From Heptranchias perlo (Eukaryota): DNA of 64,000 nt. The stretch lies in the NCBI RefSeq assembly GCF_035084215.1, contig NC_090346.1, positions 41,478,001 to 41,542,000 of the forward strand. The letters run 5' to 3'. The notes under the pieces are model-generated. The model did not search any database and was not told where the DNA came from. It worked only from the letters and a program-made list of their open reading frames with translations. A program made the position numbers and the translations under genes. Below, one piece after another: positions 1 to 64,000 of this stretch (within the stretch, counting starts at the first letter, position 1; the number at the start of each line of letters is the position of its first letter).

Positions 1-215
1 GGGGAGAACTCCCCTGCTCTTCTTCAAAATAGTGTCATGGGATCTTTTACATTCATCTGAGAGGGCAGATGTGGCCTCAGTTTAATGTGTCATCCAAAAG
101 TTGGCACCTCCAACAGTGCAGCACTCCCTATATACTACACTGGAGTGTCGCCTAGATTTTTTTTGTGCTCAAGTCTCTGGAATGGGACTTGAACCCATGA
201 CCTTCTCACTTACAG
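1..215 (-). mobile_element. tRNA-derived Deu-domain SINE (SacSINE1/AmnSINE-like), 5' half; cut by window edge
   Basis: Reverse strand has B-box-like GGGTTCAAGTCCC; body aligns by eye with copies at 11274-11735, 13621-13895 and 48641-48848. Confidence 0.75.
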
Positions 216-2606
216 GTGACTGTCATCTAGACAAAGAAAGGCTCTTGTGGACTCAAAGATGTAACAAAAAACATCATACTGGATGATTCCTATTATTGTA
301 GAATAATTGTTTGCTCCAATCATCATGAAAAAAAAACTTACACACTAAATTGTGAACTGCCCGACCTATCCTCTTTTCAAATAGCAGTTGTGTGATTCAC
401 AGTCTAAACTTATGTTGTAACCAGATCAGCGTCTTACTTATTAAAATATCTCTTCAATAATGCTACTGGAATGTAAACTGTAGATTGGTGTCATAGTCAA
501 ACTATAGTTAACCATCCTGAAACAAAATATCATCCCATGTACTTCATTTTAGTTCCACTGTAACATGAAACAAAGTAGTCAAAAATTATATAACCACATT
601 ATTATTTACTGCCCTTTCCCATATTTTCCTCCATTCCTCTTAAGCTCCTCACATCCTTTACACCCTGGGCTTTGGTCATGACCTTCTTCCAAACCTCCAC
701 ATGTGCCAATTCTTCATTAGGAGGTTGCTTCATAGTGACGTGAGTGACTTGGTATTCTGTCCCTCCCTCCCTTTGGGGAACTGCCTCATATACCTAGCAT
801 CTCCCCACAGTAGAATAGCTAGATTCCTGTAGAAAATGACAGATCTGAATCCATGTCATTCCATGCCATCCTTACTGATCTTCATATTTGAGGACCACTG
901 CCACTGTAGGTGGAGAGGGGAAGTTTATTGGATAAGGCCAGTTCCAAGAATTGTTAGGAAGAGTCTACACCTTTTAAAGCTGGTTAACGTTGATGGGGAA
1001 TACACTGCTAATATAAAACTATTCTATCTGCTTTCAAAGAGAGACCTTTGTTGAAGTGGTTCAGCAGCAGCAATGAGCAATAATTTATTTTTTCTTTTGC
1101 ATCTTTTTTCAACATCCTGATCAGGTCTGTGATGTGAATTATATCATCCACTGTAACATATTCTCCATATACATTGTGATTTCATCACAAACAGCAATGG
1201 AAGTCTTTCCATTAAACTTACGTTAAGTCTAAGTCAAGGGTGACCTTATGGTGGTTCTGTACTAACATAAGGGTGGCCAAGTGGCATTTTTGTATTAAGT
1301 ATAATGTCAGAGTGGTAGGGTCCACATTTGCCACATCCCAAGTTTCCAGCTTAGAGTGGGTTGTGCTGAGCAAAGGTGTTTTAAAAATGGGGATGAAAAA
1401 AATCATATGGTTGGGTTACCCTGCATCTCTCAGCAGCTTGTTACACAGTGGTATTGGCAGGGACCTAGAAGTTGATCACTTTTCAATGGTAAATGGTACA
1501 CAACATGGAAGAAAAAGCAACAAAAAAACTCTCAAAAATGAGGAAAGTAAGAGTTTTTTGAGTTACTCTATCCAGTAAGTTGTCTTGCATCCACTTAACT
1601 GCATAACAATGACTCTTTAAACAGAGTATATACTCAACTAAGAAAGCATATTGCACAATACAATAACATACACAGTAAAATAAAGCTTTTTTCAGTAAAG
1701 CTGTCTTTTGGTCACATTATTTTGATACATGGAAGATCTGGTATCATAACTCTTACGAAATCCTCTTTTCTTGTTACAAGGTGTCAATCAACTGGCACAC
1801 CAATAATAGGAAACGCCCCAAATGTTCCAATGGGACAATACAACATTGTCCATACACTATGATTGTTTTAACGAAACATACAGAATGCACAAAGGTAAGA
1901 AATTTTTAAAACAAAGAAAAACTCAATAATGCACACTGGAACCAAGAGTTCACTATGAAAGGGATATAAATAGCTTGATCTTGTAGTTACGATACAGAAT
2001 AAAAGATGGCTACGGCCAAGGCAAAAATACAAACTCAAATTTCAATCACTAAATAAATCAACTTAGCTTGGGTCTCAGTTAATGCCAACACTGAAGGGTG
2101 TTGCAGCCTTGACAACCGTACAACACTTATTTAGGATTGCTTAATTATTCAAGCCCACGTGCACCATATTAGTGCAATACTAATGATGAGCAACTTTGCA
2201 ATTCAGGGACCAAATAGAATTTAACCAACAATTTAGCCTTGGTTCTAGTATATAAATTAAGATTATGTAATTTGTAAAATGGTCTGCTTCAGCACACTTT
2301 CAGCTTTTTCACGAGAAAAACACGGTCAGAACTTTAATCTTTGCCATACCCAGCTCCTCTTTTGTTCCGAAATAATCAACTCCTCTCAAAGGGGATGTTG
2401 GCTCATGAGAAACAGATTTTTATACATTCGAACCAAAAGCAAGATTAAACTGAAATTACCAGTTGAGCTCTATTTTCTCCTTGCAATGCTAAGACCAATT
2501 CCCCTGCAAAGGGGCTTGCTTACCTTTTAGTTTTAAGTTCTGAGGCAGGGTATACACCTGAATGTTAGCTTGTCTTTTCTCTTCACAGATACTGACAGAA
2601 TTCCAC

Positions 2607-2823
2607 AGAACCTGTGGAGTTCTCTACCACATAAGGCTGTGGAGGCCAAGTCACATATTTCAGAAGGAGCTAGATAGATTTCTAGACACAAAAGGCATCA
2701 AGGGGTATGGGGAGAGAGCCAGAATATGGTATTGAGATAGCAGATCAGCCACGATCATATTGAATGGCGGAGCAGGCTCGAAGGGCCGAATGGCCTACTC
2801 CTGCTCCTATTTTCTATGTTTCT
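2607..2823 (+). mobile_element. CR1 LINE 3' end fragment
   Basis: End of ORF2 (NLWSSLP...KGYGE) plus 3' UTR GATCAGCCACGATCATATTGAATGGCGGAGCAGGCTCGAAGGGCCGAATGGCCTACTCCTGCTCCTAT, matching the tail of the long CR1 at 18633-20629. Confidence 0.9.
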
Positions 2824-3057
2824 AATAATCACTAATAATTGGGAAATATGGATCTTCAAAATGCAGCATCCATAAATAAATGCAAACTGAAAAATTCAAA
2901 TTATTTAGAGTGCAATACATTTACAAATGTTACAATCTTTGTACTATGTTTTCCTTGGTGGAATAAACATAAATTACACAAGAATTTGCAGTTGCTTAAG
3001 TTAATTAAACCTGGAGCTGAAGAAACAAATTATGTTTCCAGTGCAAAAAGACAGCCC

Positions 3058-3175
3058 TGGCCTGAATTCATTCAGCCTGTTGCAGAATTGGGACGATCGG
3101 ATATTAAATAATGAAGGTAAATAGTATCATGATCATTTGTTTTAAAAATAGAGAAATGCAAGGCAAACGAATGCT

Positions 3176-3208
<33 letters not shown>

Positions 3209-3537
3209 ATGTTATAAAAGCATGTTTCCATGATATCCATTGCTGGAGTTTAAAGTGAGCAAAGGAGCGCGTCAAGGTGATTGTTAGCCTGGTCCAAAGA
3301 AGGCATCTCAAACAAAGCTAGGGATATCAGTGAATCTGTGATGTATTCGATTGGTGGTATGTTTTAGTGAGTGTGTGATGGCGATAATTGCTGATATTAC
3401 TAAATTTAGGTCAGAACGCTTATTTTTCAGATGCCCAACCCCAACATTCCTATTCATCATAGGCGTAGTTAAATGAGGCCAAACTAATTCAAAAATGATG
3501 GACAAAAAAATGGCAATATTTGAGTAAAATCAGGCCA
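3058..3537. mobile_element. Degenerate MITE-like element with Harbinger-type GGCC termini
   Basis: Left TGGCCTGAATTCATTCA versus reverse complement of right end TGGCCTGATTTTACTCA (14/17); internal (TA)n; no clean TSD. Confidence 0.45.
3177..3200. repeat. (TA)n microsatellite
   Basis: Perfect TA run. Confidence 0.95.
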
Positions 3538-4368
3538 ATTACATTTATTTTTGAAGACCCAACAGATTATTTTGGTAGGGTATGGTTAGCAAAATTTTAA
3601 TGATTAAATATTGCTTCTTTAACAAACTGAATTACCACTAGTTTACAGTAATGCTGGTCACTAAAGGCCCTATTTGTTCTTAGCTTGTTTAATAAAAGTA
3701 ATTAATAATATAATTTAATTTTTAATATTTATTCCCTCTCCATTTGCCGCTCCCCATCTTCAGGCTGTTAACTCACCCGTTTTAGAGACATTCAGATAGC
3801 TGTTGATCCCACCATGAATGCAATATTATTTTAGATAAACTTTACTCTTTAAAATGGCTCAAAATCACTAGCATTTCATTTTATCAGTATTGTTACTAGT
3901 CATATTTAGCATATTCGCACCATTACACTATAGGAAAATACACATTTTATCCAAAAATGCTTTAATATCATGCCAATATGCTTCTTGTGTGATAAACTTA
4001 ATTCATCACCTCAATTTGCTCTCAACACTACCAACACAAATGGGCAGACCCGTACTTCACCCAAGCTCAAAATACTCCATGCAGAGACAATCCAGATAAC
4101 ACAAAATCTAAAATATAGCTGTAATATTCGTTCTTTTTCACAGTTCAAGTACACACAGTATGAAAATTTCACACTCTCTCATTATGCTTTCCTAAAATCC
4201 TAGTGATAACACTGTTACATAAACAGAGGCAAGTGGTCAAATCAATTTTGCACTTACTTTCAGGAGTCACTAAAAAGGGTTGTGCATTCAAATAGAGAGG
4301 TACAATACTTGACCCAACCAAAGATGGAAATGAAAGAAGCAAAAATCCACTGATCTAACACAAACAGG

Positions 4369-4841
4369 CTACACATCCAGCTTTGGTCTTTTACAGGTTT
4401 TGCGACCAGTCCGTCGACTACGGGACAGTGACTCGCCAGACTCTGCAGTTTCTTCTTCATCTGGCTGCGTGAATGAGTCTGTCATCTCCATCATTTGGGG
4501 ACAAGGTGGATGCTGCAACAATGGAAGGAGAGCCTGAACACAATCTGCTAGCCGCTCCAGGGGTTGCCTGATGGCTGCAGCCAATTCTTGGAGATCGCCC
4601 CGGAGCTCTCTTATTTCCTGTCTGATGCCATGCAACTCCTCATTGCCATCCCCAAGTAATACATTGTGTTGCTCTTGGATACCCAACAGTTCTTCTTCAG
4701 AAATTTGCTTATGTACCCTCTTCCCTTGAGGCTGGAATGGACTTTCCTCTCGAAAGGTCACTGGTGATACAATGTCTGGTGAAGAATAATCCACATCAAA
4801 GTTTGGACCAATGTCTTCCTGTTTCACCTCAACAATGGTTT
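4369..4841 (-). CDS. Myb/SANT-like protein coding exon 2 (coiled coil and basic C-terminus)
   Basis: Acceptor TCCAACAG|AAACC joins exon 1 in phase (G+AA=Glu, ...NNAFH-E-TIVEVKQED...); open to the stop at 4369; total CDS 1107 nt = 368 aa. Confidence 0.75.
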
Positions 4842-5587
4842 CTGTTGGACATATAATGTGGACATGAAAAGACACTGTCCTCCAACATGCACACTGACCC
4901 ACTTGGATCCAGAAAGTTGGATGGTACTTTCAATAAACTGAACTTATTTATTTTAGTCTTTTGTGGGCATAATTTGTGATTAATACTTATTCCACTTTGC
5001 AAATTAAGGCTTAAGTAACCTGAATGCACAAATGATATCCACCTTTCCCCATTAAAATACTCTCCTATTTATATATACCAAAATATCAAGTACAATGCTG
5101 TTATTATGGCTTTCCCTTCCTTTTCTTAACTTACAAATAACATTTAAAGTAATGTTTTAATGCTATATTTAAGAGCTCAGGATGCTATACAAAGCAGTAT
5201 GGGCAGAGAAAATCCAGCTGAATGAGGCTAGGCATTGTTTTAAATAGTGATATGGGTAAAGAGAATCAAGCTGGGAGAACTGAAGGATACCGAGATTAGT
5301 TTTAAAAAGCAATACAGACATTAGTAGTGTAGCGAGTTACAGACTATGAAGTGGAGCAATACACATTCGTCCATGTAATTCCCCAGAAAGAAGTTCCCAA
5401 TTTCAATTGAACTGCTTCTACAAAGCCGGGACCACTACTACATCTTTGAGTAGCTTGTTGCGGAGAGGCAATGGCACAGGCCAAGAACCGAGTTGCCTGG
5501 TCACCTTCCCTGATGAGAAAACAGTGGGTGGTGTAGAGAATTTAAAGAGGTAGTGGAAAAAACCTTTGAAACTATCAAGTAGAAGAA

Positions 5588-5757
5588 TATAAGAACTAGG
5601 ACCAGGAGTAGGCCATACGGCCCCTCGAGCCTGCTCCGCCATTCAATAAGATCATGGCTGATCTCCGACTTCAACTCCACTTTCCCATCCAATCCCCATA
5701 TCCCTTGATTCCTCTAGAGTCCAAAAATCTATCCATCTTAGCCTTGAGTATATTCAA
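5588..5757 (-). mobile_element. CR1 LINE 3' end fragment in the intron of the Myb-like gene
   Basis: Reverse complement of the CR1 3' UTR (GGCCCCTCGAGCCTGCTCCGCCATTCAATAAGATCATGGCTGATCT). Confidence 0.9.
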
Positions 5758-6041
5758 GGGGGAAGACACACAAAGCACAGCAGAGAGAAATTAGGGAAAC
5801 TCTGTGGCAGTTGAAAAACATGGTTGCAGGATTTGGACTGCAATCTGCCCATTGACTACCTCAGATCTACATAATACCCATGCTTTGGACCTGAGTGATG
5901 ATTTTCATTGTGTTCTGGTTTGTAAAGGATTGGACCAAGAATAAGAATAGGTTTATCCATTGGTTATCTTAATGTGAAAGTTTGATGACTTGAGTTGTTC
6001 AACAACCGTGTTTATGAACAGGAGGTATAGAGGCCACTCAC

Positions 6042-6675
6042 CATGAAATGCATTGTTTGCTTGATGGTCTTGGGGCTGCTCCTGGACGTTCTCTTGTGTA
6101 GCATTCTGGCCCAGTGTGAAAAGCAAGACTGGCGGCCACTGGACTGGGCCCTGGTGGTCTGGCAACGGTTGCACTGGCACTTGCTTGGTGTGCCAAGTCA
6201 TCTGTTGGTGTAGCACTGGTTTCTTCTGCTGGCTGGGGACAGCATGTCTGCTGCTGGCTCTGCTCGTGCTGTCATCCCGGCTGGTGCCACTGGTACTGGG
6301 TTCACTGTCATTGCTGGTGCTGGGTCCCGCTGGGTCGTACTTGATGACGCCCATGATGTTCTCCTGGTGTAACGTTTGAGCAATTCTCTCATTCTGCATT
6401 GCCTCCCGTGCCAATTTGACCACTTTATCTTTGGTCCGGTGGCACATGTCGTACCACCTTTTCTTAATGTCACCTATGTCCCTAGTGCATTTGGATACAG
6501 CATTGACTTTCGCCAGTATTGAAAACCAGATCTTGTTTTTGGTACCTGGAGGCAATTTAGTATACCCTCTGCCAAAGAGCTTGTCCTGGTGCAGTGTCAC
6601 TTCACGGATCAGGATTTCTGTTTCGTCGTCGTTAAAATTCAGTTTGCGACGCCGGAAGGCCTCTTCCTTAGCCAT
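6042..6675 (-). CDS. Myb/SANT-like (trihelix) DNA-binding protein, Harbinger ORF2/NAIF1/MSANTD-like, coding exon 1
   Basis: MAKEEAFRRRKLNFNDDETEILIREVTLHQDKLFG...KNKIWFSILAKVNAVSKCTRDIGDIKKRWYDM is a typical Myb_DNA-bind_5-type pattern; strong donor CATG|GTGAGT at 6042/6041 (phase 1). Confidence 0.85.
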
Positions 6676-6930
6676 TTGTCGCAGCTGGCTCGCAACACTG
6701 GTCGAAAGGGCGACTTTTAAAATTAAAACGAAGCAGCCTCTCCGACAAAACGGGAGCTTAAAATGGCGACTAAGTTGCATTTGCACTCAGACTGGACGTC
6801 GCATTTCTGATGCGTTCTGGAAATACGAGAATTTGCGGCGTCACAAATTTGTCGCATCGCAAGTGGAGATGCGACAAAAATGTGCAAAAAAAATATATAT
6901 AAACTGACCAAATTTTCATAAATCTGGCCC
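6640..6930 (-). mobile_element. Putative Harbinger terminus: TIR-like GGGCCAGATTTATGAA plus subterminal TGCGAC/GTCGCA motif cluster
   Basis: Minus strand starts GGGCCAGATTTATGAAAATTTGG at 6930; repeated (T)GCGAC/GTCGC(A) motifs in both orientations just upstream of the Myb-like ATG. Confidence 0.55.
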
Positions 6931-7029
6931 TGGGCTTGTGAAAGACCCTGATCTCCAATAGATAAAGACCAATAAAAGCTTTCTAAGAGCTAAGAAACCG
7001 GTCCCCTTTCCAGTTGCACGCAAGTACAA

Positions 7030-7780
7030 TGCAAACCTGGTGAGTCACGTACGCTAATGCATTCCTGATCTCCAAACTGCAAAATACGTGGATGGTATTT
7101 GGTTTTTATTAATCACGGAGCTAAATATATCTCCCATGCTTTATATATATATATATATATATATCACGAAGTGGGGCATTCTGCGCCCAGAATTGGTCAG
7201 ATGCCCAATTACAAGAACCGCGCAACCGAACGGGTGCAAAGAAACGCCGACCTCCAGGCGACGCAGTGTCAGCTCATCACCGTCCCATTTAACAGGCTCT
7301 GTTGGTGCCATCAAAGGATTGTTTACTGAACATAAAGGGGGTTTCCTCCTCTCGACGCTAAGTTGGTGCAATTGCAGACGCATCTTGCCATACTTAGCTT
7401 TTTTTTTAAAAAAAAATAATAATTTACAAAAATCATCCCAAAACGTTAAATAATAAATTGCAAGGCTAATCGCCCCAGCCTATCTCTCGCGTCGCTGGCA
7501 TCTGAGCTTGCTGTGTGTTTGACACAAGTATTTCTAATAAAACGAACGCAAACAAACTTGCCTGTCGCCATTGGTGATCTTCTCAATGGACTGGAACGTA
7601 CAATAATATTCAGGGAGCCTTGGCCATAATGTCCTTCTGTTTCATATTTGGGAATTAAAACAAAAGTTATCTTACAGCATACAGGATAAAGCGTCACGAT
7701 ACAGCTGTTGCATGATGGATGGAAACTGGACGTAAGAAGCACATGTTTAAGTTTTGCAATTAAGTGTGAGTCACGAAAAC
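7030..7780. promoter_or_regulatory. CpG-enriched promoter-like region upstream of the Myb-like gene
   Basis: Locally high CpG density versus the flanks; TGAGTCA (AP-1-like) near 7041 and 7767; CCAAT-type motifs; (TA)n at 7143-7163. Confidence 0.45.
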
Positions 7781-8559
7781 TAATTCAAATGCCTGCTTCC
7801 AGACCCGTTTATTTTCATTTCTAGTATATCACCGCAGTGCAAAATCATTGCAAAATAAAAAACGAATAACATTGGATACTGGTATTGCATCACATGATCG
7901 GGTTTTTGCTGGAACAAAACAAAGACAGGTCCCAAAACAAAAATATAGACCAAAAATTCCAAAACTAGTCCACAAGCAGAGAAAACAATGAATGCTAAAG
8001 TACATGAATGCAAGAATCCTAGGAAGCTGCCAGGAGCAGACTGCCAGGGGAGGCACCCATACATGCCAATCTAGAAAACTAATAAAAGCTGATTAACAGC
8101 ATCAAAAAAAAAGTTGACGCAGACCCCCAAAAGCTAGGAACTCAAGGACAGTTGCGATTATAAGCCTATAACATGTGAAACCAAGTAGGTACACTTTGTG
8201 ACCTAAGCTGTAGCTCAACATTCCTTGACTTTTATTGGAGGGAAAAACACATTAGTGCATGAAAACATGAATGGGGAAATAACAAATGTTGACACATAAA
8301 ATTGCTGGTGACTGGGGAACAGTCATCAGGATTTTTTTAAAATTAGACAAACAATGATGCAATCTGGTTAATTTTAAGCACTTGTGTACTTCACGATTGA
8401 TAGGTTTTTGATTTAAAAAAAGGAAAAACAAAGTGATACTTGGATTTTCAACATTGGTCATTTTCCCAAAAGTTACCTCAACAATCAATATCCTACAGTA
8501 AGTCACAGTACTTCATTCAGTTCCTTTTGTAGAGACATTCTCTCATCCTGTAATGTTCC

Positions 8560-9200
8560 CAGTTCATACTTATCTTTGTCCTCTCTCAATTCAGTCTGGC
8601 ACTTTTCTTCCCCTTCAATTCAAACTGGCATCCTTCCACCCCCAGTTCATGCTGCACTCTTTCCCCCAAGTTCAAGATGGCATTCTCCCTCCCTATTTTT
8701 CCTTCTCAGTTAATGTTGACACTCTCCTCCCCTCCACACCCTCAGCTTATCTGGGCACACTCCTCCATCCCACCCCATCAGCTTAATGCTGGCACCCCAA
8801 TTTCATTCCATCCTCTCAGTTAATGCCGTGCCCTCTCTGTTAATGTTGACATTGTCTTTCTTCCCTCATTCCAAAGTGCTGCTCCCAGTTTCCTTCTCAC
8901 CTCGCCCAAAATGCCACTGTGAGCTTCTCACCTTTTTCCTCCCAAGGCAGATACTTTGGCTTCTGTCCCCTTCCCTTTCAGCCATCATTTTCACACTTCC
9001 ATGTGCCCTCCACTTTCTCCCCTGCCCTTCACCTCCCCACTCCCTTTGCCCACCAATTTCCCCTTCCTTCTGCCTTCCACTTTTCCCACTTCCATTTGCC
9101 CTCCACTTTCCCCCCTGCCCGCCACATTCTACCTTGCCTCGGCCCCTCATCCCTCTTTCCACCACCCCCCCAACATCCTCCTTTTTGCCCTCAATGCCAT
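8560..9200. repeat. Pyrimidine-rich (C/T) low-complexity tract with degenerate internal repeats
   Basis: Strong strand asymmetry; repeated CTCAGTTAATG and CCCTCCACTTTC units. Confidence 0.7.
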
Positions 9201-9853
9201 GCTAACCAAGTCCAGCTACTACTTGAACTGATTCTGGCTACTGCTTACTGTGCACAGTTTTCAGGGGAATTCCATCCCACAGTATGCAGAGGCTGGAACC
9301 ACTTCCATTAGCAGCAGGACTCAGGTGCGAGCAGCACAGAAGGGAGAGGTGTCCAGTCTGAATTATGTGGGCTGGCCTGCCAAAATGTCGATGTTCATGT
9401 CAAATGCAGTCAGTTGGCAAGTATGGGGAAGAAAACCTTCAATATTCAATTAGTAAGCAAGTAGTGTATTCATAAGCTAGCTGCAGAATCAGTTCCAGCC
9501 ATCCTATATTCTGTTTATTGTGCTTGATGGAACTATAATTCTGCAAAGCTCCTTTCCCAGCAGTTAAAATTTGTGTTTAGAGTACGCGGGTGGGAGCTTT
9601 CGGCACTCTATAAACATTTTAATTAATTCCAGATTGGTTTAGAAGTGTCTAGGGACTTTTTAAATCTGGTTTGACATTGCACTGGAGCAGTAATCTATGT
9701 AGTGTCAGACCAAAGCTGTGTGAGACTGCCTCCACCAGGGGAGGTTGCACTGCTTCTTTCCAGAGTTGGTTGGGCCTCAGTTCAGGATTTATACTTTGCA
9801 GTGATGTTAATATTGCAAAATAAATACATCCTAAGATCAATATTAATATGTAG

Positions 9854-10058
9854 TATATAAAAACAGAAAATGCTGGAGAAGCTCAGCAAGTGAGGCAGCA
9901 TCTGCGGAGAAAGGAACAGAGTTAACGTTTCAGGTCAAAGACCTTTCGTCTGTTTCCTCTGTTTCTTTCTCCACAGATGCTGCCTGACTTGCTGAGCTTC
10001 TCCAGCATTTTCTGTTCTTATTTCAGATTTCCAGCATCCGCAATATTTTGCTTTTGAT
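9854..10058. mobile_element. Penelope-derived palindromic mini-element (family B) with 11-bp TSD
   Basis: About 60-bp inverted arms (AACAGAAAATGCTGGAGAAGCTCAGCAAGT... / ...ACTTGCTGAGCTTCTCCAGCATTTTCTGTT); TTAATATGTAG duplicated at 9843-9853 and 10059-10069; homologous to 45318-45408. Confidence 0.75.
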
Positions 10059-11273
10059 TTAATATGTAGGATGCTTGATTAGGATTACAAATCATCAAGT
10101 GTTAACAAGAGAATGCTGGCACTAATGGAGTGATCATTTGAAGTCATAACCAAATGAACAAAGCTGAACCCAATGTTGGATTAGTGCCTCTAGTTTGCTG
10201 ACAGATACGTAATTTTAAAATATTATTTAAGATAATTCTTTAACAGCAGCCGTTTTTGTAATTTCCTGCAGGCTAGTTCGAAGTCGGGTAGGACCACACA
10301 GTATACTGAATCGTGGCGTAGGATTTCATCGGGTAAGACACAATTTTAAATAATGCAATATGGAAGAATTATGTATCGTTATAATTTGGGCTCTCTCCCA
10401 ATATTTCTGCCTGTGCTTAGCGCGAAAGTGAGCTTCAATGGGTGAGCTAGCACGCCCTATGATCAGATACTTGATCTTGTGGGCAAGATACTTAGGGCGT
10501 AGCATGCCGTGGGTGAACAATGACCTCCTTTTCCATTGGTATGTACATTGCAAACTGTATGCTTATTCCAAAGCTGGAGGAACTAAGACGTTGATAGGCC
10601 ATATTGTTCAGGCTAAAAACTACCAATTGGTATTTATTAAAAGACACAAATAAATGCAGAAACAAAGTATTAGGGTGTTTGACTTTTCACCAATACTTTA
10701 AAATAGTTCCAAAACTTACCTATTTTCTGCAATAACTTTGGTAAATTGAATCACACAATCTAGATGAAAAGCTATTATGTAAGAGAAACACAATTGGGTC
10801 CATACAGCAGTACAATGAGAAGGAAACTAATCAGCAATTACTCCAGTCCCAGTTATATCTTTCACTTCCCTTTGAACCAGGCTAGTACAGAGGAAAACAG
10901 ACAGATATTGTTCACACCTCTGGTAGTGAGAAGTCCATCAATTAAATCAGATTTCTGCAGAGAACAGGACAGCTTCGTGGATGCTAGATTCAGCTGTGAG
11001 TCTAGTAAACAGAACATCTTGTTGAGACAGACATCCCAGATAAAGGCTCTGACTCCTTCTTGCAGCACCCAACTCACATACCAATCCAAACAACAATAAA
11101 ACCATACATTCTGACAGATGTCACACTCCAGATGTTACAATTTTTCACAGAAGCAAAACAATCTTGAAATGCTGGGCGCTTCTCAGATGCAACCAGCAAC
11201 TGACAAGCACATTGCAACCTGCAAAGTGCTCTGACAATAATTAAACTCTGAGTATTCTCAAACTGTGCTTAAG

Positions 11274-11735
11274 GAAAGAAAGAACTTACCTTTATACCGC
11301 ACATTTCATATCCTTACGATGTCCCAAAGTGCTTTACAACCAATTAATTGCTTTAGAAGCGTAGTCATTGTTGTGACTGTATGTAGGAAAACATGGCAGC
11401 CAATTTGGGCACAGCAAGGCCCCACAAATAGCAATGACCAGCTCATCTGTTTTGGTGGTGTTGGTTAAGGAATAAATATTGGCCAGAACCCTGGGAGAAC
11501 TCCACTGCTCTTCTTCAAATAATGCTATGGGTTATTTTATACTCACCTAAGCAGATAAACAGGGCATTGGTTTACTGTCTCATCCAAAGGATTGCACCTC
11601 CAGCAGTGCAGCACAACCCTCAGTATTGTATTTAAGTGTACGCCTAGATTATGTGCTCAAGTTCTAGAGTGAAACTTGAACCCATGACCGTCTGACTCAG
11701 AGACAAGAATATTACCAACGAAACCATGCCAACAC
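11274..11735 (-). mobile_element. Near full-length Deu-domain SINE (SacSINE1-like)
   Basis: tRNA-like head (GGGTTCAAGTTTC on minus), central conserved domain, L2-like tail ending in a TTCT-type repeat. Confidence 0.8.
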
Positions 11736-13620
11736 TTCTAGTCATAGCAATTAGATGTTCTGACCTTAAAGGGATTGGCCAGGTTAAACACAGCTCCTCC
11801 TTAGCAATAAAATAATACATTTTGTATAATATAGTATAATGGTCTTGGCATTATATACCATCGGATTTGTTGTGAATAACTCCATGGAAGACCTGCTCAT
11901 TTATATAAAAGTTTTAAGAATGTCCATAACTTTGAAGATGTCACATATGAGATGTCACACTCCAGACATTACACTTTATATAAAACACCATCAAATCGCA
12001 ACTGAGCAATTTATAAAAAATCCAAAAGAGAAACAAACCCAATTATTTTGTGCTTTTTTATAATCATGAGATAATCTGGAGAGGTGATTAAGATAACAGA
12101 GAGAGGGACCAAGCAGTGGCAATCTTTAGAAACGTCCAACAATAACTAGCTTATAATTAACCTCAGGACTTAGACCACTTCCCCAGAAAATGTGCCTGAG
12201 CAAGGGAAAGTGAAACAATTTACAATAGACTAACTGAAAATAATTAAATGCAATACAACCATATATAGTCTCATCCAAAAGGTGGCATCAGGGAAGTGCA
12301 GGCAAAAAAAATAGTTTTAATGTGACACACAAGAAGCTAACATGGTGTGAAATATTTTATACTAGTCATACGTTTAACTTTTTCTAAATAGGAGACAGGA
12401 AATCCCCTACTTCCATTTTGTATGAGAAAGGATTTGGCACCACATGATTTTGTGTTCCATTAAAAAAATATATATCTTTAAATAGAGTAGGTGTATATAA
12501 ACATAGTGAACCCTTTCTGTAAAGAGATATTTTAACATGGCATGCTTATATTCCAACACTAAGAGTAATATAATGATATCAGGATAGCCTTTTCAATTAG
12601 TTACACCCAATTAACAGGCATTAAGTGAGTGGAACTGATTGCAAAAATGAGCAGAGATCAATTATGCCAGATTTCCCACCATTTAGCACCCCATCCAATT
12701 TTTCGGTCAAGAATTGTCCTGGCATTAAAATTGTTGTGCTAGTTTGCAGTTAACTATATTACCATTAGGCCTCAAAGGCAGATTTTAGATGTCCACACAA
12801 TTTCCCAGTGTTTACATCGGTATAGTTTTCCGTCATCTACCAGCTCACATAAAATAGATGTCCAGGCCTGATAGGATGTGTTGTTAACAGAAGTGCACTT
12901 AAATTAAAGAACTCTAGAATAAAATTTCTAGCAGCATTTTGATTCTATTTCTGAACATTTTTTCTTGCTTTTTTTTTGTTCCTTTCCTGTTTTCATTTAG
13001 TTGGCCCGAAGGCTTTTTGCCAAGTGTTCTGGCACTGACATTGGGGCAAAGGGTTTCCCAATGGGAATCCCCCTTTACTTATGTTTTGTGGCAGGTGACG
13101 AAGAGTAGCAATGGAGGGATGACAAGCGGGTCTGGCTGCACCATGCATCAGAAGCAGACAGTGCACACTTGTCAATAGCTTCCTATCCACATTTACAGGA
13201 AGAATGCACCTACCTAACAAGGACTGTGCAGAACTGGCTACACTGACACCTGGTCAGCAGACAGATAGGTGCAAAGCTGTGCCATTTCTTGTGATGAAAC
13301 CTGCAGCTAACATGCACCATGTGATTTCCACTGTCAGTGACAGTAACCATCAGCTGTGCCCTTAAGACCATGTCCTCTGCCTTCTTCCACATATGCATCA
13401 ATGCTGTCCTATTGGGAGGATGTGCTGGAGTGAAAGCAGTGACATCCACCTCATTATCCCTTCATTCTGTACCACCTCCTCCTTGGCAGCCATCAAACAG
13501 GGGGTTGGAGTGTTGGCCATCAATTTAGTTTCCTGCCTTCACATTTATTGTGCCAGCCATTGGATTTTTTTTGAGACATTTTTTGTTGCCAGCCTTCTGT
13601 TTAACAAAATAACATTTTGC

Positions 13621-13895
13621 TGTCAGCCTCGGCTTAGTGCTAGCACTCTTGCCACTGAGTCAGAAGGTCTTGGGCTCAAACCCCATTCCAGAGACTTGAG
13701 CACATAATCTAGCCTGATACTTCAGTGCAGTACTGAGGGAGTGCTGCATTGTCAGAGGTGCCATCTTTCAGATGAGAATTTAAACCAAGGCCATGTCTGC
13801 CCACTCAGGTGGATGTAAAAGATGCCATGGCACTATTATAAGAGGAACAGCAGAGTTATCCCGCTGTCCTGGCCAATATTTATCCATCAACCAAT
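13621..13895 (+). mobile_element. Deu-domain SINE 5' part
   Basis: TGTCAGCCTCGGCTTAGTGCTAGCAC head; aligns with 48641-48848. Confidence 0.8.
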
Positions 13896-14470
13896 GTTTA
13901 GGTGGAGGAAATTACAGCTCATCCAAAACTGGATATCCGACAAGCAGTCTGAAAAAAGAAGCACTGGAGGGGTCCACAGGGGAAGTGGAGAAGCAGAACT
14001 GGATATCATCAGCATACATGTGGAAGCTGACCCCAGGCCTGCGGATGATGCTGCCACGGGTTTTGGAGGTGTTCAAAGACATTGGTGAAGAAAGGAAGGT
14101 TGGAGATGGGGCAGTAGTTTACAAGGACAGAGGGATCAAGGATGCATTCTTTGAGGTGAGTCTCATGAACAAGATGAGCTCACAGAGGGCATGCGGGCAG
14201 ATGGAAGAGAAGCTAGAGAGAGATGAAGGTTTGGGACTAGGACGGGGGAAGCCCAGAGGGAGGTTTGGCTTGGAGGGCAAGGGGAATGGCATGAAGCAAA
14301 AGAGGCAACTGACTGGATAGTCTCAATCTTGGTGACAAAGAAGTCCGACATTTCCTTACACTAGTTGTTCGAGGTGAGGGAGCAGGGGAGAGTTTAAAGA
14401 GACAATTCGTCATGGAGAAAAGAAGCTGGGTGCTACCTTTATTCAACAGGATGATCCTGGACAAGTAGGT
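13896..14470 (-). mobile_element. L2 LINE ORF2 fragment, rearranged
   Basis: Minus peptides DFFVTKIETI and LISNPSFLHQ are homologous to the L2 copy at 23572-26013. Confidence 0.75.
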
Positions 14471-15299
14471 GATTTCGACAGAGGTGAGTGAGGCCCAAAA
14501 GCACTTGATATAAAACTGGCAAAGGATTTGTAAACTTTTAAGTTATAAACAAGTTGGCTTGCCAGTATAACAACTGAGACTGGTTCAAATTGAAAATTCA
14601 GTTTGCAGCTTGTATCTAATATTTGTTGCATGTTCCCAGTAACTGCACGCAGCATACCAAAATGATTTAACTTACGCCCTAATATGGACAATCTGCCAAG
14701 TTGTTTTTGGGTTTTGAGGTCTAGTCACAAGGCTGGTTTTGATATTACTTCAGTAGCTGCTCCATAGCCTCTATTTATGTGTATGATTTATAAATATAAA
14801 ACCAGTTGCTGTTATTTTACTTCTTATCATGGAATGTAGTATTTTCCTGCACCAAATTGGAATAAAATAATTTTTAATTTCTGTGTTATGATGATAGGTC
14901 CTGATTTATATATTTTTTTGTAGATTAAAGAGGCCATTTTACAAGTTGTGAAGCCAGCTAACGTTTAGCCCATTGGTTTGTTAAATTTGAACGTTGAAAA
15001 ATTAGATAAAAGCAGTGCGAGAACCACAGAGTGAACCAATCGAAATGGCTTCTTGCATTTTCATTTATGTCTGTCTAGTATGGGCAAAATCTTAGCTTCT
15101 GCAGTTAGGTTAAGAAAATTATAATAAAACCAATAGACCACCTGGGGCATTACGATATCCGATGAAAGAACACATCAAACATCTGACGCAACGGGTGTAA
15201 AATCATAGGACAAAATCCATATTGTAAGCATATACATTTTTGGAACTAGAGTGTAATAAAAGTACTTGTACTTCAATAGAATAATAAATGGCTTCCAGT

Positions 15300-15435
15300 T
15301 ATTTGACGGGGAGAGAGAAACAGGCTGGCAAATCTAATCCTGTCCTCACCCAAAGTCCACACACCTATGTTTTCTAACAATGGACAATATACGGAAATGG
15401 GAACCCTAGCTGATTTCCTCCTCCCTAGCCCTGTT
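15300..15435 (-). mobile_element. Old SINE family fragment (unnamed; same family as 27745, 42870, 51480, 54640, 57870)
   Basis: AATCCTGTCCTCACCCAAAGTCCACACAC...GGAACCCTAGCTGATTT motifs recur in other copies. Confidence 0.45.
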
Positions 15436-15557
15436 TTCTCATCTTGATTGTGGACTTTCCTTCTCATTATGAATAATGTCCAACTTACTGCTTTCACTTA
15501 ATTTCTCTGTGTGAAAACGTCACTCTTTTCAGATCTCCCTGATGGATGCAAAAATAA

Positions 15558-16070
15558 TTACTCTGATCTGTCCAAGGATAACTTTGCTGGTAGATTAAAG
15601 TTAAGCTTTCCTGCTGTGATACTACTTTCTTTCCGATTTTGTCCTCTCCTCTCTTGAAGCAGCTCAAACATTTCCACCGGTGCTGGCAACCGTACGACGT
15701 TAGCTTGTATTGAACAGTTCGTTTCTCTGCTGGGTTTAAGGTCAATTGTGTCAAGACATTTTTTGTGGGACCCCATATCTGAAATCTTTATTCCGACACA
15801 GATCAGGTCCCGAATTATGTACACGGTGCCTAATTTGAGATAGCTCAGTTAACAGCTTAGACAACTAAGTTCCCATTTATGTTTGACTATCCATTTGGAT
15901 GGTTTACACTCTTTACCCTTATCCTAACTGGGGAAATTTAGTGCTGTTAAACGAGCATACGCTGCCATAGCCTTTATCTGTTTCAGATGCTCTTTGTACT
16001 TCTCTCTGGTTCTTTCTGGGCACTCGACCGATAGATCTGAGTTTGTCTGGAGTGGAGGGTGGTCCCACAT
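15558..16070 (-). pseudogene. Decayed reading frame of unknown origin (possibly LTR-element gag or other viral relic)
   Basis: A single frame of about 171 codons has only two internal stops (15926-15924 and 15851-15849). Confidence 0.3.
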
Positions 16071-16879
16071 TCGAATGGGTTATCTCCAGATACCTGCATC
16101 TCATGGTTGAGTGGGGCCCCTTAACTACATTTTTAATTATTATTGGTAGACCCAGTAACTGTCCATTCTCTGAATGGATCAGTGAATTTAGTTAATTATT
16201 AAATAAGGTTGTTGTCAGTCTATCTATTAACTAACTTTATTTTCCTCTCGTCCTCAAAGATTCTAGCTGTTGCATTGTTTCACCCTTGAGTGGAGATAAT
16301 TCTTCGAATTTGGAAGGACATGTGCCGTCTTTCCCACGTCCAACCTGACTTACCCCACTATCCCTCTTCCGAGTTGCACAGGGACTGTTCAGAATTATTC
16401 CTCATTCTTCCAGACAGGTCCAATTTACCTAATGTTCCACATATCACCCTTTCTGTGTTAATTTATTGTAAATTATGTTGGTCTGTTGTTCCTTTAGTGA
16501 CGATATGGATGACTTATATCCCATCACAATGTGTCTTTTGGCTACAAGGGAAGTCAAGAGCATCATATGTGGTTATCCGCGACCACTCCCCACCTCCCCT
16601 CACGCTTTCAGTGCTACTCCATTAGTGACCATTTCACCTGGAACCAACTGAATTCGGCTTCTTTACAATAGAGACGTTTTAGATTGAATCGCGGTTTCTG
16701 TCTGGCATGTTCCCCCTGTTAACTGAGCGCTCTGAGGCAGCCGGCAGGACCATGCGTTCTTCTCCCTGAAGCCAGAAGACACTGACACTACACAAACATC
16801 ACCAGGTGACCTCAGGTGAGTGTCACCAGCAGGTACGGCTCACAAGATCTTTCTCCTTATCGTAAATTAAACAGGCCAC

Positions 16880-17360
16880 TAATCATATATTTTAATGTAG
16901 CGGGAGTTGAACGACGAGTTGGTTTACTCCTGGAATCCATTAAATATTGCTTTGCAGAAAAAACAAGGGCAAATGATTGTAATTAGCCGGTTCCGTTTGA
17001 AATCTACATATATATATATAAAATCCGTCTTCTATAACTGTCTTACCTAGCACCGTTAAAGGGGGGATGTTGGTTACTCTGGAGAATGTAATTGTGACTC
17101 TACACAGGATTAAGATTGTGAATATAATGCTATGTGTCACCCTTGTCCTGGCGTTAGGCGAAGTTTACGCCACGAACAGGCAGGTAACTGAAAACGGCGA
17201 ATCGACCCTGTAATTATTGTGAGTAATCAACGCGTATGTTCCGGTGACCCTTTGTTGTAATGTGTGCTGACAATATTTTTGAGAATTATATTACTGTAGC
17301 TTCTTTCAGCTAAACCCATGGGCGCGAACCGTGAGAAGAAAAGAAACCGAATCCGAAATG
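16880..17360. promoter_or_regulatory. CpG-enriched region; candidate promoter or non-coding first exon of the NAGA-like gene
   Basis: High CpG density; donor CAG|GTAACT near 17183; the first coding exon has an acceptor (20831) only 11 nt before its ATG, which implies an upstream exon. Confidence 0.4.
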
Positions 17361-18632
17361 AATATGAATGAACTATATATTGAGATTGTAGGACTGTGCA
17401 GTTTATCAGATTGCTTTATGGGGGCACCGATATACTGACATTCAAAGTAATGCAGTGTGACTTATTTAAGGCATTGATGTACAGGTATGGTAAAGGGAAT
17501 AAAAGACAATTTTCCACTATAATGATATCACAATGACAAAGTGACATCACAAACTAGTTTACTGTGATTTCCCCCTCATCCCTCCTCCCCTTGAGCTAAA
17601 GTGAGTCGTACACAAGTTCCTGAATTTTTGGAGGGAAGCTTTATTTATATTTATCAGGGGAATACCAGGGGCTAGAACAGTTTCCCATTTCAAGCACCCA
17701 TCCCAGCACCAAACGCCCCACCGCTCCAACCCGGGTCAGGTATAGCTCATGTAATTCACAAAATGGTGCACAGTTCGAGACTGTTACTCTTTAAACAAAA
17801 ATGAAGATGGCAACACAAAAGGAGCCAGAAGGCAGCATGTGACAAAATGCAAAACCTTCCTTCCTTCTCTGTGTAATGTTAATCATTGTTTAATCAATTG
17901 GCTGGGGTTTACAGGTTAACAAGTTCTTAAGAGGAAATGGATTATTCTGCCTGGAGAGAGAAAGGTGGGTAGCACTTCCTCCAAGTTGTTCTGCATGACT
18001 GCATCTTATGTTGACTAAACTACAGACTAAAGGAGTTTGGGGTCCATTCCCCTCAGTTAACAGCTGAAGTGAGATTAGTGGAGGTTAACTGAGGGCTGCA
18101 CAGAGCATTTTGGACAAGACATAAGCTGTAGTCCATTATGGGCCCCAATGTCATCATAATTATTTCTTTGCATTTTTTTAAAGGACCGTGATCAAATTAT
18201 ACCAGGGTGCTAGCACTCAGGAACACGAATAGAAAACAACCAAAACACTGGAAGTTTGTAGCCCTCCTTCCCCACAGGTTAATATCTTAATATATTAACT
18301 AATATTATTACTAACCATTACCAATACTAATATCAACAAAAGGTATCTCAGTTTCCAAAGCGAGAGGTGTTTGGCCTAAAGTCAGCCAGGAAATTTTGGG
18401 CTATGTCATGATGGGGAGGAGGCAAAGAAAATGAATTTTCAAAAAATATTCATAAAAGGGCAAAGGCTATTTTTTTGCACCTAAAATTGGAGCAATTTGC
18501 TATTTGATGGCCCACCTGAATCTCCTGATGTCCTTGAGATGACAGGAAAAATAGCTGAAGAAAAAAATTCTCATGGTTAAAAACAATTATGAAATTGTGC
18601 CAATATTTTGAAGTAAAGTAGGCTAGACTTCT

Positions 18633-20629
18633 AGTTTGGTGGAAGGATAGAAGATTGGGAAGTCTTCAAAAGACAGCAAAAAGTAACTAAAGGATTGATT
18701 AAGAAAGGGAAGATAGATTATGAAAATAAATTAGCAAAAAATATAAAAACAGATAGCAAGAGTTTCTACAGTTATATAAAAAGAAAAAGGGTGGCTAAGG
18801 CAAACATAGGTCCCTTAGAGGATGAGACCGGGAAATTAATGGTGGGAAACATGGAGATGGCAAAAATGCTGAACAAATATTTTGTTTCAGTCTTTACGGT
18901 AGAGGACACTAAGAATATCCCAACACTGGACAAACAGGGGGCTCTAGGGGGGGGGGGAAGAGCTAAATACGATTAAAATCACTAAGGAACTGGTACTCAG
19001 TAAATTAATGGGACTCAAGGCGAATAAATCCCCTGGACCTGATGGCTTACATCCGAGGGTCTTGAGGGAAGTGGCAGTAGGGATTGTGGATGCTTTGGTA
19101 ATAATTTTCCAACATTCTCTGGACTCGGCAAAGGTCCCGGCAGATTGGAAAACTGCTAATGTAACACCCTTATTTAAAAAGGGTAGTAGGCAGAAGGCTG
19201 GAAATTATGGACCAGTTAGCCTAACATCTGTGGTGGGTAAAATTTTGGAGTCTATTATTAAGGAGACAGTAGCGGAACATTTGGATAAACATAATTTAAT
19301 AGGATAAAGTCAGCATTGCTTTACGAAGGGGAAGTCATGTCTGACAAATTTACTTGAGTTCTTTGAGGACATAACGTACAGGGTGGATAAAGGGGAACCA
19401 GTGGACGTAGTGTATTTAGACTTCCAGAAGGCATTCGACAAGGTGGCACATAAAAGATTATTGCTCAAGATAAAGAATCACTGGATTGGGGGTAATATTC
19501 TGGCATGGCTGGAGGATTGGTTATCTAACAGGAAGCAGAGAGTTGGGATAAATGGTTCATTCTCAGACTGGCAACCGGTAGCCAGTGGTGTTCCGCAGGG
19601 GTCGGTGCTGGGTCCCCAACTCTTTACAATCTATATTAACGATTTGGAGGAGGGGACCGAGTGTAACATATCAAAGTTTGCAGATGATACAAAGATGGGA
19701 GGGAAAGTAGAGAGTGAGGAGGACATAAAAAACCTACAAGGGGATATAGACAGGCTGGGTGAGTGGGCGGAGATTTGGCAGATGCAATACAATATTGGAA
19801 AATGTGAGGTTATGCACTTTGGCAGGAAAAATCAGAGAGCAAGTTATTATCTTAATGGCGAGAAACTGGAAAGTACTGCAGTACAAAGGGATCTGGGGGT
19901 CCGAGTGCAAGAAAATCAAAAAGTTAGTATGCAGGTGCAGCAGGTGATCAAGAAGGCCAATGGAATGTTGGCTTTTATTGCTCGGGGGCTAGAATATAAA
20001 AACAGAGAGGTATTGCTGCAGTTATATAAGGTATCGGTGAGACCGCACCTGGAATACTGCATACAGTTTTGGTCTCCATACGTAAGAAAAGACATACTTG
20101 GTCTCGAGGCAGTACAAAGAAGGTTCACTCTGTTAATCCCGGGGATGAGGGGGTGGACATATGAGGAGAGGTTGAGTAGATTGGGACTCTACTCATTGGA
20201 GTTCAGAAGAATGAGAGGCGATCTTATTGAAACATATAAGATTGTGAAGGGGCTTGATCGGGTGGATGCGGTAAGGATGTTCCCAAGGATGGGTGAAACT
20301 AGAACTAGGAGGCATAATCTTAGAATAAGGGGCTGCTCTTTCAAAACTGAGATGAGGAGAAACTTCTTCACTCAGAGGGTAGTAGGTCTGTGGAATTTGC
20401 TGCCCCAGGAAGCTGTGGAAGCTACATCATTAAATAAATTTAAAACAGAAATAGACAGTTTCCTAGAAGTAAAGGGAATTAGGGGTTACGGGGAGCGGGC
20501 AGGAAATTGGACATGAATTTAGATTTGAGGTTAGGATCAGATCAGCCATGATCTTATTGAATGGCGGAGCAGGCTCGAGGGGCCGATTGGCCTACTCCTG
20601 CTCCTATTTCTTGTGTTCTTGTGTTCTTG
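18633..20629 (+). mobile_element. CR1 LINE, 5'-truncated ORF2 (RT) with 3' UTR
   Basis: KSPGPDG, YLDFQKAFDKV, GVPQGSVLGP and FADDTK motifs; frameshift at the poly-G near 18950 and a stop at 19305; (TTCTTGTG)n tail. Confidence 0.97.
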
Positions 20630-20842
20630 TCTTTTGTTTGTGTAAATCATTAGAGGATTGGAATATGGCTTTAATTATAAATTTTAGAAAGTGATTTGAG
20701 ATTTTGCTTAAAGTTCCCTTACCCCTGACTTGTTGCAACTTTTTAATAATCATAGACTCAGCAAAACATAATAGAAATATATTAATGGGTACTAAAACTA
20801 ATGTGGCTAAAAAGGCATTTTCCCCCCCCAGAAAGGGTCTTT

Positions 20843-21009
20843 ATGCATTGCAGGATACTTTCCCTCTTCATATCCTTCCTACTGGCACTAGCTGGACCAT
20901 GCCAATCTCTGGATAATGGTTTGGCGAGAACTCCCCCAATGGGCTGGATAGCCTGGGAACGCTTCAGATGCACCATAGATTGCAAGACGTACCCTGATGA
21001 CTGCATTAG
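20843..21009 (+). CDS. NAGA: alpha-N-acetylgalactosaminidase-like (GH27) coding exon 1
   Basis: Signal peptide followed by [25 protein letters not shown]; donor AG|GTATGT, phase 2. Symbol denotes the family; orthology is uncertain. Confidence 0.92.
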
Positions 21010-23364
21010 GTATGTATTTTTAGTATCATCTGGACATCAGAGAACTCTGTGACTTCTTTCTTAAAAAGTGTTCCACACCAGCCACTGCAGGGTTATCCAA
21101 CCTATGGTCTGTGAGCCCGTATGTGACCCACAAGCCGGGGCAGTACAGTCCACAAAGCCCAGGCAACTGAGCTCTTTGAGCCTGTGTTTCTTGCTCACTG
21201 GTTTGTTCTGTTTGACAATCATGAACCAAGGGGTTTCTAAAAGCCTTTTCTTCGTGCAGTTAGCTGATTGGTGAATAAATCCTAAATCAAAATACCAGTA
21301 TTAGCAGCTTGAGATATATGCAAATTAATGGTAACAATAACTTAAATTTTATATGTGACCCTTAAGGCACCATGCTATGCACTTCAAACAGCCAACAAAG
21401 GCAAAAAGCTAGGATGTTCCTGATTCAGTGGTTTCTACTAGACCTGAGATGAAGATGGCAATGATTAATCAGTTCAATTTTAAACATGTTCATTACCTGT
21501 TTAAGACTTTAGGACAAATGTTGTTACTAAAAAATAGTATAAGCTGCACAATCGCACAACACTGTATTTACTAGCAGTGCATGGAATGGCGCAAGTAAGC
21601 CTTACTTGCTGTACTAATTGATATGTCAGCTGTATATTATGTGAGTCAGGGAAACCAAGTTGGGCCACCTTCTAGAGACTGATGATCGATTATTTCAGAA
21701 CCATCTGTATTAAAAGAGCTCAGTTTTATTTTAGATTTAGTGAACAGTTCAAAGGCTGACCTGTTTCTAGTTTGGTATTCCAATACATAGCATTTATCCA
21801 TTTCCTATCATAGCTGCTCCTGCTTTGTTGCGTTACTCGCCGTAAGTACGTCGGAAACCGGGGCCAATATTGCACACATACATTTAACGGTAGAAGCACA
21901 TACAGTTGGTTGGGAGCACAGGTGTGGGCGAGAAGTTGTGGGCTTTTACCATGAAGTCTACAGTGGTAAAGTACTTTCTGTAAGACAGTAGCTCTCAACC
22001 TTTTATGTAGAAAGCCAACCCCAATTAACCTGACCCAGTATCTTGAAAGCACACATCTCTTAAATCAGACCTTTTAGGGTGTGAGCCGCAAGTTCACAAA
22101 ACATCACCCCAAGCTTCCTGTATGCTTGTCATCAAATGTTTTTTGCCTCTTTTTCCTCTTTCTATTATTTTCCCCAATTTTTCTCCCATTTTAAGCCATT
22201 CCACCCTCCATCTAATAGTACAGATTTTGAACAGCTCTACAATTTACATCTTTGAATTTGTTTCTCCCCCCACCACCACCACTTCCCCATTGGCAAGGAA
22301 CACTTCAATTGTGTGAGGTACTCCATCCAGTCATCCAGCAAAGAACATCCTTAACTGAGGCAAGTGAAATGGCAGGTGGGCTAGGATTTGGATCTGGAGT
22401 CAAGTAGTATTAAAGTCATTTAGCTTTCCTTGTGATGTTTGCATTGTAGTGTAAGGTTACGGTTTTATATTCATATGGTGGTACATTCTGACTGCTTCTA
22501 TTTTTTCCAATGCCAGTTTTGTAAGTTTATCATTTTCCAAATTCTGTAGGTCTCCCCATCTCTCACATCATTCACCATTTCCCCAGCTGCGAGTGGGTGA
22601 CCTTTTCTAAGGCCTATGCCAATAATGTTTGAATTGGCCTGTAGGAGGGTATGCAAAAGCGGTACAGATGATTTGCCATCTGATTTATGTTTCTATATAA
22701 TGTGAATTCGTTGTATTATTTTCCTTTAACATTTGGTGAAATAAAAATGTTTCATTCCAGTATAAGTGAGGTGATAGAATTTTGGTAGCTGTTTTGGACA
22801 ACCTACTGTTTAACTTCACCAGTCATTGCCTTAAAATTGGAAGTACTTTGTTATATATTATACTTGGGTAACAAACAGCTGGGAACGTAATTCCAGGCAG
22901 TAATACATTTCATGATTCAGATGATAGTTAAAGTGGTGGAGCTTTGTTCTAATGGTTTATGATGTCCTCCGAATACCTCAGTGTAATACTGCCTTGTAAC
23001 ATACTCCTATGTGTTTTATTTAAATACTCCAGCCAATGTCTAATGCATTTCTAGCTATGTGCTGTCCTATAAACTTTACCCCCCCCCCTTTTCTCCAGGG
23101 AAGCAATTCAATACATATCATCTTTATTTGGTGTGATCTTAGGCATCCCTGCTGGAGAGTGAAAACTCTGGATCTGGGGAATACTGAGAGAATCCCTGTT
23201 ATATTGTTTCATGTCACAATACTGGGGATACCTCAGACTTCTTTTTTAGACAGTCTGCAAACTCTACCTGATATTTGAGTACATAGCTTAAAAAAAAACC
23301 AAAATTCCTAAATGTGTAAATAAAACAACTTGCTGACCATCTTCTTGGCTTTTCAACCTAACAG

Positions 23365-23539
23365 TGAAGGCTTGTTTAGGACGATGGCAGACAAGCTGGT
23401 AGAGGATGGCTGGAAAGATCTGGGTTATCAATACATAAACATTGATGATTGCTGGTCAGCAATGGTGAGAGATGTTAATGGGAAGATTCAGCCAGATCCA
23501 GAACGATTCCCAAGTGGCATTAAAGCACTGGCTGATTAT
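23365..23539 (+). CDS. NAGA: NAGA-like coding exon 2
   Basis: [16 protein letters not shown]...[12 protein letters not shown]; canonical AG/GT; 175 nt. Confidence 0.95.
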
Positions 23540-23571
23540 GTGAGTAATTTTTTTAAATTTCAAGTGGACAT

Positions 23572-26013
23572 CAAAAACAACAACAGTAACAACTTGCATT
23601 TATATAGCATCTTTAACCTAGTAAAACGTCCCAAGGCACTTCACAGGAGCGTAATCAAACAGAATTTGACACCGAGCCACAAAAGGAGATATTAGGACAG
23701 GTGACCAAAAGCTTGGTCAAAGAGGTAAGTTACAAGGAACGTCTTAAAAGAGGAGAGAGAGGTAGAGAGGTGGAGAGGTTTACGGGGGAAATTCCAGAGC
23801 TTAGGGCCTAGGCAGCTGAAGGTACGACCGCCATGGCAGAGCGATTAAAATCAAGGATGCGCAAGAGGCAAGAATGGAGGAGCGCAGAGATCTCAGAGGG
23901 CTGTCGGGCTGTAAGAGATTACAGAGATAGGGAGGGGTGAGGCCATGGAGGGATTTGAAAACAAGGATGAGAATTTTAGAAGCAAGGCGTTGCTGGACCA
24001 GGAGTCAATGTAGGTCAGCAAGCACTGGGGTGATGGGAGAATGGGACTTGGTGCGAGTTTGAATACAGGCAGCAGAGTTTTGGATGAGCGCAAGTTTATG
24101 GAGGATGGAAGATGGGAGGTTGGCCAGGAGAGCATTGGAATAGTCAAGTCTGGAGGTAACAAAGGCATGGATGAGGGTTTCAGTAGCAGGTGAGCTGAGG
24201 CGGGGTGGAGACGGGCGACATTACGAAGGTGGAAGTAAGCGGTCTTGGTGATGGAGCGGATATGTGGTCGGAAACTCATCTCAGGTCCAATAGGACGCCA
24301 AGGTTGCAAACAGTCTGGTTCAGTCTCAAACAGTGGCCAGGGACAGAGATGGAGTCGGTGACTAGGGAACGGAGTTTGTGGCGGGGACCGAAGACAATGG
24401 TTTTGGTCTTCCCAATATTTAGTTGGAGGAAATTTTTGCTCAGCCAGTACTGGATGTCAGACAAGCAGTGTGACAAATCAGAGACAGTGGAGGGGTCGAA
24501 AGAGGTGGTGGTGAGGTAGAGCTAGGTGTCGTCAGTGTACATGTGGAACCTGACGTTGTGTTTTCGGATGATGTCACCAAGGGCAGCATGTAGATGAGAA
24601 ATAGGAGGGGGCCAAGGATAGATCCTTGGGGGACTCCAGAGGTAATTGTGCAGGAGTGGGAAGAGAAGCCATTGCAGGTGATTCTCTGGCTACTATTGGA
24701 TAGATAAAAATGGAACCAGGCGAGTGCAGTCCCATCCAGATGGACAATGGAGGAGAGGCATTGGAGGAAGATGGTGTGGTCAACCGTGTCAAAGGCTGCA
24801 GACAGGTTGAGAAGGATGAGGAGGGATAGTTTACCATCGTCACAGTCACATAGGATGTTATTTGTGACTTTGATAAGGGCCATTTCAGTACTGTGTCAGG
24901 GACGGAAACCTGATTGAAGGGATTCAAACATGGATTTGCTGGAAAGATGGGCTTGCATTTGGGAGGCAACAACACGTTCAAGGACTTTGGAGAGGAAAGG
25001 GAGGTTGGAGATGGGGTGGTAGATTGCAAGGACAGAGGGGTCAAGGATAGTTTTTTTGAGGATGGGGTGTGATGATGGCAGATTTGAAGGGGAGGGGGCA
25101 GTACCTGAGGAGAGGGAATTGTTAACAATATCGGCTAACATGGAGGCCAGGAAGGGAAGTTGTGTGGTCAGCAGTTTGGTGGGAATAGGGTTGCGGGAGC
25201 AGGAGGTGGGTGTGTTGGTCAAGATGAGCTCGGAGAGGGCAAGAGGGGAAATAGGAGAGAAACTAGAGAAAGATGTGAGTTCAGGGCTAGGGCTAGGAGG
25301 AAACCTTAGGGGAGCCTTAGGTTGGTGGATTAGGGGAAGGGAGGGAAGCAGCAGATGCAGCTGAACGGATGGTCTCAATCTTAGTGACAAAGAAATCCAT
25401 GAGCTCCTCGCACTTATTGTTGGAAGTAAGGATGGAGGAGGCAGGGGTGAGGGGTTTAAGAAGACAGTTTGTTGTGGAGAAGAGAAGCCGGGGGTTATCT
25501 TTGCATTCCAGGAAGAGTGAGCAGTTTTGGCAAAGATCAGGACCCAATAGATCATCATGTGGTCCAGCCAGATCTGGCGCTGAATTGCTAAACCAGCTGT
25601 CTGCCATAAACGATCAAATCTACGTCCCTTAGATGTATGGAAGCGGAGGTGAGGGCCATTCTAGGGGGAATGACCAGGGTGAGAGAGAGTAATGGTTTTA
25701 ATGGGGACAAAGGCATCAAAGGTAGAGTTGAGGGTGTGATTGAGCAGGTTGGTAGGTTCAGAAATGTCGTGGCAAATGGAGGGCCAAAGGCTAGACAGTT
25801 GGGAATCTGCAAGTGCAGGGGCGGACAAAGAAGGAAATGGGGTTGGGAGGGGGAAGGGGGATGTGGGTGGAGAGGGATACAATGAAGTGATCAGAGATGG
25901 CGCTATCCGTAATTGACACAATGGGAGTAGAGAGGCCACGTGAGATGGCAAAGTCGAGGTGGTGGCCGTGAATATGGGTAGAGGAGTTTATATGGAGGGA
26001 GAGATTAAGGGAG
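23572..26013 (-). mobile_element. L2 LINE, about 2.4 kb, frameshifted ORF2
   Basis: LNLSAAFDTVDH, GVPQGSILGPLLF and NFLQLNIGKT motifs; (TTG)n tail at 23572-23590. Confidence 0.93.
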
Positions 26014-27160
26014 TGATATCACTCAACCCAAGTTTTATCTTTATTGCATTGGTATCAGGCGTGATACACAGTGCAGCTCTGAGCTATAGTTCAGTGGGTA
26101 AGTGCACCAAGTAGCAACAATCTTAATGTGTTTGCACCATGTTATTGCATGATGCATTGGAATTATATTCAGAATGCCAGGGAGCAAATGATCTCACAAA
26201 TAACTGGAAGGCTAAAAGGGCCATTTCCTCCTTGTTTATGGAGGAGGCAAAAACAGAGGAGAAAATTGCACTGAGGCCATAGGGAACTCCTGTCGTGTCA
26301 GGAATCATTGATACAATAAGGGCAATTTTCAACCACCCCCTGGGCAGTAGCCTAGCAGAGTGGATTGCCCAACTATTGTAGAAACCAGCCGATTTTCATC
26401 CCATTGAAATCATTTTTTGCATTCAAGCTCCAGTATCTTGTTTCTTTTAGACCCTTATAATTGTGTGACTTCAGTTTGCCAATATTCTAGTAATATGGAA
26501 TGATTGCAATAGGAAATTCAACGAGTATTAAAACTCATAATAAAAAAAAATAGCCCTTTGTTCTTTCGTTATAGGCAATTGAAATGTGTTAGAACTCAAA
26601 GGTGCACTTTCAATTGATAGAAATTTTTAACTAGACAAATATATTTATGGAAAAAATGATTGAAACTAATTTTCAAATGCCTAAATTTGATCTTGTTTTA
26701 GTACATTGTACTTAGAATACATTTTTATTGTTTTTGCTTTACTTTTGAGGTTAGCTAAGGATCAGATATAAATAGCCATCAACCATTTATGACACTAGTC
26801 CTTTTTAAGGCACTGAGGACAAACCACAGAGTCCACTCACCCAAGAGACATTTTATACTAATAATCATTGTCAACAAGTACTTAGTCCCAATTATTTAGG
26901 AAAATGTTTAAAAATGGAAATAAGGAGCCCATTAAAAAAGTTAAAATAGCATTTTGTTTACTACAGTGAGAATGATTTGTAAAAGAATATTGATAACCTA
27001 CTGCCATTGAGTCAGCTACCTTCTTAAAGTAATGACTGAAGTATGTGTACATCTTCTAACTACAGACACTGAAATGGAACTTTATAGAGTGTCATATTTA
27101 CTCATGTTTTATCTTGATAGTTTGAGTTATTCACTTCTTGATCTTCATTGTTTATGCTAG

Positions 27161-27338
27161 GTTCATTCTAAAGGGCTGAAGCTAGGAATTTATGGGGACC
27201 TGGGCAATTCAACCTGTGGTGGGTATCTTGGCACCACACTGGAGACAGTTGACACTGATGCCAAGACATTTGCAGAATGGGAAATAGACATGCTGAAGTT
27301 TGATGGCTGCAATTCCAACTCCAGTGAAAAAGCAATAG
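27161..27338 (+). CDS. NAGA: NAGA-like coding exon 3 (catalytic nucleophile Asp in KFDGC)
   Basis: [26 protein letters not shown]...[10 protein letters not shown]; 178 nt; phases match. Confidence 0.95.
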
Positions 27339-27744
27339 GTACCTCCCTAATACCATGTAATAATAATGCGGCATTTAATTTATCTTGATGAATAAATGGA
27401 AGATACTTGGTAAAAAGCTACTGAATACATAATTTATCCCCTGACAATGACAGAACAGAATAATACACAAGTCAATATAAACTGATAATATAAGTTTATA
27501 TTCAAAGATTTAGGGAAAATAACAATATTCTACTTATCCTATCAGTGTATTAATTATATAATGCAATATTCTATTTTATTATTGTATCAATTTTATTTTA
27601 GTTTGGAATATTGTAAATAAATTTGAATTTCTTCCCTTCAGAAGTCTGTCCACCATATTGAAAATCAAATTGGTAGGGATTAAAATGGCAGATTATCAGC
27701 AGGGTTCACCCAGTGATTCACTAGTTTAAAAATATAATTAACTC

Positions 27745-28250
27745 AGCGATACAGGCCAGGTAGATCCCAGGTCCAATTCCTGGTCTACAGTGAGTTAGCT
27801 AGTCTCAGATGGTGCAGCAATATGAGCACTAGAATTGTTCTCAGCACACCTGAGTTGAAATGAGGAGAAACCAATATACCCATTTTTGTTCTTGACCACT
27901 ATCCAGTGACCTCTGCTAGAAGTGTGAATGTTGGGAGAAGACAGAATTGGGTCTGCTGTTAATTGTACCCATATGATTTATAGCAATTAGTGTTAATTGT
28001 ATTCAGGTGGTATGTATCAATTCAGAACTCTCATATCCATTTATAAGAGAGTTGATCTCGGGTCTGGGGTGGTAATGTGGATCTCTGTGAATAAAGGTTT
28101 GAAGCAACTGAAGACTAGGCTTCAATATTCTATCCTTCACCACCTGGCTATCCAGTTTATAACATCTGGCTGTCATACACTTACTAATGAATAATTGTCA
28201 CTTGGACAAGGTGACTGGCTCTTCTGGAGCTGTACTATGAAAAGGAAAAA
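27745..28250 (+). mobile_element. Old SINE family copy (unnamed)
   Basis: CCCAGGTCCAATTCCTGGTCTACAGTGAGTTAGCT...CTATCCAGTGACCTCTGCTAG is shared with 57870-58180. Confidence 0.5.
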
Positions 28251-29072
28251 ATGTCTTAAGGAGAGAAAATTGCTAGAAGAAAGGATTTTTTTGTTTTAAG
28301 ACATTTTGAAAAATAAAAATGTGTTAAGTGACTGAGAATCCCTTCTCCATGTATATATGCATTATGATGAGAATTACTTCTCTCTCCAACTATTGCTACC
28401 AATCACCCTATTAATGTTCTCTATGTTTGTAATATTGTACTTACAGCCTACGTATGGAACTGAAGCTGTAAAAGTGGCTTTCTATTTCCTGCACAGTATC
28501 TGGTTGAGTTGGCAAGATCTTTGCACTTAATTGGCTTTGTTATGGAGTTGTTAAAAATTCACACCAGTTCTGAGATTCACCACTAATAGGTGTAGCAAGT
28601 CACTTCATCACTCCTGCATTATCAAGTCTTCTTCACATGAAGTACATGAGGGTATTTATGCTTCCTTCATGTATCCTCTACCTGCTCCCTTGGTTTGAAT
28701 CTGTATGTTGTAGCTTGAAGATTTTGGGAAAACCATGATGTCCCTGACAAATGAATAACTTCTTTACCGTCAAATTTTGTTAACTACTCAGGGATATTTA
28801 CTTAATAAGAATTTCAACAAATGGAAGATTCATCTTTTGGTGGCAAGTCTGAACTAAGTTCTTACCACAAACTTTTAGGGCATAGAGGAGAACTTCCCTG
28901 TGCTTAATTTGGCCTGGGAAAACTATTAACTAAGTGTAAAATTAATTTAGTTTCCAGGAAAAAAAATCAATGAAGATTGAGAGTACATTCCATGCACACC
29001 CCAAGTTCACACTTTCTATTAAAGTGAGAAAAATCTGACTTTGATGAGAAACTGACTTTGTTAGGACATGGA

Positions 29073-29161
29073 GGGGGTGAAATTGACCTTAGGCGGTAGT
29101 GCAAAACAAGCAATAACGAATCGGCTGATTTTCTTTGCCATGCAAGACCAATTTCACCCCC
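29073..29161. mobile_element. 89-bp mini-MITE
   Basis: Perfect 13-bp TIR GGGGGTGAAATTG / CAATTTCACCCCC. Confidence 0.65.
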
Positions 29162-29347
29162 AAACTGTTTGATGAAGATTATTGAATTGTATTGTCTATT
29201 ACACAACAGTAACATTTTCATAAAACTCTTTTAATGCTTACATGTATTGTATTATGCTACCTAATGCTCCATATCTGAAACACTGTAGCACTTTGGTTGC
29301 TACTGTTTCATTTTTGCCAGTCCTAATGTCAGTATTCTATTCCCTAG

Positions 29348-29442
29348 GTTATCCAAAGATGAGCCATGCTCTCAATGCCACAGGAAGGCCAATCGTGTAT
29401 TCTTGTAGCTGGCCAGCATATGAAGATGGTCTACCACCAAAG
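29348..29442 (+). CDS. NAGA: NAGA-like coding exon 4 (specificity loop SCSWPAY)
   Basis: [31 protein letters not shown]; 95 nt. Confidence 0.95.
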
Positions 29443-30059
29443 GTGGGAGAAAGGAACCTTTTATTTCCCTCTCTTAACATTTTAACAATATTATGAATCT
29501 GTTATGGATTAGTGACCATGTACTGATATGGCTCAGTGCTGTCAATCTGCTCCCGTGTTCGTTTTGCCAGTAGATTATCAAATCCACAAGGCAGCAGAGG
29601 TATTTAGATTTATGGAGGATTCTATTGCTCTCCTTTCAGGCCTGGAAGGAAGGTTTTTTTATAAAATAAGAATAGTTACAAATAAACCAAGGAAGTGTAG
29701 CTGCCCTCAGAGATCGATCACTTTCACATCAATGAGAAGCAGTTTCAGATGAACAGACATAAAAGTGATAGTTCTGACTCTCGAGCACACTAAAGTCAAA
29801 CCACTTGGGCCTCTGTATAATAAGCCATGTTTAAAAACTCCCAGGTGGTCCACTGGTCCAACCTCGACCTTTTGCAAGCTTCATTTTCAATATCTTAACC
29901 TAACATTAGAATTTAACTTCTTCACATTGCTATCCTTCTCTCCCATTCTTCAAAAATCTCCACAAAACTCCTCTCTTTGAGCCTTCAGTCACCTCGTCTC
30001 TTCTACTTACTGCACAGTCCTAGGCTCTCCCAACAAAACACCGTGAGGTATTTCATTAT

Positions 30060-30832
30060 GGGCCAGAAATTACTCACCTGAGGACGCCACTCAATAATGG
30101 CGTCCTCTCCAACCACTGGCGAATCCATTGTGCAAGTTCGCAAATGTGCACGCGCAGTAAAAGCCTGAAATCGCAAAACTGCTCCCATTAATTCACCGGT
30201 GGATAGACAGTTACGAATTAAAGGGCCACCCTATGCTACAGTCAATAAAATCAGGAAACATTCGTAAACTTACTCATCTGCCCAGCTGGAATGAAGATAC
30301 TTACGCCACCAAAAGGTACGCTGGAAAATACCAACCCTACACTGCTTTTTAAAAGAACGGTGAATGTTAATGACTGCGAAACAGCAAAAAATTAAATTTT
30401 AAAAATGTGGAATGTCAAATTACTCTTATTTTAATATTTTTTGATCATTAAAAAAAATAAAAAATAAAAAATTAATTTTTAAAAAAACTTCTGTAAGTTT
30501 CATTAACTTAAATCATTTGCTTGGCTTTTTATAGTAAGGTATGTTAAATTTTTATTTACACTAACATAGACAAGTTCACTTTAAATGAATGAGTTTCACT
30601 TGCCTGCTTGTGGGCGGGACTTCTCTTCTTGACAGATTCTGTGGGCGTGGCTGCCATTCCCACAGAGTCTATTGGTGCAAAGGAAGGTGCGCTGATATCA
30701 CAGCACTGAACTGAGAAAAAACTTTAAATGGAGCAAGTGGACGTCAGAGACCTCGAGGTAAGTATTTTCGTTGTCTTTGTCCACAGGATGTGCGGACAGC
30801 CTTGCCATGCCAGTCAGAGCAAATTCCGGCCC
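30060..30832. mobile_element. Harbinger-like MITE with 3-bp TSD (TAT)
   Basis: TIRs GGGCCAGAAATTACTC / GAGCAAATTCCGGCCC (13/16); TAT on both flanks; internal similarity to 56667-57408. Confidence 0.75.
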
Positions 30833-30944
30833 TATGTATAACATCCTCTGTGAATGTAAAGAGTTTTGTGTTGTAGTTAACACATCACAATTCCAGGGTC
30901 AAGCCTGCTTACTGACTTTATGACAGAAAACTAAAGCTACGTAT

Positions 30945-31456
30945 CACTTGAGCTCATCCAAAACTCTGCTGCCCTAACTCGCACAAAATCCCATTCACCC
31001 ATCGCCCTTGTGCTCGCTGACCTACATTGGTACCCGATCCGGCAATGCCTCGATTTAAAAATTCTCATCCTTGTTTTCAAATCCCTCCACGGCCTCGTTC
31101 CTCTCAATCTCTGTAACCTCCTCCAGCCTTACAACCCTCCGAGATCTCTGCGCTCCTCCAATTCTGGCCTCTTGCGTATCCCCGATTTTCTTCACACCGC
31201 CATTGGCGGCCGTGTCTTCAGCTGCCTAGGCCTAAGCTTTGGAATTCCCTATCTAAACCCCTCTGTCTCTCTCCCTCTCACTTCTGCTTTAAGATGCTCC
31301 TTAAAACCTACCTCATTAACTAAGCTCTCGGTCACCTGTCCTAATATCTCTTTATATGGCTCAGTGTCAAATTTTGTTTGCTAATCGCTCCTATGAAGTG
31401 CCTTGGGATGTTTTACTACGTTAAAGATGCTATATAAATGCAAGTTGTTGTTGTTG
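30945..31456 (+). mobile_element. L2 LINE 3' end
   Basis: LADLHWYPIRQCLDLKILILVFKSLHGL; tail GCTATATAAATGCAAGTTGTTGTTGTTG. Confidence 0.9.
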
Positions 31457-31534
31457 TAGGGCAAGTGCTGTATTACTTTGCTAAGCTACCCATCATTGTA
31501 CTATACATTTTCTTTCCCTTCCACATTCCTTTAG

Positions 31535-31696
31535 GTGAATTACTCACAAGTTGCTGAACTCTGTAATCTTTGGAGAAATTATGATGATATTGATGACTCC
31601 TGGAAAGCTGTGCTAGGAATTATAGATTGGTTTGGAGACAACCAGAAAGTGTTGCAGACGGCTGCAGGTCCAGGAGGATGGAACGATCCAGATATG
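31535..31696 (+). CDS. NAGA: NAGA-like coding exon 5 (acid/base Asp in RNYDDI)
   Basis: [23 protein letters not shown]...[11 protein letters not shown]; 162 nt. Confidence 0.95.
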
Positions 31697-32918
31697 GTAC
31701 ATTATATGTAGCTAGTGCACATTTTGCAACAGTTTGCATTTCGGTCAACTACAGGATCATGCCTCAAAGCACTTTGCACTGAGGAGGGGAAAGCACAGTG
31801 GACAACTGACAAGAGGGAAAATGGAGAGGATTTGGGTGAGATTCCGATTGTATAGTCAAAAGCAAATTATTATTATATTAGTATTATTAATGCAAACTAC
31901 TTTGGTACAATAGAAGTCATACATCCAGTGACAGGTATGAAACATTTGTTTAATAACTGGTGTTCCTTGTTGAGTCAGAGGTATACTATTTTATAATAGT
32001 GTTACACATAATTCATTATCAGGGCTACTTTTATACAGTGTCTAAATAAGCCAAATTTGTTTTTATTACTTGGTATTTTATTACTTGATTTTTTTCCCCA
32101 ATGCTTTGGGGATAGAATTCCATGACTGTCCATTATTTTGTGAAAAAGGTAAAAGCCTATACTTTACAAAGCAAATCAAGCTGAGAGGCAGAGATTAAGT
32201 TAAAAACTTTTATTTAAAAGTTTAGTTAAAAATGTACTCAAATTCACCAACCGGTTTGTATTCAAATAATTTTCAAAAACACAAAAAATGAAATACTGCT
32301 TTGCACAGAAACAAAGGAATGGATTTTGACTCGAAACGGGTTTTCACGCTCTGGTGAACTAATTTCCTGGCCGCCAGAGGCAGCAGAAGGCCATGTGATT
32401 TTAACTGCTGGGCCTTATTTAAATACCACTGGACCACTTCTTGCCTAGAAGGAGTGGGAAGAGGACGTAAAGCAGCTGCTGGCAGGGGGAGATCGGGCAG
32501 CTGAGGGCCACCCGCCAGCTTCCAGGTAAGTGGCAAGGAGGGGTTTTGGGAGGTTCTCGTGGGATGGAAGGGGAGTGTCCGGGGGAGGGGAGGTCACACC
32601 ATTCTTGGTGGGACCTGGAGGAGCACTTCTGCTCTCCCTGGCCCCACAAAGGAAATGTTTTGACTGACCTGGAGGGCCTCATTGCCATCCCCACCAGCTG
32701 CCGCCCTGCTTCAGCCTGGCGAGAATGCTTCCTCGCTCAGGCCCCGGTTAAAATATGTAATAGAACTCTGATTTGTATCAATTCATGAGGTTCCCACCTG
32801 CTTAAGGCGGGCGCCTCATCTGCCTACAGAGCTTTGCAGGTTAATATTGGAGACGGTGGGAAAGTGGTGAGTTCCCAGCAGCTAAGTAAGCTGCTCGTTT
32901 TCAACTGCTACGCTTCCG

Positions 32919-34628
32919 TAGAAACAGAAAATAGGAGCAAGAGTAGGTCGTTCGGCCCTTCGGGCCTGCTCCACCATTCAAAATGATCATGGCTGATCAT
33001 CTAACTCAGTACCCTGTTCTCGCTTTTTCTCCATATCCCTTGATCCCTTTAGCATTAAGAAATATATCTATCTCTTTCTTGAATACATCTAATGACTTGG
33101 CCTCCACTGCCTTCTGTGGTAGAGAATTCCACAGGTTCACCACCCTCTGAGTGAAGAAATTTCTTCTCATCTCGGTTCTAAATGGCATACCCCGTATCCT
33201 GAGACTGTGATCCCTGGTTCTGGACTCCCCAGCCATCGGGAACATCCTCCCTGCATCTAGTCTGTCTAGTCTTGTTAGAATTTTATATGTTTCGATGAGA
33301 TCACCTCTCATTCTTCTAAACTCTAATGAATATAGGCCTAGTCAACCTAATCTCTCCTCATACGTCAGTCCTGCCATCCCAGGAATCAGTCTGGTAAACG
33401 TTTGTTGCACTCCTTCCATGGCAAGGACATCCTTCCTCAGATAAGGAGACCAAAACTGCACATAATACTCCAGATATGGTCTTACCAAGGCCCTGTACAA
33501 CTGCAGTAAGACATCTCTGCTCCTGTACTCAAATCCTCTTGCAATGAAGGCCAACATACCATTCGCCTTCCTAACTGCATGCTGTACCTGAATGCTCGCT
33601 TTCAGCGACTGGTGTACAAGGACACCCAGGTCTCGTTGCACCTCCCCTTTTCCCAATCTATCACCATTCAGATAATAATCTGCCTTTCTGTTTTTTCAGC
33701 AAAGTGGATAACCTCACATTTATCCACGTTATACTGCATCTGCCATGTTCTTGCCCACTCACCCAACTTGTCTAAATCACATTGGAGCCTCTTTGCATCC
33801 TCCTCACAGCTCACATTCCACCCCCGCTTTGTGTCATCTGCAAACTTGGAAATGTTACATTCCGTTCCCTCATCCAAATCATTGATATATATTGTGAATA
33901 GCTGGGGCCCAAGCACTGATCCCTGCGGTACCCCACTAGTCACTGCCTGCCAACCAGAAAAAGACCCGTTTATTCCTACTCTCTGTTTCCTGTCTGTCAA
34001 CCAATTCTCAATCCATGCCAGTATATTCCCCCCAATCCCATGTGCTTTAATTTTGCACACTAACCTCTTGTGTGGGACCTTATCAAAAGCCTTCTGAAAA
34101 TCCAAATTCACCACATCCACTGGTTCTCCCCTATCTATTCTACTAATTACATCCTCAAAAAACTCCAGTAGATTTGTTAAGCATGATTTCCCTTTCATAA
34201 ACCCATGCTGACTTTGTCCAATTCCATTAATGCCCTCCAAGTATTCTGTTATCACATCTTTTATAATAGACTCTAGCATTTTCCCCACTACTGATCTGTA
34301 ATTCCCTGTTTTTTCTCTCCCTCCTTTTTTAAATAGTGGAGTTACATTTGCCACCCTCCAATCTGTAGGAACTGTTCCAGAGTCTATAGAATTTTGGAAG
34401 ATGATCACCAATGCATCCACTATTTCCAGGGCTACTTCCTTTAGTACTCTGGGATGTAGATTATCAGGCCCTGGGGATTTGTCAGCCTTTAGCCCCATTA
34501 ATTTCTCTAGCACTATTTTTTTTATTATTACTGGTTTCCTTCAGTTCCTCCCTCTCACTACACCCTTGGTTCCCTAACATTTCTGGGAGGTTATTTGTGT
34601 CCTCCTTTGTGAAGACAGAACCAAAGTA
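32919..34628 (-). mobile_element. CR1 LINE, 5'-truncated ORF2 with 3' UTR
   Basis: RT motifs LDFQKAFDKV, GVPQGSVLGP and FADDTK; CR1 3' UTR at 32919-33005. Confidence 0.97.
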
Positions 34629-36272
34629 TATCGTTCCAGTTTCCATCAAGCGGTAGTGAACAAATAATGACTACTGGCCGGCTATTTGTTTGGAGAGGGC
34701 ATTACAGCTGAGCCTGATTAACGAGGAGCACAGGCGACTGATTGAATCTGGGGCTTTCTTGGTCTGTATGACTTTACCACCACATAAGCTAACCTAGCAA
34801 ACTAGCAAAAGCTGAATAACAGTCAAAAAGCCCCAAAAATCTGACAGTTCAGAAGCGACCCCGAATTAAAGCCGATAACATGTAACTCTATGTAATGACA
34901 TGTGAAAGCAAACAATTATACTTAAAGTGCAATAGGACATAGCATTATAACTTAAGCTGTGGGTATACCCAACGTTCTTTAACTTTAAATGCACGAAAGC
35001 TCAAAAGGGGATAAAAATGCTAAGGCCACAAGATTTCATTTTGGGGTGTAGGGAAATGTTTCTTTAGAAAATTTTGATTTTTGACACTTTGGTGCATTTT
35101 TCATTATTTTAGAATCCACAATGAACATTGCCATGGAAATATTTTCTCATCTAAAGAAGGAATTTTGCTCAATTTTATTGAGATCTACTCTTGAGTTGCC
35201 AGTTTTGGGAATGGATTATTTTTCTTTGTATTTTAAAACTTATTTCTCTCCGGAACATCAGAAGATCTATCACCGGAAGAAGAAAAAAATAAGTTCATTT
35301 TCTTTTTTTAAAAATTGCCTGATAGGAAAGAGATGATTCAAACCCCATGTCATTGCCCATAGCATCATTCCAGGTGGGGCTATAGGCAACAAATTTAGAA
35401 TTATTACTTTTCTTCCAAATATTGTCTCTCTGCCCAAATGGTAGTGTAGTTCTAGAAAGCTCCAAGCATCAACTCGCCTGGAACATTTTGAATTTTTGCA
35501 TTACAAAATGGAACATTCTGGTTAATTTTAAACTGTTTATTTTTCACAATTGATGGATTTTTAATCTTCAAAAAAAGGAAAAGCAAACCAGACGGACAGT
35601 TTCTCACCCCCCACCCCAAAGTGCTACTCTCAGCATCTCCCGCCTCTCTTCCCCCAACAACCTAACCCCCCTCCCAAATGCGGGTACCTGGCTTTTCCTC
35701 TTTCTCTCACCCTCACCTCAACAAAAGCACTGCTTTTGACATCACCCCCCCCCCCCCCAGTTCTCCAAGGCGATACTCCCAGCTTCTTCCCCGACCCCTA
35801 ACCCTCCCCTAAAATTGTTGCCCTGGGCTTCTGGTCCATCTCCCTCTGAAATACTGCTCCTGGTTTCTCCGCCAAGTGCCTGAATTTGCACCAGCAATGT
35901 ACAGCGCCATCAATCACAGCAGGAGCACCATCAGGTAGGAACTGGGGAGCGGCACTCGAGGAAGGGATCTTATCCATGCTGATTTTGGCTGATAAATATG
36001 AACAGGACCTTCAGAATGCTGATTGTCCATATAAAGTGTGGTTAGTCGGCATGTACACATCACATTAAGTGGTGCATTTACCGGCTGAGGCAGCGAGGAA
36101 ACGCCTTTTGCCTCTTTATTATTAATTATTATAAATTATTAACCCATGATATCACACAAGGCCTCTCACACTTTGAGAAAAAAAATACTTCCATGTGAAT
36201 TCAAAAAATAAGACTCAGGGCCGGAATCTCAAAAATATCTAATTGGTCTCTTCCACTGTTTGTTGTTTTCAG

Positions 36273-36470
36273 CTGATTGTTGGTGACTTCGGCCTGAACT
36301 ATGACCAGTGCAAGGTACAGCTGGCTCTCTGGGCAATGCTGGCAGCTCCTTTCTTTATGTCCAACGATCTACGGACAATCTCTGATGATGCCAAGACTCT
36401 TCTGCAGAACAAGTTGCTTATTCATATAGACCAGGACCATCTAGGGCTGCAAGGCGTAAGGATTGAGAAG
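36273..36470 (+). CDS. NAGA: NAGA-like coding exon 6
   Basis: LIVGDFGL...WAMLAAPFFMSNDLR...IDQDHLGLQG; 198 nt. Confidence 0.95.
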
Positions 36471-37370
36471 GTAGCCATAGTTCAGTTTTAATATACATGT
36501 TGAATATAAGATGTGGGAAGGGGGGGTTTAAAATTAAAAATACTCTTGTTTTGAGGTACCTCAAAAAATATAAATAGTTAACTGTCATTTTTTAGTATTT
36601 TTCTAGTGGCTTAAGACCTTTCCTCCCTTAGCTTTTTATATATTACAGTTACATTCAAATAATGATAGTGGCAGTGGGATTGGAGAACTAAGATTTATTT
36701 GAAAAGTTTAAGGCCCTGACAATAAATTGTACTTAAACAATTGCATTGGCCTATGAACGAGGCTTGGACCAATGGAAATGGTGTGAAACTCAAATTCTGC
36801 CACTAGTGGTCACTACTATGCTCCAATAGCTCATCAGTAATACCTCTTCATAGAAAATCAGCAGTGCTAAGCAGGTCTTAATATTTTTATGATAGCTCCA
36901 TTTAAATGAACATGCCAGTGTTCCTTAACCTGTCAACTGATAGTATTTCAGCTGACAACTCAGAATTTGCCACTAAATTATTCCATTTATATATGTCAAC
37001 TAGTTTGTTGCCTTTGGCTGCTTTATTTGTTAATTTTTGTCTCTTTTGGTGCCCCATCCCTTGCTGTGAAAGTTGGCAGACAAACTGATCTCAGCGGCCT
37101 TGCTGCCAGGAAGTGTGGAAGGAGAACCATCCTACTGTTTCTCCCCCCACACCTTGTCAGAAAGTACCTACCTTCAACTTGATGTCTCCTCTGACAGGCC
37201 AAATGAGATCTGGAAACTGCCATCTAAGGACTGGGTGAAACAAACCAATTCCTTTCAGTCTATGGAACAGGACACTGATACGACTGTAATGTGGGCTTGT
37301 CTGTTTTTCTTACATTGTTTTAGCCCTATAAAAGTGAAGGTTGATTTGTGCTCTTTACTCTTGCTTGTAG

Positions 37371-37631
37371 GACAAAGATTTTCAAGTCTGGAAGCGGATC
37401 CTGACAGATGGACAATTTGCTGTAGCCTATCTCTACACAGCCACTTATGGGCTTGCTAGGTCTTTCACACTTAACCTGCCTCTACTATATATTGTGGATT
37501 GTAAGCTTGGTTACAACATTTATGATGTTTTTGACAAGAAGCTTGTTGGGTTTTTTACTTCAAATGAGACTTACAGTTTTAAAGTCAATCCAACAGGAGC
37601 TGTCCTTTTTTTTGTCCGACCTATTTGTTAA
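37371..37631 (+). CDS. NAGA: NAGA-like last coding exon (C-terminal beta-sandwich)
   Basis: Acceptor TTGTAG|GAC; DKDFQVWKRILTDGQFAVAYL...YNIYDVF...FKVNPTGAVLFFVRPIC*; total CDS 1236 nt = 411 aa. Not in the supplied ORF track. Confidence 0.88.
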   Translation, partial: DKDFQVWKRILTDGQFAVAYLYTATYGLARSFTLNLPLLYIVDCKLGYNIYDVFDKKLVGFFTSNETYSFKVNPTGAVLFFVRPIC

Positions 37632-38290
37632 CTGTCTTGATTTTAATATTTGTATATCTGATATAAACCTGAAGAAAAAAGGTGCTGCTTAGTTTAATGA
37701 AACTCTTAAATATGTAGCATGTTACAGCGGTGCTGTCTCTTAGTCTCATCTTTAATTACAATCATGTGATGATCATGACACAAATTGATGATAATGTAAA
37801 TGTCCATGTAGGTAATAATTCAACATTTCAGAACACGCCACTATTTAGCACATTTATACATCGAATCATAGAAAGGTTACAACATGGAAGGAGGCCATTC
37901 GGCCAGTCGAGTCCGTGCCGGCTCTATGCAAGAGCAATCCAGCTAATTCCACTCCCCCACCCTATCCCCGTAGCCAGGCAAATTTTTTCCTTTCAAGCAC
38001 TTATACAGTTCCCTTTTGAAAGCCATGATTGAATCTGCCTCCGCTACCCCCTCTGGCAGTGCATTCCAGATCCTAACCACTCGCTGTATGAAAAACTTTT
38101 TCCTCATGTCACCTTTGGTTGTTTTGTCAATCACCTTAAATCTATGTCCTCTGGTTCTTGACTCTTCCACCAATGGGAACAGTTTCTCTCTATCTACTTT
38201 GTCTAGACCCTTCATGATTTTGAACACCTCTATCAACTCTCCTCTCAACCTCCTCTGTTCCAAGGAGAACAACCCCAGCTTCTCCAGTCT

Positions 38291-39082
38291 TTTTTTTTAT
38301 TCGTTCATGGGATGTGGGCCTCACTGGCAAGGCCAGCATTTATTGCCCATCCCTAATTGCCCTTGAGAAGGTGGTGGTGAGCCACCTTCTTGAACCGCTG
38401 CAGTCTGTATGGTGAAGGTTCTCCCACAGTGCTGTTAGGAAGGGAGTTCCAGGATTTTGACCCAGCGACGATGAAGGAATGGCGATATATTTCCAAGTCA
38501 GGATGGTGTGTGACTTGGAGGGGAATGTGCAGGTGGTGTTGTTCCCATGTGCCTACTGCCCTTGTCCTTCTAGGTGGTAGAGGTCGCGGGTTTGGGAGGT
38601 GCTGTCAAAGAAGCCTTGGCGAGTTGCTGCAGTGCATCCTGTGGATGGTGCACACTGCAGCCACAGTGCACTGGTGGTGAAGGGAGTGAATGTTTAGGGT
38701 GGTGGATGGGGTGCCAATCAAGTGGGCAGCTTTGTCCTGGATGGTGTTGAGCTTCTTGAGTGTTGTTGGAGCTGCACTCATCCAGGCAAGTGGAGAGTAT
38801 TCCATCACACTCCTGACTTGTGCCTTCTAAATGGTGGAAAGGCTTTGGGGAGTCAGGAGGTGAGTCACTCGCCGCAGAATACCCAGCCTCTGGCCTGCTC
38901 TTGTAGCCACAGTATTTATATGGCTGGTCCAGTTAAGTTTCTGATCAATGGTGACCCCCAGGATGTTGATGGTGGGGGATTCGGCAATGGTAATGCCATT
39001 GAATGTCAAGGGGAGGAGGTTAGACTCTCTCTTGTTGGAGATAGTCATTACCTGGCACTCGTCTGGTGTGAATGTTACTTAT
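38291..39082 (-). mobile_element. Second non-LTR retrotransposon family (L2/CR1 group), 3' part
   Basis: ILGVTIDQKLNWTSHI and MEYSPLAWMSA peptides; A-rich tail at 38291-38300. Confidence 0.8.
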
Positions 39083-39280
39083 GTCTATGCACGTAATTGA
39101 AGTCCCTCATCCCTGGAATCATTCTAGTAAATCTCTTCTGCACCCTCTGTAAGGCCTCCACATCTTTGCTAAAGTGCAGTGCCCAGAACTGGACACAATA
39201 TTTCAGTTGTGGCCGCACCAGTGTTTTATAAAGGTTCATCATGACTTCCTTGCTTTTGTACTCTATGCCTCTATTTATAA

Positions 39281-39487
39281 ATGATGTGGAGATGCCGGTG
39301 ATGGACTGGGGTGGACAAATGTAAGGAATCTTACAACACCAGGTTATAGTCCAACAATTTTATTTTAAAATCACAAGCTTTCGGAGATTATCCCCTTCGT
39401 CAGGTGACGAAGGGGATAATCTCCGAAAGCTTGTGATTTTAAAATAAAATTGTTGGACTATAACCTGGTGTTGTAAGATTCCTTACA
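39281..39487. mobile_element. Penelope-derived palindromic mini-element (family A) with 11-bp TSD
   Basis: Perfect 84-bp inverted arms 39319-39402 / 39405-39488; TCTATTTATAA duplicated; same terminus as the PLE at 43343. Confidence 0.9.
39371..39407 (-). ncRNA. Minimal type I hammerhead ribozyme-like motif
   Basis: UCAC-CUGACGA-A-GGGGA(UAA)UCUCC-GAAAGCUU-GUGA. Confidence 0.7.
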
Positions 39488-40199
39488 TCTATTTATAAAA
39501 CCCAGGATCCCGTATGCTTTTTTAACCACTTTCTCAACCTGCCCTGCCATCTTCAACGATTTGTGTACATATACCCCCAGATCTCTCTGTTCCTGTGCCC
39601 CATGGGGAAAGTGCTCCTCCCCTGGTGCTCAGCACTGCTTCTCTCGACTCTGCTCCCGCTTTTGTACAGATACCTGGAACTCCTGCCCTGGTGCTCAGCA
39701 CCGCTTCTCGGGACTAAATAATCAATTTATTTGTAGGTAATTACTTTTTAGTCTGTTTTGGGGCTTTTTCACTGCTTTTTAAATTTAGTACCTCCTTCCC
39801 CCTTTACACCTAATTCCTACTCTCACCAAATTCTCAAGTTCCCATTCAGTTCATGAACTACTCTCTTTTTGATGCACTCTGCGCTTTAGCAGGTAACCTT
39901 CTACTTTGTACACCCTTTTGAGAACAGCAGTTAAAACTGCTCAATCGGCTTATTAATTCTCGATTATCCACCAATTTCCCACTATCCACTGACGTGGTTA
40001 ATGCACAGTCGATATTGCAGGTCATCGCTATCAAATGTGGAAAAACCACAATAGTTCCAGTGTATTGTTCTTCATCTCCATATATAAAGGCCAATTCAGC
40101 GATCCCAGATAAAGAAGCTGCCAGGATCACTGCAGGAGACCTGAGCCAGCAGAGTGGTGAGCAAGCCTCATGGCACACAGCAGGATCAGCACATTACTA

Positions 40200-40290
40200 T
40201 AACAACAACAGTAACTTGCATTTATATAGCGCCTTTAACATAGTAAAACATCCCAAGGCGCTTCACAGGAGCGTAATCAAACGAAATTTG
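40200..40290 (-). mobile_element. L2 3' end fragment
   Basis: Near-identical to 23575-23668. Confidence 0.85.
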
Positions 40291-42611
40291 AGAATACACA
40301 CCTATGCAGTTTGAGCCTTACACAGGGAGTGAGGTAAAGGATGCCCACAGAATAATCCCTAAGTTAAAGGCATGTGGCCACGTAAGACAATTTAAAAAAA
40401 AAATTTGTTGTTGAAGTTTCTAAAGAAATGTGTTTCTCAAGTGTCAATTTTTCTTGTCTTTCTGCAAATTTTGTAACATAAAACATTTACATGGAGGATG
40501 ACGTGGCAGTGAAATCTGTTGTGGAATTTAATCCATTTACAATTGAAAGAAAGATGAAGTTCTGGAAAGTGACACATACATGTGCCACAGGGTTGATAAT
40601 AAAACTAGCTTGATGGGTTAGATGCCTAATGTTCACCAAAATGTCAGCCCAGCCTAAACAAAAAGGCTCATGTTTAATGGACTTCCTTTTCTGGATTTCT
40701 GAACCTGCCTCTGAAACTGCTCTCCCCCCAAATCAGTGACTGGAGAACACTATACTGGATCTAGCCATTATTTTATCGATAGAGCATTTTACTGAAAGAG
40801 CTTTTTGAAAACTCCATTTCCATTTCTGACCTAATTATTGTACAGACAAAAGGAAATGTTTTTAAAAAATAGATTCATAAACTTGCTTTCATCTTTGCAA
40901 CATCAGTTGGAGATTGTCCCATTGAAATAAATGAAAATCTGAAATTGGCAGCAAAAAGTGACATATTTTCTAACACAGCACCAGATATTTTATTATATTT
41001 TGATTGATTATCTAAAGAAAGGTTCAATGAGTATTCATTCCAAAATATTGTTAGAGATGAATGATGGGCAATACTTTAATCTGAAATTCTTAAACAGAAA
41101 TTGTAATGCTTCCTTCACTTTGACTGAAATTGCTAACATCAGTTTCATGCCACTTTTTGCATGTTTAATGTTTTACTCCAGTCCTAGATATATCGTATGT
41201 AACGTCTTGATCTATAAAGGAACACACCAAGCCCATTTCATTTACCAGATGGTGATAGTGGATAACTTTGCTTGTCACATGTAAAGTAAATTGTACTGAA
41301 TAGAATGATGTACATATTTACAAGTGGCTTGTAAGTCAGGTTTTGAAAGATAAACAATTTCAAGGTTGACGCAAATTACTTGGATGCCACGTGATGTTAG
41401 CACGTTAAAATCATGTGATCGGTTTCATATGCCCCATCTAAACATATGCAACTTTGAAACAGGATGGTTTTAACATCTGTTTTTCTACAACCCTTCCTCC
41501 CCAGAATCGAATGCCCAAACCACAGAGGAAAAATAGTTCTGTATTAATATATAAATAGTAGTAATCTCTGTCTATTTTTTAAATTGCTTACTGTTAGTAA
41601 AGATGCAATAACTGCTATTATCAGATATATTTTATAAATGAATATATAGATTTTTCAGCTCCCATTGTGAGAACTGTGGTAAGGATATAGTGTTGATACC
41701 AAGTCAGAGCAGTCATAACAAGTTATTGTGATCTAGCATATACATCAATTTTATTGTGGATGATACATTTTGTATCAAATTGTAAGTCCTTATACAGATT
41801 GAAATGGTGTTTAATAATACTATACAGTGTAAGGTGGGATGGCAGGTCATCAATCTAAAACAATGAGCAGTGCATGCTCCCTATGTTGGGACACTAAGGT
41901 TCCTTCACTGCAGTGGGAGATGTGATGCACGAAGAGTATTTTCACTAGTAGACTTAACTGGGCTGGTAAAAAATGAACTTTGCAGTCATAAGTAAGTTTA
42001 ATTTATTCCACTGGTTGAAATATTTCTCATGTTCCATACCCCACTGTACAATATTCTGTGTATCACAAAATAATAAGGTCTCTGTTTCAAAATGACCCTA
42101 ATCAATCCCCTCCCCCCCCAAGTCTCTCTCTTCTATTGTACTATTGGCAGTTACATTATAACTGTTTGATTATTACCTCACACACTTGCTATTTAACTTA
42201 ACTTCTCCTTAACTGTTTGCAAGCCCTGCATGGTGGGCCTTGTCCCTACAACTTGATTCCTCAATTTAAAAAAATTGTGAAAATATGGCAAGTATATGTA
42301 GCGATGACAATCTCATGAATCATAATCTGAATTATCTGCTAAATGTACATATTCAGGAACTGATAATATTAAAAAATTGAATCTTTATAATGCGGTGGGA
42401 AGACGGGTGCACTGTGATCTGTATTTTTTCTATTCTACGAAACTGAAGAATTATCTCAGTGTATTTGCAGCCTTACCTGTAATATTTGTCATAATTATTG
42501 AATTATTCCATCTTTTCAATAAAATGTTTATGTATATGGTCATTTGATTCTATCTTAATCCACTGCTAAAAGTATAACCGCTGAAACAATATCAGTGCAA
42601 TTACTGTTACA

Positions 42612-42764
42612 ATGATGTGGAGATGCCGGTGATGGACTGGGGTGGACAAATGTAAGGAATCTTACAACACCAGGTTATAGTCCAACCGTTTTATTTGAAA
42701 ATCACAAGCTTTCGGAGGCTTTCTCCTTCGTCAGGTGAGTCCCATTACATTACATTCCTTACAT
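42612..42764 (-). mobile_element. Penelope family A terminal module (solo) with collapsed inverted arm
   Basis: Matches 43343-43470; remnant ATTCCTTACAT of the inverted arm; TSD-like TTACTGTTACAA / TTACTATTACAA. Confidence 0.85.
42702..42738 (-). ncRNA. Minimal hammerhead ribozyme-like motif
   Basis: UCAC-CUGACGA-A-GGAG(AAAGC)CUCC-GAAAGCUU-GUGA. Confidence 0.7.
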
Positions 42765-42869
42765 TACTATTACAACACTGCAACGTTTCACTCATTGCTC
42801 CTTTGCCTCTTATTTTTATTAGTAATTGACATTTTTAGATATAAAACTTTCTTTTTCAAAATGTTTTCC

Positions 42870-43250
42870 CCCTCCCCCTCCTGACTCTTGCTGGGATACA
42901 GTTCCACTGACGTCAGCAGCTGTCTCCATACCTTGCCTGACCTCATTTGTTATAGGTGAGTCAAGACTGCCAGTGCTAGCAGACTATTTGGATCATTAAG
43001 GAGATCACTATTGAGTTCAATCTTCTCACCTAATTGCATTTTCCAACAGAGATCACTAGATAGTGATTAGAGGGGCACCTTCATTTGATTTTTGTTCTCC
43101 CTCTTAGTAGCCCAGAGCCAACTGTAGCTGTCCAACTGCCATCCTGGCTAAGATCAACTAACTAAGCACAAGTCAAGATCTGAACATTGAGTCTTCTGGC
43201 TGAGTTCCCCACTCGGGATGCCTTTATTTACTGGGCCATCAGTGAACAAA
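42870..43250 (-). mobile_element. Old SINE family copy (unnamed)
   Basis: GATCACTAGATAG...GATCAACTAACTAAGCACA, the reverse of the 27745 and 57870 copies. Confidence 0.5.
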
Positions 43251-43342
43251 CTGGTATTTTTTTAATGTTATTTTCTTATTATTTTGAATCTAATCACATA
43301 AAGAGAATCATGATTCTGAGATCTTCCTACACTTATTTTACC

Positions 43343-45305
43343 ATGATGTGGAGATGCCGGTGATGGACTGGGGTGGACAAATGTAAGGAGTCGCACAACA
43401 CCAGGTTATAGTCCAACAGCTTTATTTGAAATCACAAGCTTTCGGAGCTTTGCTCCTTCGTCAGGTGAGTGAAGAGTTGCATAAAGGCACAACATATATA
43501 GTCAGAGAACAATGCCTGGTGATTACAAATAATCTTTCTAACTGCCCTTTATCACACCTCGGCAGAGAGATAATCACAGCAATCAATGGTGTTCAGACAG
43601 GTTAGTCAGGGAAACATTACATCCAAGAATACTGAGGTGGGGTCACAAGGGGTCAAATCAGAAAGACAGAGAGAGAGAGAGAGAGACCAGAAAGACAGAG
43701 AGAGAGAGAGATGACCAGTTGTATTAAAAACAGATAACTTTTTTTTGCTGGAAATCGCAGCAGGTCCGGCCATATTTGTGTATGGAGAACAAGCCAACTA
43801 CGACTTGAGTATGGATGACTCTACGTCAGGTGGCTATCAATTTCTGCTCGACGATTTTGCATTGTCGTGTGTCTCGAAGGCCGCCTTGGAGAACGCTTAT
43901 CCGAAGATCGGAGGCTGAATGTCCTTGACTGCTGAAGTGTTCCCCGACTGGGAGGGAACCCTCCTGTCTGGCGATTGTTGCGCGGTGTCCGTTCATCCGT
44001 TGTCGCAGTGTCTGCATGGTCTCGCCGATGTACCATGCTCCGGGGCATCCTTTCCTGCAACGTATGAGGTAGACAACGTTGGCCGAGTCACAGGAGTATA
44101 AACCATGTACTTGGTGGGTGGTGTCCTCTCGTGTGATGGTGGTATCTGTGTCGATGATCTGGCATGTCTTGCAGAGGTTGCCGTGGCAGGGTTGTGTGGT
44201 GTCGTGGACGCTGTTCTCCTGAAAGCTGGGTAATTTGCTGCGAACGATGGTCTGTTTGAGGTTAGGTGGCTGTTTGAAGGCGAGTAGTGGAGGCGTGGGG
44301 ATGGCCTTAGCGAGGTGTTCGTGGTCATCGATGACATGTTGAAGGCTGCGAAGAACATGGTGTAGTTTCTCCGCTCCGGGGAAGTACTGGACGACAAAGG
44401 GTACTCTGTTGGTTGTGTCCCGTGTTTGTCTTCTGAGGAGGTCTATGCGATTTTTCGCTGCGGCCTGTTGGAACTGTCGATCGACGAGTCGAGCGTCATA
44501 TCCCGTTCTTACGAGGGCGTCTTTCAGCGTCTGTAGGTGTCCATCGCGTTCCTCCTCATCTGAGCAGATCCTGTGTATTCGCAGGGCCTGTCCATAGGGG
44601 ATGGCCTCTTTGACGTGGTTAGGGTGGAAGCTGGAGAAGTGGAGCATCGTGAGGTTGTCCGTGGGCTTGCGGTAGAGTGAGGTGCTGAGGTGCCCGTCTT
44701 TGATGGAGATTCGTGTGTCCAAGAATGAAACCGATTCTGAGGAGTAGTCCATGATGAGTTTGATGGTGGGATGGAACTTGTTGATGTTATCGTGTAGTCT
44801 CTTCAGTGATTCTTCGCCGTGGGTCCATAGGAAGAAAATGTCGTCGATGTATCTGGTGTATAGCGTTGGTTGGAGGTCCTGTGCAGTGAAGAAGTCGTGC
44901 TCGAACTTGTGCATGAAAATGTTGGCGTATTGGGGTGCGAATTTGGTCCCCACGGCTGTTCCGTGTGTTTGGGTAAAGAACTGCTTGTTGAAGGTGAAGA
45001 CATTGTGATCCAGGATGACGCGGATGAGTTGTAGGATGGCGTCTGGAGATTGGCTGTTGTTGGTGTTGAGTACTGAGGCTGTCGCAGTGATGCCGTCATC
45101 GTGGGGATACTGGTGTAGAGTGCTGAGACGTCCATCGTGGTGAGAAGTGTTCCTGGTTCAACTGGTCCGTGGGTGCTGAGTTTTTGTAGGAAGTCTGTAG
45201 TGTCGCGACAGAAGCTGGGGGTTCCCTGTACGATGGGTTTCAGGATGCCCTCGATGTATCTGGATACAATGTCTTCACCTTCGACAACCAGTTCTTTACC
45301 CAAAC
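43343..45305 (-). mobile_element. Penelope-like retroelement (Neptune-like), 5'-truncated: RT plus C-terminal GIY-YIG
   Basis: MDVSALYTSIP, MGTKFAPQYANIFM, RYIDDIFF, LYRKPT, Cys linker CHGNLCKTC, VVYLIRC..WYIGET and VGEHF...H; one frameshift near 45103; 3' UTR with (GA)n and hammerhead motif. Confidence 0.93.
43432..43468 (-). ncRNA. Minimal hammerhead ribozyme-like motif in the PLE 3' terminal repeat
   Basis: UCAC-CUGACGA-A-GGAGC(AAA)GCUCC-GAAAGCUU-GUGA, followed by AAUAAA. Confidence 0.72.
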
Positions 45306-45317
45306 AGCAGCAATTTT

Positions 45318-45408
45318 CTGACGAAAGGTCTTCGACCTGAAACGTTCACTCTGTTTCTTTCTCCACAGATGCTGCCTCACTTGCTGAGCTTCTCCAGCAT
45401 TTTCTGTT
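45318..45408 (+). mobile_element. Penelope family B terminal module with hammerhead-like core
   Basis: CTGACGA-A-AGGTC(TTC)GACCT-GAAACGTT; remainder near-identical to 9958-10016. Confidence 0.7.
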
Positions 45409-45464
45409 AACATAAACGAGGTATTGCTTGGCTAAAAATGGTCTCAGATCAGAAATTGTAGTAT

Positions 45465-45690
45465 ATTACATAGAATTTACAGCACAGAAACAGGCCACTT
45501 GCCCGTGTTTATGCTCTACAGGAGCCTCCTCCCACCCTGCTTCATCTAACATTAATCAGCATGTCCTTCCATTCCTTTCTCCCTCATGTACTTATCTAGC
45601 TTCCCCTTATATGCATCTATGCCATTTGCCTCAACTACTCCATGTGGTAGTGAGTTCCACATTCTAACCGTTCTCTGGGTAAAGAAGTTA
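45465..45690 (-). mobile_element. CR1 3' fragment (another subfamily)
   Basis: NFFTQRTVRMWNSLP...KGKLDKYM peptide. Confidence 0.8.
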
Positions 45691-45899
45691 TGCCCAAAAT
45701 GTTCTTCACGTCTGAATGGCGATGTGAAAATCTCAACCTCGTTTGACAAAAAAAAAAATCATAGTTATTGAGCTACGAGTAGTAGGAATGTGAGGGCAGT
45801 GGATGACACTTTACCAGTCAATTCATGCCTTACACTTTTAATGCTCAATTTAAATTATATCTGCACACATTGAAATTCTGTTAAGTGTTGAAAAGTGAG

Positions 45900-46880
45900 A
45901 AAATACATTTACATCGCCGTGCATGATTGAAATCGGTGTAAACTCTTAGCTTCCACGTAATATTGAGCGTCATTTTATGATCGTGTTCGTACGATTAACA
46001 TCGATCGTGAATTACAATGGGAGACAGTGAGAGCCTGTTTTTGTTCAGTGTGAGCTCGGTTACCTGGTCGGATTGCAGACGGCGCGGGACCCTTTTGTGG
46101 GTTTAGGGCATTTTGGAAATGTCTTGAATTTTGATTTTTTTGTGTGTGTTTGTGGGGAGGGGAGGAGGGGGGGGGGGTTGATTGCACACCACACACAAAA
46201 AAAAACTCGACGATAAGACGGAGCGAGGCATGAAAAGCGATGAGGCAGGTTGCAATCCAAGCTGCTGTGTTTGGAGAGCATTTGTGGTGTTTGGATAATG
46301 AGAGATTGGGGTTTTTGGTTTGCTCTCCCAGGATGTTTATTGGTCTGAAACACTGGGCTCCATATCTTGAGGCGTCTTGCTCCCATCGCTGCTCAATCTA
46401 ACCAAAGACCCAGAGTCGCGGATCTGCGGCCGCAAATAATGCATCCGTCGGTCGGGTCTTTGTGCTGGGGGCCGATCGCTGTGAAGAGGCCCCTGACAGA
46501 GTGGGAGTTTTACTACTCCGAGGCCGGCATAAGGCCAATTGCGACCCCGCAGCCGCCAGTGCCCGGCAGCCAGGCGCCTCTGGAAGGGAGCGGAGAGGAA
46601 GGGACCTCAGCTGTCCGAAGCTGCGTCGCCAGCGGAGCCCCGCAGCGGGCGTATCCAGCAAACCCCGGCCCCAGGAAGAGCAGCAGCGGCAGCGGCGGCA
46701 GCCCGGAGGAGATCCAGGCGGCCAAATGGGGATCGGAGATACTCCAGCGGGAAAGAGAGGCTGCGAAAGAGAGTGAGATGCTGGAGAGAGACGATCGGAA
46801 GGCAGCCGCCGTCGCCCTTAAATATATTCGCCCGGACCAGTGCTTGAAGTACATGAGAGTGTGTGTGGACCCAGGTGAGG
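45900..46880. promoter_or_regulatory. CpG island over the EME2 promoter and first exon
   Basis: High GC and CpG content spanning the 5' end of EME2. Confidence 0.7.
46439..46874 (+). CDS. EME2: Crossover junction endonuclease subunit EME2, exon 1 (start codon tentative)
   Basis: KRPLTEWEFYYSEA and RKAAAVALKYIRPDQCLKYMRVCVDP resemble the EME2 N-terminus (RRPPTWEISDSDA; RPEQVLKRLAVCVD); donor CAG|GTGAGG. Confidence 0.8.
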
Positions 46881-47279
46881 GAGGCTCAAACAACAACAAA
46901 AAAAAAAGAAACACAAGGCAGCAACCTTTAAAGCCTGTGCTTTGGATTGTGTTGATTAATCATTATAAACCTGTGGCGGTCTTTGCATTAAGTTTAACGC
47001 TGTGTGATTCGCCCCATAAGGTGTGTGAAATCGTACAGTATGTCGATTCACCCCTCACAGTCAGGCACTGATCAGCGTGAGGTGACATTGTCGCTGGTAT
47101 TTCGTTTAAATTTGTAAGAAATCGATTGAAATGGAAAACAAACAAAAAAAAAAGTTGCAGATTATTCTTGTAACTGATTTTAATAGGCAAGACTTCTTTG
47201 ATAAAGCACAATTAGTTTACCTCAAATCTGAATTCTGTTTGCATCTTAATTTTGAGCTGTTCTATTGCTCCCTCCCCAG

Positions 47280-47428
47280 CTATTCTGGAAGATACAGGTG
47301 GATATGTACTGCTTGATGTTTTGAACTCGCTAGAATCAGAATATAGTGTTGAACCTCAGTCAGTCCCTTCCACTATTACATGGAGAAGAGAATTTCCCCA
47401 AGTCATTTTGGGTGACCAGTCTGATGCG
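47280..47428 (+). CDS. EME2: EME2 exon 2
   Basis: AILEDTGGYVLLDVL...EPQSVPSTITWRR; phase 1 to 0. Confidence 0.9.
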
Positions 47429-48640
47429 GTGAGTTGATACTGTGCATGCCAGGACACCTATCTTTCAAACAGTGTGGTAGCTTTTAAATGCCTACTGTTA
47501 CAGTTATACTATCACTTTCACCACACTGCACAGTAGTGCTGGTATAACTTTAGAGACAGGTCTTGATCAGACTCCAGAATACAACATTGCCAGGCCCCTT
47601 GAGGAGGCTGTCTCTCACTGCTTGGGCTTTTCACTGTATGAAGTATGTGGTGTCAAATCATGTTTTAGAAATGCCCCGGGAGCAGTTGGATGTCCTGGAC
47701 ACTTTATAAACTGAGCAGAGTTTTAAAAAAATTGAGACTGCAAATGCCTCGTGCCTGTGCTCTCAAAACATTTAATATTTGCCAGATGACAGCAGAGCTC
47801 TGTGTTAAGTACAAGCAGGCAACTGCAGAATGCTCACATAACAGCTGAAGTGTGGATTTGCATCCTGTAGTATAAATGGGTGCTGTCACTTACTGCAGCT
47901 ATTGGTCTTAGATTGGTAGTGCAGTATAACCACAGCCTTAAACAGTCACTGTCATTATAAAGAGTGTTCAGTAAATCTTTTCCTGTGTTGTGAAACATGT
48001 TGGGAACTACTGCATTGCAAAATAAAAATCATGTTCAAAATTACACAGGACTGTCTTGGCTACTGCACCTCCCCAGTGACTCCCCAATTTCTTATTCTTG
48101 CACAGATTTACACATCTTACATCTAAATATGCAGCTTTCCATGTACAAGGGACACAGGAAAATAATGAAATCTAGTGAAATAGGAGACACAATTGCTGCA
48201 TAAAAAAGTAACATTCTTCCAAGTTGTGACAAAAGGATATCGAGGCACTAGAATGACAAAGACATTTGTAATGTTACAGGATACATGAATAGTAACCAGA
48301 AAAGGAGAGCTAGTTCACTATCATCTGCAATATATAGTGCTCTGCAGTAGAGACTGGAACATCCAAAAAAATTGCACTAATTTAAAAGAAAAATAGTTCC
48401 TGATAAGTTGACAGTATGTTCAAAGACCTTACAGGATAACATATCCAACCAAATAATCTATCTTTGCCAAATAAAAATGTTAGGATATTTAGGTCCTTTT
48501 TTAGCATCTCTAATCTGGTGTCCTGTATGTCTGAAGGTGGCTAGTCTTTAAAATGAATCCCCAAACTAACAGTATATTCATTATGACAAAACAAAACATA
48601 AGTGAAGTTGTTCTTTCCACTTGCATGTTTTACTGTCATT

Positions 48641-48848
48641 AGGTGTCAGCCTGGGCTCAGTGGTAGCACTCTCCCCTCTGATTTAGATGGTTGTGGGTTC
48701 AAGTCCCACTCCAGAGATTTCAGCACATAATCTAGGCTGTCACTTCAATGCAGTACTGAGGGAATGCTGTCAGAGGGGTCATCTTTTGGATAAGATGTTA
48801 AACTAAGGTGCCGTTGCCCTCTTAGCTGGATGTAAAAGATCCTATATG
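48641..48848 (+). mobile_element. Deu-domain SINE, 5' half (continues at 50466-50482 and 50810-51040)
   Basis: GGCTCAGTGG A-box and GGGTTCAAGTCCC B-box; interrupted by CR1. Confidence 0.85.
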
Positions 48849-50465
48849 TCATAAGAAATGGGAGCAGGAGTAGGCCACGAGGCCCCTCGAGCCTGCTCCG
48901 CCATTCAATAAGATCATGGCTAATCTTCGACCTCAACTCCACTTTCCTGCCCGATCCCCATATCCCTTAATTCCCTTAGAGTTCAAGAATCTATCGATCT
49001 ATCTCAGCCTTGAACATATTCAATGACTGAGCATCCACAGTCCTCTGGGGTAGAGAATTCCAAAGATTCACAACCCTCTGTGTGAAGAAATTCCTCCTCA
49101 TCTCAGTCTTAAATGGCCGACCCCTTATCTTGCACCTATGCCCCCTAGTTCTAGACTCTCCAGCCGGGGGAAAACAACCTCTCAGCATCTACCCAGTCAA
49201 GCCCCCTCAGAATCTTATGTGTTTCAATGAGATCACCTCTCATTCATCTAAACTCCAGAGAGTATAGGCCCATTCTACTCAATCTCTCCTCATGGGACAA
49301 CTCTCTTATCCCAGGAATCAATCTAGTGAACCTTCGTTGCACCGCCTCTAAGGCGAGTATATTCTTCCTTAGATAAGGAGACCAAAACTGTACACAGTAC
49401 TCCAGGTGAGGTCTCACCAGAGCCCTGTATAATTGTAGTAAGTCTTCCTTACTCTTGTACTCCAACCCCCTTGCAAAAAAGGCCAACATGCCATTTGCCT
49501 TCCTAATTGCTTGCTGTACCTGCATGCTAACTTTTTGTGCTTCTTATCCAGAGAGATTTAGGTGTCCTCATACACCAACATTTAATAGTTTCTCACCATT
49601 TAAAAAATATTTTGTTTTTCTATTCTTCCTACCAAATTTCCCCACATTATACTCCATCTGCCACCTTCTTGCCCACTCACTTAACCTGTCTATAACCCTT
49701 TACAGACTGTGTCCTCCTCACAGCTTACTTTCCCACCTAGCTTTGTATAGTCAGCAAACTTGGATACATTACACTCAGTCCCTTCAATCTAAGTCATTAA
49801 TATAGATTGTAAATAGCTGAGGCCCAGGCATCGTTCCTTGCCACACCCCACTAGTTACAGCCTGCCAACCTCAAAATGACTGTTTATCCTTACTCTCTTT
49901 TCTGTCCGTTAACAAATCTTCTATCCATGCTAACATGTTACCCCCCAACCCTATAAGCCCTTGTCTTGCATAACAACCTTTTATGTGGCACCTTATCGAA
50001 TGCCTTTTGAAAATCCAAATATACTACATCCACTGGTTCCTCTTTATCTACCCTGCTAGTTATATCCTCAAAAAACTCCAATAAACTTTGTCAAACATGA
50101 TTTCCCTTTCACAAAACCATGTTGAATCTGCCTAATCATATTATGATTTTCTAAGTGCCCTGTTACCATTTCCTCAATAATGGATTCCAGCATTTTCCGG
50201 ACGACTGATGTCAGGCTAACTGGCTTGTAGTTCCCAGTTTTCTCTCTCCCTCCTTTCTTGAATAGCAGGGTTACATTTGCTACCTTCCAATCCGTTAGGA
50301 CCGTTCTAGAATTTAGGAAGATCACAACCAATGCATCCACTATCTCTGCAGCCACCTCTTTCAGAACCCTCGTATGTAGACCATCAGGTCCAGGGGATTT
50401 ATCGGCTTTTAGTCCCATTAGTTTCTCAAGTACGTTTTCTCTACTGATAATTACTTTAAGTTCCT
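48849..50465 (-). mobile_element. CR1 LINE fragment inserted into the SINE
   Basis: KSPGPDG and RPHLEYCVQFWSP peptides; CR1 3' UTR at 48849-48945. Confidence 0.95.
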
Positions 50466-50482
50466 CACTATTCGAAGAAGAA

Positions 50483-50809
50483 TTGTAAACAATTTTACAA
50501 CACCAAGTTATAGTCCAGCAATTTTATTTTAAATTCACAAGCTTTCGGAGACTTCCTCCTTCCTCAGGTAAATGTTCAGGAGCTCCTTGAAGCCTACGCA
50601 TTTATACATATAGAACAATACATGGTGTTTACAGACTGCCCCTGCAACTGCCCGTTGCCAAGGCAATCACCGTGTTCAGACAGAGAGGTGTCACCTGCAG
50701 AACCCCCGAATACACATTCAACAAAAAAACAAACAGGGAAAAAAAACAGAGAAAAAAAACAGAGAGAGGCAGAAACATCCGGAAGGCAGAGAAAGCCAGC
50801 AAATGACCC
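50483..50809 (-). mobile_element. Penelope-related 3' fragment with 13-bp flanking direct repeat
   Basis: TTACAACACCAAGTTATAGTCCA is shared with the family A modules; ATTCGAAGAAGAA at 50470-50482 and 50810-50822. Confidence 0.75.
50533..50573 (-). ncRNA. Minimal hammerhead ribozyme-like motif (variant)
   Basis: AUUUAC-CUGAGGA-A-GGAGG(AAG)UCUCC-GAAAGCUU-GUGAAU. Confidence 0.7.
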
Positions 50810-51040
50810 ATTCGAAGAAGAAGAGCTGGGAAGTTGTCCTGGCCAACATTTATCCCTCAACCAACACCACTAAAATAGATTATCTGGTAATTTATCTCAC
50901 TACTGTGTAGGAACATTGCTGTGTGCAAATTAGCAGCCACATTTGCTTACCTTATAGTGACTGCACTTAAAAAAAAGTTCAATGGCTGCAAAGTGCTTTG
51001 GGATGATAGGTGCAACCTAAATGCAAGTTCTTCCTTTCTT
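50810..51040 (+). mobile_element. Deu-domain SINE, 3' half
   Basis: CCTGGCCAACATTTATCCCTCAACC...TGCTGTGTGCAAATTAGCAGCC...AATGCAAGTTCTTCCTTTCTT. Confidence 0.8.
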
Positions 51041-51479
51041 ATTGTTTATCATGTTCAGATAGGACATTCTCTGCTCACCTGTATGGGTGATTTGGAGGTG
51101 ATCATCTTGCTAAGGATAATAGGAACACCCATTGTTTTATTGTTAAGTCTCTTTCTTCTTCCTCCCTAACATGCAACAGTTTCATTTCTCTCTAAAAAGT
51201 GAGAACGTTACTGCAAAGCTCCACAGGAGCTGCTGATCTGGACTGAACAAAAGGGTCATTTAAAATCCGTCTGCATTTTGCTAACAGAGCAAAGGGAACA
51301 TTTGCTGCCCTAGTGATATCCCAGTTTTATTTTCTAGTTTTTGTGAGGAGGAAGTCCATCGCAGGCCCCCTTTTAATAAAGAAAGGTCCAAATAATTATT
51401 TTGAATGCCAAATTATAACAGCCATTGTTTTCTATAACATGAGCCAGAGAAACAGTTTAATTTTTATAACCGGTTCTTT

Positions 51480-51800
51480 TCCCATTGAGTGCTCCCACCT
51501 CCCTCTTGCTAGTGTTCTGTTCCATGGGCTCGACCAGCTCTCTGGGCTAGTTAACCCTAGAGGGTATCACGGCCAAATGTGTCTTCACTGACATCCACAC
51601 AGAAGCACTTTCCAGCAGTGGTCATTGGATAGCTATCAGGACCAAGAATCCTGCTGATTTATTATTTTCTTCAGCATTCCAAGGACATTGGTGCAAATTT
51701 TAAGCCCCCAACTGCTGTCCTTGTAGAGATCAACTAAATTAGCATAAACCAGGATCAAACCTATGACCTTCGGGCCTATATGGTTTAGTGGTACACCAGG
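51480..51800 (-). mobile_element. Old SINE family copy (unnamed)
   Basis: TTCCAGCAGTGGTCATTGGATAGC...GAGATCAACTAA motifs. Confidence 0.5.
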
Positions 51801-52306
51801 CACAGACTTTATCTATGTTTTTGAGGAAATTAACATGTCTTCTAAATATACAACGCAATTCTGAATGTTTCTTGGTTTAATTATTGAGCCAACTTTGTGG
51901 AAGATTTCCCTGTATACTACTGTATTTAAATAATAATGGATATCTGGCAGTACTGTACCAGGATCATGACAATAGGCAGGTTTGATTGAAAAATGGATGC
52001 CTTTTGAAGTCCTTCATCTGGGCTGTCTTTAATTCACTGTTACAGTGCCGTTCCAGTGAATTATTACTATTTAACCACTGATTGGACTGCTACCTTGAAC
52101 TGGTCTTTTTTTCAGCTTTCAGAAGTTGCTGTCCTGGTTTGTGCAGTTTGGAGTTTGAAGTTTGAAGAATACTCCACTGTAGCTGACAAAGGCTTTAGGA
52201 TATTTCATGAGGGTCTGAAATAATGAGACAATCATCAAGGCATATTTTCAAACAGAGATTGAATTTGAATTGCTGCTTATTTGGTAACAGTAATTTGTGC
52301 TTTCAG

Positions 52307-52399
52307 ACTAAAAATATGTACAAGTCTAAGGAAGAAAATCAAGTTTTGGTGCTGCTTTCACCAAATTACTTTCTTAACATGGTGTGGTCACATAAACAG
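52307..52399 (+). CDS. EME2: EME2 exon 3
   Basis: TKNMYKSKEENQVLVLLSPNYFLNMVWSHKQ; TTTCAG| and |GTAAAG. Confidence 0.85.
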
Positions 52400-52607
52400 G
52401 TAAAGATCAAAGTTCAGATGTTTAAGCTGATGTAGTCAACTGCATGGCATTTTGTGTATAAAAGATACAAACATTCTCTATAACATGAAAATGCAGTAAA
52501 CTTTTTAAGATTTGCATTATATTGTGATCATTGACTACAGTATTTTCATCTATTTTTCAAAATGCAAAAAAAAACCCTCTACTAATGACTCCAAGCTAAA
52601 TGCTACT

Positions 52608-52752
52608 AGGAACATAAGAACAGGAGTAGACCATTCAGCCCCTCGAGCTTGTTCCGCCATTCAATTAGATCATAGCTGATCTGTATCTTAACTGCATTTA
52701 CCAGCCTTGGTTCCGTAACCCTTAATACCCTTGCCTAATAAAAATCTATCAA
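52608..52752 (-). mobile_element. CR1 3' end fragment
   Basis: Reverse of the CR1 3' UTR. Confidence 0.85.
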
Positions 52753-54193
52753 TACTATTCATATACAAATCCTTAAAAGATGCAATCAGAATTAGTGTGC
52801 TATTGTTCTGATAGAAAAATGGCTATTGCTAATTGATGTCAGTAACATTGATAACACTCCAATCCCAGAAATGTTATAACTTCTTTGGTTAAGAGTTCCT
52901 ATCATAACAATCAAGAGAGAAAAAAAAAACATTAGCACCTTTTTTGGATCGTAATGTGAAGGGTTTGGAGGAACTAACACAAAAAGTTTAAATACAGTAA
53001 TTTCTGCTTCCTCCTGCTCCCCACTCCTTAATCTTCCCATTACCCATTCTGCTTCCTTCCTCCCTATCCCTACTTCTTCTGCTTTGAACTACTTGCTCAA
53101 CTGATTTATTCCCTCTTGTTCTAATGTCACTCACTTCACCCTTGAATTTCCATCCACCCCACCATTCTCACTTGTTCCCACTAAGAGCAGATGGAGAGAG
53201 GCTAGAGGCCCCCTCAACCTCAATCAGTTTCTCTCCTACCTTACCTTCCTATCATTTTGCCTCAAAGAGGCATTATTTGCCTTCAAAATTCAACGTGCTT
53301 TTTTCAAAAATCAACTCAGAATGGGGAAAGGAACTGACTGTCTGCCTTTCTCTTTACTTTGTCTTTTTCTCTATCTCTCTCTCTTCCTCATGCATCATGA
53401 AATTAGAATCTCTGCCTCACAGGTGTAAGCCATTAGCACTGGCCTTTTCTAACTGCCAACAAAACACAGTAAAGGTAACTAGCTGGCTTCAAAATTCAGC
53501 TATCCTGATTAACCCTTATTCTGGACATTAGAAATTTCAGTCCCTGAGGAAAAAAGTTGGATGAGAAGAAATTGTCAGAAAGCATTTTGAGAGAATTGTG
53601 GGCACCCAGGGGCAGATTGCACAGAGTGACAAGTTTATATAGGTATTTTCCATTATCAGTGCGGATATATGAATTTATAAATGGGAAAAGTAGACACAAA
53701 AATTTGACAACAGAAAGTCAAGTGGTGCAGACAGGAAGATTTGTAATATATTATAGATAGAATATAAACTCTAAAAGGAATATCTATTATGCAAGCCAGA
53801 AGTTGTGGAATATTGATACTCCAACCCGCAGTACTGTAGTTAGCAAGGTGTGCGGGTTTGCAGTTGAGTGTTGTTGTGGTGAATTGCTCACCTTAACTGG
53901 ACCATTTGTGAGTCACTCTGGGTTGCTCTCATGCACTTCCTGGTAGTCTGTAAGAGAGGCATCAGAAGAGTTCTGCGAACAGGTCATGTGTCCACAGTAT
54001 TGTGGAGAGAGTTAAAAACTCAAAAATGAGGTAAAAAAAAAATCACTGTTGTAAACGTTGTTGCACTACTTTCCAGTATTCTATTCCTTTGGTAACTTAA
54101 GAGTTAAAATAAAAGTATTACCATGGCACTAATATTTTGAAACATTTCTATTTTACAGCATCAGTTTAAAGCACTTTCTTTTTCCTTTGGCAG

Positions 54194-54318
54194 AAAATGA
54201 AAGGCATTTTCACAGAAAACATTTGTGAAACATTTGATAGCTTTATAATGAGAGTTCTGGACAAGCGGCTTCATAGAGCAGCCACATTAGCTGTCATTGG
54301 ACTGGATACTTACACAAG
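54194..54318 (+). CDS. EME2: EME2 exon 4
   Basis: ...TLAVIGLDTYTR matches EME2 HLAVIGLDAY; phase 0 to 2. Confidence 0.88.
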
Positions 54319-54639
54319 GTAAACGTGAACTAAACTTGTGGCTTTATTGGCAGCTTGTTGCCAAATTGTAGCCCTCAGATTTGGTCTGTTCCACATTACA
54401 ACTGTAACAGAATAAACATGTATTTCAGAAATTTTGATAACTCCTTTGTTGTAACTGGTGCATCTTTCACTTTCACAATTTTTGAACTGATGTTTGACTT
54501 GTACTCCATTTTACACTCACAAGTGGACGAGGACATTTTCCATAACCCATTGATCTTCACATATACCTGTGTTGGGCTTTATGTACACTGTAGATTTTCT
54601 AATTCTTTTCTTAATACCATAATATAATGGCAGGATGAG

Positions 54640-54960
54640 GAATGATTGATGTCTTTTTTTCTCTCCCAGTTTTCTCCCTACTTTTTGTGGATCCACAGGT
54701 ACTGGCAGCCTTGTTACCTTACCTAAATGGCTATTCTTCATATGAAAGACTAAATGGGGATTAGCAGACTATTCAATCATTGAATAAGGTGCTGTTCTTG
54801 CCCAATATCCATACACATATACTTTCCAACAGTTTACTCTATGTTGATGAGGAGTGGGTATCTTGGCTGATAGTGTCCTTAGGATTGGAACGAGAAACAA
54901 GGGCCTATAATGCTCCCACCACCCCATCTGAAATATGGTGCTCATCACATCCCAGGGATT
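54640..54960 (-). mobile_element. Old SINE family copy (unnamed)
   Basis: ACCTAAATGGCTATTCTTCATATG...AGCAGACTATTCAA motifs. Confidence 0.45.
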
Positions 54961-54999
54961 AAACTTTTTTTTTTAAATTGAGAAATCAACGTAAGGAAA

Positions 55000-56230
55000 A
55001 AAGTCCAAAGTGCAGGACATCACCAAGATTGAAAAAGGGTAAAAGAGACAAGGCAATTCAGAATGCAGCGAATAGTCGACATCAGGCTTGGAGTTTAAAA
55101 GCCTGAAAATTGTAATAGGAAGGAAAGACTGAGGGCGTTAAGGAGTCCCACAGTTTTGAGGTCTTGGGAAAGAATGTTATATTAAAAGACTGTGGGGTGA
55201 GTCTGGTTTTCAAGAATGGGGATGGAGGGAGGAGGTAGAACATATAGGGGAGTATATTTAGAGGTTAGACAGAACAGACAAAAATCCAGAGGGGCATTAA
55301 TGAGTATTAATAAAATAGACAAGAAAGGTAGTTCTAGTGGTTTGTAGTTTGGGGAGGGGAGAAGCGGAAAGAGATAGAGAGCGTTATTAAAAGGTTAGGA
55401 CTGAGAGAGGCATCACCTATTAGCTAAGTAGCTTTTGCTTGTACCCTGTCCAGGAGTGAGAGAGAAGTAGTAGTAGAAGAGCTTCCCCAGATGTGGGATC
55501 ACTATTCAAGTCTTGGATGGTTGAGGTATATACAGAATTAGGAACTGTTGAGAAAAAGTGTTTGTTGTGAAAGATAAAACCAAGCTTCTTAGAGACAGAT
55601 TTAGCAATAGAGAGAAGTAGGATTCCAGTTGAGGTCAGAGGAGTTGCATGCTGATTAATAAAGAACAAAAAAGGGTTGAACTGTCAATGTCAAAAGATGT
55701 CAGCTGTTGCTTAGACTTGCAAAAGACAAGAAAGTCTTTGAATAATTGAAAAAAAATAAGATTTTACTGTAGTATTGAAGCTTATGGAAGACATCAAGAT
55801 GTAGTCATTGTGATTGCACTATGAAAGGACTTAAGGTTGAGTACTGAGAACATACTGTCTGAAGGAAGTTGGTGAATGTAGAGTGGAATGAGAAAAAGTG
55901 GATAGGGTTGGCTGATGAGAAAAAGAGGAATACAGTGGGACAGAAAACAGAGCCCTGGGGGTTTGAGTTAAGGAGAAAGGAATCAGGGTGAGCCATTGAT
56001 TACAGCACAGATAGAGAGATCGGAGAGGAAACCAGATAGCCGTGAACTTGGCCCTTTAGGGTGACTATATGATGATAACTTGATTGTGTGCAGTGCCAGA
56101 TCCTCAAAAAAAAATTTGAGATGTCCAAGGCAATCACAGATTATTCACTGAAGTGTTCCAGAGCAGAGTTCAATAAATGCCTAACATGGACACCAAGGCC
56201 ATTGGTGGAGTGGCTATTCTGAAAACCACA
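55000..56230 (-). mobile_element. Highly decayed LINE ORF2 relic
   Basis: PQGSVFCP and IAKSVSKKLGFI remnants. Confidence 0.6.
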
Positions 56231-56666
56231 CTGGTGAAACTAGCACCTTCCTGGTCTATCTAGCACAGTACTACACCACATGGTGCAATTACCCACTGAA
56301 CCAGAAGGGAGGGGAAGATTCTGCTGTCCCTTATTTTTGTTGAATTAGGTCATTTCTTTTGTGCAAGTTGATGTAGATACAAAATATAAAGAACCATAAC
56401 AAAAAGGTACAAGTTACCAAAAAAAAATACACTACAACAAATTAATTAACAAGCCTCAACAAGCTTTTTAATGGAGGCTAGGAGCCAGCATGTCTACAGC
56501 AGCTGCCGTGAGAAGCATAGTGGTTTCTCTCACTGCTAGAACTGAACAATAAAATTGATGATCAGGGTACAGGGAACCAGCAACAGAAAGATACAGACGG
56601 CGAAAGAAAATAATATTCTATTAGTATAAGGAAACAGTTCACAATAGGTAAGCTAACAAACACAAT

Positions 56667-57408
56667 GGCCCAGAAATTGCTTGGAGCGACAAGCCAACAG
56701 TGCTCGCTGCTCCACAGATCGATACTAACCCACTTCTTTACTGCGGGAACTTCCTCTAATAGGAAGTGGAGAAGAGCCCAGCGTTAGTGCCAGCGAAGCT
56801 AGGACCCATGGGAAATGCAAAAGGATCGCTCTCTCCCCTCGACCAATCAGATTGCAGCATTTTTGACAAGCTGTAAACGGTTACTGCAAGCTGGAAGGTG
56901 AAATCCAGGAAGTGAAAGGTACAACACTAAAATCATTTGTAAAAACAGTTATAGATAGTGAAGAGAGGGTAAGAAATAATCAAATTAAATAAAGAGACAG
57001 AAGGAAATTTTTTTTTTAATGATCAAAAACTATTAAAATAAAGATGTAATGAAACTCCACATTTTCAAAAATTAATTTTTTGTTGTTTGACAGTCATTAA
57101 GACTTACCGCCTGTTAAAACTTAGTTTAGACCTGGTATTTTTAAGTGTACCTGTTTTGTGGCGTTATTAGTTACTTTCCAGCTGGGCAGAAGAGCAAGTT
57201 GGCGCTGGTCCATTGATTCTGTTGATTGCAGCCGGCAATATCCCTTTAATTTGAAGCTGTCATATTGCCGGCAAACCAGGAGGAGCAATTTTCAGATTTC
57301 CGTGTTTGACTGCCCATGTGCAAACTCCGGAACTTGCTCCTCGATTTCACCACCAATGGTGAGGGCTGTTGAGCTCACTGTCCTTTTTTTAAAAGCAACT
57401 TCCAGCCC
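56667..57408. mobile_element. Harbinger-like MITE
   Basis: Ends GGCCCAGAAATTGCT / AGCAACTTCCAGCCC; AAT/ATT flanks; internal block is an inverted homolog of part of 30060-30832. Confidence 0.65.
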
Positions 57409-57869
57409 ATTAAGTTTTAACACTGAACTTGCTGCTGTTATAACATAGCTTTAGTGGTTCCAACACTTCCCATCCCCTCCAGCACCTAGAATCACAAATT
57501 CAATGGAAACAAATCAGTGTAGGCATCAGAGCTCAATTAGCTTACTGCGAGATTTCTTCGTACGTTAGGGTACTCCTGGTTACAAGAGCGGTCTGTCGAG
57601 CTTCCAACATTTCATACACGTGACCAGCAAATTTTAACTAGATATCATGTAATGATGTGTGCAATTATACATTCTTTCTATTGAAAAATAGGCACCTTAC
57701 AATCACGAAAGGTGCTGGCTGACGAAGACCCAGTTTTAAGCCTGCACAACACTTGCATGAAATTGCTATGAAAAAGTACATAGACCACAGAAAGGAGGGT
57801 GAGTTTTATATATTTTATTGATCATGCAGAAGAGCCCCCCCCCTTCCCCCAATATCTTAGGGGGTAAAT

Positions 57870-58180
57870 GCACAGACCAGGAAGGTCCAAGATTTGTTTC
57901 ACATTTTGTGCTGAGTTAACTGATCTCAGCAAGTGAGGGCAGCACATTTGGGTTTAGTGTTTTAAGGCTAGGAAAGCTGGGGGGTGGGGAGAGGGGGAGG
58001 AGGATTAATTAGGGTTCCAGCTCCTGATTGCTATCCAATAATCTAGCATAAAAGCATACATGTCAGGTGAAGATCAAGCTCAGGCACTGCTGTTACACCC
58101 TCCATGATTAAATAGTCTGCCCATACTTAATATCAAGGGAGCCACATGAAGAATATTCATTTTGATGAGAAAATTGGTGA
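57870..58180 (+). mobile_element. Old SINE family copy (unnamed)
   Basis: GACCAGGAAGGTCC...GCTGAGTTAACTGATCTCAGC...CTCCTGATTGCTATCCA. Confidence 0.5.
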
Positions 58181-58501
58181 GGGAGGGTGAATTGATTTTT
58201 AGCACAAGTACACTTAACTCAATAACTAGAGTCCTCTGTTTTGAAAAGTATACAAGTTTTGCACAGATAACTACCCATTATTTACTCAGAACCAAGGCAG
58301 TAATCTGAGGAAATTCCTTTCTACGGCAGTATGGAGACTCACATTTCCGCCATATTTTGAAGACTGATAATATTTTGAAAATGTTTAGACACTGGAGTGA
58401 TGTGTTGCTGGAACTACAATTGGCACCCATTCATTTACATTGTATATAAGCACCATTTTAGTACCTTGGTAGAACAGTAATTGTTTTGTTAAATTATTTA
58501 G

Positions 58502-58619
58502 GGAAAAAGGGCTTTACAGTCCCGTGAAACGACAGCAGAACTCAGGAAGTGACAGGGAAGAAGACTCGGAGTCTTGGGTCAGCAGGGAGCTCGGGTTGAC
58601 CTGTGCAGATTTGGATGAG
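58502..58619 (+). CDS. EME2: EME2 exon 5
   Basis: Phase 2 to 0 bridging exon ending LTCADLDE (compare VSWPEVEE). Confidence 0.75.
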
Positions 58620-58916
58620 GTCTGTATTTGCATTTCTACATTAGGTAGTTTCAGACTTTAGTCCATTTTGTTGGTGTGATGAGGTGTGTACATGGAATGT
58701 TCAAGAAGACAATAATATTTGAGGAATAGTGTCACTAAGTCTTTACTTGAATAAAAACAGATTTTTTTCACATCAATCAGTCCTTGTTATTCGTTCAAGA
58801 TCTCAATTCTGGAACTCCTTACCTTCCTCAGTCTTTCATTTCCCCTACAATCTACGGGCTTTTAACACTTAAGTGTGGCCTTGCATACTTCTTGATTTAT
58901 TCCATCTTTTCATTCC

Positions 58917-59080
58917 AAAATAGACAGTTTCCTAGAAGTAAAGGGAATTAGGGGTTACGGGGAGCGGGCAGGAAATTGGACATGAATTTAGATTTGAGGT
59001 TAGGATCAGATCAGCCATGATCTTATTGAATGGCGGAGCAGGCTCGAGGGGCCGGTTGGCTCCTATTTCTTATGTTCTTA
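58917..59080 (+). mobile_element. CR1 3' end, near-identical to the 3' end of the CR1 at 18633-20629
   Basis: About 135 bp appear identical by eye to 20449-20585. Confidence 0.92.
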
Positions 59081-59939
59081 TTCCTTTCAACGATGATAAC
59101 TTGCACTATGGATCTTAGTCTTTTGTACACATCTCAATTTAGAAGAAAGTTCCATTGCAACTCAGTATACTTCCTATCTGCACATATTATAATCTGTCGT
59201 GATAACAATAAATTTAAGATGGTAAACGTAAATAACTGGGTTTAACAAGGAAAAGGTTGTAATTAGATTACAAAGGTGCAAACGAAAGTAGGCAAAAAGT
59301 ACCTCCAGCAGAACAATGTAAATTTGCAGGCCCGGGAACCATTTTAGAACCAAAAAGCAATGTGGTTGACTCTTAACAGCTCTCTGAAGTGGCCATGCAA
59401 AACAATCAGTTGTAACAAACTGCTACCAGCAGTTCAAGAGCACCTATCATCTTTTCAGGGCAACTCGGGCTAAACTAGTGTTGTAGCCCATCTCTGACCC
59501 ACACTCCCTTTAAGCACAGCTCCCCACTTAGAGCATGACATTGGTGAGTTTACCCAATGTTCTTTAGACTACCACATTTTGTTTTACAGATAGTATTCAT
59601 ATATTGATTTTGAAGCAGATAGAAATATTTCTATCATTTTTTAATCTGTAACAAAAAGTCCCACTGATGATGCATGAGTTAGAGTAGTCACAGCAATCAA
59701 TTGCCTTCATTTTGTATAACCATTGTCCAATTTAGAATCAAATGGCTGCTTGCTGTGCTCATCTCCGGCTAACAATAAATATTCATGATGATGACAATTG
59801 TCTTTAATCAGTCTATTTGAAATAAATAAATACCTAAAATTGCAAATCAAGTTTAATTTTCATGTTCATAAGCCTCCCACATGTCTTACTTTGATCTGGC
59901 CCTTGTCCAGCTGGTCGTCTTTTTCTGCTTTGTGTTCAG

Positions 59940-60055
59940 GTGCAGGTGGCCCTACAGCTACAAACGCACACAACAGTTTGGTTCTTGGAGAACTGGCAAC
60001 AGTTTGCTGATCATGTCGCAACACTTACAAAGGCAATAGCTCGATCCCCTTTCAA
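59940..60055 (+). CDS. EME2: EME2 exon 6
   Basis: VQVALQLQTHTTVWFLENWQQFADHVATLTKAIARSPFK. Confidence 0.92.
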
Positions 60056-60884
60056 GTAAGTTAAACTTCACTTGTCAAATACAGCTGTCTCCGAATATCC
60101 CTGAGTCAGTCAGAGAGACCAAGGTGCCATCTTACTTTTGTAAATTTGTGTCTTAAGCATCAATATCTTTTTGTTGGGTACAAATTGAAGCCTAATTTTC
60201 ATCGTTCAGAAAATGACAGGTACAAGCTCATTTTGAGTCAGGAAGTCTACTGTGTTGACACTGATGCAGAATTTTAGTCTAACGCCATAAGTATGCAGGA
60301 CAGGTGTCAATACAGTAAGATCAAATCACTGCTAAACTATTGACTCCAATGCTTCTTCTGCTCTGTGTTTATACTACATCAATATCACTGGTGCTCCAAC
60401 AGTCCCTTGTCCGATAGCATTACTTTGAGGGAGGAAAGATACACATTCTTACACAAGCAACCCAAAACCCTGGCTTTGTTAATTTCCCTAAATAAACCCT
60501 GGCATGCTTCCATAACATTCTTCAGTTGATTGACTAAATATTCCTCCATAGTTGATGAAACAACACAACCAAATCAGTTTTTCCACTTGGCATCACATCT
60601 AGCATCTAGTCAGAATCCATGGCCTTTATCTTGCACGTGGTCAGCAGGTTGGAGTGTTAGCTTCACCAGTGATCACAATGTTATGACACATGTGGCTTAT
60701 TTACAGCCAATCCTAATGCTGTGATAAGATAGTTTGTAGAATTATAGTTTTTCCGATTCATTGCATACTGCATTGCATTTGAAATTGTCCTTTTAATGTC
60801 TTAAGGCAGTAGTTAAAGGAATATGTTTTGAAAAAAATACTTCTTTTGACTTAGACACTCTGTTGTGAAAATAATTTTGTTTAG

Positions 60885-61074
60885 AAAGCAGACCGAGAAA
60901 ATGACCTTCTCCTTCTGCCCTGATGGTACGTGGTCCACTGGTGTGAAAGTGGACAAGGATGGAAAGGGCCTCCTGAAATTGTGGAAAAAACAGCTTCAGC
61001 AGCTCAACAGGATCACCCAGCCAGTGGCAATGGCTATAGCACTTGCCTATCCTACACCACAGCTGCTTTTACGG
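60885..61074 (+). CDS. EME2: EME2 exon 7
   Basis: FSFCPDGTWSTGVKVDKDGKGLLKLWKKQLQQLNRI...AYPTPQLL (HhH region). Confidence 0.95.
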
Positions 61075-61979
61075 GTAATGGCAGCTATATAGAATATCTG
61101 CCATTTCTTCTCATTATTCATATCTGTGCTAATATTTTCTACTTTCTTCCCATCTAATAATTTACATTCTTCATCCTGCCAAGTTAACAATTTACAGTGA
61201 AACCTTGATTATCCACAGTCTTCACTATCTGCAAGCGTTTCCAAGGGATTAGGTTACCACCAGGAGTTGGAGCTAAAATAGTAATGTTTTTAAAATTGAT
61301 TTTTCCCCTCAGGATCTGGGTTCTTGATCCAGACAGGTAAGTAGCTGTTATATGGATGTTCAGCATCCGATAGGTAACTACCTATGCTGCTCTGATATTT
61401 AGCTTTGGGTCTAGGACACCAGCAGGACTTAGGCTGCAAGCAATTTCCCCCAATATATAAATTTAACAAATGGAAAATGTTAATCTTATCTGCATATGCT
61501 ATGGACTTGATTAGATAAATAAACAGACCAATCAGAAGCTAGAAACTAAGTAAAGGGTGGGGAGGGGGACTAATTTATCTTCAAATTTTAATTATTCATT
61601 TATTTATTGTAATTGATAACTAATCATGGCAATCAAATGCTAACAACTCCATTATCATGCGACTACCAGGATGGTAGAAGGCGAATTAGATGGAACTTAG
61701 TCTTTTTCCATCTAGCAATTCCTATGACTCCTCTCCATTTTGGGGGATAATCGAGGTTCTGCTGTATTTTCATTGCAAACAACCAAATACTAATAAAAAT
61801 GTGGTTTAATTTTTAAAAATAAGCAATTTAATACACATCTCCACTTTGCCAGGCTGTCAGACTTAATGCCAGTAGCTGAGTCATTAGCAAAGAAAATATC
61901 AATTTTACTGCAAGGCCATGCAGTGAGGCAGGAATGTGGAATTTTACAGCATAAATTTATGGTGATCATAAATTTATGC

Positions 61980-63530
61980 TTTGCAGAAATAGTTTTTCCC
62001 TCTTTACATGATCAAAACCTTTCATAACTTCAAACAACTTTATCAGTCTGGAAAACATCTGTTAATCAATGCTCTCTTTTTTTTCTGTCCTTTAACCAAC
62101 TTCCTATCCATGCTGCCACATTTCCTTCACTATCCTGTGCCTTGATTTTTAAAAAAAGTCAAGGAGTCTTCCCTACAGCACCTAATAAAACACCTTTTGA
62201 AAATGCATATACACCATGTCCACTGAATCTCCTTTATCAAATTACATTATTTCTTCAAAGAGCTCAGATTTGTCACCCATTATTTCCTTTTACAAATCTA
62301 TGCTGGTTGGCCTGAATTAGCCCACGTCCTTCTGTGTTAGTTATTAATCTTATTCCATATAATGGCTTCAAGAAGCTTACCACTACCTATGTTAGGCTGA
62401 CTAGTCTATAGTTACTGAATTGATCCTTTTCTTACTTTTTGGACAGATATTATATTGGCATCCCTCAAATTCTCCAGCACTACATGTTTGAAAGATTGTG
62501 GTCAGATCTTTTGCTATTTGCTCTCTGACTTCCCTTAGCATACTAAAATGTAGGTCATCAGGGCCTGGTGCCTTTTCCACTTTTGAGTTCCATTTTTTTT
62601 CCAGTCCTATAGTTATTCTATTCAGTTGCTTCATCTCCTCCTCGTGTACCCTTTTATTCCCACTACCACACTCTGTGAAGACTGAGGCAAAAGTACTCAT
62701 TCAGTACCTTTTGCTATTATTTCATCTTCCGTAAGAATTCCTTTATCATCTCCAGTCGGCTCTACCTTTTCTTTAACTTTTCATGTGTTTAGATGATCGT
62801 TTACCCTTTTGTTACTACCAGTTTTTAATTCATAGCCTTTTGGCCTTTTTTTTGCTTCTCTATTTTCTGTACTTTGCTTCATTTTCTTTTGTTATTAGTC
62901 CTAAATCTATCTCATGTCTCTTTTTAATCTGTATTTCTCTAGTCATCAAGTAACTCAATCATCAAGGCACTCTCTTCAGTTTGGGAATGTGTCTAGTTTG
63001 TACAATGAACATCATTGTTAAGGTTTCCCATTGTTTTATCTGATCAGCCAATTGATTCTATTTTCTCAAGTCATGTACTTTTATCTTTGACCATTCCTGC
63101 TCCTTTCCAATTTTTATAAATCAAACCTAATTATCTATGATCACTGTTACTTAGATGTTCCCCTACTCTTGCATTATATACTTGCCCCATTTCAATTCCT
63201 AGAACTAGATACAGCACTGCCTTGTTAGATTAAAAGCATACTGGTCCAGAAAGTAGTCTTCGAAACATTGCAGAAACCTCTTCCCTACTTAACCACTTAC
63301 ATTAATCTTACCCCAGTTTATCATCGGATAGTTAGTCACCCAATATTTTAGCCCTGTTGTTCCTGCATTTTTCTCTAATTTGCCTACGTAACTCTTGTAT
63401 CCCTTTTCCACTGTTCCAAATAGAGCAACAGTCCTCTTATTCCTTAACTCTAACCAAATAGATTCAACTTTTGTACCATCCCCTTTTTCATTTCTATGTT
63501 CTATCAACTCCAACCTATAACTGTTCATAA
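61980..63530 (-). mobile_element. Decayed CR1 ORF2 relic
   Basis: FASVFTE, KAPGPDDLH and VESIWLELRN remnants. Confidence 0.75.
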
Positions 63531-63622
63531 AGCTGCGGAGAATGTTTACAAGCTGATATAGGAAAGATGATGCTTCTTAAAAAGATTCATTCCACTTGTG
63601 CCTTAACATTATGCATTTAAAG

Positions 63623-63793
63623 GCTTATAGACAGTGTACCACAGAGTGGGAGAAGCAGAATCTTCTATCAGAGGTTAAAGTGAATGCTGGAGGAAAACGT
63701 GTGGATCGACGGATTGGACCAGACATATCACGCAGGTTGTATATTTTCATGACTTCAGAAAATTCTGACATAGTTTTGGACAAAAGTGGTTAA
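63623..63793 (+). CDS. EME2: EME2 last exon
   Basis: AYRQC...LLSEVKV...RRIGPDISRRLYIFMTSENSDIVLDKSG*; total CDS 1398 nt. Confidence 0.93.
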   Translation, partial: AYRQCTTEWEKQNLLSEVKVNAGGKRVDRRIGPDISRRLYIFMTSENSDIVLDKSG

Positions 63794-64000
63794 ATACATT
63801 AGATGAAAGAACTCACTTCATTTTACCATCTGCCTTTATGAACAGCACAATTTTTTTTTTAAATAACAGATCGGTTGGCCACTTTGGAATATAAAATTTG
63901 TAATATAGCTATGCTACTCAGTTTAAAGTTAGGCATACTATTGGTGGCACATGAAACTTTTGTACCATATGTGTGAACTCTAAACCAGTAGTACTGGTTT

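Follow-up and report, generated by a model that had tools for sequence, protein, structure and literature searches.

Several vertebrate genes, among them NAIF1 and MSANTD1-4, have been described as domesticated from the Myb-like open reading frames of Harbinger transposons, and the Myb exons of MYPOP, TSNARE1 and PRDM11 have been named as putatively Harbinger-derived (PMC9392472). Harbinger elements' Myb-like proteins are reported to bind a subterminal motif and to import the transposase into the nucleus (PMC9710019), and mouse MYPOP is reported to repress a Myb element (PMC6265261). The published surveys of such genes began from human proteins (PMC9392472, PMC9179366); one of them recorded no Harbinger in the elephant shark and called for other cartilaginous fish to be checked (PMC9179366).

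The gene described here lies on the minus strand of a 64-kb window of Heptranchias perlo NC_090346.1 (the whole stretch of DNA that was analysed; all coordinates are positions in it). It is a spliced, single-copy gene that is under selection in sharks and rays, and it was likely domesticated from a Harbinger Myb-like gene. Its long product probably acts in the nucleus as a DNA-binding regulator pairing via a coiled coil, and a short, Myb-less product would damp the long one. A first-pass annotation of the same DNA had already proposed a domesticated transposon gene, a proposal that is supported by the absence of near-identical copies, by 16 orthologs, by spliced contigs and by a dN/dS of about 0.1. 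The features of the locus are the following (X numbers denote sequencing runs, organisms C and D are species aligned with the window, and the C1 sister is a decayed relative elsewhere in this genome):

7562 to 7747, minus strand: alternative first exon, E0, with a GC donor at 7561, an ATG at 7571 sharing the reading frame of exon 2 and five short upstream ATG frames (joint 4841/7562 in X5; X10 contig)
7008 to 7211, no strand assigned: two short conserved non-coding blocks (7008–7049 and 7173–7211) within the CpG-rich promoter stretch (organism C differs at 2 of 42 nt and at 4 of 39 nt; CpG o/e 1.04)
6915 to 6930, minus strand: TIR-like end that is not conserved and is probably what is left of the ancestral element's 5' end (10-mer of the same type at the C1 sister)
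6747 to 6879, minus strand: conserved block of subterminal-like character, rich in GCGAC repeats, ahead of the Myb ATG; it may act as proximal promoter and carry self-binding sites (conservation in organism C, repeat count, alignment with the C1 sister)
6042 to 6675, minus strand: coding exon 1, Myb/SANT trihelix (aa 10–86, 6648–6418) and S/T/Q/P-rich linker (translation, PF13873, fold model; RNA-type contigs in X5, X6, X9 and X10)
4842 to 6041, minus strand: intron, phase 1, GT..AG, 1200 nt (sequence and contig joint)
5583 to 5757, minus strand: CR1 3'-end insertion inside the intron (match to a CR1 of the window)
4369 to 4841, minus strand: terminal coding exon common to both splice forms, with VK[QR]E (4827–4816), predicted coiled coil (4698–4513) and basic tail (translation, helix prediction)
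3270 to 4368, minus strand: 3' UTR, its extent being that of the contigs (those of X5, X6 and X9 reach 3216–3272)

Translation of the window DNA bore out the gene structure that the first-pass annotation had claimed, namely two exons joining in phase through a canonical intron into an uninterrupted protein: from the ATG at 6675, exon 1 (6675–6042) is joined across the phase-1 intron (6041–4842) to exon 2 (4841–4369, the stop being at 4369), and the product has 368 aa with zero internal stops. The claimed N-terminal Myb/SANT-like domain was recovered as a match of residues 10–86 to PF13873 (E 1.7e-17; score 63.5 bits, the threshold being 21.7), and the aromatic residues F7, F14, F34, W50, W74 and Y75 are invariant in 11 aligned rows. 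Its model consists of three helices (pLDDT 78), and the best structural match of the model is the DNA-binding domain of Zeste (Z 8.0, rmsd 2.7 over 70), that of GT-1 also being matched (Z 7.2); both Z values are middling for helical domains. A fold search with the whole protein gave zero matches at E 0.001. Exon 2 is predicted to form a single long helix with a coiled coil at residues 260–321, of which one heptad position is hydrophobic in 10/10 aligned rows. The VKQE motif, which we take to be a SUMO-type site, the heptad coiled coil and the basic tail, all three listed in the first-pass annotation, are present in exon 2. The CR1 copy placed inside the intron was found as well, as a 3'-end piece at about 5583–5757 matching the 3' end of the window CR1 at 19.3–20.6 kb (92.7% over 82 nt). 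The protein is on record as XP_067859470.1 (Heptranchias perlo, RefSeq), a model with 35 extra N-terminal residues; this extension was rejected, being missing in all 10 aligned orthologs, whose starts match the ATG at 6675. A further short motif, D[SA]FTQ at residues 333–337 in exon 2, is kept in 15/15 orthologs checked, and we take it to resemble a dynein light chain LC8 anchor.

Contigs were compared from three runs, X5 and X6 (one sample) and X9, with the DNA run X1 as contrast and with X10 from another organism and another study; the runs are called RNA-type by guess, none being on record as RNA. The predicted splice junction of the long form, 6042–4841, was found in contigs of two of the three RNA-type runs (X5 and X6, the same sample) and is not among the joints listed for X1 or for X9, two joints of the table lying outside those listed. 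A second joint in X5, 4841/7562, with GC..AG ends, leads from the upstream exon E0 to exon 2 and skips the Myb exon. The X10 contig at 7562–7747 bears a 95-nt loose end, whose 30 displayed letters equal window 4812–4841, and because of this and the X5 joint the Myb-skipping splice is found in two species and two studies. The gene has two splice forms sharing exon 2. No joint from E0 to the Myb exon is listed in the contigs examined, though a strong acceptor is present at 6817, and such a splice was dropped. The exon 1 contigs stop at 6691–6779, with one small contig at 6894, which suggests that the long form starts nearer than E0, with the reservation that contigs cannot show starts. E0 was also tried as the first exon of the ZC3H7A-like neighbour and rejected, since a separate CpG island belongs to that gene, about 1.5 kb before the window. 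The contig that covers exon 2 in X9 extends 180 nt into the intron (4842–5024) at a depth above that of exon 1, pointing to a possible extra start or acceptor in the species of that run.

The last ATG of E0, at 7571, opens a Myb-less frame of 160 aa through exon 2. The Myb-less transcript might also be untranslated or regulatory only, a shift of promoter use away from the Myb exon, with the gene acting via the long form alone; we consider this unlikely, if well worth weighing. It would fit the five ATGs upstream of 7571 in E0, each with a short frame, the GC donor, and the result that no 160-aa protein was found among 80 candidates of the protein collection, in which the one match was a gene model that has exon 2 alone, preceded by an N-terminus unrelated to this gene. 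Against it stand the recurrence of the junction in a second species, the collinearity of the block 7554–7731 (E0 and donor region) in organisms C and D, the in-frame position of the last ATG, and the C1 sister, which keeps an open 176-aa exon 2 beside its broken Myb exon.

The region upstream of the gene is CpG-rich from about 6.5 to 8.0 kb (CpG o/e 1.07, 1.04 and 0.69). The suggestion that the gene is possibly driven from a CpG region at about 7.0–7.8 kb is thus only partly upheld: the span is wider than was thought, and the region does feed a transcript, but this is the Myb-less one. Directly before the Myb ATG, the block 6747–6879 differs from organism C at 7 of 133 nt, compared with 30 of 388 in the Myb exon, and GCGAC occurs six times in 6676–6930 (255 nt; P about 0.02 against 2000 shuffles). 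The stretch 6880–7007, which includes the TIR-like end, gave no alignment at 80% in organisms C and D. The end at 6915–6930 is real, and the statement that there is only one such end agrees with our failure to find a convincing partner for it: an inverted 10-mer at 3675, with one mismatch to the end at 6930, was rejected because the match is within chance. The 16-mer of the TIR-like end has four matches in the genome, none of which extends, and a MITE family shared with this end was sought and not found.

Conservation of the gene extends over sharks and rays. A protein search returned 11 clusters at 64–100% identity, covering 17 named species including Heptranchias perlo, and the orthologs looked for in related species are on record at full length in 16 other named sharks and batoids (64–89% identity). 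They come from a hexanchiform, a sawshark, a horn shark, the basking shark, a catshark, a houndshark, four carpet sharks, stingrays, mobulids and skates, and no chimaera or bony vertebrate is among the 11 ortholog clusters. In a profile search of 1.84 billion representatives, three elasmobranch rows had E values below 1e-80 and the next dropped to 1e-36; for the skate cluster, Logan contigs of 1.3–1.5 kb contain whole frames of 353–361 aa. The gene had been called lineage-specific, which holds if the lineage is that of all sharks and rays sampled; it is not specific to this species, and an older lungfish/lizard ortholog may exist. Across nine orthologs identity is 84–96% in the Myb domain, 79–95% in the coil and 49–82% in the linker, and VK[QR]E is present in 15/15 orthologs checked. 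Between Heptranchias and organism C, 26 of the 30 differences over 6300–6687 are listed, 19 of them synonymous and 7 non-synonymous, giving a dN/dS of 0.085, or of 0.135 if the four unlisted differences are all non-synonymous (one species pair, 125 codons); both values are well below 1, as would be expected of a domesticated gene. Judged by these sequence comparisons, the gene is under purifying selection across sharks and batoids. The DNA is collinear over 6300–7997 in organism C and over 6300–7861 in organism D, beyond the TIR-like end, and the locus is therefore the same in both, at least locally. Its neighbours in the window are NAGA-like exons (PF16499) at 20786–31708 on the plus strand, together with one exon resembling EME1/EME2 (E 6e-4 to 2e-3). 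TPR exons found 24 kb before the window are presumably those of ZC3H7A, and we assume that the NAGA/alpha-galactosidase-like gene beside this ZC3H7A-like gene is possibly a paralog lost in mammals.

In the 3.25-Gb genome, and among the best candidates scored, the Myb exon has three matches (itself at 100%, and two others at 51% and 38%), exon 2 likewise has three (itself at 100%, 35% and 28%), and the 455 bases upstream of the gene match only themselves. The gene is single copy on this measure, with no near-identical copy, and the many near-identical TIR-flanked copies that the first-pass annotation had named as evidence against domestication were not found in the genome search. With a transposase query set drawn from 30 loci of this genome, zero matches were obtained in 164 kb around the gene, both control regions being positive with the same search, in accord with the earlier remark that no DDE transposase was seen in the window. 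The genome itself is rich in Harbingers, with at least 150 DDE_Tnp_4 matches and at least 150 PF13873 matches, most of the PF13873 loci examined being multicopy. A young 4.18-kb two-gene family (L045:3299-7477, L047-L050) has copies 93–99% identical and open transposase frames of about 500 aa. The Myb proteins of the genome's transposon families are only 21–31% identical to the Myb domain of this gene, and an autonomous parent element with intact transposase was not found in this genome. Elsewhere, at C4:57,909,737-57,918,100, lies a Myb gene in single copy, its first exon open; it clusters with the Myb exon annotated in bird PRDM11 isoforms (57–59% over the domain core, the second exon also being similar) and is probably another domesticated gene. 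The transposase beside this paralog was rejected as a partner, since it belongs to a copy, 90% identical, of the young 4.18-kb family and is accompanied by a Myb gene of that copy.

Decayed relatives connect the gene with the transposons. The PF13873 family is common to this gene and to the Myb genes of the genome's transposons. The C1 sister (C1:33,516,948-33,520,164), itself single copy, is a two-exon locus with a frameshifted Myb exon, an open coiled-coil exon 2 (35% identity) and a phase-1-like acceptor. About 210 nt before its dead Myb exon lies a TIR-like 10-mer of the 6930-end type, and TIR-like 10-mers stand 3.2 kb apart at this locus; the 10-mer pattern, which was set after both ends had been seen, has two matches in 552 kb of background strands. 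The 5' region of the sister aligns with 6676–6930, and 3 of 3000 genomic controls scored as high. A second relic, at C14:33,390,122-33,391,190, resembles exon 2 and contains a stop; a convergent transposase trace 550 nt off is weak, scoring 13.9 bits against at most 9.8 in 200 HMM controls, and with a tblastn E of 0.002 that was reached by 3 of 60 controls. The shared PF13873 family, the TIR-like and 5' matches of the C1 sister and the C14 trace together make a Harbinger origin well supported, with no intact parent found. Very probably, such an element lost its transposase before the split of sharks and rays, and its 5' end would have been kept as the upstream region of the gene. As a separate observation, the C1 sister may survive as a Myb-less gene.

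The relation to other Myb-domain genes was assessed in two trees of 85 and 43 hand-picked Myb-domain rows (93 columns). Both place the elasmobranch genes close to, but inside none of, NAIF1, TSNARE1, a lungfish/lizard gene and a Myb exon that is annotated within POLR3F in coelacanth; AU tests rejected 0/6 pairings (p 0.09–0.31), the joint-clade p-AU being 0.31 with the lungfish/lizard gene, 0.16 with MYPOP and 0.12 with NAIF1. The Myb domain is 29–31% identical to NAIF1, against 82% within NAIF1 (lungfish vs teleost-type row), and 32–41% identical to the MYPOP/TSNARE1/PRDM11 type, against 72% within MYPOP-type rows. It is also 29–31% identical to a locus of this genome that we take to be MSANTD4-like. 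In coelacanth, RefSeq POLR3F isoforms (P0039, P0187) are spliced to a frame with Myb domain and coiled coil that is related to the shark gene.

The gene could instead have an older origin in jawed vertebrates, as the elasmobranch counterpart by descent of a Myb gene without a name of its own in lungfish and lizards (XP_043930146.1, XP_060616989.2), which RefSeq calls 'MYPOP-like' or 'NAIF1-like', both names being similarity labels; domestication would then not be shark-specific. The two are reciprocal best hits, this locus being the best match of the lungfish/lizard gene in this genome (E 1.5e-18) and the lungfish protein P0038 being the best blastp match outside elasmobranchs (49%). The lungfish protein also carries VKQE, and, as given above, a single clade of both is not rejected. 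However, their Myb domains are only 39–46% identical, whereas each group is 72–90% identical within itself, and they are never sisters in either tree. Exon 2 is nearer to MYPOP (E 2e-7) than to the lungfish/lizard gene (0.085), no chimaera record is among the matches named, and the relic transposon end and the decayed sisters suggest a separate insertion. On balance we find this ortholog improbable, and prefer a domestication in the shark and ray lineage. The lungfish/lizard Myb gene (P0038, P0052, P0044) is conserved in its own right and is absent among the Harbinger-derived genes named in PMC9392472.

Neither a true NAIF1 nor a true MYPOP was found in this genome with bony-vertebrate queries, among the best 150 of 5016 and 118 of 7704 candidates and in an assembly that may have gaps. 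Two NAIF1 queries rank this locus first in the genome, at 34%, far from the likeness among NAIF1 Myb domains. Sharks might accordingly have lost NAIF1, and the protein might stand in for it, either bringing HARBI1 or Harbinger transposases that are active into the nucleus or restraining them. Import of a transposase bound by Myb-like proteins is reported (PMC9710019), and the genome has the young 4.18-kb Harbinger family, with copies as alike as 98–99%. We regard such a role as doubtful: the candidates scored were a fraction of the total, NAIF1 is reported in cartilaginous fish (PMC9392472), and the Myb proteins of the young family are so distant (21–31% identity) that common DNA sites or partners are questionable. 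Finally, a non-autonomous Myb-only Harbinger copy, intact by chance, is hardly credible, for although the TIR-like end and the abundance of Harbingers in the genome would agree with it, the gene is single copy, has orthologs in sharks and batoids and a dN/dS of about 0.1, and is collinear beyond the TIR-like end in two species.

For the domesticated host gene that we prefer, the following mode of action can be proposed. The trihelix would bind DNA, possibly at the GCGAC repeats in the subterminal stretch that the gene has kept, and the coiled coil would dimerise the protein, so that the long form would regulate as a dimer in the nucleus, probably by repression. SUMOylation of the conserved VK[QR]E would support this repression, and the 160-aa form would be translated, compete via the shared coil and titrate the long form as a dominant negative. 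Taken jointly, DNA binding by the trihelix, dimerisation by the coil, SUMOylation in support of repression and a dominant-negative short form make a tentative scheme, which we judge somewhat less probable than an even case. Far more speculative, and rather improbable, is the wider picture of a helper gene tamed together with its own binding sites and given a DNA-blind twin by an added exon, which would form a self-regulating switch on an old transposon end, the pair replacing the role of NAIF1 or policing active Harbingers.

No published work on this gene was found in the literature searched, which included few subscription papers and no supplements, and the supplements of PMC9392472 may list shark genes. 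The gene adds an elasmobranch member, from a lineage outside the published surveys, to the regulators made from Harbinger Myb-like genes, and it can serve to test whether a protein was domesticated along with its cis-element, and how a first exon newly gained separates a coiled coil from a DNA-binding domain. If real, the absence of NAIF1 and MYPOP from this genome would change the published distribution of both genes. Elsewhere in the window, long frames for a reverse transcriptase occupy 43826–45345 on the minus strand and end, as judged by eye, in a GIY-YIG-like part, as in a Penelope-type element; the stretch is CpG-rich and therefore probably young.

Among the known systems, NAIF1 and MSANTD1-4 (PMC9392472) are most alike in kind, being single-copy Myb/SANT trihelix genes of about 300–400 aa under purifying selection with no adjoining transposase; the shark gene differs from them in its distribution, to date sharks and batoids only, in keeping a TIR-like and subterminal-like 5' relic, and in its Myb-skipping splice form. 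With the Myb exons of MYPOP, TSNARE1 and PRDM11 it shares the PF13873 subfamily, and the coiled coil of its exon 2 shows a weak similarity to that of MYPOP, but it forms a separate clade in both trees and stands alone as a gene, whereas theirs are exons joined to host genes. The lungfish/lizard gene is similar in length and layout, and differs in the low identity of its Myb domain. The Myb-like protein of Harbinger3_DR (PMC9710019, PMC9392472) is likewise a trihelix helper, and its 9-bp subterminal target is a model for the retained GCGAC block; in contrast to that element, the shark gene has no transposase gene in the 164 kb searched around it and no convincing second TIR, and exists as one copy under selection. 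The class of gene is thus a known one, as described in PMC9392472, and what is distinctive here is the conserved Myb-less splice form.

Follow-up and report, generated by a model that had tools for sequence, protein, structure and literature searches.

The 64,000-nt stretch of Heptranchias perlo DNA analyzed here (the window) carries hammerhead-like motifs within short Penelope-like modules, which raises two questions: whether these modules are a ribozyme-bearing family in their own right or by-products of a longer element, and whether the ribozyme makes their ends. An earlier note, based on the sequence alone, had described four such motifs. All four were recovered on the minus strand, with C3 at 39403, 42734, 43464, and 50567; the positions by which the note named them, and by which we refer to the copies (39371, 42702, 43432, and 50533), are the 3' ends of stem I. 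With a strict descriptor requiring the core, GAAA-NN-UH, and pairing in both stem I and stem II, the window gave 4 matches and each of 200 Markov-1 resamples gave 0. Each motif has the CUGANGA core and GAAA..UH of the minimal type I hammerhead, with AAUAAA ∼10 nt past the predicted cut (4/4), and consensus numbering places that cut after AAGCUU. The extra A after the core (between positions 9 and 10.1) and the palindromic stem III (15.2-16.2) are likewise present, both being published features (PMC4209133). An Rfam search of the whole window (E up to 5) returned no hammerhead, the only matches being hairpin-driven miRNA models below the gathering score, and monomer fold z-scores of the motif are weak (-0.7 to -2.4).

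Table 1. Positions of hammerhead-bearing copies and associated features in the window
Feature	Position	Strand	Description
Module A TSD	39271..39280	.	Second copy at 39489-39498
Module A direct arm	39281..39407	-	Hammerhead 39407-39371, predicted cut 39375/39374, AAUAAA, second hairpin, tail
Module A inverted arm	39405..39488	+	Begins at tail boundary, stops one base inside core (C3 lost); 84-bp perfect inverted repeat
Module B TSD	42601..42612	.	Second copy at 42764-42775, one mismatch
Module B	42613..42763	-	∼11-nt inverted stub from tail boundary, filler, direct arm from -6, tail
Module B hammerhead	42738-42702	-	Predicted cut 42706/42705
Truncated element, 3' UTR/pLTR	43342..43720	-	TATA-like box ∼43500-43494, hammerhead 43468-43432, predicted cut 43436/43435, tail
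Degenerate hammerhead-like motif	about 43798..43833	-	Core changes; common to locus L029
Broken RT/GIY-YIG ORF remnant	43831..45267	-	From aa 393 of 902-aa family protein; frameshift near 45104, C-terminal end deleted
Short inverted ORF fragment	45260..45306	+	At 5' truncation point of element
Module of second, older repeat family	45318..45408	+	Minimal hammerhead 45318-45346, ACGU palindrome; outside present finding
Copy D TSD	50470..50480	.	Second copy at 50810-50820
Copy D, 329-bp truncated	50481..50809	-	Partial 3' UTR, TATA box ∼50606-50600; ends at tail boundary, without tail
Copy D hammerhead	50573-50533	-	Predicted cut 50539/50538

All four motifs belong to the minimal type I hammerheads and sit in the pseudo-LTR (pLTR) of a single young, very high-copy endonuclease-positive (EN+) Penelope-like (PLE) family. 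Across the genome, the motif has 77,612 matches (reversed control, 0) and the exact tail 27-mer 49,473, with 840 tail-to-ORF junctions. Intact 902-aa ORFs lie in 3.07- to 3.09-kb tandems, their ATG being located where the tail ends, and motif, tail, and ATG form one unit. The single ORF is predicted to encode a reverse transcriptase (RT) followed by a GIY-YIG endonuclease (EN). Pfam detects the former (RVT_1, E = 3e-10) and no GIY-YIG at E up to 0.1; the EN assignment comes from motifs in the protein, which has YIDD, GTAMG, a CX4CXXC linker, and VVYLIRC..YIGET, and from Atlas clusters, in which 13 to 18% of members have GIY-YIG. A PDB sequence search gave nothing significant (best E = 0.86). 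The RT-EN linker is of the CX2-5CXXC type that defines the Neptune clade and is shared with Nematis (PMC8557442). The pLTR tandems, inverted 5' arm, and 30- to 40-bp tail of EN+ PLEs are all found, and TSDs of family insertions are ∼12 bp long. Within the window, the earlier note's TSDs were found for three copies (39371, 42702, and 50533), none being detected for 43432. Nor is the latter an ORF-less module: it terminates a 1.9-kb truncated element whose ORF remnant has 95% DNA identity to intact copies. Module A, with the 39371 hammerhead at the apex of its inverted repeat, folds computationally into one long hairpin (-144.9 kcal/mol), so a transcript spanning the entire insert would not form the hammerhead.

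Haplotype comparison indicates that the hammerhead structure is selected across subfamilies, as the note had proposed. Over 21 haplotypes, changes in the catalytic core are confined to N7, apart from a single one at U4. Both helices (I and II) are present with G10.1-C11.1, and 91.8% of stem cells are paired, with two-sided change at three pairs and a score reached by 0/500 shuffles, a control that ignores relatedness of the haplotypes. Covariation is nevertheless shallow. At the fifth pair, stem II lacks pairing in 5/21 haplotypes and stem I in 10/21; one subfamily of 2,249 copies has double changes in both stems. The compensatory changes reported among the four window copies reduce to the loop-closing fifth stem II pair (A-U, C-G, G-U, and, in 42702, an A.C mismatch), which alone changes on both sides; the remaining differences are wobble changes. 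Private decay was rejected as the source of the G-U pair in 50533, which belongs to a recurrent haplotype (14/224). A search for an older relative with a different base at position 17 gave 228 matches, of which almost all of the 100 listed look like point mutants of the same subfamilies. A tail pseudoknot was considered and is not claimed, because the tail shows hardly any variation among haplotypes. At -2.5 kcal/mol the AGCU duplex is weak, and a ViennaRNA cofold of two motifs gave a stem II swap without a double hammerhead.

To locate insertion ends, only tail-anchored insertions were used, with spurious pieces from reference flanks excluded; the samples come mostly from the start of one contig (C1), and pieces of one insertion are not independent. 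Numbered from C3, 3' ends (83 pieces) fall at +83..91 in 47/83 and at +118..128 in 31/83, giving two end sites ∼36 nt apart that flank the tail, and 34 of 48 inverted arms begin 34 to 41 nt ahead of the tail end. By analogy, these two sites match the internal priming known for PAc, the Poseidon element of Anolis carolinensis, and the distal one lies ∼114 to 116 nt from the stem II start, compared with 111 to 118 in PAc (Frangieh et al. 2024, PMC11167929).

The 5' ends form a wall. In a tail-selected sample (94 recovered among the 100 matches listed, 3 without a usable piece and 1 without a usable 5' end), 42/90 direct pieces have their ends within -22..+7, or 0.026 per base versus 0.002 on either side. 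Within one subfamily, -12/-13 is the endpoint of 25/53 short pieces and lies ∼28 nt below a TATA-like box; 4 short pieces extend beyond -14, and 0/83 pieces end between -30 and -146. The 5' limit follows TATA distance modestly (Spearman 0.29, n = 147, p = 3e-4, in a set of 232 pieces minus 63 ambiguous, 18 uncalled, and 4 with ends beyond -35, whose far-TATA class holds 4 pieces only; Spearman 0.17, n = 190, p = 0.018 under the first TATA rule). A Mann-Whitney test gave p = 6e-7 when the classes at -44/-45 and -39..-42 were excluded together with a single end at -68, and p = 2e-5 once -44/-45 was included. Several 5' ends, at -16 to -43, extend beyond the predicted start. Short ends in older subfamilies may reflect an exact parent that is missing from the sample. 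Palindromic microhomologies near C3 also favor junctions at that place.

The predicted cut site, by comparison, leaves little trace among the insertions. It is read through in 66,642 copies; 372 differ at U17 versus 329 at a neighboring control base, and true junctions account for 16/30 and 11/30, respectively, of the inspected differing copies. Because 5' ends cluster immediately upstream of the ribozyme and breaks at the cut are few, the templates are likely RNAs uncut by the ribozyme and copied to their start. The scarcity of cut-site junctions is still compatible with cleavage, because cut RNA may escape translation or copying.

We therefore consider it quite probable that, in this young EN+ PLE with pLTR hammerheads, run-off cDNAs of the 5' leader gave rise to the short ORF-less modules as dead ends, the RNA copied being likely uncut. 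Transcription would start ∼28 to 30 nt below the pLTR TATA box, which, by subfamily, would be 7 to 17 nt upstream of C3. The protein of the element would nick both DNA strands and prime reverse transcription internally at the two tail edges. Priming on the 5' leader would run off at the RNA start after at most 135 nt, yielding short direct and inverted arms, whereas priming on the read-through downstream pLTR would yield long copies. Two RNAs, or two passes over one RNA, were likely used, because the direct and inverted arms overlap in sequence. The ribozyme would probably be a slow, protein- or dimer-assisted cutter acting apart from template copying; it may remove the capped first ∼40 nt, thereby limiting translatable RNA. 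A bolder version, which we hold tentatively as a real possibility, would make the short modules Penelope's equivalent of the strong-stop DNA of retroviruses: two uncut RNAs in a dimeric RNP would be primed at both tail edges and copied to the capped start, with the ribozyme as a protein-gated switch within the mRNA's first 45 nt and the priming site marked by a second covarying hairpin. If so, tens of thousands of insertions would map the transcription start, and a catalytically conserved hammerhead would not make the template 5' end.

If templates are uncut, the motif might have lost cleavage and be retained as a protein-binding or folding element. The triplet here is CUU, which is a weak hammerhead triplet. 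Ribozyme mutants also had no effect on PAc insertion in vitro (PMC11167929). We nevertheless regard this as unlikely, given that variation touches N7 and the loops but leaves the catalytic core invariant and that the PAc motif cleaves once protein is added (PMC11167929). It is less probable still that the 5' wall reflects RT stalling, or the joining of two cDNAs, either at the leading edge of the folded ribozyme or at palindromes close to it, rather than a transcription start. Many ends do fall at 0 to -6, and junctions use the TCA/TGA symmetry (module A) and GAGCTC/AGATCT palindromes, but the sharpest mode (-12/-13) lies 6 to 8 nt outside stem I, occurs in non-inverted inserts too, and moves outwards where the subfamily TATA is more distant; moreover, the enzyme reaches the ribozyme from the 3' side, where ends are rare.

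The earlier note had instead viewed the modules as a non-autonomous ribozyme-bearing family, retrozyme- or SINE-like, that is transcribed, self-cleaved, and re-mobilized by the PLE enzyme. Retrozymes of the non-LTR kind are indeed hammerhead bearing, ORF-less, and pLTR related (PMC7229834; bioRxiv 10.64898/2026.07.22.740005), and a pLTR origin has been proposed for them in the preprint. Short inserts have TSDs of at least 10 bp in 43/60 cases, their boundaries recur, and one sampled haplotype is represented by 5 short copies and no long ones. Retrozymes, however, are tandem repeats with a ribozyme per unit (same sources), whereas in the window the four copies are either dispersed singles or paired head to head. 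In the family at large, consecutive ribozyme-bearing units occur only at rare loci such as L326 and L325, the latter a 10-unit 404-bp array that includes a TATA box, a hammerhead, and an ORF start; the rare tandems also include 143-bp and 137-bp repeats. Head-to-tail junctions number 41 versus 49,473 tails. Short pieces are identical to long copies in 90/232 cases and within 2 differences in 173/232; among 343 sampled pieces, the five commonest haplotypes all occur in both classes, and no SINE-like lineage separate from the autonomous copies was found. The TSDs show that these pieces were inserted by the autonomous enzyme; they do not show a separate lineage. With ends that do not match the cut site, and with a short class that stops downstream of the TATA box and lacks the ORF-start sequence needed by PAc as template (PMC11167929), a non-autonomous family is very improbable.

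The hammerhead motif itself is already known: minimal type I hammerheads were described in metazoan PLEs by Cervera and de la Peña in 2014 (PMC4209133), with ∼9,000 in Xenopus and ∼4,000 in coelacanth, compared to 77,612 matches for one lineage here. The AGCU palindrome with a CUU triplet is a feature of the present family. Single motifs were called probably truncated PLEs there, without boundary analysis in the accessible part of that paper. The likeness to PAc extends to two internal priming sites flanking the tail at a near-identical distance from stem II, extension of both strands, and unprocessed RNA as the dominant template (PMC11167929). In contrast to PAc, the ATG lies at the tail end rather than at stem II, the linker is CX4CXXC (Neptune/Nematis type), and the evidence is genomic, adding the 5' wall below the TATA box. 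Other EN+ PLEs share 5' truncation, partial tandems, an adjacent inverted copy, a 30- to 40-bp tail, TATA and Inr-like pLTR motifs, and TSDs (Craig et al. 2021, PMC8557442; Adineta PLEs, PMC3846280). In those sources, solo pLTRs without TSDs are ascribed to recombination or deletion, whereas most short copies here have TSDs and a non-random 5' end. Our literature searches, conducted mostly outside subscription papers, found no paper on chondrichthyan PLE hammerheads or start-bounded 5' ends, although the supplements of PMC4209133 and the retrozyme preprint may list the family.

The role of hammerheads in EN+ PLEs has been stated to be unclear (PMC8557442). Because the present family is young, with intact ORFs and ∼77,000 copies, a genome-wide count was possible, and it argues against self-cleavage making the template ends. 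It also lends in vivo support to two-site priming, until now observed in vitro for one element, and the family yields exact predictions of start sites, priming sites, and cut site.

Three further motifs in the window were absent from the earlier note: the 5'-clipped inverted copy in module A, the unrelated minimal hammerhead of the older repeat family, and the degenerate motif (minus strand, 43829-43798), which is shared with another locus and therefore carried by that subfamily.

A scan of the window for CUGANGA..GAAA recovered the four hammerhead-like motifs of the earlier note, all on the minus strand and all within a single 128-nt repeat family; a strict descriptor gave 4 matches in the window versus 0 in 200 resampled windows. 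In the host genome of 3.25 Gb, whose repeats appear to resemble those of cartilaginous fish, the family motif has 77,612 matches (reversed control, 0) and an exact 27-mer of the tail, the ~36 nt between two insertion end sites, has 49,473 copies. The family is young, because only 228 motif matches differ at position 17. Two loci (L071 and L113) carry intact 902-amino-acid ORFs in tandem units of ~3.1 kb; the ATG of these ORFs lies where the tail ends, and 840 exact tail-to-ORF junctions were counted. With its reverse transcriptase (RT) motifs, CX4CXXC linker, and GIY-YIG-like motifs, the predicted protein agrees with the definition of Neptune or Nematis given in PMC8557442.

Within the window, the target-site duplications (TSDs) claimed previously were found at three of the four copies (10 to 12 bp). 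The description of the modules as ORF-less does not hold for the 43432 copy: it terminates, on the 3′ side, a truncated element of 1.9 kb that carries a broken RT/endonuclease ORF. In one subfamily, the 3′ untranslated region carries a degenerate second hammerhead-like motif, which at another locus (L029) directly follows the stop codon. The truncated element adjoins a CpG-island-like stretch that is possibly a host gene start. Module A comprises a direct arm and an 84-bp perfect inverted arm and would fold into one hairpin.

Features of the window and of other loci in the H. perlo genome (C3, hammerhead core position used as zero for end coordinates)
Feature	Location	Strand	Remarks
Motif 39371	C3 at 39403	-	
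Motif 42702	C3 at 42734	-	
Motif 43432	C3 at 43464	-	
Motif 50533	C3 at 50567	-	
Module A	39281-39488		
Copy D	50481-50809		
Five-pair hairpin	39317-39336 and homologues	-	just 5′ of the proximal priming site
Degenerate second hammerhead-like motif	43798-43833	-	
CpG-island-like stretch	45750-47250		GC up to 0.61; CpG o/e 0.75-1.02
Open frame, Myb/SANT-like DNA-binding domain	5953-6786	-	E = 3e-17
Second, older minimal-hammerhead family	45318-45408; also 9845-10021	+ (45318-45408)	ACGU palindrome, GUU triplet
Third minimal hammerhead	L152-L159, G000:C1:0.93-1.02 Mb		GUC triplet; eight repeats, 8-22-kb spacing
Tandem array	L325:857-4683 (G000:C2, ~21.27 Mb)		ten near-identical 404-bp units

The stem sequences reported earlier are correct, but the four window copies show a two-sided change at a single pair, the one that closes the loop of stem II. 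We aligned 21 natural haplotypes: 18 of 25 that were seen in at least two loci (omitting three mutants at U17, a copy derived from a junction, and three more), plus three added from sources including L181. Apart from N7 and a single change at U4, the core is constant in this alignment; pairing holds in 91.8% of cells (slid controls, 23 to 49%), and three pairs show two-sided changes; a subfamily of 2,249 copies has replaced A-U by G-C in stem II and U-A by C-G in stem I. Because breaks are frequent in the outer pairs and the haplotypes are mutually related, the covariation signal is real but shallow, and to this extent the proposal of a selected ribozyme structure is upheld. The accessible text of PMC4209133 already contains all these hammerhead features, including the low in vitro activity of dimers. 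In some subfamilies, the antisense of stem I and the core matches a consensus 5′ splice site (CAG/GTGAGT); the ribozyme sequence may produce this match incidentally.

In a single-subfamily sample (83 pieces at 72 loci, taken from the start of a list of 2,249 matches), 3′ ends fall at +83 to +91 in 47 pieces and at +118 to +128 in 31. These two end sites match the two internal priming sites described for PAc, the Poseidon element of Anolis carolinensis, and lie at a similar distance from stem II (~114 to 116 nt here versus 111 to 118 nt in PAc), as given in the available part of PMC11167929. The hairpin next to the proximal site shows compensatory changes at two pairs in total: among 233 copies, with the commonest haplotypes counted, the fifth pair is A-U in 132, G-C in 54, and G-U in 5, and the fourth is C-G in 3. 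In the tail-selected sample, the inverted arm starts 34 to 41 nt before the tail end in 34 of 48 cases, and 50 of 91 insertions have TSDs of at least 10 bp (12 to 13 bp in 34 of these).

For 90 direct pieces picked by tail alone, 5′ ends lie at +8 to +90 (n = 15), -22 to +7 (n = 42), -23 to -39 (n = 3), -40 to -129 (n = 5), and beyond (n = 25), a per-base rate of 0.026 within -22 to +7 versus 0.002 on either flank. The single-subfamily sample includes 53 short pieces, of which 25 end at -12/-13, ~28 nt below the TATA-like box that this subfamily has at -40; between -30 and -146, no end was seen among its 83 pieces. Across subfamilies, the median 5′ limit is 4 nt where the box lies no farther out than -38 (n = 43), 10 nt where it lies between -39 and -41 (n = 97), and 15 nt where it lies at least as far out as -44 (n = 4), with 81 of 232 pieces unclassifiable; the Spearman coefficient between limit and box distance is 0.29 (only 0.17 under an earlier TATA rule). 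Rare head-to-tail junctions, judged by eye, have similar subfamily-specific starts. The simplest reading of this 5′ wall is a putative transcription start; no paper found by searching main texts in a limited library states the start-bounded pattern. Inversion junctions at four loci (L005, L006, L014, and L021) carry short GTGA-type stutters and filler, which suggests that the template end was copied repeatedly.

The earlier note took the short modules for a non-autonomous ribozyme-bearing family. Against this, 90 of 232 short pieces match a long copy exactly and 173 lie no more than two differences from one; those of the window are 1 or 2 differences away from long copies, and copy D has an exact match in another long copy. 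Head-to-tail junctions number only 41 genome-wide, and no tandem of the module was found in window positions 38000 to 52000. A separate family is not supported; from these comparisons, short modules are best read as by-products. True tandem derivatives are rare but occur elsewhere. The L325 array, each unit of which holds a TATA box, a hammerhead, the tail, and ~130 nt of ORF start, is a candidate for a nascent retrozyme-like derivative of the family and agrees with the structural criteria by which bioRxiv 10.64898/2026.07.22.740005 defines retrozymes. Head-to-tail module arrays also occur at L326 (143-bp spacing, 4 motifs) and L327 (137-bp spacing, 2 motifs).

The predicted cut is read through in 66,642 copies genome-wide. 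Another base directly precedes it in 372 copies, versus 329 at a neighboring control base; among those inspected, 16/30 and 11/30, respectively, were true junctions, several with microhomology. Since cut-site junctions (~0.3 to 0.4% of copies) are near the per-base background of 0.2%, and long copies run across the downstream ribozyme as well, RNA that had been cleaved appears to have contributed next to nothing to insertions, from which an absence of cleavage itself does not follow. An uncut template agrees with the in vitro result for PAc.

What the present analysis shows is the anatomy of the copies, where their ends fall, and what is conserved. For PAc, it is established that both strands are nicked and that priming is internal (PMC11167929). 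Here, the mRNA would start a short way upstream of the ribozyme. Short arms would then arise by priming on its 5′ leader, and long copies by priming on a read-through pseudo-LTR. An inverted arm stands beside the direct arm in 40 of 60 short inserts, and because most repeat the same sequence, two templates or two passes per insertion are likely. Two RNAs would also provide the partner for a double hammerhead. As both priming sites are downstream of AAUAAA, RNAs ending there would keep the 5′ sites only, which we hypothesize could explain the predominance of short copies. This kind of hammerhead was already known from Penelope-like elements (PLEs), and the finding carries a useful and testable by-product.

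Two further minimal hammerheads were encountered. The repeats of the third are large and near-identical (98.6% over 3 kb, L152 versus L155), with no PLE ORF match within 1.5 kb at L152 to L159. A broader pattern for the second gave 8,839 matches versus 191 in the reversed control, with distant PLE ORF fragments close to some of its loci. Elsewhere in the window, the open frame with a Myb/SANT-like domain is possibly of Harbinger-type transposon origin.
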